Shown here: positions 1-64,000 of the stretch, one piece after another | Layout: every line of letters begins with the position of its first letter | Position numbering within the stretch: the first letter of the stretch is position 1 | Assembly (NCBI GenBank): GCA_014905635.1 | Contig: JABVCE010000016.1 | Location: 682,001-746,000 of the forward strand | Direction: 5' to 3' | From: Scenedesmus sp. PABB004 | Lineage: Eukaryota | Length of the DNA: 64,000 nucleotides | Position numbers and translations under genes: made by a program | The notes under the pieces: model-generated | Seen by the model: only the letters and a program-made list of their open reading frames with translations | The model's database searches: none | Told to the model about the DNA's origin: nothing

Positions 1-349
1 GCCGGCGCGCGGCGGAGGCAGGGCCGCGGGGATCGGAGCGGGCGCGCCGAGACTGGGCGGACGCGGTGGATGGCCGGAGGCCGAGCGTGAGGCGGATGAC
101 GGCGGCGCAGGGCTCAGCAGCAGCGGCGGTCACCGAGCGCATGGGGATGCCGGGGGGCTCAGCAGCGGGCGCAAACGCATCAGCAGTCACCTCAGGCACC
201 GTCCACGCAACACGGCGCGGTACCGCTGCGGCCCACGGCGCCGACCGCCGCGCCGCGCCGGGCCCCGCGCGCGCACCCTCGCGTGCCCCAGCAGGCCCGC
301 CGCCCAGGTCTTGCCGCCGCCCCAGCGCCCCACCTCCCAGCCGCGCTCG

Positions 350-1668
350 TCACGAAAAGTTGACGCAGGACTCGTAGGTCGGCACCTGCGCCGCGGCGGC
401 GCCGGCGGGTCGGCCGGCCGCTCGCCCCGCACCGCGCACACCCCGCCGCGCCGAATCTCTCGCTGCGCTGCGCTGCTGCTGCTGCTGCTGCGCGCCGGCC
501 GCCGCACCATGTATTTGATGTTGATGAACGCGTCCTCGCCGCCCCGCTGCTCGAGCAGCGCGAGCGTGTCGGCGATGAGCTCGCCGAGGCAGTCGTACTG
601 CTGCTGCCCGTAGTCGATCCCGTCGCCGAGGTTCTTGTTCCTGCGAGCGCGCGCCGCGGCGCGCGGCGCAGCGTCGGCCGCCCCGCGGCCGCCGCGCGCC
701 GGGCCCGGCCCGGCCCGCCGGCCCGCCGGGCCAGCGGCGCCGCCGCCGGTCAACGCCGGCGCCGCCGCGCGGCGGCCCGCGCGCGCGCGGGCACGGCCGC
801 GCCGCGCACCTGGTAATGTAGAGGTTGAAGATCGGCAGCAGCTGGCGGTAGTAGGGCACGAGCGCCTGCCCCACCAGCTCGCCGCTCAGCACCAGCTTCT
901 GCAGCAGCTGCGCGCGGCGGACGCGCGCGGCCGGCCGCGCGGCGGGCGCGGGGGACGCGGCGTCGGCGCAGGCGCCGCGCGCGGGGGGCCCACCCATCCC
1001 TGCCTCCCTCCCCGCTGGACCAGGCCCGGGCCCGCCGCGCGGGCCGCGCGCGCGCGCGCCTGCAGGCAGACGGCGATGACCGCGGGGTCGCGCGTGTTGA
1101 GCGCCGTCTTGATTGGGATGATGAGCTGAGGGATGACCGGCAGCACGCGCGACCCGCCTGCGCGGACGCGCACGCCGAAGGCGGCGGGCCAAGGGCCAGC
1201 CCGGCGGCGGCGGCGGCGGCGGCGGCGGCGCGGCGCGTCAGCGCGGCGCGGAGGAGCTGGGCCGCCGCCGCCGCCGAGCGCCGCCGCCGCGTGCGGCAGC
1301 CGCTGCCGCGCGGCCCCGCCGCCTCCCGCCGCCGCCACGGCCCGGCCGCCTCGCCCGGCCGCCCGGCCGCCCCTCCTGGCGCCGGCGGCTGCCCCGCACC
1401 TGCTGCGAGCAGGTCCTCCACGCCCTTGATGGCGAGGAAGCGGCAGGGGTCGGATGCCTCGCGGATGCCGTCGAAGAAGATGGGCAGGTAGTGGTGGTAG
1501 TCGAGCTTGTCAAGGTCAACCTGCGCGTGCGTGTGTGTGGGTGGGTGGGTGTGGCGTGCGTGTGCTGTGTGTGCGTGCGTGCGTGGCCCTTGTGCACAGG
1601 GGCACGCGCGAGCTGGGCCGCGCGAGCCGGGGCTGCGGCGGCGACCGCGTGCGCGTGCGCGTGCGCGT

Positions 1669-1715
<47 letters not shown>

Positions 1716-2487
1716 TGCGCGGGCGCGGGCGCGCGCCTTCCACTTGATCGCGTTCTTGAACGACTTGTGGTCCACCGCGATGGGCAGGTCGCCGCGCTCG
1801 TAGAAGCGCCGAAAGGCGGTGTTGGGCGGGTTGGCGCGCGGCTCGAGCGCGCCCGCGCGCGGCGGGCTCGGCGGCGCCTGCTGCGCGGCCTTGGGCGACC
1901 CTGCGGCGCAGCCGCCGGCCCCGCCCTTGCCGGGCGAAGAGGGGCTGGCGGCACGCGCCGCCGCCGCGCGCGCGGCGTCGCCCTCGCCCCGCAGCAGGAA
2001 GGCCTTCGGGTCGGGCTTGGGCGAGGCGTGCCTGCGCGCGCGCGCGCGCGCGCGCGCGTCGCGGCTGCTCGGCTGCGTGCACACACAGGGGGGAGAGGCG
2101 CGCGGCGCGGCCCCTCCTGCTGCCGCCGCCGCAGGCGGGCCGCGCGCCTGTACTGCGCCGTCGCCCGCGACCATCGCGGCAGCGCCTGGGGCCCGACAGC
2201 GAGCGGCTGGTGCGCGCCCGCGCGCGCCTCGCTGGGCGCCGTCTGGTCGAAGCACTGCGGCGCGCGCGCGCGCGCGCGCGCGCGCGCGCACGGCGGTCGG
2301 CGCGCGCGGCGGGCGGCAGGCAGGGCCGCGCACGCCGGCCGGGGCGCAGGGCGGCGAGAGCGCGGCGCTTGCCGCCGGCGCGCACCGAGCCCGTGCCGCT
2401 GAGGTTGTGCGCCGCCGGCTCCTGGCCCTTTATCTTGACGTTGCGGTACATGCTCGTGAAGAGCGCGCCCGCCACGTCCTTGTTCAT
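350..2487 (-). CDS. PACRG: Parkin co-regulated gene protein (axonemal inner-junction protein), 9 exons
   Basis: The spliced model reads [18 protein letters not shown]...[20 protein letters not shown]...[16 protein letters not shown]...[18 protein letters not shown]...[18 protein letters not shown]...[23 protein letters not shown]. Exons approx. 2487-2386, 2255-2229, 2186-2149 (small exons +/-1 nt), 2031-1737, 1520-1400, 1157-1060, 907-810, 640-508, 385-350, with consistent phases. Confidence 0.96.
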
Positions 2488-2981
2488 GGCGCCGCGCTCG
2501 TCCAACACGCGCGCCTGCGCGGCGGCGGCCGCGCCGCGGCGCTGCTGTCGGCGCGCGCGCGCGCCGCGGCTGCGCGGCTGCTGAGCCAGACGCAGAACCA
2601 GGCAGGGCTCGCGAGGGCGCGGGGGTCGAGAGCGGGGGCAGGGCCAGGGCGGGCCGGCGGCGCCGCAGAGCCGCGCTCGCTGACCTTGCGAATGCGCGGC
2701 GCTCGGCCGGCGTGGCTCTTCACGCTGGCCGCGACTGGGCAGCGGACGCTGGTCTCGAGCGAGTAATGCGCGCCGCGGGGCGGGGCGGGCGCTCGGTGCG
2801 CCGTCGCCTGGCGGTGCAAGCGTTCTGACGGCGGGCGCCGCACCGCCACGGCCATCACGCTCCCGCGCTGCGCCACACTCCGCGACCGCCTCGCCCCGCC
2901 CTCAACCCACGCGCGCCGCTGCGCCGCCACCGCCGCCGCGCCGCCGCGCCGCCGTCGTCGCCGCCCCGCCGTCGCCGCACG

Positions 2982-3357
2982 ATGGACCGCGAGTTCGTCG
3001 AGAAGCGCAAGGAGGAGGTGGCGCAGGAGGTGCGGCCCGGCGCCGCGTGCGCCACGCTGCCGCCTGCCCCGAGCGCGGCGCCGCGCGCTGCACGCCACAC
3101 AGCGCGCTGAGCGCCCCCGCGCCCGCGCCCGCGCCCGCTGTGCCTCTCCCCCTCGCGCGCTCCCTCGCCCTCCCACCCCACGCCAGAAATTCGGCAAGTC
3201 CTTTGACGAGCTGCCGCCCGAGGACCGCGTGCGCGTGGGCGGCACCGTGGGCGGCGGCCTGCGCGGCGGCGATTTGGCCGACCCCGAACGCGCGCCTGAG
3301 CCGCCCAAGGTGCAGTTCGGCGAGGACAACCCCGCGCCTGGCGGCGGCGACGCGTGA
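2982..3357 (+). CDS. Small hydrophilic 72-aa protein (possible LEA/KGG-like stress protein); absent from the ORF track
   Basis: join(2982..3029,3187..3357) with a GT-AG intron gives MDREFVEKRKEEVAQEKFGKSFDELPPEDRVRVGGTVGGGLRGGDLADPERAPEPPKVQFGEDNPAPGGGDA*, with strong G/C third-position bias. The family call is tentative. Confidence 0.75.
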
Positions 3358-3434
3358 GCCGGATTCGCGTTGAGGAGGGAGTTGCGGCGCGGCTGGCTGA
3401 ACGTTGCAACGCGCGCCCGCCGCGCGCGCCGCGC

Positions 3435-5489
3435 TCAGCCGCCGCCGAGCGGGTCGCCGCGCAGCGCGAGCAGCTCGGCGCGCGCCTCCAGCTCGGCGAC
3501 CAGCTCCGCGACGCCCCGGCCGGGCAGCACGCGCGGGTACATGGCGCGCAGCGCGCGCGCGAGCCGGGCGAGCTGCGGCGCCGACAGGCGGCCGCCCCAG
3601 CGGCGCACGCACGTCACGACGCCGGACAGCACCTCCGGGTCGAGCGGCAGCCCGAGCGCCGCCAGCGCGTCGAGCAGCGGCAGCACGTGCCCCGGCTCCA
3701 TGGCCCGCCCCTCGACGCGCAGCCGCGCGGCGAGCTCATACTCCCACGCCGCGTACGGGCGCAGCCGCAGCGCGCCCAGCGTCGCGACGGCGAGCGCGAG
3801 CCCCGGCCCACGCAGGCCCGGCAGCAGCGCGTGCGTGCGCGCGAGCAGCGCGTCGCACCACTCGGCGCGGCCGCCGAGCGCGCCGGGCGGCGCGAGCGCC
3901 GCGAGCGTCGCCGCGGCGACGACCGTGTCCTGCGCGCCGCCCGCCGGCAGCAGCAGCCGCGCCTGCATCAGCACCGGCTGCAGCGCGCGCGCCGGCCAGG
4001 GCGCGGACGTCAGCGCCGCGAGCGCCGGCAGCGCCGCCGCGAGCTGGGCGAGCTTGAAGTCGGGCAGCTGCCGCTGGAACGACGCCACCAGCGGCAGCAG
4101 CCACGCGGCGGCGCCGCTGGCGGCGCCGCTGTCGCCGCCGCCGCCCGGCTCGGCCGGGAGCGCGAGCGGCAGGCCGCCGAGCGCGGCCGCCGCCTCCGGG
4201 TCGTGCGCCAGCTCGCGGTGCAGCGCGGCGGCCGCCTGCAGCACCTGCGCGAGCTGCAGCGGCCGCAGGCTGCGCGCCTCGCGCCCCGCCGCCGCGAGGT
4301 AGTGGCGCGCCCAGTCGCCGTCGACGCCGGCGCTGGTGCCGGCGTCAGCGCCGACTGGGCGCGCCGCCACCTCGCCGGCGCCGGCGCTGGCGGCGCTACC
4401 CGGCCGCGCGAGCAGCGCCGGCGCCGCGGCGGGGGCGCCGCCGCCGCCGCCGCCGGCGCCGTTGCCGCCGACCGAGCGCTCAAGCAGCGCCAGCGCTGCC
4501 ACGCAGGGGTCGTCCGGCGCGCCGCGCGCGTGCAGGAGGAACGAGGCGAGGCTCGCCAGCTGACCGCCGCGCATGTCGGCGAGGTGCGGCCGCGCGGCCT
4601 CGACAAACGCGGCGCGCCACTCGGGGCTCAGCGGGTGGTCCAGGTAGACAAAACCCTGCACCAGCTGGCCCAGCTGGTTGGCGCTGAAGCCGCGCGCCGC
4701 GGCGGCGCCGCCGCCGCGCCGCGGGCCCCGCGCCGGGCCGCCCCGCGCCCCACCGGCGGCGCCGCCGCCGCCGCCGCCGCCAGCTGCGCTGCCGGCGCGG
4801 CGCAGCAGCGCCAGCGAGGCCGCCTCGAGCGCCGGCACGAGCCGGGGGTCATACACTCGGAGGGCGCCGAGGCTGAACGCGGCGGCGGCGAGCTTGGTTG
4901 GCGGCTGCGCCGCGAGCGCCGCCGGGAGCGCGGCGGCGCCGTTGGCGCCGTCGGCGCCGCCGCCGGCGGGCGGCGACGAGAGCAACGCGCGCGCGAGCCG
5001 CCGCGCCACGCCGGCCGCGGCGCCGCGCGCGGCCGCCTCGTACGCGCGGGCCTCGGCCGCGCCGTGCGGCCGCGGCGCGGTGGCGAGCAGCTGCAGCGCG
5101 ATGACCAGCTCGCCCGGGGTGCCCGGCAGCGCCGCCGCGACGGCGACGGGGTCGGCCGCCAGGTCAGCGGCGACGAGCGCCGCCCGCACGCGCGCCTGGG
5201 CCGCCGCGTAAGCGCCGTCGCCGCTGCTGGTGCGCGGGCGCGTCTGCTCGCGCTGCCGCTGCTGGCGCTGATTCTGCTCCTGCCGCTCCTGCTGCTGCTG
5301 ACCCACCTGCTGCTGCTTCTGGCGCTCGGGTCGGTGCTCCGCAGGCTCGCTCAGCGACCAGCCGAGCCCGCCGCCGCTGCCTGCGTCGCCGCCGGCGCGC
5401 GGGAGGCGCGGAAGCTGTGCCCTCGTGGCAAAGGAGCGCGCCAGCTCCCCCCGGCCGGGCAGGCGCGGGCGTGCGGCGCTCGCGTGCAT
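3435..5489 (-). CDS. Organelle-targeted helical-repeat (OPR-like) RNA-binding protein, intronless
   Basis: ATG at 5489 starts an Arg/Ala/Ser-rich transit-like N-terminus (MHASAARPRLPGRGELARSFATRAQ). Degenerate OPR-like repeats include FSANQLGQLVQGFVYLDHPLSPEW, LRPLQLAQVLQAAA, FKLAQLAAALPALAAL and LSAPQLARLARAL. Confidence 0.75.
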   Translation of the reverse strand: MHASAARPRLPGRGELARSFATRAQLPRLPRAGGDAGSGGGLGWSLSEPAEHRPERQKQQQVGQQQQERQEQNQRQQRQREQTRPRTSSGDGAYAAAQARVRAALVAADLAADPVAVAAALPGTPGELVIALQLLATAPRPHGAAEARAYEAAARGAAAGVARRLARALLSSPPAGGGADGANGAAALPAALAAQPPTKLAAAAFSLGALRVYDPRLVPALEAASLALLRRAGSAAGGGGGGGAAGGARGGPARGPRRGGGAAAARGFSANQLGQLVQGFVYLDHPLSPEWRAAFVEAARPHLADMRGGQLASLASFLLHARGAPDDPCVAALALLERSVGGNGAGGGGGGAPAAAPALLARPGSAASAGAGEVAARPVGADAGTSAGVDGDWARHYLAAAGREARSLRPLQLAQVLQAAAALHRELAHDPEAAAALGGLPLALPAEPGGGGDSGAASGAAAWLLPLVASFQRQLPDFKLAQLAAALPALAALTSAPWPARALQPVLMQARLLLPAGGAQDTVVAAATLAALAPPGALGGRAEWCDALLARTHALLPGLRGPGLALAVATLGALRLRPYAAWEYELAARLRVEGRAMEPGHVLPLLDALAALGLPLDPEVLSGVVTCVRRWGGRLSAPQLARLARALRAMYPRVLPGRGVAELVAELEARAELLALRGDPLGGG

Positions 5490-5859
5490 CGCGCCGCTCG
5501 GTCGACGGCAGTGGCGGTCAGTCGCCGACGGCGCACAGGGGCAAGCACCTCCCCCCGGGCACGGCGAGCCGCGGGTGCGGCCGGGGGCGCTGTGGGGGCA
5601 GCAGCTGCACCGCGCCGGTGCCGGCACGCGCGGCGAGCGGCGCCGCCGCCGTCGGCGGCGCAGCGCGTCGTTCAACCGCGCGCTGCCGCCGCGGCGCCGC
5701 GCGGCGCCGCTGCTGGCGCGACTGGCGGCTCAGAGCCGTCCCTCACGAACACCCGCAGGCGCGCGTTGGGGCGCGCGCGAGGACGGGCGACACCGGGCCG
5801 CGCGCGCGGGCGCCCCCGGGCCTCGCGCTGCCCATGGTCGGGACGCCGTGAGCGCTGTC

Positions 5860-8800
5860 ATGCGGCAGGCGCCGCTGCAGCGCCTGCTCGCCGGACTGCC
5901 AGGTGGCAAGGGGCGGCCATCACCGGTGTGCTGCTGCTGCTGCTGCCACGCACCGCGCCGCGCTTGCCGGGCGCGCTCACCGTCGCCCCGGCTGCTCCCG
6001 TCTCCGCCAGGCGCCTGAGCTGCTCGCGAGCTGCGCTGGCGGCGGCAGCAGCAGTGGCGGCAGCAGCGCCGCGTTCAGCGGCGGCCCGCCCGGCGCCGGC
6101 GATGGCGGCGAGCCGCCGCCCGGCAGCGGCACCGGCATGCTGCGGTCTCTGGTGCAGGAGATCGTGGAAGCCCACGCTGCGCCGGCCGCGGCGCCGGCCG
6201 CCGCAGCCGCCGCCGCGCCGGCCGCCGCGGCCGCCGCCCCGCCGGCGCAGCCGCAGGCGCCGCCGCGTCAGCCGGAGCCCGCCGCCGCGCCGGCGCCCGA
6301 CGTCCGGCGGCCGGCCGTGCCCGGCGGTGCCGTGAGCATGCGCCAGGCGCTGGCGGAGCGGCTGGCAGAGGAGCAGGCGGCGCGCGTGCAGGAGGCGGCG
6401 GCGGCGGCGCAGCGCCTCGCGCTGCAGCAGCAGATGGCGCGGCTGCAGGACGAGCAGGCAGCGCGGCAGCCACCGGCCAAGCCCAAGCCTAAGCCGCCCA
6501 AGCCCAAGCCGGCGGCGACGCGCCCGGGCGCGCCGCCGCCGCCGCCGCTGAGCGCGCTGCTGGTGCAGCCGGCGCTGCCGCCGCCAGGGCTGCCGCAGTC
6601 GCCCGCGGCGGCGCGCTTGGCGCAGCTGATGGAGCAGGACCAGGCGGCACGAGAGCAGGGCGCGGCGGCGGCAGCGGCCGCCGTGGCCGCCGCTGCCGCG
6701 CGGGCGGAGCAGCTGTCCCTGGTCGGGCCGGGCGGCGGGGCCGCCGCGGAGGCTGCTGGCGCGCTGCGCGCGCAGTGGCCGCGGCGCCTCGCCGCGCCGC
6801 CGGGCCGGCAGGAGGCGCTGCGCCGGCAGCTGGCGCAGCAGCAGCAGGTGCAGGCGGCGCAGTGGGACTGCAGCCTGCTGCCCGGCCTCGTCCAGAACAT
6901 GCTGCTGCAGCACGGCGCGGTGGCGGCAGCCCAGGCGGCCGCCGCCACGGCTGGCGCGAGCAGTAGCAAGGACGGCAGCAGCGGCGGCGGCGGCGACACA
7001 GGCGGCGGCAGCGGCAGCAGCGCCGGCGCGGCGCGGTCGCTCGGCGAGGTCGTGCAGGCGGCATGGCCCGAGCTCGTCGCGCCGGAGCCGCCGGAGCAGG
7101 AGGGCGCCGACGAGAGTCAGCCGGCAGCGGCGCACGCCGCGCTGCTGGGCGGAGAGAGCAGCGACGCTGCCGCCATCGACGCGCTGGAGCTTGAGCTTGA
7201 GCGGCTGCTTGATGTGGAGCTCAGCGCCGCAGACGCGGACGGCGCGCAGTCGGGCGCAGCGCCTGGGCTGACGGCTGCAGATGCAGCTGTGGAGGCCGCC
7301 TGGGCCGGCGGCGGCGGCGGCCTGGCTTGCGGCGAGGACGGCGCAGACGCCGCCGGTCCTGATGAGGGTCCGGAGCTGGCAGAGGCGGCTGCGTGGTGGC
7401 CGGACGGCGGCGCCTGCTCCAGCTGGGGGCTGGAGCAGCCGCCGCAGCAGCCGGACCTGGCGTGGCCGAGCCACCTGCGGTTGCTGACCGCCGTGCAGTG
7501 GTACACGTTGCAGCTGGAGGGGGAGGCGTCCCCGCCGCAGCTCCTTCTGAGCCGCGCCGGGCGCGGCGGGCTGCGCGTGACGCCGGCGGGGAGCGTGCCC
7601 CGGTTTGCCTGGATGTTTGCCGGCAGCGGCGGCGGCCTCGACGCCGGCGGCGGCGGCGGCAGCCAGGGCCTGGCCTACGTGCTGGACAGCCTCGAGCCGC
7701 GCTGGCGCTTCGAGCTGCTGGCCGGCGACAGCAGCAGCAGGGCCTGGCCGCAGGAGGGCGCGGCAGCAGCCGCGCCGCGCCAGCAGCCGGCCGCGGCCGG
7801 CGCGGCGGCGGCGGCGCAGCAGCAGCAGCAGTCTGCCAGGGCGCAGCCGCAGCCACAGCCTGCGGCCCACGATGACGGCGGCATGGTTGGCTTTGCGCTG
7901 GAGGCTTTCGCGGCTCTGCTGGGCGTGAAAACGCCCCAGCAGCAGCAGCAGGAGCAGCGCGCGGAGCAGGAGCTGCCGCTCGACGTGCGGCTGGAGCTGT
8001 TGGAGGGGCACCACGCGGGTGAGCATCGCGATCAGCTGGAGCAGTCAGGAGAGCAGCTGGAGCAGCTGGAGCAGCTGGAGCAGCGGCAGGCGCTGGCGTG
8101 CGCCGTCGGCAGCCAGCCGCCGCAGCGCGGCCCGTCCGCGACCAAGCTCGAGACCGCACCGGTGCTGGTGGCGGCGCAGCACGCGCTGCTGTCGGAGGAG
8201 GAGCTGGCGGTCATGGCCAGGGTCTGCCAGCTCGCGCGCGGCACGAGCCTGGAGGCGGCTGCGTGGAGCGAGGCGAGCTGCCAGGCAACGCTGCTGTGGG
8301 ACGGCGCGCTGGTGGAGGACGTCGCGGGCACGGCGGCGGCCGCTGCCGCAACCGCCGCAGCGCGCGCCAGGGCAGGCGGCGGCGCGGCGGTGCGCGGGCC
8401 GGTGCAGCAGCAGGCACAGCCGCATGCGCCGCAGCTGCTGCCCAGGGCGGCACTGTCACGGCGCACGACGCCGGCCGCCGAGGAGCAGGCGCAGGAGGGC
8501 GGCATGTCCCACGCCGTGCCGTCGCTGCAAGAGCAGCAGCACCAGCACCAGCACCAGCACCAGCACCAGCACCAGCACCAGCACCAGCACCAGCACCAGC
8601 ACCAGCACCAGCACCAGCACCAGCACCAGCAGCAGCGCCACACGGACTGGGGCCTGCTGGGGCGCGGCGGACCGAACAGCCTGCAGCGGCTGGTGCCGAG
8701 CCTGGAGTGGTTTGCGCCGCTGCTCTTTGCGGCCTTCTCGGCGCTGCGCCAGCCCGGCGCGCTGGTCGCCGCGCCGCCGACGCCGGCCCTGCTCGCAGCG

Positions 8801-11800
8801 GCGGGCGCGGGCGGCGGCAGCGCGCTGGCGCTCTCGGCGGAGCCACCGTTGGTGCGGGAACCGCCCGGGCGCAGCCGCCGCAGCGTGGTGTTCCCGCCCC
8901 GCGCCGCCGTGGCTTCGGTTGCGGCAGCCCCTTCCCAGGCGAGGGCGCAGCAGGCCGCGGGCGCGGCGGCCGCGCGGTGGCGCTGGCAGGGCGCGCCGCC
9001 GGCGGCCGAGCTCAGCGCGCACCTGGCGACGCTGTTTGAGGGCGGGCAGGGCGCCGGCGAGCTGCTGCACGTGCTGCACACGTATCCACACTACCTGCGG
9101 GCAGACCCGGGCCTCACCGCGCGCCTCGTGGAGGCGGCGGCGCGCACGGTCGGGCCGCGGCCGACTGGCGACGCGGCCAGCGCCGACGCCGGCGCCAGCG
9201 CGCCGCCGCGCGGCTCGCAGCGCGGCGCCGACGGGCGAGCGCCGGCGGAGCAGCAGCAGGCGCTGACGGACGGGGAGCGACCGGAGGCCCTGGCGAGCGG
9301 CGCCGCCAGCGAGCAGCAGCTGTGGGTCGACCTGGTGGACTGGTGCGCTGCCAGCCCGCCGCAGCGCGTCGACCTGGCGGCGCTGTGGCAGCGCGGCGGC
9401 GGCGGCGGCGGCGGCGGTGCGGTGCCACCAGCGCCAGGGGCGCCCACTGACGACGCCGCGCGCGCGAGCAGCATGGCCAGCCTGCTCGCCCTCGCCGCGT
9501 CGCGGCTGGACCTGTTTGGCGGCAGCGCCGCGGCTGCTGCTGCGGCGGAGCGTCCCCCGCTGTCGGCGGCCGAGGAGCGGCTGCAGCTGCTGCTCGCGCG
9601 GCTGCGGAGCGGCGACGTGCTAGGCCGCCTGAGCGCGGCGGAGCTGCTGCAGATGTACGCGAGCCTCGCCCGCTCGCCCAGCCCGCTGGCGGCCTGGCCA
9701 GCGCAGCTGCAGCAGCCCGCCGCCGCGCTCTACGCCGCGACCGTCGCGGCGCTAGCGGGCCGCGCCGGCGGCGCGGGCGGCGCGGCTGCGGTCGCCGAGC
9801 GCTTTGCCGGCTGCGAGGCGGCGCTGCTGCGCGTCGCGCGCGACGCCTGCGCCGCCGCGGCGGTCACGCGCGGCGCCGCAGACCAGCTGCTGCGCCCGCC
9901 CGCGGCGCCGCCCGCGGCGCTCGCGCTGGGGCTGGGCCGGCGCCGCGACGGCGCCGCCGCCGCCGCCGCGCTCGGCGTGAGGCGCTGGCAGCGCGCGGCG
10001 GCGGCGGCGCCCGAGCTCGCGCGCGCGGCGCACGCGGCGGCGGCGCGCGGGCAGCTCCAGCTGCTCGCGGGCGCGCTCACCGCGCTCCTCAACCGCGCCG
10101 GGGGCGGCGACGCCGCCGCGTCCGCGCCGCTCGGCGTCGCGCCTGGCGACCTGGTGGAGCTGCTGCAGGCGCTCGCCGCTGCGCGCGACGCGGCGACCTT
10201 CACCGTCGAGGCCTGCCAGGCAACCGCCGAGGTGCTGCGCGGCGACTTTTCGGGGCTGCTGCGCGGCTCGCAGGCGCTCGTGGACCTGCCGGCCGCCGTC
10301 GTGCGCTGGCTGACGACGCCGCAGCCCGGCGGCGGCGGCAGCGGCAGCGGCGACGCGCGCGTCGCGCCGCTCGCGGCGCTGCCGCCCGACCAGGCGCTCG
10401 CCGCGCTGGTCGCGTGCGACCGTGCCCAGCGCGCCGCGGCGCTGGAGTGCCTGTGGACCGCCACGGCGCCGGCCGCGCCGGGCGGCCCGCCGGCGCCGGT
10501 GCTGCACGGCTGGGGGCTGGGCAGCCTGCTCCGGCTGCTGGAGCTGGCGGGGCCGGAGCGCGAGGCAAAGGACCCCACCCGCGCGCCGCCGGCGCAGCAG
10601 CGCGCGGCGGACTGCGTCGCCGCGGCCGCGGCGGCGCAGGTGCGGCTGCTGGTCGCGCAGCTCGCCCGCGGCGGCGGCGGCGGCGGCGAGCGGCCGCCGC
10701 GCGGCGCGGCGCCGCCGAGCCTGGCGAACGAGGTCGGCGCCGCGGCCGAGGTCGCGCACTGGCTGAGCGTGCGGCGGCAGTACCATCCAGCCCTGCTGGA
10801 CGCGCTGGGGGAGCTGCTCGTCGCGTCGGCGGGGCACCGCGCGCGCACGTTTGTGCCCAAGACCCTCGCCCTGACCGTGCACGCGCTCGCAAACCTCGAC
10901 CACTGCGCGCCCGGCCCCGCCGACGCGGTGCGGCGCTGGGTGAGCGCGCTGCTGAGGCACGCAGCGGTGCCGGTGGTCGCGCGGCTCGCGTGGGCGCTGG
11001 CCGTCATGGACCAGCGCGACGGCAAGACCTGGGCGGACATCCAGGCCGCCGTGTCGCACGCCAAGCTCGCCGAGCTCACCGCCAAGGCGCGGCGCGGGTC
11101 GGCCCGCGCGCGCGGGCACGCCGGCGCCGGCGGCGACGCGGACGGCAGCGAGGCGGCGGCAGCCGCGACCGACAACGTCTGGGGCACGGTGCGCGCGCTG
11201 CTGCTGCCGCGCGCGCGCGCTGCCCCGCCCCGCCCGCGCGCCGCCGAGCGCTGAGCGCCCCCCGCTCCGCCCCCCCCCCCCTCCCCACATTAAAACACAC
11301 CCACCCACCCACCCACACACCCACACCCACACCCACCCACACACAGGCGGTCATGACTCAGCTGCACCAGGCCAGCCTCTTTGTGGAGCGCCGCGTGCCG
11401 GGCCTGGGCCCGCTGCTGCCGCCCGTGCTCGCGCGTGCCGCCGCGGCGGAGTGGAGCCTCGCGACGCAGGAGGTGTCGGTCAGCCAGCTGCAGCGCGACG
11501 TCAGCCACGCCATCAGCGCGCTGCAGGCGCAGCCCGCCGCAAAGGTGCGCGCCGGCGGTGTCGGGCGCTGGGGCGGGCCGGCGCGGCCGCCGACGCCCCG
11601 CTGCCCAGCCCTCCGCCCACCCCCCCCCCCCCCTCTCACACACACGCTCACGCGCACGCGCGCGCTTGGCGCGCAGGTGGGGCGGTACGAGCTGGAGAGC
11701 GGCGCCGCGGGCGCGGCGCAGCGCTCTGTGGACATCATGGTCCAGTGCGGCGGCGCGGCGGTCGTGGTCGAGGTCGACGGCCCACACCACTACGCCATCA

Positions 11801-12210
11801 ACTGGTGCGCGGCCGGCCGCACGGCGGCGCAGCCCGCCCGCCGCACGGCGCGCGCGGGCTGGCCCTCCACGCCGCGCAGCGCGCCGCGCCGCGCGACCCG
11901 CGCCGCCCGCGCGCCGCCGCCGCCGCGCAGCCCGCAGAAGCGCCTCGGCCCGAGCGAGCTGCGCGACCGGCTGCTGCGCGAGGGCGGGCTGGCGGTGCTG
12001 CCGCTGCCGTACTTCGTGCTGGACGTGCTGCTGCGCGAGCCGCCGGGCGTGGTCGCGCGCGAGCTCGAGGCCATGCTGCTGCGCGTCGCCGCCGACGGCG
12101 CGCTGCTCTGGCGCGAGCAGGCGGCGCGCTTCGGGCTGGCGCCGGCGCCGCCGCGCGCCGGCGCCGGCGCGCGCGGCGGCGGCGGCGCCGGCGGCGGCGG
12201 GGCACACTAG
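5860..12210 (+). CDS. Large OPR-like protein with a C-terminal RAP domain
   Basis: Probable first exon 5860-5925, long exon 6011-11188, further exons from 11347 to TAG at 12210. OPR-like repeats (FVPKTLALTVHALANLDH, VARLAWALAVMD) and a RAP core (SVDIMVQCGGAAVVVEVDGPHHYAIN...GPSELRDRLLREGGLAVLPLPYF). The 5' model is uncertain. Confidence 0.8.
8537..8626 (+). repeat. (CAGCAC)15 coding hexanucleotide repeat encoding (Gln-His)15
   Basis: Perfect tandem repeat, in frame in the RAP gene. Confidence 0.95.
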
Positions 12211-12357
12211 CAGGCTGGGCGGTGCGGCGCGCGGGGCCGCCCTCTGTGACTCGCGCGCGCGCGCCGCCGCGGGGCGTTCGTTGCCCGTCCCGGTCACGCG
12301 CCGCCGCCGCTCGCGCTCGCTCGCGCTCGCCCCGCACTCGCCCCAGCGCCTCACACC

Positions 12358-14817
12358 TCACACCGCGGCCTCCTCCGCCGCCGCCTTCTGCGCCGGGTAC
12401 TTTGCCGCAGTGTCCTCCCAGCTCGTGCGGCCGTCCACGAGCGCGCGCACGAGCGCCGGCACCTCCTCCACCGGCACGCGCACCTGCGCCCGCGGCGGGC
12501 GCGCGCGCGCGCGCCGTGAGCGCGCCGCGCGGCCCCGCCGGGCGCGCGGCCCCGGCGCCGGGCGCGCGGCCCCGGCGTCGGGCGCGTGCGCTGCGCGCGC
12601 GCCGCGCGCGTCGCGCCGCGCGCCTGCGCCATGGTGTCGCGCTCGCGCAGCGTGACGCCGCCGCCCTCGAGCGTCTCAAAGTCGACCGTGATCGCGTAGG
12701 GCACGCCGATCTCGTCGGTGCGCGCGTAGCGCTTGCCGATCGTGTTGCCTGACGCGGAGGCGCGCGGCGGAGGCGCGCGCGCGCGGCGCGGCGGGGCGGC
12801 GAGGTCCGGGGGCCGAGGCGGGCGGGCGCGAGGGGCGCAGCGTGGCGGCGCGTCGCGGCGGCGCGCGCTGGGGCCGGCCCGGGCGCCAGCGCGCGCACCG
12901 GTGGTGTCGATGATGTTGGAGAGCCCCGCCGCGGTGAGCGCGTCGCTGATGGCGCCCGCGCGCGCGTTGAGCGCCTCCTTTTGCAGCAGCGGGAACACGG
13001 TCGCCTTGGTCGGCGCGACGGTGGGGCTGAAGCGGAACACCGCGCGGCTCTCGTCGCCCTCGCGCGTGTAGTAGCTGCGGCGGCGGCGGGCGGCGGGCGG
13101 TGGGGCAGGGGCGGCGGCGTCGCGCCGGCGCGCCCTCGCGGCGGCCCAGCCGCCCGCGCCACGCTCGCCGCCCGCCGCCGCGGCGCAGGCGAGGCCGCCG
13201 CCCCGAGCAAAGCCCCTAAACCCCGCCCCGCTCGGCCACGCCCCACACACGCCCACACGCACACGCGCCCACGCGCACGCCCACACACACACGCTCACCT
13301 GTGCTCAAAGATGCAGTAGATGATGCGCCCGATGCCAAAGCTCGGCTCGATCACGCTCGGCGTGAAGTTGCGCCCCGACAGGCGCTTCGTCTCGCGCCTG
13401 ATCTCGACCATGCCCGGCGCGATCGCGAACGACGCGCCCCCCACTGCGACGCTGCCCGGCTTGCCGCCCTCGAGCGTCTTGCGCAGGCACTCTGCCGCGC
13501 CGCGGCGGCGGCGGCGGCGGCGGGGTGAGGCGGGGCGGGGCGGCGGGGCGGGGCGGCGCGCGCCGCCCCCTGCGCAGCCCCTGCGCAGCCCCGCCCGCCC
13601 GCCCACGCGCGGCCGGCCCAGCGCCCGTGTGCGCCGCCGCACCCGCGTCCTCCTCGCTGAGCGCCTCGAGCGCGTCGGACACGGCCTTGGCGTCCTTCTT
13701 GAACGCGGTGCCCATCTCCTTTTTGTTGGGCGTCACGCGCAGCACCTCGACCTCACGCACCTCGGGAAACTTTTCGTACGCGGTCAGCTCGGTCTGCGTG
13801 GTGGTGGCGGGGTGGGAGGGAGAGAGAGACAGTGAGGTGAGTGTCAGTGTGGCGTGACAACGGGCGTGAGAACGGGCGTGAGAGGGTGTGAGAGAGGGCA
13901 AGGCGAGCGCGTGAGTGAGCGCGGGAGTGAGCACGGGAGGGAGGGAGCTCGGGGCCGCGCCGCGCCGCGCAAAGTCAGTCACCTTGCTCGCGGCGGTGTG
14001 CGCGCGCAGGTCGTACGCGGAGCGGTCGGCGAGGCCCGCGCACTCGACCCAGCCGTAGCTTGTCTGCACCTCAGCGTCCCAGCAGTCCTCCGCATAGTGC
14101 GCCATCTCGTGCTGCAGGTGCTGCCTGCGCGCGTGTTTGTGTGTGTGTGTGTGTGGGTGGGTGGGTGTGGTGTGTGTGTGGGGGGGGGGGTCCCCGGGCC
14201 GCGCCCGGCCTCCGCGCCGCGCCGCCGCGCCCTCAACCCCGCCCCCGCCCTCGCCCAGCGCCCCCACTCGCGCCCCGTGCGGCGCGCGCCCTTTCCCTCG
14301 CGGCGCGCGCCCCGCGCGGCGCGCCTGAAGCGCATGCGGGCGGGGTCGATGCCGACGCGTAGGAAGAAGAGCCAGGTGCGGCCAATGAAGTAGGCAAGTG
14401 TCTGGTTGGCGATGATGCCGCCAGACACGGCAGAGCCCAGCGACGTCGCCTGCGCGCGCTTGTCGTCGCCTGGCGGCCGCGCGCGCGGCGGCGCGGGCGG
14501 CGGCGGCGGCGGGGGCGGGCCAGGTCGGGCGGCGGCGGCGCCAGGGCGCGCACGGCGGCGGCGGCGGCGGCAGCGGCGGCGGCGGCCGTCCCTGGGGCGC
14601 GCGCGGTGGCGGCCGCCCGCGCCGCCGCCCCTCCCCGGCGCTGCGCGGGGCGCGACTCACTCATCTGCATGTCGCGGCTGTAGAGGAGGGGGGTGAGGTC
14701 GGCGACGCGGTCAAACTTGGGGTGGCGCTTGTCCTCGGGGTGCACAAAGTGCTCGATCTCAGCCTGGGGGGCGGCGGCGGGGCGGTGTGACGGGGGTGTG
14801 GGCGGGGGTGTGGGTGG

Positions 14818-14890
<73 letters not shown>

Positions 14891-15621
14891 CGCGCGCGGG
14901 GGGGGGGGGGGGGGGGGGGGGGCGCCGCGCGTCACCTGCGTGAACTCGCGCACGCGCAGCAGCCCCGCACGGGGGCTGATCTCATTGCGGTACCTGCGTG
15001 GACGGGCGGGTGGGCGGGTTGGGTGGGTGTGGGCGTGCTGAGCGTGTGTCGGGCATGCGTGGTGGCCGAGGGGGGAACCGAGCGGCGAGGCGGCAACGCC
15101 AGCGGCAGCGCGCCCGCGCCGCGCCGCGCGCCCGCCCCGGGCACGCACGCGTTGCCGATCTGCGCGGCCGCAAAGGGCAGCTTGCCGCCGTTGAAGTAGA
15201 GCAGGTCCCGGAAGTTCACAAAGATGCCCTGCGGGGGAGAGTGGGAGAAGTTCAGCGTGAGGGGGAGGGAGGAGGTTCGGCGGGAGGGCGAGGCGCAGCG
15301 AGAGGGAGCGAGGCGGCGCGCGTGGGGGCCAGCGGAAACGCCGCCCCCTGCGCCGCGCCGCGCCGCGCCCTCCCCCGGCCGCGCCGCCGCCGGCGCCGCG
15401 GACCTGGGCCGTCTCGGGGCGCAGGTAGCCGACCAGGTCGCCGCGGGGGCCGATGCTGGTCTTGAACATGAGGTTGAAGGGGAACGGCGCGCTGATGGGG
15501 TTCTTGGTGTCTGGCGCGAGCACGCCGTAGCGAGTGAGCTCCGCGCCGAGCGCCTCGGCGCCGAGCTCGCCCACACCCGCGAGCGTCTGCTCCGCCGCCT
15601 GCGCGGGGAGCGGCGGCGGCC

Positions 15622-15661
<40 letters not shown>

Positions 15662-16800
15662 GGGGACGGCGCGCGGCGCTGAGGCGCGGCGTCGACGCGT
15701 CGCCCGCCTACCCCGCTGCCTCGCACGCCCAGGCCCGCCCGCCGGCCCGCCCGCCCGCCAGCGTGGCCCGGCCCGCACCTTGCGCGCGTCGCCGGTGAGG
15801 GGCGCCTTGGTGTCCTCCAGCGCCGCCTCGATGGCCGCTTCGAGCAGGTGGTCGGCGCGGTAGCAGTCGCCGGTCTTGACGTCAGTGACCATGAAGTCTA
15901 CACAGGGTGCGTGTGGGTGTGGTGGGGAGTGGCGTGGGTGAGGGCGTGGTGTGTGTGTGAGTGAGGGCGTGGGGTGGCGGCCCAGGCAGGCGCGGCGCTG
16001 CTGCAGGCCGCAGCGTCCACCGCCGCCGCCGCCGCCGCCCGTGCAGCCGCTGCCCTTGCCGCCGCTGCCGCCGCAGCACGCGCCGCCCGCGCGGCTGCCC
16101 CGCCGGCGCGCCGGCTCCGTCCGCCGGGCCGCCCGCCCGCCCGCCCGCCCGCGCGCACCGGTGAAGCGGTCGACGTGGCCCGACGCCTTGAGCACAGCCT
16201 CGGGCGTGACCGCGGGGCACTCCACCTCCAGCATGTTCTCCTCAAGCACAAAGTGCGCGCGCCACGCCTGCGCGCGCACGCGGCGCCAGGGCGGCGCGGC
16301 GCGGGCGGCGGGCGGGCGGTTGGCGCGGTTGGGCGCACGCCGCCGGCGGCGCCCGCCCCGCCGCGCCGCGCCCGTCGCGTGCCACGGCCGCCGCCGCGCA
16401 CGCCGCGGGCGCGGGGCCGCGCGCGCCGCCGCCGCGCCTGCGTGAGGTTCTGCTTGATGGCGCAGCCGGGCGGGCCGTAGTCGTAGAAGCCGGCGACGCT
16501 GCCGTAGATCTTGAACGAGGGGATGTAGAAGAGCCGCCGCTCGAGCGTGTTGGTCAGGGCCGCCCGGAACGCCTCCTTGTTCTGGCCCGACGCCTTGCCG
16601 GTGGCTGCCTGGAAGGCCTTCTGGTGCTCGCCGAGCGCGAGCTTGAGCTGCTGCAGCGCCGCTATCGCCGCCTCGACCTCGGCCGCCGACGCCTTGCCGT
16701 CCTTCGCCGCGGCCTTGAGGCTGCGCACGGTGTCGCCCTGGTGCGTCACGGCCGCCTGGGCGGCCTCGATGGCCGCCTCCAGCGCGGCAGCGTCCGCCAT
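12358..16800 (-). CDS. GARS: Glycyl-tRNA synthetase, eukaryotic alpha2 type with N-terminal WHEP domain, about 13 exons
   Basis: Motifs QGDTVRSLK (WHEP), [113 protein letters not shown] and [21 protein letters not shown]; stop TGA at 12360-12358. Confidence 0.97.
14830..14886. repeat. (GA)n microsatellite followed by a poly-G run in a GlyRS intron
   Basis: Directly visible. Confidence 0.9.
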
Positions 16801-17377
16801 CGTGGTGCGACTGCTGCTGCTGCGGCCAAGGCGGCGGCGCGGGGGCGCACGCCGGGCGCGTGCGGCGGGAAGGACGGTCGGGCGGGGGAGAGGCGAATGG
16901 CAGTCGCTGCACGGCCGCAGCGCGCGGGCTTTGGCGCCGGCGCCTACCAGAGCCGCGGGCGGTCGGGCGGCGCGCAGCTGCACACCGCTCGCACGCGTCG
17001 ACGTGGCGCCACGAGCGCGGCCGCGCGCTGCTGCCGCCGGCCGCTGCCGCGCCCGCCGCCGCGACGCGCCGCAGCGCTCTCGCAGCTTACCCGCTCCTGC
17101 GTCTCAGCAGCAGCCGCCGCGCTGCTGCCGCCGTCCATGCAAGTGCTCAGCCTGCCTGCTACCGCCGCCGCCGCCGCCACGCCCGGCGCGCTGCGCGACG
17201 CCGCGCTGCCCCCGCCCCCTGCCCAGCGCCGGTCCTTGGGAGGCGATCCTTGGGAGGCAAAAATGGTGATGCCATGCAAGTGAAGGCCCCGGCACCCCCA
17301 ACCCACCCCTGCCCACCCCCTGCCGGGCGTTCGCCCACGCCGCCGCCCTGCCCCGCGCGCGCCGCCGCCGCGGCTCA

Positions 17378-20300
17378 TCACACGCTGCGGTCGCGGTAGC
17401 GCGTGGCAATGAAGTCGGTGAGCGCCCAGCAGTCCTCCCACGTGGACATGTAGCCCAGGCTCGCGCGCACGCTGCCGAGCGGGACCTCTACCCACTGGCT
17501 CGCGACCTCGGCCGGGTGGCCGAGGCCCACCGACGTCGCCGAGAGGCCCGACAGCATGTCGACGCTGTCGAGCGCCCCGGGCGGCGCGCCGGCGCCGGCG
17601 GGGAGTGAGGCGTTGCGCTCGACCTTAATGAACTCAACCTGCGCAGCGCAGGGCATGCAGCGGGGAGGCGGCGGGCGGCGGGCATGCAGGCAGGCAGGAG
17701 TGTCAGCGGGGAGGCAGGGCAGGGGGGCGCGCGGCGCGCGAGGCGCGGCGTCGGGCGAGCGAGCGCGCGCGGGCCGCGCCGGCAGGCCGCGTGTGCGCCG
17801 GCGGCGCGCGCCGCGAGGGGGGCTCACGTCGTCGTGGCAGCCCTCCTTCTTGCCAGCGAGCGACTCGATCTCGCTCTCCTGCGGCCGGCGCACGCGGCGG
17901 TTGGCGCGGCCGGCGGCGCGGTCGGCGGCGTGCGCCGCGTGCGCCGCGCCGCCGCCGCCCCTCCACAGCGCACGCACGCACGCTCACACACGCATGCACG
18001 CACGCACGCACGCGCGCGCACGGCCGCACGGGCGCACCTGCACGCCGAGGTAGTTGTAGCACGCGCCCGGGTTGCACTCGGCGCCGGTGCGGATGTGGAA
18101 CCCCGCCTCGGCGGCCTCGCGCTCAAAGGTCTTGTAGCTGCGCGCGCGCGCGGGCGCCGGGGCGGGGGCGGGGAGCGCGCGTGTGGGGGAGGGCGGGCGC
18201 GAGGGCGCGGCGCGAGCGCGGCGGCGGGCGCGGCGGCCGCGCTGCTGCGCCGGCGCCGCGCCGCGGCGCGCGCACCTGAACACTGAGCCGTCGGGGCGGA
18301 GGATTTCAAAGTTGAGGATCCCGCCCTGCACCTCGCGCGCCGCCGGGTCGCTGTGCTTGCCAAAGACGGCGACCATGCGGCGCCCGTTGCTGTGGCGCAG
18401 CGAGCGCAGCGCGCCGTGCAGGTACTCGGTCAGCGACGCGACGTGGGCCTGGATCGCGCGTACGCCGCCGAGGCGCTCGATCATGGCAAAGCCGTGCTGC
18501 GCGGCGACCAGGAGCGCGGCGCGGCGGCGGGGCGGCAGTTGGCGCGGCGGCGGCGGCGGCGGGTCGGCGGCGGCGGCGCGGCGCGCGGGCGCTGCCGGCG
18601 CGTGGCAGCGCCCGCGCCGGCCCTCCCTGCCCCATCCCGCCCCCGCGCCGCCCGCTGCCCCTCCAGCCACGCCGCGCGGGCGCCGTCCTAAGCCCTTCAA
18701 CCCTCCCATCCTAAGCCCTTAAACCCTTGGGCCCCACCTTGAGAGCGATGATGTCCAGGAAGTTGACCGTGCCGTCCTCAAGCTTGTCCGCGGGGCGGCA
18801 CTTGAGCACGTGAAAGTCGGCGCCGCTCGTCGCGAGCGCGACCGCGCCGCCGCCCCAGAAGAGCTTGCGCAGCTCCTCCGCCGCGTCGACGCGCACGATG
18901 AGCGCGCCCAGGCCCTGGCGGCGCGCGTGGGGCGGCGCGGGGCGGGCGCGTGGGGCGGGGCGCGCGGGCGCGTGGGAGGGGAGGGGAGGAGATGGGGGGA
19001 GGCGGCGGCGGCGGCGGCGGCGGTACGGGCACGCAGCGCGCGCGGCGCGCGCTGGGCTCTGGTGAGCGCGAGCTCGCACGAGTGGAGCGAGCCCGAGAGC
19101 TAACCAGAGCCCAGCCCGCGCCGCGCGCGCAGCGCGCCCCGCGCGCTGCGCGCCCCGGCCCGGCCTGCGCAGCCCCTGCGCGCTGCGCCCCAGCCCCCAC
19201 ACGTGACCCGGCCCCCTCGACGCTGCCCAGGTTCACGCCCTCGTTCACGCCCTGGTTCCCGCCCTGGTTCACGCCCGCATTCCCGCCCCGCCTCACCGTG
19301 GGGTAGCCAAACATCTTGTAGAAGCTCATCGCCACAAAGTCGGGCGAGACCGCCCGCAGGTCGAGCGGCTGCGTCGGCACGTACGCCGCCGCGTCGACGA
19401 GCACGCGCCAGCGCACGCCGTCGGTCGACTTGGCCTGCACGCCGCCGATCCAGCTCAGGGGGTACTTGACGCCTGCGCGTGTGTGCGGGCGTGGGCGGCG
19501 TGGGCGAGGCGTGGGTGAGGCGCGGGTGAGGTGCGGGCATGTTGGGTGTGGCGGGCTGGGCGGGCTGGGCGGGCGCCGCCCCGGCGCCCCGAGGGCGGCC
19601 CCTCTCCCCCGCTGCGCCGGCGCGCGCACGCACCCGCAAAGTTGTCCTCCGCCGGGAACGCAAACAGGTTGTGCACCGGCCCGGCCCCGTCGCCCTCGAG
19701 CTGGCGGGTCGGCCGCCCGTCGTCGCCCGCGAGCGGCAGGCCGCCGCCGGCGCCGCCGGCGGCGCCGGGGCCGTCGCAGGACGGCGAGGACAGCCAGTCG
19801 GACACGTAGGCTTCATTGACCGCCCGGAACGCGCCGCCCGCCTCGAGCGCGTACTCGCGCATGCCGAGCACGCTGTTGTGGTTCTCACGCAGGTACGCAA
19901 ACGTGCTCGCCCTGCGTGGGGCGTGCGTGTGGGTGGGTGGGTGGGTGGGTGGGTGGGTGTGTGGGTGTGTGGGGTGTGGGTGCGGGTGTGGCTGGCTGGC
20001 TGGCTGGGGCGAGGGCGTGGGGGGGGGGGGGAATGGGGGGCGGCGGGGGCGGCACGCGCGTGCGCGGGGCGCGAGCAGCGGCACGCGCCTGCTCCAGGGG
20101 AACGTCTCGCCCACGAGCTTCAGCGCGCCCGTCGCGCTGCGCGTGAACACGACCTGGTACTCTGCGGCCGGCGGGCGCGGCCGGCAGGGGCGGTCGGCGG
20201 CGCGACGCGGTCAGCGGCGCAGCGCGGTCAGCGGCGCGGCGCGGTGCGGCCAGCGGCGCGGTCAGCGGCGCCGCGCGCCGGCCGCCCCCGCAGCGGCGCC

Positions 20301-21240
20301 GCGCGCCGGGCGCCCGCCGCGCGTCGCGTCGCTGTGCGTCGCGTCGCGGGGGCTCGCTCACCCGCAGGGTCGGCGTTGAAGTAGCGCAGCACCAGGTCGC
20401 GCACCTCCTCCACCGCCTCGCCCGTGAGGCTGCTGCTCGGGTTGGCGCTGTGCGGGTTGCCAAACATGTGGCTGCGCAGCTCCGCAAACACCTGGCGGCC
20501 ACGCACGCGGCAGCGGCGGCGCGGCGGCGCCGGCGGCGCGAGGTGAGCCGCCGGGCGGCGGCGGCGCGCGCGTGTCCCTCGCCCTCGCGCCTCGCGCCCC
20601 GCCCTCGCTGGCTGGCTGCGCGCGCACCGCATCGATCTGGCTCTGGCAGTACACGCTGCTGCCGGTGTAGTCCTGCGCGCGGGCGCGAGGGCGGGCGAGC
20701 GGCTCGGCGAGGGCGCCGGCGGCGGCCGCCGGGGCGGGTGCGGGCGCGGGCGGCGGCGGCCGCGCGCGGCGCAGGGCGCGCACCATGTAGTGTTCGTTGG
20801 GCTGCATGCGGCACCCGACCTGCGGCGGCGCGCGCGGGCGTGCAGGCGCGGGTGTCGGCCGCCGCCGCCGCCGCCGCCGCTGCTGCTGCAGCCCGGCGCG
20901 CGGCCGGGCGCCAGCCGCGCGCGCGCCAGCCCAAGAGCAGACCCCCTCCCCCCCCCCCCCCGCTTCTGCTTGCCTCGCAGGGGTAAAGAGAATCGATCGC
21001 CCCGCCGTAGCCATACTCGTGGCCGTGCGCGGCGAGGAACGCGGCCTTGGCCGCCGCCGCCTCGGCGCTCAGCGGCGGCAGCGTCACGCACGCCGGCGCC
21101 GCCGCGCCGGGCGCGCCGTTGCCGTTGGACGGCGCGGCGGTCCAGGCCGGCGCGCCCGCGCCGCGCGCCTCCTGCTGCTGGTGCAGCGCGTTTATCTGCG
21201 CCGCGAGCGTGTCGCTGCTCGCCAGCGGCTGCTGCTCCGC

Positions 21241-21283
<43 letters not shown>

Positions 21284-22598
21284 GGCGCCTGCCCCGGCGG
21301 CGGCTCGTTGAGCACCGTGCTCAGCAGGTGGCCGAACAGCGAGCCGGTGGAGCCCTCGAGCGCCGCCGCGGCGGCCGCCGCGCCGCCGGCCGGCGCCGCG
21401 GGCCGCGCGGACGCGCCGCCGCGCGTGGCGGCGGCCGCCGCGGCCGCGAGCTCGACGGGCGTGGGCTTGATCGGCAGCGCAAAGCCGTTGGGGTCTGTCT
21501 TGAACAGGTGCCCGGGGTTGTGCATGATGATCTGGAGGTTGTGCCGCAGGTGCTTCACCTGCGCGGCGGCGGCGTGCGCGGCGTGCGAGGTCGGCGCCGC
21601 GCCGCGCGGCGTGCGCGGTCGACGCCGCGCCGCGCGGCCGTGCGGTCGGCGCCGCGCCGCGCGGCCGCGCGGCGCGGGGCGGGCGCCGGCGCGCGGGCCG
21701 CTCGCTGCGCTGCGCGGCGCTGTGTGCGGCGGTGCGCGGCGCGCCTTGCTGGGCGGGATGTCGAGCCCCACGAGCTTGCCCACGCCGGGCTTGAACACGA
21801 CCGCGTGCGGCAGTGCCTTGACGCCCGCCTCCTTGGACGCGCGCTTGAGCTCCTCGATGCACACCTGTGGGCGCGGCGGGCCGGCGCGGCCGGCGTCGGC
21901 CGGCGCGCGGGCCGGCAACGAGCGCGGGCGCCGCCGCTGCTGCTGCGCGCGCCCGCGGGTATGCTTGCGGGCGGCCGCGGGCGGCCGCCCGGCTGCGCCG
22001 CTCCCTGCCCGGCCGCGCCCGGCGGCTGCGCGCCGCGCCGCGGCAGCGCCTGCGGCGCACCTTGACAAACTTGATGTGCTCGGTGAGCTCGCGGTCGCCG
22101 GCGAGCTTGCAGAGCTCCGGGTACGAGCGCTGGCAGCCGTTGCACCAGGTCGCGTAGAAGTCTGCCGGCGCGCCCCGGGGGCGCGTGGGCGGGGGCGGCG
22201 CGCGTGCGCATGGGCCGCGGCGGCGCGCCGCGCGTGCGCAGCAGCGGCGGCGCCGCACCGACGAAGACGAGGCGCTCCCCGTCGTTGATCTCGCGGTAAA
22301 AGTCGTCGTCCGTGTGCGCCTCCACCCAGAGCTCGCTCTGCTGCTTCCACCACGCCTTGGCGGTGTCCGTGGCCGCGCTGGAGGCGAGCTGCGCCCGGGC
22401 CACATGCCGGCGCCCGCTGCTGCCCGCTGGCGCGCTGCCGGGGCCCGCCACCGGCGCCAGGCGCAGGTGGGGACCGTCGAGGCTGCAGAGCTCGCGCGCG
22501 CAGCCCCCCGGCGGCCGCGGCGCGAGGCCCGGCGTCGCCTTGCGGCGGACGAGCGCGGGCGGCCCGCAGGCGGGGCTCTGGTGTAGCAGGGAGCACAT
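17378..22598 (-). CDS. Fusion protein (~897 aa): transit peptide + thioredoxin-like domain (WCNGC) + PLP-dependent Moco-sulfurase-like (ABA3/NifS-type, class V aminotransferase fold) domain; no MOSC domain
   Basis: 15 phase-consistent exons: 22598-22259, 22161-22061, 21864-21745, 21558-20974, 20819-20784, 20672-20628, 20491-20362, 20161-20089, 19911-19634, 19472-19297, 18914-18738, 18496-18276, 18137-18038, 17878-17828, 17638-17378 (2694 nt). Motifs LVFVDFYATWCNGC, YMDYTGS, FGNPHS, VVFTRSATGALKLVGETFPW, ENHNSVLGMRE, VLVDAAA, SFYKMFGYPTGLGAL, IRTGAECNPGAC and GSVRASLGYMST. Confidence 0.9.
18687..18727. repeat. Degenerate telomere-like tract in a sulfurase intron
   Basis: cctaagcccttcaaccct…cctaagcccttaaaccct. 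Confidence 0.55.
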
Positions 22599-23776
22599 GG
22601 CGGCGGCGGGACTGCTGGTGAAGGGCGGCGCGGGCGGCGGCGCGCCCGCGACGGCGAGCGCGAGCAGCAGCAAAAGCGCGAGGACTACGTGCGCGGCCGC
22701 GCGCGGCCGGCGAGCTGTGGCGGCTCGGCGGGGCATTGTCGGGTGCGTAGGGACAAACGGTGACTGGCGCCGCAGCTCGCGCGAGGCCCGGCAGGGAGCA
22801 CGAGGGTCCCGAAAAGTCGACGAGACACCTGTCGGCGTGAACCACCTGCGCTGCCACGCGGCGAGTGGCCACTCGCTGATCATGCTGCGCAGAGCGAGGT
22901 CGCACGCCGCACGTTGCCGCGCGGGCCGCCGCCACCGCCGCCGGCTGCCGCTGCGGGAGCACGCCGCCGCGAAGTGCACGGCGCGCAGCGGGGCGTGCTG
23001 CGCGGCGGTCAGGGCGGCGGTCAGGTCAGGTCAGGGCGGCGACCTGGCCGGAGGACAGGGCTGTTGTTACAGTGCGGTCCGGCCCCTCTGGCGACGGGCC
23101 AATGGGCAGCCAGGGACAGGCCCTCCCGAACAACTCGCTCGCCAAGGCAGCGCCGCCAGGTTCGCGACGGCCCTGCTATGCAAGCTCGAGGCTGCGCCAG
23201 CCAGCGCGCTGTTCACACATCGAGCGCGCGCGTGCGTGTCGCAGCACGCGCGGCAAGTGCACACACAGGCAGCGGGGGTGGGCGTGGGTCACCGCCAGCC
23301 AGCTCCCGTGTGGTTTATTGCGCCGCGCCGCTCGGCGGCCGCCGGCTCGCATCGCTGCGGCGAGGCTGTCGCGGCGGCGCGGCCCGTGGCCTCGGCGCCA
23401 AGCTAGGCCACGCGCCGTGCTCAGACTGAAGCCAAGTGCCCGGGCGGTGGCGGCGGGCACGGCCGCGCGGCCAGCCGCCGCCGCCGCGCCCCAAGGAGAG
23501 ACCACCACCACCACCGCCGACACCGCCACCACCGAAACCCCAGGGAAGAGACAGACAGACAGGCAGTGCCGTGCGGCTGCCCACAGAGAGGGCGGGACGG
23601 CCGCGCCCGAGTCAGCGGCAAGTGCAGTTCACGAAAAAAGGGACGATACCAGCTCATCAGGTCACGCAGCGCTCGTCACAAGACTCCCGCCAGCCACAGC
23701 CACACAAGCCTGCGTCGGCCCCTGGCGGCGCCGCGCGGCGCCGCGGACCTCCGCGGCCGGCGGCGCGCGGCGGCCG

Positions 23777-26117
23777 CTAGTGCGCCGCGCACTCGGCGCG
23801 TGCCGCCGCGTGCAGCCGGATCGCCTCGGCCGCCTCGGCCGACGGCGCGGCCGCGCCGCCGGCGCCGGCGCGCGCCGCGCCCGCGAGCGTCACACGCGGC
23901 GCGGCGTTGGCGGCGGCGACGACCTGCGCGTGTTCCTCGGGCGCGCGCGTGCTGGGGAGGTCGAAAATCGACTTGTAGTCGGTGCTGATCGGCCGCGGCA
24001 GGTCGGCCTCGGTCAGCGCCACGCCGCCGAGGTGCGCCCAGCAGGGGTGGATGTCCTTGATGTCGCGCAGCGCGCGCCAGTACGCGACGCCGCTCTTCAT
24101 GCCGCCGCCGACGCCGACCTGCAGCACCGTCTCGCCGCGCTTGACCGACATCGTCGACTCGATGTACGACCACGTGTACCTGCGGGGTTCAGCGGGGTTC
24201 AGCGGCGTTCAGCAGGGTTCAGCAGGAGGGCCGGGGCTCAGGGCTCGGCGCGCTGCGCGCGCAGCCGCGGCGCGGCGCGCCGGCAGCGCGCGGGCGCGGC
24301 GCGCGCCCGCACCAGGTGCTCGCGCTGCTGGTGTTGCCAAAGTCGCGCAGGCTCGCAAAGCTCGGCATCATCTTCTCCGCCGGCAGGCGCAGGCCCTTCT
24401 GGATGCCGCGCAGGATGGCATAGCCGCCCGCGTGCAGCAGGAAGTGGTCGGCGCACTGCGTGTAGTCGGGCTGGTAGGGGCCCTTCGGCGGCGCGCACAC
24501 GCGGCCAGACGTCGCCTGCGCGACGCCGGCCCGGATGTAGTGCAGGCTCGCCTCGACGTACTGCCCCCAGCTCATGATGCGCGGCGTCATCTGGCGCACG
24601 CCCTTCTCGAGCACCGCCGCCGCCTCGCTCGGCAGGGTCTTGGTGATGACCATGCCGTTGATGCCCTCCTCATCGGGCTCCCAGTTGAGCGTGCTGCGCG
24701 CGGCGGCGGCGCGGGGGCGGCGGCGGGGCGCGCGCGGGCGCGTCGGCCCCGGGCGGCCGGCGCGGCACGCGCGGCGCGGCGCGGCGCGCGCGCAAGGGGA
24801 GAGAGACTCACTTAAACGCGCGGTCGCTCGCGCCGGTGTGCACGCGCAGCACGTGGTGCAGCGCGTACTTGCTGCGGCCGCGCCACGCGGGGCTGTTGGT
24901 GAGGATGGCGGCGCTGCCGCCCATGCGGAAGAGCGCGTTGGTCAGCAGCGCCTCCTGGCGGTGGCCGGGGTAGAAGGCGCTGGTGATGATCTCGCTCGAC
25001 ACAAAGAGGCAGATCTTGCCGGGGTGCGCCTGCGCGCGGCGGCGGCGCGGCGGCGGTCGGCCGGCGCGTGCGCGTCCGTCGCGCTCTGCAGCACGCGCGC
25101 CCCCGCAGCTCAGCACGGCACGGCCCAGCACAGCGCAGCGCAGCACGCCACCGCCACTGGCACCCACCTTGAGCATGTCGCGCACGAGGTTGAGCCCGAC
25201 CACGCCCATCGCGCAGCCCATGCCGCCCATGTGGTAGGCCTCGACGTCGTCGCGCATCTTAAACATGTTGACCACGAGCGACGCGATGGAGGGCGTGGGG
25301 CAGTATATGGAGGTGTTGGTGATGAGGATGTCAATGTCCGTGGCCTTGAGGCCTGCGCGGGCGCGCGAGCGGGTGGCGGGCGGCGGCGTGAGGCGGGCGG
25401 CGGCGTGAGGCGGGGGCGGCTTTGCGCCGCGGCGCCTGCGCGGGCGCGGGGTGCACGCGGGGTGCACGCAGCCGCCTGCCCAGCCGCGCACCCGTCTTGC
25501 GGAGCACCTCCGAGATGACCTGGCCGTACACGAGGCGCGTCTCGTCCTGCGCGGCGTTGAGGTCCTGGCGCGGCTCGGGCGAGAGCGTGGGCTGGATGCA
25601 CGCCGGCACCGCCGTCTGCGTCATGCTGATGCCCGACTTGGAAAAGATCTTGGACACGAACGTGTGCTTCTCGGGCGTGCAGCACTGCGTGGCGCGGCAG
25701 CGGCGCGGCGGTGCAGGCGGCGGCGGGGCGGCGGGGCGTCAGCTAGCGCTTTCTGGCCGCGTGCCCTCGCCGGCGAGTGTGTCTGGCTGTTTCACAGCTG
25801 CCACGGCGCCGGTGCCGTGCCGGCGCGCCGCGGGGCGCGCGGGGGCGGGCTCCCGCCATCACGCGTCTGGCCCCCGGCCGGCGCGGCGCGCCCGGCGCGC
25901 GCGGGCCCTGGCCGCCGCGTGTGAGCGCGCGGGAGCTGCCCAGGAATCCAACGCGGTGCGGCGCGGGGTGATGCGCGCTGGCGGCGCGCCACATCTGCCG
26001 CGCACTCGCCTTCCAGCGCCACGCCATCTCTTGGGACTTGTTGAAGTCGACCTTGAGCTCATCGGGCGCGTTGAAGCAGCTGTATTCCACCATGTAGATG
26101 GGCGCGTTCGACGCCAT
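23777..26117 (-). CDS. KCS: 3-ketoacyl-CoA synthase (FAE1/CUT1-like condensing enzyme)
   Basis: DIDILITNTSIYCPTPSIASLVVN, MGGMGC (catalytic Cys), NALFRMGGSAAILTN, HFLLHAGG (His), FGNTSSASTWY (Asn) and LQVGVGGGMKSG; multi-exon, stop TAG at 23779-23777. Confidence 0.92.
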
Positions 26118-27006
26118 GGCGCCGGGCGGGGCGGACGGCGCGCGCGGGAAGTGTGGTCGCGCGAGGGCGCGCGCGCTGGCTGGGAGGAGGGATGGGCCCG
26201 GCGGGTGCGTCCGGGGGCTGAGGAAGGGTGGGGAGAAGGGAAAGGGAGAGGGCGTGCCGGCCGTGCAGCGCGGGCGGGCTCTTGTACTCTGCAGTTCCGG
26301 GTCACTGGGAGCTGGCCAGCCGCCTGCCAGCTCCCCCGCGGTTTTTCAGCGCTGACGCGATGCCCACGCGAGGTGGTGTGCCGACGAGTGTCTTCGATGG
26401 CGCGCCATGTGCCGGAGGAGTGCGGGCGCGGGCGTGTGCCCCGAGCAGCGCGGGCGCGCGCTGTCGCCGGTGCGGGGCGCGGTCCAGCGCGCACCAGGCG
26501 TCGCTTTAAGGCTGCTTTACCACGCGAGCTGCCAGCGCGGCGCAGGGGTGCCTGGGCGCGCCGCCGGCGGCCTGGTCAGCGCTCGCGGGTCGGCACGCCG
26601 GCTGGCCGTTGACGGTAATGCCGCCGCCGCTGCCTGTTCTTGCTGCTGCTGCTGATCATGGCTCTGGTGCTGCTGACTCCTCTGCGACTGCCGCTCGGCC
26701 CAACGACGTCGACGGCGGGCGTCGCAGCGGGCCGGTTGCCGCCGACACTCAACCGCCGCGCAGCGACGTGACACCGAGCGCGCGTGCTTGACGGCGCATC
26801 ACCACCACTGCGCAGGACAGCCTCCAGCGGGCACCAGGCAGGCACCGCCACCGCGGGCGCCAGCCCTAGCGCCGCTGCTGCGGCAGCAGACAAGAGCGAG
26901 CTCTGCGCGCTGTTCCGTTGACTCTGCCGGCTTCGGCTGGCTGCGGCGCAGCTCTGCGGCGTAGCTCTGCGCTCGGCAGCCGGGAGCTGAGCAGCAGCAG
27001 CAGCAG

Positions 27007-30000
27007 ATGGCGGCCCCGCGATCACGCCTGCGGCTGCTGCTGGCCGGCCTGACGCGCGCACAGGCATCTCCTGCACATGTGGCATGGACCAGCTGCGTCG
27101 CGGCGCCTCACGCCATCCCGGCGGCGGCGGCGGCGGCGGCGGCAGCGCCGCGCGCCGCTCCCGGCAACGCGGCGCCGCGGCCCGCGGCGGGCCAGGCGCG
27201 CCGCTGGCCGGTGCAGCGTTGGCGCCTGCTGGGCCATTGTCTGGGCCCGCACGGCCCGGCGAGCCGCGGCTTCGCCAGCAGCGCGGCCGCGGCGCAGCAG
27301 CAGCGCGAGGGCTGGGGCCCGGTGCTGCACGGCGTGCACCCCGCCGGCGAGCCGCCCGACGACGCCGTGCGCGCGCGGCTGGCGGCGCTGGGCGGCTCCC
27401 CGCCGGGCGGCGAGGCGCACGCGGGCGGCGACGGCGGCGGCGACGAGGCGGAGCACGGCGACGGCGGCCGGGGCGATGCGCACCAGCACCACGGCGACGA
27501 CGGGGCGGCGGAGCAGCACGGCGGCGTGCGGCTGCGCTTCAGGCAGAAGACGCCCCTCTTCCAGGCGCGGCGGCGCCCCTGCTGCGCGGGCGCGCGGCGG
27601 CCCGGCGCGGCGCCAGCGCGGCCGCCGACGCTGCGCCCGCGCCCGCACGCCCGCGCCGCCGGCGCGCAGGTGATTGAGTTTCACGCCGGCGGCCAGGCAG
27701 TGGAGGAGTACCGCCCCCGCACGCCGCAGGAACTGGTGCGGCGCGCCCGCGTGCAGGCCTGCGCCTGCCTCCTCCGCGCGGCGCCAGCACGCCGCGCAGC
27801 CGCGTCGGGGCGGGGCGCAGGGCCCGCCGCGAGCGCCGCGCCGCCGGCCGCGCTGCCCCCGCAGGGCCTGCACCCGCGCGACGTGACGCTGTTCGCCCCC
27901 ATCAGCCGCCTCGCGGCGCCGCAGGCGCGCCGCCGCCGCAGGCGCCCCGCCGCGCCGCGCCCGCGCCGCCGCCGCCGCCCCTCTCCCATCCTCTGCCCTT
28001 CCCCCACCCCGCACGCGCCGCCGCCGGCGCCGCCGCCGGCGCTGCCGCACGGCACGCGCAGCGCGCGACCATCGCGGTGCACGATGGCAAGATCCTGGTC
28101 AAGACTGAGATCGTCAAGGCCATCATCACCGCCGACAGGGCCATACTCATCAAGGGCCGGTGCGCACCGCGTGCCGCGCGCTGCGCGCCGCGGCGGCGGA
28201 CGGCCAGGCAGCCAGCGCCCGCGCGCGGCGCGCCGCGCCGAGCGAGCAGCGCACAAGCGACGCCGCCCCCGCCGTCGGGCGGGCCGCCCGCGCGCCGCGG
28301 CGCGCCAGGCGGCAGCGCGACACGCAGAAGCTGGCGCAGGCGATCCTCGCCGCCAACGACCAGCGGCTGCGCGCGGTGCGCATCGCGCGGCACCAGGCGG
28401 AGCAGACGGCCAACCCCATCGGTCCCGGCGCCGCCATGGGCAGCTGCGAGCGCGCCGCGTCGGCGGCCGACCTGCTGCGCGCCGTGTCGGCCAAGGCGCG
28501 CAGCAGCGCGCGCCTCACCGCGGGCGGCGCAGGCGTGGGCTACGTGCAGACCAGCGGCGGCGGCGGCCTGGGCGGCGACGCGGCGCCGTGGGCCGCCGGC
28601 CGCGCGCGCGGCGGCGCCGGCGACGCGGTGCAGCCGGCGGCGGTCGCGGCGGGCGCGGACGCGCTGTCGCGCGCCGCGGGCGGCGGCGGCGGCGGCGGCC
28701 CCAGCAGCGCGAGCAGCGGCGACCTGAAGGACTGCCCCTTTGAGCTGCTGGTGCTGGAGGTGCTGCTCGACGCGACCGCGGGTGCGCCGCGGCCGCCGCC
28801 GCCGCACGCATCCATCCATCCGCCTAGCTCCAACCCCCTGGCCAGCAGGCCAGGCCGGGGGCCGAGCGCTGCGCGCCCCGCTGCTCTCCCTCCTTTCCTT
28901 TCCTTTGCCCCCCTGCCTCAACCCTTTCTGTCCCCCCTGCCGCGTCCCTGCCTCTCCCTCCCTCCCTCCCTCCCTTTCTGTCTTAAACCCAGAGTACTTT
29001 TACACCAAGGTCCAGCACCTCAACTGGATGCTCGAGAGCGTTGCCGCCGACATGCGCGCCACAAGCGCCGCCGGCGCGACCGGCGCGCTCGACAAGGCAC
29101 ACCAGTGAGCCCGCCAACCGCCGACCGCTGACCGCTGACCGCTGACCGTCTGCTGACCGCCCGCCTGCCTTTGCTCGCTGCCCGCCGCGCGCTGACCGCC
29201 CGCTGACCGCCCACCCGCCTTCGCCGCCGCGCCCGCGCCTGCGTGCTCCCCCCCCCCCCGGGCAGGCTGATTCCCATCCAGAAGTTCCTCACGCGCGTGA
29301 AGAACGACGTCAAGGAGACGGCAGAGGCCATCTCCACGGCGCGCCGCCCCGCGCGCGCAGCGCCCGCGCCCAGCGCCACGCCGCCGCCCTCTTGGGGGAG
29401 CCGGCGGGGCAGGGAAGGGCGGGCGGGAAAGGGGGCAGCCGCCGCCGCGGCGGCGGCGGCGTTTGCGGTGCTGACGGCCGCGCGCGCGCCGCGCCGCGCG
29501 TCTCCAGGTGCTGGAGGACGACGAGACGCTCGGGGAGCTCTGCCTCTCCTGGCACGTCGCGGCGCGGCAGCACTCGACCTGGGTGCCCGTGGAGCTGCAG
29601 CGCCACAGGTGCGCGCGCGGACGCGCCGGCGCGCGGGCCGCGGGCCGCCCAGGCGGGGGCCGCGGCCGCGCCGCCGCCCGACCGCGCCGCCGCCGCCGCC
29701 GCCGCCCCAGGGCGGCGCGCATGGCCAGCGCGGGCGGCAGCGGCGGCGCGGGCTACCACACGTCTGCGAGCGGCTGGCAGGCGGGCCCGCCCGAGTCCGG
29801 CGCGGCGGTGAGCTCGCATCGGCAGCGCGGCCGCCCGGCGGCGCCGCCGCGGTGGGCGCCGCGCCCCCGCCCTGCCCGCGCTCACCCCGCGCCGCCCCGC
29901 CCCGCGCCCGCGCGCGCCCGCGCGCCCGCGCGCGCAGGCCGTGGGCCCGGCGGCGCAGGTGCGGCGCCCGTTTGACGCCGCCATCCTAAACCCTCAAAAC

Positions 30001-30922
30001 TTTCAACCCTAAACCCCCTCAATGTTTGACCCTCAAACCCTAAACCCCGCCCCGCGCGCCCTTCAACCCTGCACCCCCCAGGTGCGTGCGCTGACGGAGA
30101 TGCTCGAGTCGTACGAGCGTGAGATCCAGAGCCTCGAGGGCTCCGTCAACGAGGCGGAGGAGGACCTGGAGAACACACGGTGACCCGCCCGCGGCAGCAG
30201 GGCGGCGGCCGGGGGGGAGGGAGGGGAGGGAGGAGTGGCGTGGGGCTGTCGCCGCGGGGGGCGGCGCCCGCCGCGCCGCGCCGCGCGGCGGCCGACGCGC
30301 GGCCGCCGCTGCGACCGCCGCCCGCGCCGCCGCCGCCCCGCAGCTCGCAGTACCACATGCAGGCGCGGCGGCGCCGCCACTGGCCCGCCGCCGCCGCTGG
30401 CCCGCCGCCGCCGCGCCTGGCCCGCGCCGCCGCCACTCGCTCACGCCGCCGCCGCCGCGCCGCGCATGCACGCGCTCTGCCCGATCGTTCCCCCCCCCCC
30501 TCTCTGTGTGCGCAGCTGGACAGCAGCCGGAACCACATCATCATGGTCAACCTGTGAGCACGCAGGCTGTGGGCCAGGACGGCGGGGCAGGCGGGGGCGC
30601 TGGCGGCGCTGGCAGCGCGCCCCGCGCCGGCGCCGGCGCCGCCCTCAGGGCCGCGCCGGCGCCAGGGCCGCGCCGCCGGCGCCGCCCGCGCCGCCCGCGC
30701 CCGCGTCGCCCGCTCACCCGCCCGCCGCCCGCCCCGCCGCGCCGCAGCTGGCTGTCGATGCTTAACATCAGGTGCGGCGCGGCGCGCGCGCGCCATGCCG
30801 CGCGGCCTGCGCTGCGCGGCCGGCTCGCTGCGCGGCAGCTCACGCGCCGCCCGCCCCGCTGCACCCCCCCCCCCCCCCCCGCCAGCGTCATGGCCACCAC
30901 CATCCTGCCGGCCTTCTTCGGT

Positions 30923-30959
<37 letters not shown>

Positions 30960-32426
30960 GCCGCCGCCGCCCTGCCGCGCCGCCGCCCCGCACTCGCGCC
31001 GCGCCGCGCCACCGCCGACGCACGATCGCCGGCGCCGCCGCAGGCATGAACCTGGGCAGCGGGCTCAGCGACGCCGACCCGGTCAACTTTTACGCGGTGC
31101 GCCCGCCCGCGGCGCATACGGCCGCCGGCCGCCCCAGCGCGCGCCGCGCCGCCCCTCGCCGCCGTGTCCCGCGCCCGGCGCCCTTGACGCCCTGACCGCC
31201 CCCCCCCCCCCCGCCCAGGTCTGCGGCGGCAGCCTCGCGCTCGCGGCGCTCTCCTACCCCGCCTGCCGGTCGTGGTACGACCGCAACTGGCGCCGCGTCA
31301 ACCAGAACGAGCAGTTTGAGCAGAAGATGCTGCGGTGCGGGGCGCACAGCGCTGCGCAGCGCGGCCGCCACGCGCACGCGCCTGGGCAGCCCCGCGCCGC
31401 GCCGCCCACGCCGCGCGCCGCCGGCTCTCACGCCTGCCACCGGCCCCGCGCCGGACGCTGCGCGCCCGCGCCTATGCCCGCCCCCCGCCGCAGCGTGCTG
31501 CTGGTGCAGAACATCGAGGACGTGGATGACATAATCCGCGCGCTGCAGCAGCACAGGTGGTGCATGACGTCACAACCCGCGCCCTCGCTGCCGCGCGCCC
31601 TCGCCGCGCCGGCCCCGCCCCGCGTGCCCGAAGTCAGCGGCTGACTTCGTGCCACCGACTCCACCGCCGCGCCGCGCGCCCGCGCCGCCGCCCGCCGCGC
31701 CCCACCCGCGCCGCCGCCCGCCGCGCCCCGCCCGCGCACCAGGCACGAGCGGCTCGACCGCAAGAGGTTCCGGTCGATCGTGCTGGAGACGCTCGGCGGC
31801 CGCGCGATGACGCCGGCGCACATCGACTTCCTGTACGCCTGCTTCGACCGGTGCGCGCGCGTGTGCGCGTGTTGTTTGGGATATGGGGCTATCCCGTGCG
31901 CAGCGGGGCCGGCCCCGCGCCGCGCCCGGCCTGCGCTGCGAAGCGCGGCCGGCTGCCTCTGCCGCGCGCGCGCCGCCGCCGCGCGCGCGGGCGCGCGCGC
32001 TCGGCCCCGCTCGCGCGGCCCCGCCTTTGACTGCTCCGCGCCGCGCGGCCGCGCGCGCCCTGTATATAAAGGAACCGGGACGGCTTCATCGAGGAGGCGG
32101 AGGTCATTCGGCCCCTCAACACCTACCACGCACAAGCAAACGGCGGCGGCGGCGGCGGTGGCGGCGACGGCGGCGGCAGCGACTTCGGCGGCGGCAGCAG
32201 CGTGTTCAGCTACGGCCCAGCGCCCGAGTGGGGCGTCGCGCCGGCAGCGCTCGGCGCGCTCGGCGCGGGCGCGCGCCTCCCGGGCGGCGACGGAGGCGGG
32301 CCGGCGGGGCTGGGGCAGGCCGTGCGCGCGAGCCCGCCGCGGCAGCAGCAGCAGCAGCAGCGGCCGGAGAAGCAAGACAGCAAGGGCGACAGCTGGACCG
32401 ACGACGACCGCTTCTCCTGGGACTGA
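27007..32426 (+). CDS. MRS2: MRS2/CorA-family Mg2+ channel, probably mitochondrial, with a C-terminal EF-hand
   Basis: Presequence-like N-terminus (…SRGFASS); GLHPRDV; ILVKTEIVKAIITADRAIL; CPFELLVLEVLL; LDSSRNHIIMVNL; TM1 ending in the FFGMNL (GMN) signature; then FDRNRDGFIEEAEV after splicing 31850 to 32072; TGA at 32424-32426. Confidence 0.9.
29984..30048. repeat. Degenerate interstitial telomere-like (CCCTAAA)n tract in an MRS2 intron
   Basis: cctaaaccctcaaaactttcaaccctaaacccc…ccctcaaaccctaaacccc. Confidence 0.75.
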
Positions 32427-32746
32427 CGCGGCGGCGGGCCCGCGCTGCATCGGTCGGTCAGCCAGTCGGTGACAGCCCCGGCTCATGATCGAGCGGGGCG
32501 GGGCGCGTGGGCGGGCGGCGCTGCACTCAATGCACACGCATGCGCCCGCGCGAGCCGAGGCGGCGCCGGCGCGGCGGACCGGCCGGGCGGCTGCCGCCGC
32601 GCCTGCCGCGCCTGCCGCGGCGGCTGCACCGCCATCGTGGTGCGGCGGCCGGGGGGCGGGCGGCGCGGTCGCTGAACCCTTGGCGGCGCGCTCAGCGTTA
32701 AACCATAGCGACGTGGCGCATGGCAGATGGCACGCCCGCCCCGCCC

Positions 32747-33732
32747 TCAGTCGCCAGCCATGACCGCCAGCACCGCCGCCATCTGCTCGCGGTTGCGCCG
32801 CGCCGCCCAGAAGCGCAGCCAGTCGTACAGCAGCTCCAGCCGCGCCGCCGCGACGAGCTGCTGCGCGCCCGCGCTGGCCGCGCTGGCAAACGCCGCCGCG
32901 AGCGCGGCCGCCTGCTGCGTGGTGACACGGAGGCGCACCGCCACGGCCGCCACCGCGCACTGCATGGTCGGCAGGTCGCCGGCGGCCTCGGGCAGCGCCG
33001 CCGGCGCCCAAGCTGGCGCAAGCTTGCGGCGCTTTGCGCCGCACGCCCCGCCTGCACCGCTGCGCGCGCCCGCCGCGCCGCGCGCCCCGCCTGCACCGCT
33101 GTGCGCGGCCGCCGCGCCGCCCGGCGCGGCCGGCTGCTGATCGAAAAAGACGTGCAGCTCGTCCGCGCCGGGCTGCCGCCCGAGCGCGGTGAGGCGCCAG
33201 GAGGTGAACCGCCGGAACGACCGACCTGCGGCGGCGACGGCGGGCGGCTCGGCCAGCGCAGCGCGGGCGCCCCGGCGGCCCGCGCGCGCGCGCGCCGCGG
33301 CGCGCCGTGAGGCCCCCGGGAGTGCGGCGCGCGCGGGGAGCCCGGCGGCGCACCGTGCCGCCCGGTGTTGAGGTACACGCCTCCCGCCGACGGACGGCGT
33401 TGCACGTCCGCCACGATGACGCCGGGCTCGCGCCGCCCGTTGGCGTGCACGACCACGCGCACGCCGCGCTGCAGCGTGGCGACGCCGGCGACGCCCCGCA
33501 GCGCCATCGCCGCCGCGTCTGGCGTGAGCCAGCGCTGAACCTGCGCGAGGCTTAGCCGGACTTGGCCCGACGACGCGATGACCTTGCTGCACCGCTCAAC
33601 CTCCAGCCCGCCCAGCGCGGGCGGCGCTGCTGCTGCTGCCGCCGCCGCTGGGCTGTCGGCGTTGGGGGCGGCCGGCGCCGGCGTTGGGGGCGGTGCCGCC
33701 CCCAACGCCGCTCCGCGGCGCTGGTCGTCCAT
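32747..33732 (-). CDS. Hypothetical protein, 2 exons, possible nuclear protein (KRRK)
   Basis: join(33732..33354,33225..32747) via a phase-1 GT-AG intron gives …GGVYLNTGRHGRSFRRFTSWRLTALG…GAKRRKL…LELLYDWLRFW…; no family recognised. Confidence 0.6.
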
Positions 33733-34470
33733 GCCCGCCGCTGCAGGGCCGGCTGGCGGCGGCGGGCAACAGAGCTGCCGGCCCCGTCAGGAGCCCAGGA
33801 AGCCTCAGGAAGTGCTGCCGCACGCCGCCGCACGCTGCACGCCGCACGCTGCACGCCGCAGCGCCGCCGCCGCTGCCACTGCTGCCGCCCCGTCCAGACT
33901 GTTGGCTGAGCAGGAGCTCAGCGGCACTGATTCCGGCACACCGGTGAGCGTTCTGCGCGAGCGAAGGCCGCAGCGGCCGTTTCGGTCGTCACGCCCAGCT
34001 GACGGCGGCGCACAGCCCTGCCCGCTCGGTTCCCAAGTGGCCAAACACGGTCGTCTCTGCGAGCACACGGGCTCTGTGGGATCGGCCACGCAGCGCGCCG
34101 CGCAGTGCCGCCGCCGTTCGCACCACTGCGCCCGCACGCACGCTCGCCCAGGCACCGCCGGCTGCCGCGCGTGCGATCGCCGTGACCTGGGATCGCGCCT
34201 GGTGCCGACCAGCAGCAGCCAGGGGCGGCGGCCGCGGGGGGCGCGCGGCCCGAGCAGCGGCGCCGCCGCCAACCGTCGCGCGTGCCGGCACCGGCCGCGG
34301 CGGCGCGGCAGGGTGGGCGCCCGGCGGCGGCTGCTGCGCGAGGCTGCAGCCCCGCCCGGCAGGCGCGGCGCGGCGCGGCGCGGCGCGGCGCGACGCGCGG
34401 CGGCAGCGGCGCGCCCGCGCGCCGTCGTCCGCCGCGTCGCGGGCGGCGGCGGCGGCGGCGCGCCGCCGCG

Positions 34471-36405
34471 ATGGCGGGGCTGATGTCCGACGACACGACG
34501 GGCAAGGCGCGCGTGTTCAGCCTGCGTGAGCGGCACCAGGTGCTGGCCGCGCTCTTCGCGGTCGGGCTCTGCGCCGGCGTCATCCTCTCGGAGCGCCTCT
34601 ACCTCGCGAGCAACCGCGCCGACATCCTCCGCGGCGACGCCGGCGCGGCAGCGGCGGCACGGCGCGCGGCGCAGCAGCGGCAGCAGCAGCAGCAGGGCGG
34701 CGCCGGCGGCGGCGCGTCGTCCGCGTCGTTCGCGTCGGGCGGCGGCGCGCGGGGGCGCGAGCTCGGCGTGCGCGTGGAGTACCCAAAGGACGCCGTGTCG
34801 GCCGCGCTGGAGGCCTACCTGCTTCGCGTCGCGCCGGGGCGCGAGGTGCTGGTCGGCGTGTCCAACGTCAACCCGCTGCGCGAGGGCATGCTCGGCACGT
34901 TCCTCGACGGCGTGCGCGCCGCGGGCGTGACGGCGTACGTGATCGTCGCGCTCGACCGTGAGACCGAGGCGGAGCTCACGGGGCGGGGGCTGAACGCCTT
35001 CTACATCGACGCGCGCGTCTCCGCGAGCCAGGCCGAGACGGGCGCCAACCACGCGGTCTCGGCGCTCAAGTTTGGCATCATCAAGCGCTTCCTGCAGCTC
35101 GGCTGGGCCGTGCTGCTGAGCGACATCGACGTCTGCGTGCTGCAGGACCCGTTCAAGCACCTCTACCGGTGGGTTTAGCGCCCGCCCCGCGCGCGCACGC
35201 ACGCTGGCGGGGGGTTTAGGGTTTAGTTTTGCCGGCGCCGCCGGCCCGGGGGCGCTCGCCGCGTGCGCCGTGCGCCGGCCGCCGACGGACGCGTGCTGCG
35301 CGCTGCGCACGAGTGCCCAGGGACCACGACCTGGAGGGCATGAGCGACGGCTACGACCGCCACACCGCGTACGGGCAGATCGAGGGATACGACGACCCCA
35401 GCATGGGCTGGGCGCGGTGCGGCGCGCGGGCGCCGCCGCCGCCGCCGCCGCGCGCGGGCGCCGGCCACAGGGGGGGGGGGCGGCGCGCGTCACGTCGTGT
35501 TGAACCGAGACACACCGTTGTGTGTGTGTGTGACGTCACACGCGCGTGCCGCACACGCGCGCCGCCGCAGGTTTGCGCAGAAGGAGAGCCACTTCAACCT
35601 CAACAGCGGCCTCTTCTGGGTCGCCGCCAACCCGCGCACCGTCGAGCTCATGCAGGCGCGCCGCCCCGCCCGCGCGCGCCGCGCCGCGCCGCGCCGCGCC
35701 GCGCCGCGCCGCCGACGCCCGCCGCCGCCTGCCGCACCGCGCCGCCGCGCCGCGCCGCGCAGCGCCTCGAGACGCGGCTCGCGCGTGAGAAGTACTGGGA
35801 CCAGACCGCGTACAACGAGGAGATCTTCTTCCTCTCACACGACGACTACCGCAGCCCGCAGGCGCGGCGCCGCGCCGCCGCCGCGCTCGCCGCCGCGCCA
35901 GGACGCCGCGCCCGCCCGCGCCGCGCGGGCGCCGCCGCGGCCGCGGACGATGAGCGCAACACACGTGAATGAGATAACATGCGAATGACATAACGCGCTG
36001 TCCATGACGCCGCCGCCGCCGCGGCCGCACCAGGTGAGCGTGCGTGTGATGTCGATCTACAAGTTTATGAACAGCAAGGTCCTCTTCAAGGACGTGCGCC
36101 ACCGCGCCGCGGGCGCCCTGCCGCCGCCCGTCATGGTCCACATCAGTGAGCGCGCCAGCGGCGGCCGGCGCCGGCGGCGGGCGCGGGAGGGCGCCGGCGC
36201 GGGAGGGCGGCGGCGGGGCCCGCGCCCGCGCGTGCGCGCCGCCGCGCCGAGCCCCGCGCCCGCCGCCGCCGTGCCGCCGCCTCGCCGCCGCCCAGACTAC
36301 CACCCCGACAAGCACGAGCGCATGAAGGCGGTGTTCAAGTTCTACCGCGACCACGACGCCGCCGCGCTGGCGGCGTTCCCGGGCGGCAGCGAGCCGGGCA
36401 CGTGA
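34471..36405 (+). CDS. RRA: Arabinosyltransferase RRA-like (GT77, nucleotide-diphospho-sugar transferase)
   Basis: Type II membrane anchor; [28 protein letters not shown] (DxD); [43 protein letters not shown]. Confidence 0.93.
35171..35227. repeat. Telomere-like (TTTAGGG) motifs in an RRA intron
   Basis: gggtttag at 35171 and ggggtttagggtttagttt at 35211. Confidence 0.7.
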
Positions 36406-36722
36406 CGCGCGGCGGCAGGGCGCGGCTTGAACCGCACGCATCGACGGCGCCCCGCCCCTCGCCCGCTCGTCCCGTTGCTGCCCAGAGGCCCCACGCCCGC
36501 CCGGCCGCCGCAGCCGTCGCAATCGCAGCAGCCACCGGCAGCCGCCGCCGCACGTGAGCAGCAGCGCCGCCGCCCAGCTCGCACGCGCCCACCGCGGCCG
36601 TCGCTGCGCGCTCGCGCAATCCTCAGGGCACCGCGGCGTCGCGGCGGCCCAGCGCGCTCGTCCCCGGGCAGCAGCGGCGGTGCGGCGGCGGCAGCAGCAG
36701 ATCCCGCCACGCGTCGGGCGCC

Positions 36723-37621
36723 ATGCTGCGGCGGCTGCACAACCAGATCTTCGCGGTCAAGCTGCGCGAGGTCTTCACGGCCTCGCCGCTGGTGCTGGTG
36801 TACCAGACGCTCGGCCGCGTCGACCACGCGGCGGTGCGCGGGGCGCTGCAGGACGCGGTCGCGAAGCAGCTCCCCGCCGCGGGCGTGGGCGTGGAGCTGT
36901 GCCACATGAAGAACACCATGGCCGCCGCCACCGGCGACGACACCGCCGCGCGGCTGTTCAACAACAGCAACCTGCTCGTCGGCTTCACGCTGCCCGGCTT
37001 TGGCGGCGAGGGCGCGGCGGCGGCGGAGCAGCAGCAGCAGCTGGAGCAGCAGCTGGAGCAGCAGCTGGAGCAGCAGCAGCAGCAGCGACTGGGCGGCGCG
37101 ACGGCGGCGGCGCGCTTCCGCGCCGACATGTCGCCGCACGAGGTCGTCGGCGGGCTGCTCGAGCGCGCGATGCCGGGCCCCCACCTGCCGCAGCCGTCGC
37201 TGCGCGCGCTCGTGGAGCTGGGCGTGCGGCTGCCGGCGGAGCAGCCGCTCGTGCTCGTGGGCGCGTTCTACAAGCGCGACGCGACGCCGCTGGCGCACCT
37301 CAAGCGCTGGATCAAGCTCGACGCCGGCCAGGTGCGCGACGCAGGGGCGAGGGGCGGCGGCGGGGGGCGGCGCCTGCCTGGCCCCGCGCGCGCGCGCACA
37401 CACGTGCCCGCCCGCGCGGCGCGGCGCTGCGCCGCCGCGCGCAGGTGTACGGCGAGCTGCTGGGCGCGCTGGAGGCGCCGCTCGAGGGCGTGCTCGCGAT
37501 CGAGGGCGCGGCGGAGGACCTGCTCGACGCCTTTGACGCCGCCGGCGGCGTCGACCTCGCGGGCGTGCTGGAGTTCAAGGCCGCCGCGCCGCCGCGCGAC
37601 GCGGGCGGCGGCGGCCAGTAG
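36723..37621 (+). CDS. Ribosomal protein L10-like (uL10, probably mitochondrial)
   Basis: join(36723..37331,37445..37621); KLREVFTASPLVLVYQ…MKNTMAAAA…LFNNSNLLVGF…LVLVGAFY…VYGELLGALEAP follows the uL10 pattern. Confidence 0.7.
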
Positions 37622-37893
37622 CGGGCGGGCGCGGCGGTTTTTCGGTGCAAGCGTCCGAAACTCGCGGCCGGCGGCACCGCTGGCAACTCCTGCTCTCGCG
37701 TCGCTCACTGCGCCGCACGCAGCGCACCTGCGTGCGCAGCCAGCAGACCGCACACGCCCGTAGACGCGCGAGCACGCGGGCGCCTACTGCAGCACCCCGC
37801 CCCCGCAGCAGCAGCGCCTCCGCCTGCTCCCAACGCTCGGGCGCGAGATGGCGTGCTGAGTCGGCGGCGGGCGAGAGCTGCTAGGGGCCCGAG

Positions 37894-40800
37894 ATGGCCG
37901 CGGCGCCGGCGGACGCGGGCGGCCTGGCGCACCCGGTGCGCCTGGTGGCCGTCTCTGGCCGCGAGCAGCCGGTGGTGCTGAAAATCAGGCGCGACGGGCT
38001 ATGGCTCTTCACGGAGCACGGCAAGGTGCGCCGGGGCGCGCGTTGTTGCCATGCCGCGCGCGCGCCGGCCCCCCGCCGCGCCGCGGGGCGCCCGCGCGCG
38101 CCACCCGGCCGCCAGGCCCGGCCGTGCGGCCGATTCACCGTTATCGTGCAGGAGATTCAGCAGCTGCCCTACCAGCACATCGTAAAGTGGCTCCCCAGCA
38201 GGCTGCGCAGCCGCGACCGCGGCGCCGACGACTGCCTCGACATCCAGGTCGAGACGGCGGCGGGGAAGAAGGACCTGCGCATGCGCTGCGCCTCCAGCGC
38301 CGCGGTGACGGGCATCATCGCCGACATCCGCGCGACGGTGCAGGTGACCGCGGCGCGCATTCGGGAGGGAGGGAACGCGCGGCGCGCGCGCGGCGCGCCG
38401 CGCCGCGCCGCCGCGCCGCCGCCGGGCGGTGCCCGCGCGCGCGGCGCCCGGCCCGGCGGCCCGCGCCGGCCGCGGCGGGCGGCCGCCGAGCCGCCGCGGC
38501 GCGCCGCGCCGCGCGCCGCAGGCCATCATGGCCGACCTGCAGCCGGGCAGGGGCGGCGGCGCCAGCCCGGTCAAGCCGGCGCTCACGCCCCACGCGCCAG
38601 CGGCGGGCGGCAGCGACGGGGCGAGCTTTGAGGGCTACGCGCGGCACGTGAGCGACAGCGCGGCGGCGAGCGCGGCGGCGTCGCCCACGCGCTCGGCGAC
38701 CGGCGCTGCCGACGCGGCGCAGTGGGAGGCGCAGCAGCGCGCGCCCAGCCCCAGCAGCCAGCGGCCGGCCAGCCGCAGGCAGCTGGAGCTGCCGCCGGCG
38801 CAGGAGCAGCAGCAGGCGGCGGAGCAGCAGCAGCCGCGCGACAGCGGCCTGCCGCCCGTGGCGCCCGGCGCACGGGCGCTGCCCGAGGCGGAGCTGGCCC
38901 TCCCAGGTGCGCGCGCCGCGGTGGCGTGCGGGCCGCTGCGCGCGGGCTGCCGCGGGGGCTGCCAGCGCGCGGCGGCGGCGGCTGCTCACCCCGCGCGCCC
39001 GCAGGCGACGACGCCGGCAGCCGGCGCAGCGCGCTGCTCAGCGGCGCAAGCCTGCGGCGCAGCACTGGCGAGCTTAGCGAGTTTGCGGCCGGCAGCGGCG
39101 AGGCGGCGGCCCAGATATCGTGAGCCGCGGACCTGCAGCGGCTTGCGCTGCGGGCGGGCGCAGCCCGGGCGGGGCGCCGCCGCGCGTCCGTCACCAGCAG
39201 CGGCACCGCCTCCCACGCGCGCTGCCGCCGCCGCCGCCGTTGCCCGCAGCTTCCTGGAGGACCTCGTGCAGCGCCTCGCCGCCGAGCTGGCCGCGCGGCT
39301 CGACGGCGCCGGCGCCGGCGCCGGCGGCGAGCTGCAGCCCGGCGGCGGCGGCGAGGGCGGCGCGCTGCGCAGCGTGAGCTTTGGCGGCGTTCACGTGTTT
39401 GACAGCAGCGGCGGCGCGGCGCCGGAGCTGCCGCCGTGGATGCGCGACAGCCGCTTCCTCAACCCGCTGCTGGCAGCATACGACGAGCGCCTCGCCGAGG
39501 CGCGCGCGGAGCTGGCGGCGCGCGGCGAGGCAGTCGCAGGCATCAAGACCAAGGTGCAGCAGCTGGTGGAGGAGAATGAGGCGCTGCACGCCCGCCTGGC
39601 CCAGGCGACGGCGCGGCTGGACGCGCGCAGCGCCACCGCGCTCGACGGCGACGCCGAGGACGGCGACGCTGCGCGGCTGCAGGTGCGCGCGCGCCGCCTG
39701 GCCGCCGCGGCGGGGCCTGCCTGGCCTGGCGGCGGCAGGCGCGGGCGGCCGAGCGTCCCGCCCGCTGCCTCACGCCCCCGCGCACAGGAGCGCTTGGAGC
39801 TGCTGGAGCAGGAGAACGACCTCCTGGTGGCGCAGCAGGGCGAGCTGGACGTCGAAGTGGCGCGCCTCGCGGCGGCGCTGGCCGACCGCGACCACCAGGC
39901 GCGCCGCGCCGCGCGGCGCCGGCGCCGGCAGTCCGTGCGGCCGCGGCCGCGGCCGTCGCGGGGCGGCCGCGCAGCCGCGCCGGCGCTGAGCCCGCCACCC
40001 CGCGCCGCGCCGCGCGCAGCTCGCGTCGGTCTCGCAGGACGCGGCGCGCGCCGGCGAGCTGGAGGCGTCGCTGCGCGCGACGCGGGGCACAGACAAGGAC
40101 ACGGGGCACCTGCGCGCCAAGATCAAGGTGCACACAGGGGGCGCGGCGGGCGCGGCGGGCGCAGGGCGCGCCACGGGCGCGTGGCCGCGCGCCGACGCGG
40201 GCGGACCGCGCGGCGCCGCGCAGGAGCTGAGCGACCGGCTGCGCGACGAGGCCGGCCGCACCGCCGACGCGCTGCGCGTGGCCGAGGCGGCGCGGCAGCA
40301 GGCGGCGCTGGCGCAGGCGGAGCTGGCCACGAGCCAGGCCACAGCGCGCATGGTGGTCAGCCTGCAGGTGGGGCGGCCGCGGCCCGCGCGCCGCGCCCGT
40401 CCGGCCGCGGCGCGGGCGCCCGCGCCGACGCCCGCGCCCGCGCGCCCGCGCCCGCGCGCCCGCGCCCGCGCGCCCGCGCCCGTGCGTCGCAGACCGAGCT
40501 GTCCAAGGCGCGCGGCGCGGCCGAGGCGGCGGGGGGCGAGGCCGCGGCGCTGCGGGGCGAGGCCGAGGGCCTGCGGAGCGCGGTGCGCGCGCTGGAGGGG
40601 CGCCTGGCAGAGTATCAGGACAAGGACACAGAGGTGAGGTGTGGAGGAGCCGCCCTTGGGGCAAGGAGGGGGGCGTCCGCTGGGCACGGGAGCCCCGCTT
40701 CCCGCCGCCCCGCTGAACCCCGGCGCCCCGCTGAACCCCGCCAGGTGTACCTCCGCATCAAGGAGGCCATGGAGCTGGCCGAGGAGGCGCGCCTCGAGCG

Positions 40801-42832
40801 CGACGCCGCGGTCAGCGAGAACGCGGCGCTCGGTCAGAGCCTCGCCGCCGCGCAGGTAGGGGGGCGCCCGCGCGCCGGCAGCCCCGCGGGCGCTGCGGGC
40901 GCTGCGGCGCGTGGCGCGCACGCCCTCCCCCAGGCCGCCGCCGCCGCCCGCCGCGCTCACGCGCCGCCCCGCCCGGCCGGCCGCCGCCAGGCCAAGCTGG
41001 CCGAGGCGGTGCGCCAGATGAGCGGCGGCGGCGCGGACGAGCCGTCGTACCGCGAGCTGCGGCGCCGCGCCGCCGCGGCGGAGGAGCGCGCCGCGGCGGC
41101 GGCGGCGGCGGAGGACGCGGCGGCGGCCAAGCTGGCGGAGCTGCGCCACACGGCCGAGCGCCTCGCGCGCGATAAGGCGTCGCTGCAGGCCGAGCTGGCT
41201 GGCGTGCGGGAGGAGATGGAGCTGACGGCCTTCACAGCGGGCAGGCCCGGCGGTGAGGGCGGCGCGCGGCGTGCCTGCCGCGGGCTGGGCCCGCGCGCCG
41301 CGCCCCTCACGCGCCGCTGCCGCCGCCGCAGCGGCCGCGGACCGCGTGGCGGAGCTGGAGCGCGCGCGCGACGAGGCCCTGGGCAAGCTGGACAGCGCAC
41401 AGCGCGCCGCCGCGCGCGCGGAGCGCGACTGGGAGCTCGCGCGGCAGCAGTTGCAGGCCGAGGCGCAGCGCCTGGCCAAGCGCCTGGCGGCGGCTGAGGA
41501 CGGGGCCGCCGCCGCGGCGAGCGCGCGCGCCGAGGCGCAGCAGGCTGCGGGCGCGGCCGAGGCGGAGCTGGCGGCGCTGCGGGCGGGCATGGGGCGCAGT
41601 GAGGCGGAGCTGCGCGCGCAGATGGCGGAGCTGCGCGCGGAGCGCGACGCCGAGGTGGCGGCGCTGGTGCAGAAGCTGGAGCGCGCGCTGGCGACGTGCG
41701 ACAAGTGAGCGCGCGGCGGGGGCGGCCGGCCAGCTGCCGCCGCGCGGCATGTCTGCTGCGCGCCTCTCACCGTCACGGGGCCGCGCCGCGCCGCGCCGCC
41801 CGCGCCGCAGGTCTGTCGTGGACGCGGAGCAGATGCTCTCAGCCAAAGACTCCCTGCTGCGGCGTTGGAAGCAGGAGGCCCAGCTGGTGCGCCGCGCCTC
41901 TCGGCCGGCCGCGCCGGCGTCGGCGCGGCCGGGCTCGCGGCGACGGCCAGCGCCGGCGCGCGCCGACCCGCCGCTCCGTGCGCGCGCCGCCGCCGCGTGC
42001 GCGCCCAGATCGCGAGCAAGCTGGAGGTGGCGCTGCAGCAGCACCAGGCCGAGCTGGCCGAGCGGCAGGCGCAGGTCGCGGCGCTCACGGACCAGCTGGC
42101 GGCGGCGCACGAGCAGCAGGAGCTGCTGCAGCAGGCGCGCGCGCGCGCGCGCGGCTGGGCGCGGGCGGCAGGGCCGCGCCGCCCGGCGTGGCGGGTGGGT
42201 GGGGGCCTGCGCGCCCCGACGCGCGCGCGCCCGCCGCGCGCAGGAGCTGGACGCCACGCGCCTGACGTGCCATGAGGCGGAGTTGCTGCTGAACGAGGCG
42301 GAGAGCCGCGTCGCCGCCGCGCAGGCCAGCGCGGACGCGCAGCAGGAGGGCGTGCTGCAGGTGGGCGGGCGCGCGGCCGCGCGGCCGCGCGGCCGTGGGC
42401 CGCGCAGCTAGGGGCGCCCGCAGCGCCGCGTGCTGTGCGGACGGCGACGGACGTGCCGCCGCGGCCGGCGCCGCGCCGCAGGAGCTGCGTGGCCTCCAGC
42501 TCGAGCTCGAGCGCGCGCAGCTCGGCAAGGCGCGGGCGGAGCGGGCGCGCGACGGCATGGCCGCCAAGCTCGGCCGCCTCGTCATGGCCGGCGGCAGCCC
42601 CACCTCGGCGGCGGCCGCCGCCGCCGAGTGCGACGGGCTCGACTCGTGCAGCCCCGGAAGCAGCAGCATGCTCAGCGGCGGCGCGTTTGCGGGCGTGCCC
42701 GGCGGCGCGGTGCCGTCGACGCCCACCTACGGCGGCGCCGCCGCCGCGCCCGCCGGCGGCGGCGGCATCGGCAGCTGCCGGCGCGCGGGCGCGGCCAGCA
42801 GCCCCGCCCAGCAGCGCCAGCAGCAGCCTTGA
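37894..42832 (+). CDS. Centriolar coiled-coil protein (CEP89-like motif) with an N-terminal PH-like domain
   Basis: Multi-exon model with consistent phases where checked. PPWMRDSRFLNPLLAAYDERL resembles the conserved CEP89 motif. Later segments VYLRIKEAMELAEEARLERD and KDSLLRRWKQEA recall SDCCAG8/SCLT1. The N-terminal beta-rich domain reads VVLKIRRDGLWLF…LPYQHIVKW…LRMRC…IIADIRATVQAIM. TGTAA lies at 42926. Confidence 0.65.
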
Positions 42833-42925
42833 CGGGGCGCGCGGGCGGCGGGCCGTTTCGTCGAGGCCAGGCTCTGGGTGATCTGAGCTGAGCACTAGCG
42901 CGCGAGTTTGCGTTGGCCACGGCGT

Positions 42926-42930
42926 TGTAA
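42926..42930 (+). terminator. TGTAA polyadenylation signal (CEP89-like gene)
   Basis: Lies about 94 nt after the stop, in a GC-rich context where the motif is rare. Confidence 0.6.
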
Positions 42931-43296
42931 AGGCCGTGCGGCCGCGGCGCGGCGGCGCTCGCGCGTCGTGCCCGTCACGCCGCCGAGGTTCAGCGCCGCG
43001 CGGTGCTGGGGGCGGGGCTCGGCGTCTCCGGGCTCGTGCAGCACACCCAGGCGCCTCCCACACGCCACGCGTCGCTGCCTGCGGCGCGCTCGAGCAGCGC
43101 GGGCGCCGCAGCGGCAGCGCGCACCGGCAAGGCCGCTCCGCCTCGAAACCGTGGCTGACCGTGACCGTGACAGTGAGGCCAGTCTTGATCGCGCGTCGTC
43201 TTGTCCGGCGGCGTGGGCGTGCAGGGCGGCGGCGGCGCGACAGCAGCGTGCGTGCTGCCGCGGCGCCCCGCGCGCACGCCGCCTGCGCGGCCCGCC

Positions 43297-44405
43297 ATGG
43301 AGGAGGTGGGCCCTCCGCAGCTGCTGGGCGCCGCTCCCGCGCAAGCCGGCGATCAGGCGGCCGCGGCGGCGGCGGGGCGTGCTCGGACGGCGGGAGCGGC
43401 GACCGCGCAGCAGCCGCAGCTCCTGCTGGGGCCGCTCATGCAGCTGCAGCCCCACCTGGGGCTGCTGCAGCCCCAGCAGTTTGTGCTGCTCGCACCGGGG
43501 CTGCTCGGGGGTGCGGTCGCGGGGCTGCCTGGCGGCGGCGCGCTCGCAGCGCCGCTGGCGGCGCCGATGAGCGCGGCGGGAGCAGCAGCGGCGGCGCCGG
43601 CCGGAGTCCGCTGGGGGCAGCGACCCGCAGCCCCACCGGCGGCGGCGCGGCCCGCAGCCCCACCGGCGGCGGCGCGCCCCGCAGCGCCACCAGCTGCGCA
43701 GCCAGCAGCACAGCCTGGCCGGGTCGCAGCAGCTGCGAGCGCCCAGCCGCAGGACTGGTCTGTGGTTGCGGCTGCTGCGGCCGCTGCCGCCGCGGCGGCC
43801 CACCACCAGAGCGGCGCGCCCAGCGCCGAGCTGGTCGGCGCCGCGCAGGGGCTGCTGTCGGCGCTGCTGCAGCAGGCCGGCGGTGAGGCGCCCTGCGGCG
43901 GGGCAGGGAGCCCTGTGGAGACGGCCGCGCATTGGCTGGTCGCGGTCAGCGCCGCCACCGCCCTGACCGCGGCCGGCCGGCGCGGCGACGTGGCCGCCGG
44001 CGACCCACCGAGTGAGCCGCCGCGGCCGGCGCGGCCGACGCCCAGCGGCGCAGGGCCGCTGCCGTTGCCGCGGCCGCAGAGACAGCCCCAGCCAGCGGCG
44101 ATGTGGCAGCGGCTGGGGGAGGAAAGCCGCAAGCGCAAGCTCGAGGAACAGCGGGGCGACATTGTTTGGCTGGCCGCCGCGCTGAACTCTCGCACGGGCG
44201 CGGGCAAGCGGCTGGTCAAGCCCAACCGGCGGCTGCTTGACGACGCGGGGCTGGCATGCGCCGGCAGCGACCCTGACGGCAAGGCAGGCGCCGGCAGCGG
44301 CGCCGTGCAGGCAGCGGCGACGGCTGCAGCGGCGGGCGCCGCTGCCGCCGCCGCCGCCGCCGCCACCGCCGCCGCCGGCCAGCAGCAGCAGCAGCAGCAG
44401 CAGCC

Positions 44406-44456
<51 letters not shown>

Positions 44457-45516
44457 GCTGCGACTGCGGCTGCGGCTGCCGCTGCCGCTGCCGCTGCCGC
44501 AGCCGCAGCCGCAGCCGTTGCAGATGGCGCAGCCGCAGCCGCAGCCGCAGCCGCAGCCGCAGCCGCAGCCGCAGCCGTGGCAGATGGAGCAGCCGCAGGA
44601 GCACCAGACGACGCAGCCGCAGGAGCAGCAGCAGCAGGAGCCGCAGGAGCCGCAGGAGCCGCAGGAGCAACAGCAGAAGCAGCAGGAGGGCGAGGAGCCG
44701 GCGCAGCCGGGCGGGCAGCCGCAAGATGGCCCCTCGGTGCCGCCGCTGCGCGAGGGCCCCCGGCTGGCGCCGCCGGCAGAGGCGCTGCAGCAGGAGCTGC
44801 TGGACGCGCCGCCCGCGGCGCCGCCCGCTGCGCGCACCAACAACCGGCGCAAGCTGGCGTGCGCGCCCCCGGGGCGCTGCCCTGCGGCGGCGGTCGGCCC
44901 CGACGGCGCGCCGACGGCCGAGGCGGTCGCTGCGCGGGCCGCGCTACTGGCCAAGACGGAGGTGCCGCGCCCCGCCGGGGTGGACCCCTGGACCGTGTGG
45001 GAGGCCTGCGAGGTGGCGGCGCACCGCCTGCTGGTCAGGTCTTGCGAGTCGCGGCTGGGCGCGGGCGCGATGCCGGCCGCGCTGGTCTGGCCCCGGCAGC
45101 AGCGCCTCCAGCTCCAACCGGATCCCAAGGAGGCGGGCGGCGGCGCGCAGCAGCAGCGCCAGGCGGCGCCCGGCGAGGCGGCGCCCGGCGAGGCGGCGCC
45201 CGGCGAGGCGGCGCCCGGCGAGGCGGCGCGCGCGGCCCGCCTGCCGCCCCTGCCCGGTGGCGGCTTGATCGCCGACCTGCGTGCCGCCAACACCGGCCTG
45301 CTGCTGCTGGGGCAGGCGATGCGCCTGCCCGACGCGCTGCTGGAGCCGCTGCAGCGCGCCGTGGCGGCCGCCGCCGGCGGCGCCGGCGCCGGCCCGCTGC
45401 GCGACGTCGCGGCGCTCGAGGCCTGGCACGCGCAGCTGAGCGCCGCGGCGGCCGCGGGGGACAGGGCGCGCGTGTGCGAGCTGCTGGAGGAGCTGCAGCC
45501 GGGCGGGCGAGCATGA
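43297..45516 (+). CDS. Hypothetical Gln/Pro/Ala-rich protein with a basic NLS-like motif (RKRKL)
   Basis: GCCATGG start; long ORF with coding-like codon bias; poly-Q and (QP)n tracts; no recognisable domain. Confidence 0.6.
44380..44576 (+). repeat. Compound (CAG)n / (CTGCCG)n / (CAGCCG)n coding microsatellite
   Basis: Directly visible. Confidence 0.9.
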
Positions 45517-45846
45517 AAAGTGGAGCCCGGCCGCGCCGGCGGTGCTGCGGGGCGCCGCGCGCCCGCGGCGCGGCAGCCGCCGGTGACTTGCCCCGCCGCA
45601 CGGTGGCGCGCGCAGTTTTAACTCGTTGACATTGCGCGACGTGCCCCGCGCCCCGCGCTGGGACCTGCCGTTCGCGCGCAGCTGCGCTGGGGCCCCGCAC
45701 CATCCAGCAAACGCGCGCCGCCGAGCGGCGGCGGCGGCGCGCGCGGCGCCAGAGCAACTCGAGCAACGGCCGGGCCCTGCGCCGCCTCGACGGCCGCGAG
45801 CACGCCCGGGGCGGCGACGCCGGCGGCGGCGGCGGCATGGAGGGCC

Positions 45847-47203
45847 ATGGCGAGGGTGCTGAAGCTTAAGATGACCACCCAGAAAAGAGTCGGCCCGCGC
45901 AGGGCGGTGAGCGCCATGGCGGCAACGTCTGGCACGGCGGAGCGGCGGCGCGGCAGGTGCGGCGTCAGCCAGGCGCCGCGCCGGGGCGGCCGTGCCGAGG
46001 AGCGGCGTGCAGGGCCCGCGCGCGGCTGGCCCCCCGCCAGCCCCGCGGCGGCGACGGGCGCGCCGCGGCGCTGCGTCGAGCGCGCAGCAGCGCCGCGCGC
46101 GGCAGGCGGGGCTCACACACGCGCGGGCACGCGGCGGCCGCACACTATTTGGCGAACGTGCGCCCAGGCGCGGGCGGGGCGCGGCTGCGCCGGCGCCGCA
46201 GCGCGGCGCCGCGCTGCGGCGGGTAGGCGGGCCGCCCGGCGGGCGGCCTGCGCGGAGCGGGCGGAGCGCGCGTGTAAACGATTGAGCGCGACGTTTCGAC
46301 GCAGCTCGGCGGCCGCGCGGCGTGGCTAAGCGCCCGCGAGCACGCACTTTTGCTGTCGAGCGCGTCGATCCCGCAGGTCGACGAGGGGCTCGCTGGGGAG
46401 CCGCGGGACGGCAGAGGCGTCGCGAAACTGGCCCGGGCGGCAGGCAGAGGCGGCATGAGCGGGCGACCGCCTGTAGCGCGCGGCGCGCTGCCGACGGTGT
46501 CACACAGCTGCCTGGTGCCGCGCCCGAGCTCGGGCGCCGGCTCGAGCCGGCCGTCGCGGTCCCCACCGCAGCCCCAGCCGGAGCCGGCGCACGCGAGCAA
46601 GCGCGCCAGGCACGCCGAGACCGCCGGGGGCGCCGCCGCGGTCGGCAAGAAAGACATAAGCGAGGAGCCGGCGAGGGTGCGTGCGCCGCGCGGCGCCCCT
46701 GCCCACGTCTGGGCGGCGCGCCCGGCCGCCCTGCGCGCCTCGCTGCGCTGCTTGCGGACCTCGGTGCCTGCGGCGGGGGCGCGCATGCTGGCGCGCTGGC
46801 TGCGCACCTGTGTGCGGCTGGTGTTGAGCTGGCGGCTAGCGGCAGCCAGGAGCTGGAGGCTGGAGCTGGCGGCGGCGGCAGCGTCAGCGTCAGCGACCCC
46901 GGCGTCGTGGCTGGCGCGGCGGCCCCTCGGGCTGCTGACGCCGGCGCGGCGGTCAGCATCAGCGACAGCGGAGTCGCGGCTGATACGGTGGGCCCTCCGG
47001 CTGCTGATGTCAGCGCGGCGGTCAGCGTCAGCAGCGTCGCTGCTGGTGAGGCGGCCCCTCGGGCTGCCGATGCCGGCACGGCGGGTCGGTGTGCAGCACT
47101 GGAGCAGGCACGGCGCTATCTGCTTGGTGACCTGCTGCAGGATCAGCTTGCCGTTCACTCGGTGGCAGATTATGTGACCAATGGGCGCGAGCGTATGGTG
47201 TAA
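45847..47203 (+). CDS. Possible hypothetical spliced gene or relic inside the inverted repeats
   Basis: ATG at 45847 (MARVLKLKMTTQKRVGPRRA|GTGAGC), acceptor at 46376, and a last frame ending at TAA 47203 that overlaps TGTAA. The exon chain is not fully resolved. Confidence 0.3.
46881..47082. repeat. Degenerate ~65-69-bp tandem repeat, 3 copies
   Basis: The unit GTCAGC(G/A)TCAGC…GGCCC(C)TC(G/C)GGCTGC(T/C)GA…GC(G/A)CGGCGG recurs three times. Confidence 0.75.
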
Positions 47204-47560
47204 CCGTCTTTGTCTTTGTCTGGGCGCCCACCGCGCGCCCGCCGCCCCGCCCCTGTGCTTGGAGCAGGCATGGCCTGGTGCCGCCGCCGGCTTGCGCAGG
47301 CTCGAGAAAACAGGCGGGACTGTACGCGGGGGCAACTCGCAACGCACGCCGAGGCCGCCGGGGTTGCAGGCGGCTTTGTTACGCGCCGGCCGCCACAACG
47401 GCAGCGGGGCCCAACCAAAGCCGTGCCGTCAACAGCCGCCACTGCCCGACCCCTGCCGCGCAGGTGAGTTGCGCCGCACGCGCGCGGAGGGCCGGCCAGC
47501 CGCGCCGCCGTCGCGCGGCCGCACGTCGCGCAATGTCAACTAGTAAAAACTGTGCGCGCG

Positions 47561-49524
47561 TCACCGGCCTCCGCGAGGAGCCGGCGAGGGCACGGGCGGC
47601 GGGCGACGGGCGGGCGACGCCACGCGCCGCAGCGACCCGGCCCGGCGAGCGGGCGCTGCCCCGCGCACCTCGCCGCGCTGCCCGTCGTCCGCCTCGCCGC
47701 TGCCGCCCTCGCCGCGGCGGCCCGCGCTGGCCTCCAAAAACTGCAGGTGCAGCTGTGCGGCGCGCTGTGACAAGGAGACCTGCGCCTTGACGATCTCAGC
47801 GTATCTGGGGAGCTTCTTGAGGTGGATGTACGCCCCCTGGCCAATGCCCACGAACGACACCAGAAACACGCGTCTGGTCTTTGACTTGTAGCCAAACTGG
47901 GGAATGGCGAAGTCGGACACCAGCGCGACGGACTCGCCAGTCGTGGTAAACAGGGGCGTGCGTTCATCCCAAGTGTCGGTGTTCTTGGAAAGCACGACAA
48001 TGCGGGTGTGGATGGACACGTCAAAGAGGGCCAACTGTGGGGCAGGGCAGGGCGGTTGTCGGTTGGCGGGCGCCGCGCAGCGCCGCGCGCCCAGCCGGAT
48101 GTGCCGCCCACCCGGTCGCTGGCGCGCGCCCGCCCTGCCCGCTCGCCGGCACGCGCCCGCGCGCATGTGTGCTGCCTCACTGTGGTGTCAAATCGTGCCA
48201 TTGCGTCCTTGCAAATGTCTGAATTGCACAAGTCCGAGTCAAACATTTGCAAGGACGCAATGGCACGATTCGACACCACGGTGAGGCAGCGCACATGCGC
48301 GCGGGCGCGTGCCGGCGGGCGGCAGGGCGGGCCGGGCGCGCGCCGGCGGCAGGGCGGGCAGGCGCGCGCCGGCGGCAGGGCGGGCGGGCGCGCGCCGGCG
48401 CCCGCCGGCACGCGCCCGCGCGCATGTGCGCTGCCTCACCGTGGTGTCGAATCGTGCCATTGCGTCCTTGCAAATGTTTGACTCGGACTTGCGGTTGCCC
48501 CATCTGGGCAGCTGCGTGTCTTCGACGCCATCCAAGCCCGCCAGCAGGAGCTCAATGCCCATGTCCTCCGCGATCCGCTCCAGATGATGCCGCCGCTGTT
48601 CCGTGCGCTTCTCCTTGATCATGTCGTGCTTGCAGTCCGGGCACTTTGTGGCCCTGAGGTGCACGCGCGGCGGCGCCGTGGGCGCCGCGGGCATGCTGGG
48701 GTGCGGCGCAACGCCCGCCCGCGTGCGCGCGCGCGCGCACACCTGTTGGCGATGACGGTGCGGCACTTTGGGCACGCCTTCACAGTGGGGGGGGGGGCCG
48801 AGCAGTCGGGGCGATCTGCCTCGCCGTTCCAAATGGTCACGCCCGCCTTGATGATGCTCCAGATATTTCTGTGCAGGAGGGGCAGCAGGCGCGCTGTGAC
48901 AGCCGCTTCGTCCAAGCACTGCGCTTTGTCTCCTGCTGGCCCTGCCTTGGCTGCCCAGCGCGCCGCCGTCGCCGCGGCAATCGCTGCGGCAAAGACCTGC
49001 GCGGCGCGAGAGCAGCAGCTGCTGTCAGCAGGCCGGCGGCAGCGCGTGCGCGCCGCAGCCGGCCGCAGCGCGCGGCACAGCAGCAGCGGCACGCGCACCT
49101 GCATGTGCTCCGGGCACGCAGGCCCAAAGAACGTCGCCAGCCGCTCGTCGCCCAGGCCCAGCCCGTGCAGGGCCAGCAGGCATGCGTTCAGCACGCACAG
49201 CACGGTCACGCCAGCCAGCAGCTGCTCCGGCAGGTCCAAGCGCAGGAGGCGCGCCGCCCGCTTCCACTGCGCGAGGGACAGGCCGATCTGCCGCCGTTGC
49301 TTGCTCCGGAGCTCCAGCTCCTGCCTCCTCGCCATCTCAGCCTCCCTGGCGGCGTTGCACAGCTCGCACTCGCAGTCGGGGTCTGGCGCGGCGCACCCGG
49401 TCTTCTGGTGCTTGCTGCCGCTTGCGCGCTGGCGGCTGCTGTTGGCCTCGCCAGCCGTGCGTGCTGTGCGGCTCAGAGGCGCAGGGGGCGCGGGCGGCCG
49501 CTCTCCGGGCGGCGGGGACGACAT
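47561..49524 (-). CDS. Hypothetical protein with a C4 zinc ribbon, 4 exons
   Basis: ATG at 49524; GT-AG introns; splicing yields KACPKCRTVIANRATKCPDCKHDM, and there is also an N-terminal CECELC. Last exon 48034-47561 (LALFDVSIHTRIVVLSKN…). Codon bias is weaker than in neighbouring housekeeping genes. Confidence 0.65.
48128..48491. repeat. Inverted triplication (direct-inverted-direct) of a ~93-bp exon-end/splice-donor segment
   Basis: 48229-48321 is the exact reverse complement of 48399-48491 (93/93). 48128-48222 is a slightly diverged direct copy that pairs with 48239-48332. Confidence 0.95.
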
Positions 49525-49721
49525 TGCGTCGGGAGGGCCCGCCGCTGACGCTGTGCAGCGCGGGCGGCGCGCGGGAGGGCCGGGGCGCTGATTCCAGCTG
49601 ATCCGGGCTGCTGCTGTGCGGCTCAGAGGCGCAGGGGGCGCGGGCGGCCGCTCTCCGGGCGGCGGGGGACGACAATGCGTCGGGAGGGCCCGCTGCTGAC
49701 GCTGTGCAGCGCGGGGGGCGC
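49462..49721. repeat. ~110-bp direct duplication spanning the start codon of the zinc-ribbon gene
   Basis: 49462-49570 and 49612-49721 are nearly identical; the ATG is changed to TTG in the upstream copy. Confidence 0.92.
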
Positions 49722-50043
49722 CGATTCGGGCCGCGGCCGGCGCTGCAGGCGCGCCCGCAGGTCACGAAACAAGGCGGGGATTGCCGGGATTCAGGGAAAC
49801 AAGGCGGCGCGCGCCTTAATTCGCAAACGCGAATCCCGGCCAAAATCGCCTTGTTTGGGACGAGGCAGGGTTGGGCACCACAACGGCCGCTGGCACCACA
49901 GTCACCGGTGATGCGCGCGCATCACCGCGGGGCCCCAGCGCGCGCACGGGCGCATATAGCGCCGCGCGCCGCCCACAGCGCCGTCCTGTCCTGACGCTTG
50001 CCCCAGGCAGCCCCACCCCACCTCCCCCCGCTCGCCGCACGCC

Positions 50044-50975
50044 ATGAAGGCCGCCCTCGTGCTGGCCCTCGTGGCCGCCGCCGGTGAGCGCCGGGGCCGC
50101 AGCGCGCCCGGGAATGGCGCATGGCGGTCTTGAGCGCCGCTCGCGCCGGCGGGCGGAGGCCGGGGCGGGCCCGCTGGCGCGGCGCCAGGCCAGCAGATCG
50201 GCCCCGTGCTGCCCCCGCCCGCACCGGCCGCTGCGCCCGCGCTGACGCGCCGCCGTGCCGCGCCGCCAAATTTTCCTGCGTCGACAGGCATCTGCGCCAT
50301 GGCGCAGACCCCCAACGGCGTCATGGTGAGGCCGCATGCAAGGCGGCCCCCGGGGCAACGGCCCGCGCCGCCGGCGCTCGGCGCGCGGCGCTCACCCGCT
50401 GGGCGCGCTCGCGCTGCGGCCGCAGAGCAGCCGCCGTGCCGCCGCGCGTCGCCGGCGGCGTCACCGCCGCCATGCTGCGCTGCTGCGCCCGCGCTCGCGG
50501 CCCGCTCACGCGCCCCCCGCCGCGCGCCGCCGCCGCCCCCAGGTGGAGGTGCAGTTCGACAACCGCCTGAGCCGCGTGCAGGACAACATCAAGGTCGTGA
50601 ACAAGTACATGGCCGAGAAGCTCTGCCGCGTGTCGAACTCTGCCGTCGTGGCGATGAAGGGCAAGGACCAGTCGACCACCCTCAACCACAAGAGCACCGT
50701 GCAGTTCTTCTGCCTCGGCTCCGACGTGCGCAAGATCCTCTCCAACTGCAACGGCATGTGGAACCGCCACCAGTTCAACGACGAGATCGGCGACCACACC
50801 TCGCCCGGTGCGCGCCGCGCCGCGAGCTCCGCGCGCGCGGCCGGCGCACGCTCGCGCTCGCGCGCCCGCCAGCTCACACGCCCCGCGCCGCCGCGCCGCG
50901 CGCGCAGACATCGAGGTGCAGAAGGTGACCTGCACGCCCGCCTACGCCAACGCCGGCCGCAAGCTCATGCTCTGA
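50044..50975 (+). CDS. Small secreted protein, 136 aa, 4 Cys in the mature part; absent from the ORF track
   Basis: join(50044..50083,50288..50325,50543..50807,50908..50975), 411 nt. Signal peptide MKAALVLALVAAAGICAMA; C-terminus …CTPAYANAGRKLML*; very strong codon bias. Confidence 0.85.
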
Positions 50976-51798
50976 GCGCAGGGCCGTGCCGCGGCGGCGT
51001 GAAACCAACAACGAACGCGCCACGGGGAGCGCCGCCCGCTGCGCACGTGCGCGCGCCGCATCCAGCCCATCGGCATGCGGCGCCGCGCGCCGCGGCGGGC
51101 GCGCCTGCCGACACCATCGGGCGGAGAGGTTGCGCTGGGCACTCTGCATGCCTTGGGGTTGGCCGCTGCATCATCGCTTGCCGCGCCGTCGGGGGCGGCT
51201 TTTTGGTGGCGGCTTATCTGAGCTTGCGCCTGCAGGGTAACCGAGCTTGAACCCAGCGGCTGGAAGCGGCGCCGGGCGACCGCTGCGCTGAACCGCGGCG
51301 GCACTCCCGCCACGGCGCTGGCAGGCCTCACCAGCTGTCTCACCAGCTGTTGCAAGGCTCCCTGCTCACTCGCACCCGCGCAGGCAGACCGCCCGGCTGC
51401 GCTCCCGCACCCGCAGCAGCAGAGCGGCGGAGCAGCGCCCGCGCGGTCGCCGCCGCCGCTGTGCCTGCAGGCGTGCCCGGCGCGGCACAGCGTCGGAGTC
51501 CGCCCTCGCGCGAGATCAGCGGCTTGGCAGGCGGCGCCCCCGCGCTCAGGCGAGCGCGCTGCAACCGGATTGACGCGCCCCCGCCCACCACCCGCCGCCT
51601 GGCCGCGCGCGAGCATCCCGCCGCTCTCCCTCGTGATCGCAGGCAACCCATTCCGCGGCCCCTGGGCGCGGCGGCGCGCACCGGACGTGTGCAGCGCGCG
51701 CTCGCGCGCGGCAGCAGCGCCGCCCGGCGGCGGCGGCTCGCGCCCGCAGCCGCAGCGGCCGCAGCGCACGTCGGCGCCGGCGCAGCGCAGCCGCGGCC

Positions 51799-54700
51799 AT
51801 GCTGAAGGCGGTGATGGGGCTCGGGGGCGCGGCGCTGCCCCGGCAGCGCAGCGCAGGGGACGACAGCAGCAGCACCGACGACATCCCCGGCCTGGTGTCG
51901 GAGGACGACGGCGACGCCGCGAGCGGCGGCGGCGCACCGGCGGCTGCGCCTGCGGCCGCGAGCAGCGGCAGCGCGCCTGCGGCCGCGCCTGCCCCCGCGG
52001 CGCGGGCGGCGCCCGAGCCCAGTGGCGAGAGCGCAGCCACGGCCGCGAGCGGCGGCAGCGCGTCGGCGGCGCCCGCGGCCGCGAGCGGCGGCAGCGCGCC
52101 GGCGGCGCCTGAACCCAGCGGCGAGAGCGCAGCCACGGCCGCGAGCGGCGGCAGCGCGCCGGCGGCCGCGCCTGCCGCTGAGGCGCGGCCGGCGCCCGAG
52201 CCCAGCGGCGAGAGCGCAGCGACGGCCGCCGCCAGCGCGGCGGACGGCGGCACGGGCAGCGACAGTGACAGCGACATTCCGGGGCTGCTCTCTGAGGCGG
52301 GCGAGGAGGGCGAGGAGGACGCCGTGGGCGGCGCCGAGGACGCGCCCGCCGCCGCGCGGCAGGTGCCGTCGGCGGCCGCGAAGCAGCCGGCGGCCGCGAA
52401 GCAGCCGGCGGCCGCGAAGCAGCCGGCGGCAGCGAAGCAGCCGGCGGCAGCGAAGCAGCCGGCAGCGAAGCAGCCGGCGGCGGCGAAGCAGCCGAAGGTG
52501 GCAAAGCAGCCGGCGGCGCAGCAGCAGCCGGCGCCAGCGCAGCAGCAGCCGGCGCCAGCGCAGCCGTCGAAGGCCGCCGCCGGCGGCGCCGCGGCGGGCG
52601 CGGCCAACGGCGTGGCGTCGCACCCCGTGCAGGCAGGCGCCGGCGACGAGCGCGGCAGCGATGAAGAGGTCGAGGGTATGCCCGGCCTGGTGAGCGCCGA
52701 GGAGGCGCCCTCGGACGATGCGTTCACGGGGCCCATCGCGGCGACCGCGCTGGGCGGCGCCCCGGACGGCGGCAGCGCGGCCGGCGCCAAGGCCGCCAAG
52801 GCCGCCGAGGCGGGCAAGGCCAAGGCCGAGGCCAAGGCCGAGGCCAAGGCCGAGGCCAAGGGCAAGGCGGCGCCCAAGGCCTCGGCGGGCGGCCGCGCAC
52901 CGCAGCAGGACGCCGACGAGGGCGGCAGCGCAACCCCGCCGTCCCTGGTGGACGCGCTCTCGGACGACGCGGACGTCACCAGCTCGGTCGGCGGCACGGA
53001 CGCCGACGGCGAGGCCGGGCCGGGCCCCGCGGCGGCGGGCAAGGCGGCCAAGGGCAAGGCCGGCGCAGCGACCGACGCGCAGCAGCCCGACGCCGAGGCC
53101 ACGGCGCAGCAGGCCGAGGAGAAGGCCGCGGCGGCGGCGGCCAAGGCGGCCGAGACCGAGCGCGCCAAGGCGGAGCGCGCGCGCCTGGCGGAGCAGCAGC
53201 GGCAGCAGGCCGCGCAGACGCTGCGGGAGCAGCAGGCGGCGCGGGAGCGCGAGGCGGCGGAGCGCGCGCGCGAGGCGGAGCGGGTGCGCGGGCCGGTCGC
53301 GCCTGGCGCGCACGCGCCGGCGCGGCTCGGGGCCGCCCGCGCGCCGCGCGAGCAGCCGCCGCCCGCGCGCCGCCGACGCGCCGCCGCTGTCGCTGCCGCC
53401 GCCGCCGCCGCCGCGCCGCGCAGATCGCGGCCGAGCTGCTGGCCGAGGAGGAGGCGGACAAGGCGCGGCGGCAGGCCAAGGGCGAGGCCGAGAAGAAGGA
53501 GGCCGACAAGAGGGACAAGAAGAAGAAGAAAAAGGAGAAGCAAAAGGCAAAGAAGGCGGCGGAGCAGGCCAAGGGCGCCGCGACGCCGGAGCGCGCCGAC
53601 AGCGACGACGACGGCGACGGCAGCGGCGAGGACGGCGGCGAGGACGGCCGCGCCGCCGCCGCCGGCGGCGGCGCCGAGGGCGCCAGCAGCAGCAGCAGCG
53701 CCGCGGCCGCCGCCGCCGCCGCCGCCGCCGCCCCGGGCCCGCCGGAGGCGGCGGACGGCAAGCGGGGCAAGGGCAAGGAGGCGGCTGCTGCAGCGGCAGC
53801 AGCCGCCAAGGGCGCGGGCGGCAGCAGCTCGCGGCCCAGCAGCGGCGGCGGCGTGAGCGACGCGGCGGCGGCCGCGGCGCTGATCGCGGAGCAGGAGCGG
53901 CAGCGCGAGGCCAAGGAGGCGGCGCGCGAGGCGGCGGCGCGCGAGGCGGCGGCGCGCGAGGCGGCGGCGCGCGAGGCGGCGGCGCGCGAGGCGGCGGCGC
54001 GGGCCGCCGCAGAGGAGGCGGCCGCCGCCGCGGCGCGCGAGGCGGCGGCGGCGGAGGAGCGGCAGCACATGGAGCTGCTCGCGGCCGCGCAGGCTGCGGC
54101 GCTGGAGGTCGCGGCCGCGCGCGCGTCGGGCGCGCCGGCGCCGGCCGCCAGCGCGCGCGTGCGCGGCGCCGACATGTTCCCGGCCAACGCGCGCTACGCG
54201 CAGCTGCTGCTGCCGCGCACCTCGCTGCTCGCGGCGGGGCCCAGCCCCAGCGAGCGCGACTTCAGCTGCGGGCGCGAGGCGGCGCTCGAGGCGGCGCGCC
54301 ACGCCGCGCGCGCGACGCAGCCGGGCAGCGCCGAGCACGCCTCCGCGCTCGCGGCGCAGCAGTCGGCGGCGCTCGAGGTGCGCGCGATGGCGCCGCCGCC
54401 GCCGCCGCCGCCGCCGCGGGTCGCGCAGCAGGCGCCCGCGGCGCCGCCGGCGCTGGCGCGCCTGCTGCCGCACCTCCAGGCGGGCGCGCAGCGCCAGCAG
54501 CCGGCGGCGCCGCCGCAGCCCGCGGCGGCGCCGCGGCCGGCGGCCGTGGTGCTGCCGCCCCACCTGGCGCACCTGCCGCAGTTTGCGCACCTCCGCGCCG
54601 CCGCCGCGGCGGCCGCGCCGCCGGCGCCGGCCGCGGCGCCGGCGCCGGGGCAGCAGCAGCCGGCGCCGGGGCAGCAGCAGCCGGCGCCGGGGCAGCAGCA

Positions 54701-54938
54701 GCCCGCGCCGGGGCAGCAGCCCGCGGCCGCGCCCCGGGCCAAGCCGGCGGCGATCGCGGACCACGCCGACCACGAGTGCGTGGTGTGCCTGGAGCGGCAG
54801 ATTGCGATCATGCTCCTGCCCTGCAAGTGCTACAAGCTGTGCATCGTGTGCTCCGCCGACCTCGAGGGCCGCGGCGTCAAGGAGTGCCCCTGGTGCCGCA
54901 AGCCCGTGTCGCGCTACCTCCACGTGCGCAAGAGTTGA
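51799..54938 (+). CDS. Low-complexity/coiled-coil protein with a C-terminal RING finger (putative E3 ubiquitin ligase)
   Basis: join(51799..53283,53424..54938); C-terminal CVVCLERQIAIMLLPCKCYKLCIVCSADLEGRGVKECPWCRKPV; (AAAKQP)n and (EAAAR)n repeats. Confidence 0.8.
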
Positions 54939-55497
54939 GCCGGCGCGCGGCGGCGGCGGGCGCGGTAAAGCGCGCAGTTGGCCGCGTGCCGAGCGAGCTC
55001 CGAGCGGGGCTGGCCCCGCCAGGGACGCCGCGCCGCCTCGGCGCGGGCGTGCGCCGGCGCCCGCGGCAGCGCAGGAGGCGGCTGGCAGGCCGCGTGCCTG
55101 GCAGCCTGGCAGGCCGCGCCAAGGCCAATGCGTCGCGGCGCGCGCTGCGCGGCAGCAGCACGGCGGCGCCGGCGGCGGCGGCAGCGACGGGGCGCCGTCG
55201 CTCGCCCGCGAGCCCCGATCGGTGACGTGAACGCACCGGCGCGCGGACAGGCGCCGAAGGGCACAATCTCGGGCCGCTGCTCTGTGACAACCTCGTCCAA
55301 CCAGGTCGCCGCGACCGAAAACGGGGCCTCCCCGTGCTCCACCGTCCGACGCGGCACACCGCGAGCAGGCCACGCGCACTGCTGCTCCTCGCCCGAGCAG
55401 CATCCTGTTCCCGCCCCGCCCCCGCGCCCGCGCCCGCCGCCCGCCCAATTGCAGCGCGTCGTGACCGCGCACGTGCCCGTCGCAGCCTCAACCCGCC

Positions 55498-57628
55498 ATG
55501 CAGACACGCGCGCTGCCGCGCGGCCTGGGGGCGCGTGCCCCGCAGCAGCTCGCTGCCCCCGGCGCAGCCCGCGCGCCGCGCCTGCGGCCGCCCGCCGCGG
55601 TGAGCCGGGACGCGCCCGACGCTCACGCGCCCGCGCGGGCGGCGCTGGTGTCGGGCCTCGCCGCGGCGGCGCTGCTCCTGGGCGGCGGCGCCGCGCACGC
55701 GGCGAGCAGCGAGCCGTTCCTCGCGTCGACCGGCGGCCGCGGCATCCTGGCGGAGGAGGAGCGGCAGCTGTTCAACCTGCGCCGGGAGAAGGAGGCGGAG
55801 GCGCTGCGCGAGATCCAGGCCGAGCGCGAGCTGTTCGAGAAGGAGGCGCGCTCCTCCCAGGCGCGCCGCCGCCGCCGGCACCGGCGACGACGCCGCCGGC
55901 AGGCCGCCGCCGCCGCCGCGCCGCCGCCGCGCCGCGCTCGCTCTCTCACGCACGCGCGCGCGCGCACGGCGCGTGCTCACCACACCATGTCAGGTCGGCA
56001 AGCTCTGCGCGACGCCGTTTGGCATCGACATCGTCGGCATCACCGAGTTCATCGCCCTCGTGGGCGCGCTCGTGGGCGGCATCACCGCGCGGCAGCGCAA
56101 GGCCGAGCTCGAGCGCCTCAACGAGCAGCTCCGCAAGATCAACATGGGCCTGCGCCAGCAGGCGCGCGCGGGCACGGTCTACGCGCCCGGTGCGTGCGCG
56201 CGCTGCGCGCGGCGCGGCGCGGCGCGGCGCTGCGCGGCGCACGGGGCTGCGCGGCGCACGGGGCTGCGCGGCGCACGGGGCTGCGGAGCCCCGCGGCCGA
56301 CCCCCACCCCCCTGTGCGCGCCACACGCATTCCCCCCAGGCCTCTCCTACGCGCCGCCGACCGGCGCGGGCAGCAACGGCAACGGCCTCGGCCCCGCCGG
56401 CAACGGCGCCGCGCCCGCGGCGGCCGAGGCGGCGCGCGCGGCGTCGGCCGCGACCGTCACCGCGCCGCGCCCGCCGGCAGGCGCCGCCGCCGCCGGCCCG
56501 CACGCGGCCGCGCCGGCGGCTGCGCCGGCGCCGCCGTCGGCCGCGGCCGCTGCGGCCGCGCCCGACAAGACCCTGTTCAGCATGGAGGAAGAGGAGATGA
56601 GCAGCGACCAGATACAGTGCAGGCGCGGCGCGCGCACGCTGCGCACGCTGCGCCCGCTGCGCGCCGCCGTGACGCCGCCCCGCGCCTGTGCCCCCGCCGC
56701 TGCGCCCCCGCCCCTGTGCCGCTGTGCCCCCGCAGGGACGCGCTGCGCGCGGGCAAGCGCTTCCTCAAGGAGGCCAACGGCAGCGCCGCGATGGTGCGGC
56801 CGCCGCGCCGCGAGCGAGCAGCGGCGCCAGCAGCGCCAGCGCCAGCGGCAGCGGCTCCCGCGCGGGCCGGCGGCGGAGGTGACGGGGCCCGCGCCGCGCT
56901 GCGCCGGCCGCTGCCAACGACGCCGCGCGCCGCCGCCGCCGCCGCCCGCTGCGCCTGCCTGCCTGCCAGGTGCGGTTTGAGAAGGCGCTGATGCTGTCAA
57001 AGGCCCTCAACAACAAGGTGCGGCCGCGGGCAGCAGAGAGGGCAGCGGCGCGCGGGCAGGCAGAGAGGGCGGCGAGGCGCCCTGCGCGGGGGGGGGGGGG
57101 GGGGGGGGGGGCAGGCCCCTTCCTGCGCAGCTGCGGCGGGCGGCGGGGGACGGCCCGCCGCGCCGCGCCGCCGCGCCGCGCCGTCGAGCCGCCGCCCCGC
57201 GCTCGCCGCGCGCGCGCCCGCCGCGCCGCCGCGCAGGTGCAGGAGCGGCGCGCGACGCGCGGCCTCGCGGCCGCGGCGCGGCTGCAGGGGCAGTACCGCG
57301 TCGCGATCGACCACCTGCAGCGCGTGCTGGAGATCAGCCGCCTCATGCAGGAGTATACGGGTGGGCGCGGCCGCCGCGCCCGGGGCCCCCGCCGGGCGGG
57401 GGCTCGGGCGCGCGTCCTGCCGGCGGTGCTGCTGCGGCGCTCCGCCGCCAGCCGGATAGCTGACCCGCCGCCGCGCGCCGCGCCGCGCCGCGCGGCCGCC
57501 GCGACCCAGGCGACGCCGACGCGTACGGCACGATCGCCGACTGCTACACCGACCTCAACGAGTTTGAGCGCGCGGCCGAGATGTACGACAAGTACATCCA
57601 GTGCATGGCGCGCGACGGCCCCGTGTGA
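55498..57628 (+). CDS. FLP: FLU-like protein, chloroplast regulator of tetrapyrrole/ALA synthesis
   Basis: Transit peptide; TM segment ITEFIALVGALVGGITA; coiled coil RQRKAELERLNEQLRKIN; TPRs LRAGKRFL…ERRATRGLAAA…AIDHLQRVLEIS…DAYGTIADCYTDL…YDKYI; TGTAA at 57645. Confidence 0.95.
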
Positions 57629-57644
57629 GAGGGCGCGGTCGGCG

Positions 57645-57649
57645 TGTAA
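57645..57649 (+). terminator. TGTAA chlorophyte polyadenylation signal (FLP 3'UTR)
   Basis: Lies 17 nt after the FLP stop; UGUAA is the known green-algal signal. Confidence 0.6.
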
Positions 57650-58158
57650 AGCTGCCCGCCCTGCGGCGGCAGCTCCGCGGGCGCGGCGCCGCGCGTTAGC
57701 CGGCGGCGGCGGCGCGGCGCAGCCGCATGGCCGCCCCTCCCTCGCAGCAGACGAGACAGCGCCCGCTCCCCCAGCTCGCGGCCGCCGGCAGCCACCTCCG
57801 CCCGCCCCCGGAGCAGCAGCAGCGCGCCGCACTCGCTGCGGCAGCCCTGCTGACCCCGCGCGGTCGCCCCGGCATTCCAGGAGGCAGCAGCAGTCTCCGC
57901 GCGCCGCGCAGACGCGCGCGCCTCGCCCGCCGCCGCGCCGCACGCCTGACCGGCATCCCGGCGCCCCCGCGCCCCCACCCGGCGCGCGCGGACCGCGCCG
58001 CCAGGCGCAAAGCGCTCGCCGGAGCGCCGGTCCCGTCACCCGGCGCGCCCCCGGCCCAGCGCCGCCGGCGGCCGGAGCGGCGCAGCGCACGAGAGCGGCG
58101 GCGGCCGGCGTCGCGCGGCGGCCCGGCGGCCCGGCGGCGGCGGCGCCGCGCCGGCGCG

Positions 58159-59973
58159 ATGCAGAACGATGAGATCATCTGGCAGGTCATCAACTACCAC
58201 CACTGCAGCTTCAAGGCCAAGACCAAGACGCAGAACTTTTGCCGCAACGAGTACAACGTGACCGGCCTCTGCAACCGCTCGTCGTGCCCGCTCGCCAACA
58301 GCCGCTACGCGACGATCAAGGAGGACGGCGGGCGCTGCTACCTGTACATGAAGACCGTGGAGCGCGCGCACACGCCGCGCGACATGTGGCAGCGCGTGCG
58401 GCTGAGCAAGAACTATGCGACCGCGCTCGAGCAGCTCGACACCCACCTCGCCTACTGGCCCAAGTTCCTGGTCCACAAGAACAAGCAGCGCCTCACCAAG
58501 ATCACGCAGTACCTCATACGCATGCGCAAGCTCGCGCTCAAGGCGACGCCGAAGCTCGTGCCCATCGCGACGCGGTGCGGGCGCCCGCGCGGCGGCGCGG
58601 CGGCGGCGGCGCGGCAGCGCGGCGCGGCGCGGCGGCAGGCGGGGCGCCAGCGGGGACGGCGGCGGTCCAGGCGGCCGGCCGCCTGCGCTGCAGCGCGGCG
58701 GGCGCCCCGCGCGCCGCCGCCGCCGACGCGCACCGCGCCGCCGCGCAGGACGGAGAAGCGCGAGCGCCGGCGCGAGGCCAAGGCCGAGGTCGCGGCGCGG
58801 CTGGACCGCGTGATCGAGGGCGAGCTGCTCAAGCGCCTGAGCGCGGGGACGTACGGCGACATCTACAACTTCCCGCTCAAGACCTACGAGAAGGTGCGCG
58901 GCGCTGCTGCTGCTGGGCGTGACTGGGTGTGACTGTGTGTGACTCTTGTGACTCTTGTGACGGTTTGACTGCGTGACTCTTGACTGTGTGTGAGTCTTGG
59001 CTGCGGCCAATTGCGGGCTGTGCGAGCGCGTGTGCGTGCGTGCGTGCGTGCGTGCGTGTGTACGGGCGTGCGGGCTGCGTGTGACTGCAGCGCGGCCGAC
59101 GCCGCCGGCGCCGCCGCTGCGCCGCCGCAGGTGCTGGACCGCGCCGAGGTGGACGAGGACGAGGACGCCGACGCGGCGGCGGAGGAGGAGGAGGAGGTGG
59201 AGGCGTTCATCGAGGGCGACGAGGACGAGGAGGAGGAGGAGGAGCTCAGCGACGAGGTGCGGCGAGCGGCGCGGCGAGCGGCGCGGCGCAGGGCAGCGGG
59301 CGGGGCAGCGGGCAGGGCAGCGGGCAGGGGCAGCGGGCGGGGCGGCGGCGCCACACCTTCCAGCATGCGCCGCACCCGGCCGTTGCGGCGCGTGGTCACG
59401 GACCGTGGCAGAGCGCAGACGCCGCGGCGGCGGCCCGCGCCCGCCGCGGGGGCGGCGGCTGGCCCGCCTGGCCGCCGCCGGCCGCCGCCGCGGGACACAC
59501 CGGCGGTGGCGCCGCCGCCGGCGGCCCGCGCCGCGCCCACGCCGCCGCGTCCACGCCGCCGCGCCCACCGCCGCCCGCCAGGTCGAGTGGGTGGACGAGG
59601 AGGACGTGCCGCTGGATGACGACGACATGGAGGACATTGCTGAGGGCTACGACGACGGCGACGAGCCGGGCAGCAGCGACGGCGGCGAGCCGGGCAGCAG
59701 CGACGGCGACGGCGACGGCGCCGGCGACGAGCCCGGCAGCAGCAGCGACGGCGAGGGCGGCGAGGGCGAGGGCGGTGGCGGCGGCGCGGCGCGCAGCCGC
59801 GCGGCGCGCGCCGGCCGCGTGCCGCCGGGCCCGCCGCGGCGGCGCGCAAGCCCGCCCGCGGCGCGGCGGCGCCGGCCAAGCCGCCGCGGCAACGCCGGCG
59901 CGGCGGGCGGCAGCTGGAGGTTGAGTACGAGGAGGAGCGCGAGGCGCCGCTGGCGGCGGCGCAGCGGCGGTGA
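58159..59973 (+). CDS. MAK16: MAK16 60S ribosome biogenesis factor
   Basis: [19 protein letters not shown]…[25 protein letters not shown]…[12 protein letters not shown]…[16 protein letters not shown]…[12 protein letters not shown], then an acidic tail ending [10 protein letters not shown]. The last intron (probably 59819-59913) is uncertain. Confidence 0.96.
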
Positions 59974-60241
59974 GCCGGCCCGGGCGTGCGCGCCGACGGG
60001 GCAGCAGTTCGGTTGAACCGCGAGTGACGCTGCGCTGCCCCTACGCGCCCGGAGCCTTTCTCAGCCCCCGCGCCCGTCAGCGTAGCGCACCGCCCCGGAG
60101 GTCGTGCCCGCGCGCAGGCCCGCCGCCGTCTCGCGGCGCGCCGGCGGCATCAGCAGCGACCGCCTCCGCGCCGCTCCTGCACGCCCCGCCTCCGCTCGCG
60201 CCCGGCACGGCGTTGCCGCAGCAGCTTGTAGCACGCCGATC

Positions 60242-62536
60242 ATGCAGACTCCGCCCAGCACCGACGGCGGCAGCGGTGGCAGCGGTGGCGACTGCAGCGG
60301 CGGCAGCGGCGGCACCCGCAGCGGCAGCGGCGGCAGCGGCAGCGGCGGCAGCGGCAGCGGCAGCTGGCTGTTGGCGCTGCCCGACGCCGCGCTCGCGGCC
60401 GTCGCGGTGCTGAGCGATCTGCAAGCGCGGCGCGCGCTGCGCGGCGCCTGCCAGCGCACGCTGGCGGCGGTGGACGCGGCCGCGCCGCTGCAGCTGGAGC
60501 TGGAGTGCACCAAGGACACGACCGCGGGCGAGCTGCGGCGCCGCGCGCCGCGCACGACGACGCTGCGCGGCGACATTGGCCGCGCGCTCTCCTTCCTGCA
60601 CGGCGGCGGGGCCTTCCCCCGCGTCACGTGCCTCGTCTGCGACATGCTCGACGTGGAGGAGGGCCTCGCGGCAGCGCTCCGCGCCGGCAGCCCGGGGCTG
60701 GCGCGCCTGGTCGTCACCGGGGCCGAGTCGCCCAGCACACGCGGTCGCTGCACGTGGCGCTGGTGGTGGGAGGCCCGCCACCTGCGCCTCGACCCCGACG
60801 GTGCGCGGCGCAGTGCGCGCGCGGGGGTGCTGCGCCGCCGCGCCCGGGCGCGGCCCTCGCTGAGCTCGGCCTGCGACCCGCGGGCGCCGCGCCGGCGGTG
60901 CGCAGAGTTTGGCTGGGTGCGGGCGCTCGAGCTGACCGGCGAGTGCGTGGCGGCCATCAACCACATGGCCTGCCTGGCTGCGACCGGCGACAGCGACGTG
61001 GATGACAGCGACGATGACACCGACCACCCACCCAGAGACTTCCACGCGGCGGAGGCCCGCGCGGCGGCGCGCGCGGGCGAGACGTGGGCTGCCCTGTGCG
61101 CGGAGCCCGCGATCGGGCGGCTCACACAGCTGGAGAGCCTCACCCTCTCGGGGCCGTCGACGTCGTGGGGCAGGGGCCCGAGCGACATCTCGCAAGCCAT
61201 GTGGGACGCCGAGCTCGCGCCGCTCACATCGCTGACGTCGCTGCGCGTAGGCCAGGCGGGCCTGGGCGGCGTGGTGCACCGGCTGGGCACCGGGCACGCC
61301 GGCTGCCCCTTCCCGCGGCTCGCAGCGCTCGAGTGCTCGGACGGCTGGGCCGGGGCCGACCCGGGCGTTGTGCCGTTTGACTGGGTCTGGCGCTGCACGG
61401 CGCTGACCAGCCTGACGCTCGAGTCCCCTGAGTTTGACCTTGCGGTCATCGCTGCGCAGCTCAAGGGCCTCGCGCGACTGCGCCTGCGCTACACGCCGGC
61501 GCGGCCGAGCGTGACGTCGCGCGAGCTCGCCGCGCTCTCCGCCTGCACCGCGCTCACGCGCCTCAGCCTCGACGGCGCGGAGCTGCTGCGCGAGTCGGGC
61601 GCGGGCGCGGCCGCTGCGCCGCACCTGCCGGCGCTGCGGCTGCTGGAGCTGGGGGCGACGGCGGGCGTCGCGCGCTACGACGCGCCGCTGAGCAGCCTGG
61701 CGCCCAACCTCACGGAGCTGCGCGACGTGCGTGGGCGGGCGCGGGGCGGGACGCGGCAGGGGCGGGCGGCTCGCTGCCCCGCTCGCGCCCGACCGCGCCG
61801 CCCCCGCCCCGCGCGCCGCCGGCCCTCGCCGCAGGCCGGGTTTGAAGTCGACACTGACACCCACGGCGCGGCGCCGCCGCATCCGGTGCCGGCCAGCGTC
61901 GTCGACGCGCTGGCCGGGCTCACGGCGCTGTGCGTGCTGCACTGCGACCTCGCCAGCCTCGCCTCGCACGCGGCGCACGCCAGCCTGACCGCACTCACGG
62001 GCCTGCGCCAGCTCTGCGTGGAGATGCTGGGCACGGTCGCGGCGGCGCCGAGCCTCGCGTCGGGCCTACGGTGCCTGCCGCACCTGACGGCCCTCGAGCT
62101 CCACACCAACGACGCGCGCTCTCCCAACTGGGCAGACACGTATAACGCTGAGGAGGACGGGCTGCTCTGGGCGCACCAGTCGGCGCTGCGCACGCTCACG
62201 CTGCGCGGCAGCGCGCGGCTGGGCGGGCTCACGACGGCGTCGGACGCGCTGCGGCGCCGCCTGCCGGCGAGCTGCCCGCAGCTGCAGGCCCTCGAGCTGG
62301 TGGGCTGCGACGACCTGACGGCGGAGCACCTGCAGCAGCTCGCCGCGTGCCGCGCCGCGCCGCGCATCGTGGTGTCCGGAATACACACGTGGCTGCACAA
62401 TCTCCGCTCGGGTTTGACGTTACCCGGCGGTACGGACCCAGTGGCGGTTGAGTTTGTCGCCGTGAGGCAGAGCGAGACCCGTGGTGGCTTCCAGCAGGTG
62501 CGCCTCGACCGTCTGCTGCAGCTATACCTGAGCTGA
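60242..62536 (+). CDS. F-box-like / leucine-rich repeat protein
   Basis: N-terminal LLALPDAALAAV…ARRALRGACQR (F-box-like) and many LxxLxxLxL repeats (LTQLESLTLSG, LTSLTSLRV, CTALTSLTL, CPQLQALELVGC). Two probable in-frame introns (60801-60905, 61727-61834). Confidence 0.75.
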   Translation: MQTPPSTDGGSGGSGGDCSGGSGGTRSGSGGSGSGGSGSGSWLLALPDAALAAVAVLSDLQARRALRGACQRTLAAVDAAAPLQLELECTKDTTAGELRRRAPRTTTLRGDIGRALSFLHGGGAFPRVTCLVCDMLDVEEGLAAALRAGSPGLARLVVTGAESPSTRGRCTWRWWWEARHLRLDPDGARRSARAGVLRRRARARPSLSSACDPRAPRRRCAEFGWVRALELTGECVAAINHMACLAATGDSDVDDSDDDTDHPPRDFHAAEARAAARAGETWAALCAEPAIGRLTQLESLTLSGPSTSWGRGPSDISQAMWDAELAPLTSLTSLRVGQAGLGGVVHRLGTGHAGCPFPRLAALECSDGWAGADPGVVPFDWVWRCTALTSLTLESPEFDLAVIAAQLKGLARLRLRYTPARPSVTSRELAALSACTALTRLSLDGAELLRESGAGAAAAPHLPALRLLELGATAGVARYDAPLSSLAPNLTELRDVRGRARGGTRQGRAARCPARARPRRPRPARRRPSPQAGFEVDTDTHGAAPPHPVPASVVDALAGLTALCVLHCDLASLASHAAHASLTALTGLRQLCVEMLGTVAAAPSLASGLRCLPHLTALELHTNDARSPNWADTYNAEEDGLLWAHQSALRTLTLRGSARLGGLTTASDALRRRLPASCPQLQALELVGCDDLTAEHLQQLAACRAAPRIVVSGIHTWLHNLRSGLTLPGGTDPVAVEFVAVRQSETRGGFQQVRLDRLLQLYLS

Positions 62537-64000
62537 CGCGTGGGCCGCCCCTTGGGTGGGGACGGGGTGAGACACTGCGGCAGCAGGCTGTTGCACTGCA
62601 ACACGTCCCTCGCTCCGCACGCGGTGGACCGCGCCCGCGCCCGGCCTCCGCCCCGGCCGCCGCTCAGCACCGCCCCACACCCAGCGCCGCGAAGGCCGTG
62701 TCCAGGCCCGCCTGCGCGCCGCCTGCCTGCGCGGCGCCCCCTTGCTGCTCGGCCGGCTGCCGGCGCCGCCGTCCCTGCCGGCGCCGCCGCTCGCGAGCGC
62801 GCCGGGCGCCGACGCGGTGCCGCGGCTCGGCGCGGCGTCCGCGGGCGGCCCGGCGTCGCCGCCGCGCCGCGCGCCCGGCGGGAGCTCGGGGTGGAATCGG
62901 AGCACCTCGGCCCACATCAGGTCGGCCGCCTCGTCGGGCGAGAGCTGGCCGGGGACGTCGTACGCAAACGGCGCGTCCGCGGTCGGCTCGTCGCTCTCGT
63001 CGTGCAGCGCGGCGAGCCAGGGGTGCGCCAGCGCGTCGTCGACGCTGACGCGCCGCGCCGGGTGGAACACGAGCATGCGCGACAGCAGGTCCAGCGCCTG
63101 GCGCCGGCGGCGGCGACGTGGCACCGGCGGCGGCGCGGAGGCGGTGGCGGGCGCCCTCGCGCGGTCAGACACCCGGGGCGGCCCGGCGCGCGGCGCGGCG
63201 CGGTGCGCAGGTGCGCGGCACGCGCGCGCTGCGGCCAGCCGGCGCACCTGCGGGTCTGCGTCGGGCCAGAGCGCGGCGAGGTCGGCCGGCGGGCGCTGCG
63301 GCAGGCCGCGCAGGTAGCGCTGCGCCTTCTCGCTGCCCACGAACGAGATGTCCTCCTCGCCCGGCGACCCCAGCACCTGCGCGGCGCGGCGCGGCGCGGC
63401 GCGGCGCGGCGCGGCGCGGGCGCGCTCGGCGGCGGGCGGCCGGCCGCGCGCGTGCTGCGTGCGTGCTGTGGACGCGGCAGCGCGCAGTCGTGCGCCGTGC
63501 GCCGCGTGCGCCGCATGCGCCGCGTGCTGCATGCAGGCCGCACGCATGCCTTGGTGATGAGGTCGAGCTGCTGCACGTAGTCCTTGCCGGGGAAGAGCGG
63601 CTTGCGGCCGAGCAGCTCGGCGAGGACGCAGCCGACAGACCTGTGCGCGTGCGGGTGGGTGTGGGTGAATGGGTTGGGTGTGCGTGTGGTGGTAGTGGGG
63701 GGAAGGGGGGGGGGGCAGACGGCGCACGCGCGCACGGGGGTGTGCGAGCGCGGGCGGCAGGCGGCGCACCAGACGTCGATGGCGGCGGTGTAGTCGCTGC
63801 ATGAGAGCAGGAGCTCGGGCGCGCGGTACCAGCGCGTGACGACGTACTCGGTCATGCCCACCGCCTCGTCAGCACTGGACGGGGGTCATCGGCCGCGGCC
63901 GCGCGGGGTTTGTGTAATTGTATTTGTTAGGACGGGCGGGAGCAGCGGACGTGTGGGTTGGTTGGGAGGGATGCGCGGCCAAGCGCGGGCGAGCCCGCGC
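62522..64000 (-). CDS. MAPK: Mitogen-activated protein kinase (TEY type), 5' part outside the window
   Basis: [18 protein letters not shown]…[29 protein letters not shown]…[13 protein letters not shown]…[17 protein letters not shown] (CD domain). The stop is either at 62522 or at 62664; unresolved. Confidence 0.93.

What the first reader, a model, noticed from the sequence alone, without database searches (positions are those of the whole stretch)
17378..22598. Thioredoxin fused to an ABA3-type PLP sulfurase lacking MOSC: candidate self-contained organellar sulfur-relay enzyme
Seen: one 15-exon reading frame encodes a transit-peptide-like N-terminus, a thioredoxin fold with the atypical active site WCNGC, an Ala/Gln linker and a complete NifS-like Moco-sulfurase domain. 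The end of the Trx domain, the linker and the start of the sulfurase all lie in one exon (21558-20974), so the fusion does not depend on my splice choices. The PLP lysine (SFYKMFG) is kept. The Cys loop reads RTGAECNPGAC, against RTGCFCNPGAC in ABA3, so the persulfide Cys is kept and the preceding Cys is lost. Known: ABA3/MOCOS are cytosolic and pass persulfide sulfur to a C-terminal MOSC domain; thioredoxins can reduce protein persulfides. Inference: Trx stands in for MOSC as sulfur acceptor, reductant or redox switch, giving a plastid (or other organellar) enzyme for H2S release, targeted persulfidation or selenocysteine lysis. I know of no characterised protein with this architecture.
Basis: partly seen in the sequence, partly recalled or inferred. 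Interest (0 to 1): 0.8.

Follow-up and report, generated by a model that had tools for sequence, protein, structure and literature searches.

The report
Thioredoxin fused to cysteine desulfurase
This green-alga gene really does join a chloroplast-type thioredoxin to a sulfur-mobilising enzyme in one protein; the fusion is shared by many green algae, and I found no study of it.

Summary
A 15-exon minus-strand gene (17378-22598; 11 GT-AG and 3 GC-AG introns) encodes 897 aa. Its parts are an ACHT-type thioredoxin (WCNGC), a partly conserved linker, and an ABA3/MOCOS-like PLP cysteine desulfurase that ends without MOSC. All 14 splice junctions match contiguous ORFs of a close relative without gaps (70% identity), and the match runs through the linker.

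The fusion is not unique. 40 of 120 listed database relatives carry Thioredoxin+Aminotran_5 without MOSC, spanning most green-algal classes and Mesostigma. Several come from transcriptome assemblies. Sources name them only "hypothetical", "thioredoxin domain-containing", "PLP-dependent transferase" or "molybdenum cofactor sulfurtransferase". Five literature searches aimed at the fusion found no study of it.

Two corrections. The start is probably the upstream in-frame ATG at 22736, which adds a signal/anchor-like hydrophobic segment, so "plastid transit peptide" is unsafe. The nearest Trx-less relatives already lack MOSC, so thioredoxin was added rather than swapped in.

Likely mechanism (inferred, not shown): the CxxC accepts or reduces the persulfide formed on the loop cysteine. 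Two observations fit this. The loop's flanking cysteine is lost in 41 of 42 Trx-bearing relatives. An unrelated PDI-type Trx is fused to the same enzyme family elsewhere. This is a new variant of a known kind, of moderate interest.

The parts
17378..22598 (-).
   Evidence: Model built. All 14 junctions match P0278/P0279 without gaps. A single BLASTP alignment to P0164 covers model aa 67-896 at 68.9% identity.
22599..22736 (-). Probable 5' extension of the CDS from an in-frame ATG at 22736 (46 aa, giving 943 aa in all). It contains a hydrophobic segment, VVLALLLLLALAVAGA, at 22641-22688.
Evidence: Maximum Kyte-Doolittle 17-residue mean is 2.75. GC3 of 0.87 does not discriminate coding from non-coding here.
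22485..22595 (-). Pre-Trx region with two Cys pairs: C-x8-C (aa 2-11, 22566-22595) and C-x4-C (aa 33-38, 22485-22502)
   Evidence: Both pairs are conserved in P0278. A loose C-x(2-8)-C pattern occurs before the Trx domain in 19 of 42 family members, many of which have short or cut N-termini.
21445..22349 (-). ACHT-type thioredoxin domain (aa ~84-225), spread over the end of exon 1, exons 2 and 3, and the start of exon 4. It includes a conserved post-Trx 'DPNGF' hairpin.
   Evidence: Alignment to 39 Trx-bearing relatives and one PDI-type fusion. The best solved relative of the 80%-identical P0164 is 6LYW/6LYX 'Thioredoxin-like 2-1, chloroplastic', E 5e-18. The AF2 model of P0164 has pLDDT 90-97 over aa 21-150.
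22133..22147 (-). Active-site motif W-C-N-G-C (Cys120, Cys123)
   Evidence: Read directly from the sequence. WCxxC is present in 43 of 44 database fusion proteins scanned; the exception is cut at its N-terminus.
21064..21444 (-). Linker (aa ~226-352), Ala/Gln-rich but with conserved motifs (GSLFxHLL, L..Q.N.LH.QQE, PAC)
   Evidence: Codon-position GC is 0.83/0.64/0.99. Motifs are shared with P0278/P0279 and partly with P0004 and P0005. The AF2 model is mostly disordered here, with two short helices.
20974..21558 (-). Exon 4: Trx tail, linker and desulfurase start in one exon. Its donor is GC (GAG|GCAAGC).
17381..21063 (-). ABA3/MOCOS-like class-V PLP cysteine desulfurase domain (aa ~353-897, end of exon 4 to exon 15). 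The protein ends about 115 aa after the Cys loop, so there is no MOSC.
   Evidence: Alignments. Orthologues score Aminotran_5 at E 1e-33 to 1e-36 with no PF03473/PF03476. Foldseek on the P0164 model finds SufS/CsdB/Nfs2 with TM (target) 0.78-0.85.
19315..19317 (-). PLP-binding Lys622 in SFYKMFG
   Evidence: The corresponding K523 of P0164 is invariant in the 38-sequence alignment A1.
18059..18091 (-). Catalytic loop R-T-G-A-E-C-N-P-G-A-C. Cys782 (18076-18074) corresponds to the persulfide Cys430 of ABA3. The position of ABA3 Cys428 is Ala.
   Evidence: Alignment with plant ABA3 rows, which read RTGCFCNPGAC. C683 of P0164 is invariant in A1. Cys430 as the persulfide carrier: PMC3916724, passage read.
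17381..17878 (-). Exons 14-15. A green-alga-specific insertion after the conserved KEGC-x-DD motif reads VEFIKVER ... LGHPAEVASQW, and is followed by the conserved C-terminal LGYMSTWED block.
   Evidence: the insertion of about 40 columns is present in rows of the green-algal clade and absent from the MOSC-type and protist rows.

Best explanation
This is one gene. It is an orthologue of a conserved green-algal family whose product is, in order: an N-terminal targeting or anchor region with extra Cys pairs, an ACHT-type atypical thioredoxin (WCNGC), a partly conserved linker, and a MOCOS/ABA3-like PLP cysteine desulfurase with a type-II (SufS-like) fold and no MOSC domain.

Proposed mechanism:
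(1) The PLP domain takes sulfur from L-cysteine and carries it as a persulfide on loop Cys782. This is inferred from homology: the PLP Lys and the catalytic Cys are conserved.
(2) Type-II desulfurases need a dedicated acceptor. Here the acceptor is the fused thioredoxin, whose exposed Cys120 attacks the persulfide (inferred).
(3) One of two things then happens. Cys123 may resolve it, releasing sulfide and leaving an oxidised Trx that the compartment's thiol-redox system recycles. Alternatively, the sulfane sulfur may be passed on to a target (inferred).

The enzyme would thus be a self-contained, redox-coupled sulfur-mobilising module. I put about 0.95 on the architecture being a real, conserved single gene, and about 0.4 on the acceptor/reductant mechanism.
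For: Single gene:
- 14 of 14 junctions and the linker align without gaps to the contiguous ORFs P0278/P0279.
- The linker shows coding periodicity.
- 40 of 120 listed relatives carry PF00085+PF00266 and no MOSC. These include Trinity and MMETSP transcript ORFs.

Catalytic competence:
- The PLP Lys, the His of ENHNS, the Asp of DAA and the loop Cys are invariant in 38 sequences.
- The fold is closest to SufS/CsdB/Nfs2.

Functional coupling of Trx and desulfurase:
- WCxxC is kept in 43 of 44 database fusion proteins.
- The Cys at the ABA3-428 position is present in only 1 of 42 Trx-bearing proteins, against 69 of 96 with neither domain and 20 of 21 MOSC-type.
- A second fusion (P0117 cluster) joins a PDI-type Trx to the same enzyme family and also lacks that Cys. 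Its best PDB hits are PDIs at E 4e-25, and it shares 21-24% identity with the algal Trx domains.

Precedents, from passages read:
- ABA3 hands its persulfide to a fused MOSC domain (PMC3916724).
- Natural CD-Rhd and CD-TusA fusions exist, and a CD-Rhd fusion is bifunctional (PMC8931425; PMC11763069).
- Thioredoxins release H2S from sulfurtransferase persulfides (PMC11763069).
Against: - There is no biochemical or expression data for this gene or any orthologue.
- The Trx domain is of the ACHT kind. Abstracts describe ACHT proteins as high-potential oxidisers of chloroplast enzymes rather than as reductants (listing), which fits a switch as well as an acceptor.
- The Cys-loss correlation is mostly one clade and so counts as few independent events. 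An AU test does not reject placing the second fusion as sister to the algal clade (p 0.5). Its independence therefore rests on the Trx type alone.
- The third loop Cys varies between C and A within the family.
- The compartment is unknown, so the redox partner cannot be named.
Confidence: 0.42

Rival explanations
1. Redox switch. The ACHT-type domain does not take sulfur. Instead it oxidises or reduces a regulatory or catalytic cysteine of the desulfurase, for example through a mixed disulfide with Cys782 or the invariant KEGC cysteine. This would turn the enzyme off or on with the redox state of the compartment, such as light/dark or peroxide acting through 2-Cys peroxiredoxin.
For: - The closest solved relative is 'Thioredoxin-like 2-1, chloroplastic' with active site WCGSC. 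I recall this protein as ACHT1.
- ACHT and TrxL2 proteins are described as oxidising and deactivating chloroplast enzymes via 2-Cys Prx (abstract starts; passages of PMC12596114).
- A second invariant Cys (C709 of P0164, in the KEGC motif) exists in the desulfurase domain.
Against: - The KEGC cysteine is also conserved in relatives without Trx, so it is not specific to the fusion.
- The specific loss of the flanking loop Cys in Trx-bearing proteins is explained more simply by a change in how the persulfide is handled.
- The PDI-type second fusion is not of the ACHT kind.
Confidence: 0.22
2. Extracytosolic enzyme. The protein is inserted by its N-terminal signal or anchor, so that Trx and desulfurase sit in an oxidising compartment such as the thylakoid lumen, the secretory pathway or the periplasm. 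There the Trx domain keeps the catalytic cysteine reduced or shuffles disulfides, as PDI domains do.
For: - A hydrophobic N-terminal segment follows a basic stretch in the window (start at ATG 22736) and occurs in 10 of 33 family members.
- Trx-less algal paralogues also carry signal- or TM-like segments.
- Extra conserved Cys pairs precede the Trx domain.
- The other fusion uses a PDI-type Trx.
Against: - 23 of 33 members, including complete transcript ORFs, have no such segment but instead carry Arg/Ser/Ala-rich presequences with few acidic residues.
- From my own knowledge, PLP enzymes in such compartments are unusual.
- No targeting predictor was available to me.
Confidence: 0.15
3. Selenocysteine lyase. 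The enzyme recycles selenium for selenoprotein synthesis, and the Trx domain handles the selenide or perselenide.
For: - The nearest solved folds include CsdB/SufS entries titled selenocysteine lyase.
- JGI names one fusion 'selenocysteine lyase/cysteine desulfurase/...thioredoxin'.
- The family was found in green algae and not among the land-plant hits. From my own knowledge, many green algae have selenoproteins and land plants do not.
Against: - The names are generic COG labels.
- Close Trx-less relatives occur in anaerobic protists that, as I recall, lack selenoproteins.
- No specificity determinant could be tested here.
Confidence: 0.06
4. It is the algal Moco sulfurase (the ABA3 orthologue) and works with a separate MOSC protein.
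For: - It is the ABA3/MOCOS branch of NifS-like enzymes, with 38-40% identity to plant ABA3.
- JGI labels some members 'molybdenum cofactor sulfurtransferase'.
- The Chlamydomonas ABA3 gene is uncharacterised (PMC10385300, passages read).
Against: - A green alga ([Myrmecia] bisecta, P0149) has a canonical Aminotran_5+MOSC_N+MOSC protein, so the fusion is a paralogue.
- The fusion clade groups with MOSC-less proteins, not with the MOSC-type clade.
- The fusion proteins carry N-terminal targeting or anchor sequences.
Confidence: 0.05
5. Artefact: two adjacent genes (a Trx and a desulfurase) merged only because the GC-rich spacer happens to stay open.
For: - Chance ORFs of over 1000 aa occur in this window.
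- Genes are tightly packed: only about 590 nt separate this gene from the next one.
- No RNA data were available for this organism.
Against: - The linker has GC3 of 0.99 and conserved motifs.
- There is no Met between the Trx tail and the desulfurase start in exon 4.
- Contiguous ORFs and transcript ORFs of relatives span both domains.
Confidence: 0.03

Closest known systems
ABA3 / MOCOS (molybdenum cofactor sulfurase)
   Same: It belongs to the same branch of class-V PLP NifS-like enzymes, at about 38-40% identity. Shared features are the N-terminal FL...YGY motif, ENHNSVLG, SFYK-FGYPTGLGAL, the C-NPGAC catalytic loop, the (H/E)GC-x-DD motif and the LGYMST-ED C-terminal block. In both, the persulfide carrier Cys is followed by handover to a fused domain.
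   Different: There is no MOSC_N/MOSC. The loop Cys428 equivalent is lost and the Cys435 equivalent varies. The motif is YLDYTGS rather than YLDHAGAT. There is an insertion of about 40 residues after the GC-x-DD motif. An N-terminal Trx and targeting/anchor region are present. A canonical MOSC-type protein coexists in at least one green alga.
ACHT-type atypical chloroplast thioredoxins (PDB 6LYW/6LYX, 'Thioredoxin-like 2-1')
   Same: This is the best solved match to the Trx domain: E 5e-18 against about 1e-11 for classical thioredoxins. It shares the preceding WW motif, a (V/F)DFY-TWC core, FVKV and the cis-Pro LP.
   Different: The active site is WC-x-[G/A/S]-C (WCNGC here) rather than WCGSC. 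The Trx is followed by a conserved DPNGF hairpin and a linker, and is fused to an enzyme. Equating the PDB entry with ACHT1 rests on my recollection of UniProt naming.
Natural cysteine desulfurase-acceptor fusions (CD-Rhd of Pseudorhodoferax, CD-TusA) and SufS-SufE/SufU pairs
   Same: The logic is the same: a desulfurase covalently or tightly coupled to the protein that takes its persulfide (PMC8931425 passages; PMC11763069 passages). The desulfurase fold is SufS-like.
   Different: The partner here is a dithiol oxidoreductase, which can reduce a persulfide as well as carry it. The fusion is eukaryotic, and the Trx lies N-terminal to the desulfurase.
Thioredoxin-dependent H2S release from mercaptopyruvate sulfurtransferase persulfide
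   Same: The chemistry is what I propose for steps 2 and 3 (PMC11763069, passage).
   Different: The sulfur source differs (rhodanese-type enzyme, 3-mercaptopyruvate), and the proteins are separate.
PDI-type Trx-desulfurase fusion (P0117 cluster, unnamed metagenome and ENA records)
   Same: The domain order and the enzyme family are the same. It also has no MOSC and also lacks the first loop Cys; its loop reads RTGEMCNPGSC.
   Different: The Trx is PDI-like (WCPHC; best PDB hits are PDIs at E 4e-25) and shares only 21-24% identity with the algal Trx domains. It lies outside the starred algal clade, but the AU test does not exclude a sister position.

Membership tests
Thioredoxin superfamily, ACHT-type | Thioredoxin fold (Pfam PF00085) | tested here: met
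   Exon 2 of the window alone scores 21.4 bits, below the 23.5 cut-off for this 33-aa fragment. The orthologue P0005 scores 66 bits. The 80%-identical P0164 carries PF00085 and folds as a Trx with pLDDT above 90.
Thioredoxin superfamily, ACHT-type | CxxC active site and the cis-Pro loop | tested here: met
   WCNGC lies at 22147-22133. W55, C56 and C59 are at least 90% conserved and P102 is invariant in alignment A1.
Thioredoxin superfamily, ACHT-type | Closer to ACHT than to classical Trx or to WCRKC-type TrxL2 | tested here: inconclusive
   The best PDB hit is 6LYW/6LYX with WCGSC. WCRKC defines TrxL2 (PMC12596114). I made no tree of Trx subfamilies, and equating the PDB entry with ACHT1 rests on recall.
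Thioredoxin superfamily, ACHT-type | High midpoint potential, electron transfer to 2-Cys Prx, plastid location | not testable with these tools
   This needs redox titration, enzyme assays and localisation.
Moco sulfurase (ABA3/MOCOS) | N-terminal NifS-like PLP domain with the PLP Lys and a persulfide Cys in the C-NPGAC loop | tested here: met
Moco sulfurase (ABA3/MOCOS) | C-terminal MOSC_N + MOSC domain that binds Moco | tested here: not met
   The reading frame stops about 115 aa after the loop. None of the 40 fusion relatives carries PF03473/PF03476. It should therefore not be filed as a Moco sulfurase.
Moco sulfurase (ABA3/MOCOS) | Flanking loop cysteines C-x-C-NPGA-C | tested here: not met
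   The window reads A-E-C-NPGA-C. The first Cys is present in 1 of 42 Trx-bearing proteins against 20 of 21 MOSC-type. That these two cysteines form a loop disulfide in ABA3 is my recollection of a paper I could not open.
Type II cysteine desulfurases (SufS/CsdB/NFS2) | Fold and active-site layout | tested here: met
   Foldseek on the AF2 model of P0164 gives E about 1e-21, TM (target) 0.78-0.85 and 16-20% identity. This is a resemblance of fold. The sequence family is the MOCOS branch, not SufS.
Type II cysteine desulfurases (SufS/CsdB/NFS2) | Cysteine desulfurase activity stimulated by a dedicated acceptor | not testable with these tools
   This needs an enzyme assay.
Green-algal Trx-desulfurase fusion family (unnamed) | Domain order Trx-linker-desulfurase; WC-x-[GAS]-C; DPNGF hairpin; RTG-x-[E/H/S]-C-NPGA loop; insertion after KEGC-x-DD | tested here: met
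   In the tree the window sits next to P0164 (98*) inside a 99* clade of 53 rows, 40 of them Trx-bearing.

The most novel reading that the evidence does not exclude
The family is a membrane-anchored or lumenal cysteine desulfurase that works outside the reducing cytosol or stroma, in the thylakoid lumen or the secretory/periplasmic space. The fused thioredoxin is what allows persulfide chemistry to run there. This would give green algae a source of sulfide or persulfide, or a cysteine/selenocysteine salvage enzyme, in a compartment where no desulfurase is known. That a PDI-type domain was fused to the same enzyme family in another lineage would then be convergence on the same solution.
Probability: 0.15. 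Interest if true: 0.8.

Novelty: new variant of a known kind. Interest (0 to 1): 0.55.

Why it matters
Cysteine desulfurases start almost all sulfur trafficking, and what decides where the sulfur goes is the acceptor each one is paired with. MOSC, rhodanese, TusA, SufE and SufU are the known partners. A thioredoxin hard-wired to a desulfurase would be a further kind of partner, one that can reduce the persulfide as well as carry it. It would also give a natural one-polypeptide system for a question that is usually approached with separate proteins: whether and how thioredoxins act directly on enzyme persulfides. The family is conserved from prasinophytes to volvocine algae and Mesostigma, yet in every record I saw it carries only a generic or uninformative name, so a single biochemical study would annotate dozens of genes. 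It also matters for annotation. Such genes are sometimes labelled 'molybdenum cofactor sulfurtransferase', which the missing MOSC domain makes wrong.

Tried and rejected
- Whole genome: none is held for this window, so I could not look for paralogues or a canonical ABA3 in the same organism.
- RNA evidence: no RNA holder was listed for window 17300-22800.
- The search for homologous proteins with exon 9, longer lengths: none of 8000 candidates scored. The low-complexity middle of that exon probably crowded the word index.
- The search for homologous proteins with the Trx part of P0005, shorter lengths: 38 candidates and one hit, a 237-aa Trx+rhodanese protein. This was too thin to classify the Trx.
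- Complex prediction (Trx part against desulfurase part of P0164, PLP riding along): no verdict. The score was 0.00 in both runs, the controls were not run and the alignment was not used. This counts neither for nor against binding.
- AF2 of full-length P0164: both domains are confident, but no coordinates are returned. I could not measure the distance from the CxxC to Cys683, and pTM 0.79 cannot be read as docking.
- ESM Atlas with P0171: only generic Aminotran_5 clusters at 0.82, below the level that counts as a lead.
- AU test of P0117 with the algal clade: p 0.5, so independence is not shown by the desulfurase tree.
- Antisense ORFs across the gene: 0 of 6 had a Pfam match at E up to 0.01.
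- Literature: five searches aimed at the fusion listed no paper whose title or abstract describes a Trx-desulfurase fusion. Five others were for background. The review most likely to mention the fusion (Caubriere et al. 2023, J Exp Bot, cited in PMC11763069) is not held.
- Earlier findings of this scan: none were relevant.

Full report
**What is there.**
The window is extremely GC-rich, at 0.72-0.82 in every 2-kb bin. Stop-free frames of hundreds of codons occur on both strands by chance; the longest across this locus is 1046 aa. An open frame is therefore no evidence here.

Reading the minus strand, I rebuilt the gene by hand and by script. It has 15 exons from 22598 to 17378, 2694 coding bases and 897 residues. 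Eleven introns are GT-AG and three are GC-AG (introns 3, 4 and 8). The acceptors are all ...cag| and most donors read |gtgcg or |gtgag.

- WCNGC at 22147-22133.
- SFYKMFG, with the PLP lysine at 19317-19315.
- RTGAECNPGAC, with the catalytic cysteine at 18076-18074.
- Exon 4 (21558-20974), which carries the thioredoxin tail, the linker and the first 30 residues of the desulfurase in one frame.

**Is it one gene?** Three lines of evidence say yes.

First, the linker has the codon signature of the coding exons. GC at codon positions 1/2/3 is 0.83/0.64/0.99, against 0.70/0.51/0.95 for the whole CDS. The introns are roughly flat, at 0.75-1.0 at every position.

Second, a close relative has contiguous ORFs that match. 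These are P0278 (935 aa), P0279 (795 aa) and P0164 (797 aa), on Logan contigs of 2.8-3.7 kb. Because they are uninterrupted where the window has 14 introns, they are most simply read as assembled transcripts; that is an inference. They align to the model with no gap at any of the 14 junctions and 598/853 identical residues. Conserved motifs lie inside the linker (GSLFxHLL, L..Q.N.LH.QQE, PAC). This also confirms the GC donor of intron 3. That intron is in frame and open, and would otherwise insert 62 residues into the thioredoxin fold.

Third, the architecture is widespread.
- An exhaustive phmmer search used the read-through of exons 12-13 (P0002) and gave 485 hits at E up to 0.001.
- I scanned the 44 longest of the 150 listed against Pfam. 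Three carried Thioredoxin+Aminotran_5, 12 carried MOSC domains and 29 carried Aminotran_5 alone.
- I then searched with one complete fusion protein (P0005, a Trinity transcript ORF). That gave 1570 hits at E up to 1e-10 among 8000 candidates scored.
- Of the 120 listed, 40 carry PF00085+PF00266 and none of these carries MOSC. All 40 lie in the top 46 rows.
- Of the other six in the top 46, one (P0004) is cut inside the thioredoxin, three start in exon 5 of the desulfurase and one starts at the desulfurase N-terminus. One (P0185) is long but has no Trx match.

Named sources include Astrephomene, Edaphochlamys, Volvox africanus, Chlamydomonas schloesseri, Gonium, Chlamydomonas sp. UWO 241, Dunaliella salina, Bryopsis, Ulva, Botryococcus, Tetraselmis, a pedinophyte, Pyramimonas parkeae and Mesostigma viride. 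Several are MMETSP or Trinity transcript ORFs. The names given are 'hypothetical protein', 'thioredoxin domain-containing protein', 'pyridoxal phosphate-dependent transferase' or 'molybdenum cofactor sulfurtransferase'.

No RNA run of this organism could be listed, and no genome is held (see Tried and rejected).

**The start codon and the N-terminus.**
An in-frame ATG at 22736 adds 46 residues. These comprise a basic stretch and then a 16-residue hydrophobic segment (Kyte-Doolittle 17-mer mean 2.75).

The extension aligns with P0278 in one BLASTP alignment that runs from the hydrophobic segment through 'MCSLL' into the thioredoxin. In P0278 that methionine is residue 77.

Ten of 33 family members with at least 40 residues before the thioredoxin carry such a segment. 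The other 23, among them complete transcript ORFs, carry Arg/Ser/Ala-rich presequences with few acidic residues.

Between the hydrophobic segment and the thioredoxin lie two cysteine pairs (C-x8-C and C-x4-C), which are conserved in P0278. A C-x4-6-C-[S/P/T] motif recurs in several classes. By a loose C-x(2-8)-C pattern, 19 of 42 members have a pair there.

I could run no targeting predictor. The honest statement is that the protein is targeted or anchored somewhere, and that 'plastid stroma' is one possibility among several.

**The thioredoxin.**
For the 80%-identical P0164, the best solved relative is 6LYW/6LYX, 'Thioredoxin-like 2-1, chloroplastic', at E 5e-18. Classical thioredoxins score about 1e-11.

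The alignment shows the WW motif before the fold, the (V/F)DFY-TWC core and the LP cis-proline, and the structure's active site reads WCGSC. By my recollection of UniProt naming this is ACHT1. It is not the WCRKC-type TrxL2 (passage of PMC12596114).

Across the family the motif is WC-x-[G/A/S]-C, often with His. It is present in 43 of 44 database proteins scanned.

After the fold comes a conserved 'DPNGF' element. AF2 models it as a confident hairpin, with pLDDT above 90.

**The desulfurase.**
The domain aligns end to end with ABA3/MOCOS proteins. The PLP lysine, the His of ENHNS, the Asp of DAA and the loop cysteine are invariant in a 38-sequence family alignment.

The AF2 model of P0164 has mean pLDDT 80.3. 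Its closest solved folds are type-II desulfurases (SufS, CsdB, Nfs2) at TM (target) 0.78-0.85. No MOCOS structure appeared among the sequence or fold hits.

The protein ends about 115 residues after the loop, so there is no MOSC.

Differences from ABA3:
- YLDYTGS in place of YLDHAGAT.
- The cysteine two residues before the catalytic one is lost.
- The third loop cysteine varies between C and A.
- An insertion of about 40 residues follows the conserved KEGC-x-DD motif.

**Where the family sits.**
I built a quick maximum-likelihood tree of the desulfurase domain: 81 rows, 506 columns, LG+G4, SH-aLRT support.
- The window sits next to P0164 (98*). Both lie inside a 99* clade of 53 green-algal rows, of which 40 are Trx-bearing and 13 are not.
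- The 13 are cut gene models plus a Trx-less subclade (Chlorella, Micractinium, Monoraphidium and two unnamed). That subclade keeps the C-x-C loop and has its own signal- or TM-like segments.
- The nearest outgroups are MOSC-less proteins of anaerobic and other protists (Blastocystis, Entamoeba, Stygiella, Tritrichomonas, Sphaeroforma).
- The MOSC-type proteins form a separate 99* clade.

So the thioredoxin was added to a lineage whose relatives already lack MOSC. It was not exchanged for MOSC. A trebouxiophyte has a canonical MOSC-type protein as well (P0149), so the fusion is a paralogue of ABA3 and not its replacement.

**Clues to mechanism.**
(i) Tally of the first loop cysteine (the ABA3 position-428 equivalent). 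I classified all fetched proteins with at least 250 residues before the loop, using regular expressions, and set aside 72 fragments.

| Class | First loop Cys present |
|---|---|
| Trx-bearing | 1 of 42 |
| Neither domain | 69 of 96 |
| Long MOSC-type tail | 20 of 21 |

At least six of the 27 'neither' proteins that lack it are the cut models inside the fusion clade noted above. This correlation is largely one clade and must not be counted as 42 events.

(ii) A second fusion exists. The P0117 cluster has four members from JGI and ENA records, and one is named by JGI with both functions. It joins a PDI-type thioredoxin (WCPHC) to the same enzyme family. The best PDB hits of that Trx are PDIs at E 4e-25, and it shares 21-24% identity with the algal domains, which share 32-46% among themselves. 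It also lacks the first loop cysteine. The different Trx type argues for an independent fusion. The desulfurase tree does not prove it: P0117 lies outside the starred clade on a long branch, and an AU test does not reject a sister position (p 0.5).

(iii) Type-II desulfurases depend on a dedicated persulfide acceptor; this is established knowledge of the SufS-SufE/SufU systems. ABA3 passes the Cys430 persulfide to its fused MOSC domain (PMC3916724, passage). Natural CD-Rhd and CD-TusA fusions exist, and one CD-Rhd fusion is bifunctional (PMC8931425, passages; PMC11763069, passages). Thioredoxins release H2S from sulfurtransferase persulfides (PMC11763069).

**Best reading and rivals.**
I think the fused CxxC is the acceptor or reductant of the Cys782 persulfide, and I put this at about 0.4. 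The loop cysteine that (as I recall from a paper I could not open) forms a loop disulfide in ABA3 would then have been made redundant or harmful.

The main rival is a redox switch (about 0.2). It draws on what ACHT proteins are reported to do, namely oxidise chloroplast enzymes via 2-Cys peroxiredoxin (abstract starts).

A third reading (about 0.15) takes the N-terminal anchor and the PDI-type parallel seriously and places the enzyme in an oxidising compartment.

Selenocysteine lyase, a split Moco sulfurase and a two-gene artefact are minor.

None of these can be settled by computation here. The complex prediction gave no verdict (see Tried and rejected), and the fold tool returns no coordinates.

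**Novelty.**
The window's gene is an ordinary member of its family. What is of interest is the family itself: a conserved eukaryotic Trx-desulfurase fusion with no functional annotation.

Five full-text searches aimed at the fusion listed no paper describing it. A 2025 review on thioredoxins and persulfides mentions CD-TusA, CD-Rhd and MST-GRX fusions in the passages that my term search returned, but no TRX-CD fusion. The 2023 review of desulfurases in photosynthetic organisms that it cites is not held and may list the architecture.

I therefore rate this as a new variant of a known kind (a desulfurase with a fused acceptor domain), at moderate interest.

Noticed in passing
window 22599-22736 (minus strand): An in-frame upstream ATG adds a basic stretch plus a 16-residue hydrophobic segment that aligns with the longer N-terminus of relative P0278. 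Similar segments occur in 10 of 33 family members.
   Followed up: partly
window 22485-22595 (minus strand): Two cysteine pairs (C-x8-C and C-x4-C followed by SLDGP) lie before the thioredoxin domain. The second pair recurs as C-x4-6-C-[S/P/T] in chlorophycean, ulvophycean, trebouxiophycean and pedinophyte members. Their role is unknown.
   Followed up: partly
window introns 3, 4 and 8 (donors just below 21745, 20974 and 20089, minus strand): Three of 14 introns use GC-AG. Relatives' contiguous ORFs confirm these junctions. That is a high share for one gene.
   Followed up: partly
proteins P0117, P0156-P0158 (unnamed JGI/ENA records): A PDI-type thioredoxin (WCPHC) is fused to a MOSC-less MOCOS-like desulfurase in another, unidentified eukaryotic lineage. 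It also lacks the first loop cysteine. This may be a convergent fusion.
   Followed up: partly
proteins P0204, P0205, P0146, P0251, P0013, P0028: There is a Trx-less subclade inside the green-algal clade (Chlorella, Micractinium, Monoraphidium and two unnamed). It keeps the C-x-C loop, has a changed insertion (WEWVWV) and carries signal- or TM-like segments. It looks like a membrane-bound sister family.
   Followed up: no
proteins P0207, P0210, P0220, P0223, P0232, P0233, P0249 and others: MOSC-less 'molybdenum cofactor sulfurase' homologues are common in anaerobic protists (Blastocystis, Stygiella, Pelomyxa, Entamoeba, Monocercomonoides, Paratrimastix, Tritrichomonas). The one search I made listed no paper on their function.
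   Followed up: no
protein P0270 (JGI, 237 aa): This was the only short protein returned for the family's Trx domain. It is itself a thioredoxin-rhodanese fusion, so it is another Trx joined to a sulfur-transfer domain.
   Followed up: no
window ~14759-17103 (minus strand): The next gene downstream starts about 590 nt after this gene's stop. It has a WHEP-TRS domain (E 1.2e-7, 32.1 bits against a cut-off of 32.5), and its motifs look to me like glycyl-tRNA synthetase. Genes are tightly packed here.
   Followed up: partly
whole window: GC is 72-82% throughout, with GC3 of 0.95 in this gene. Stop-free frames of 400-1000 codons occur on both strands without any Pfam match, so ORF length is useless as evidence in this genome.
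   Followed up: yes
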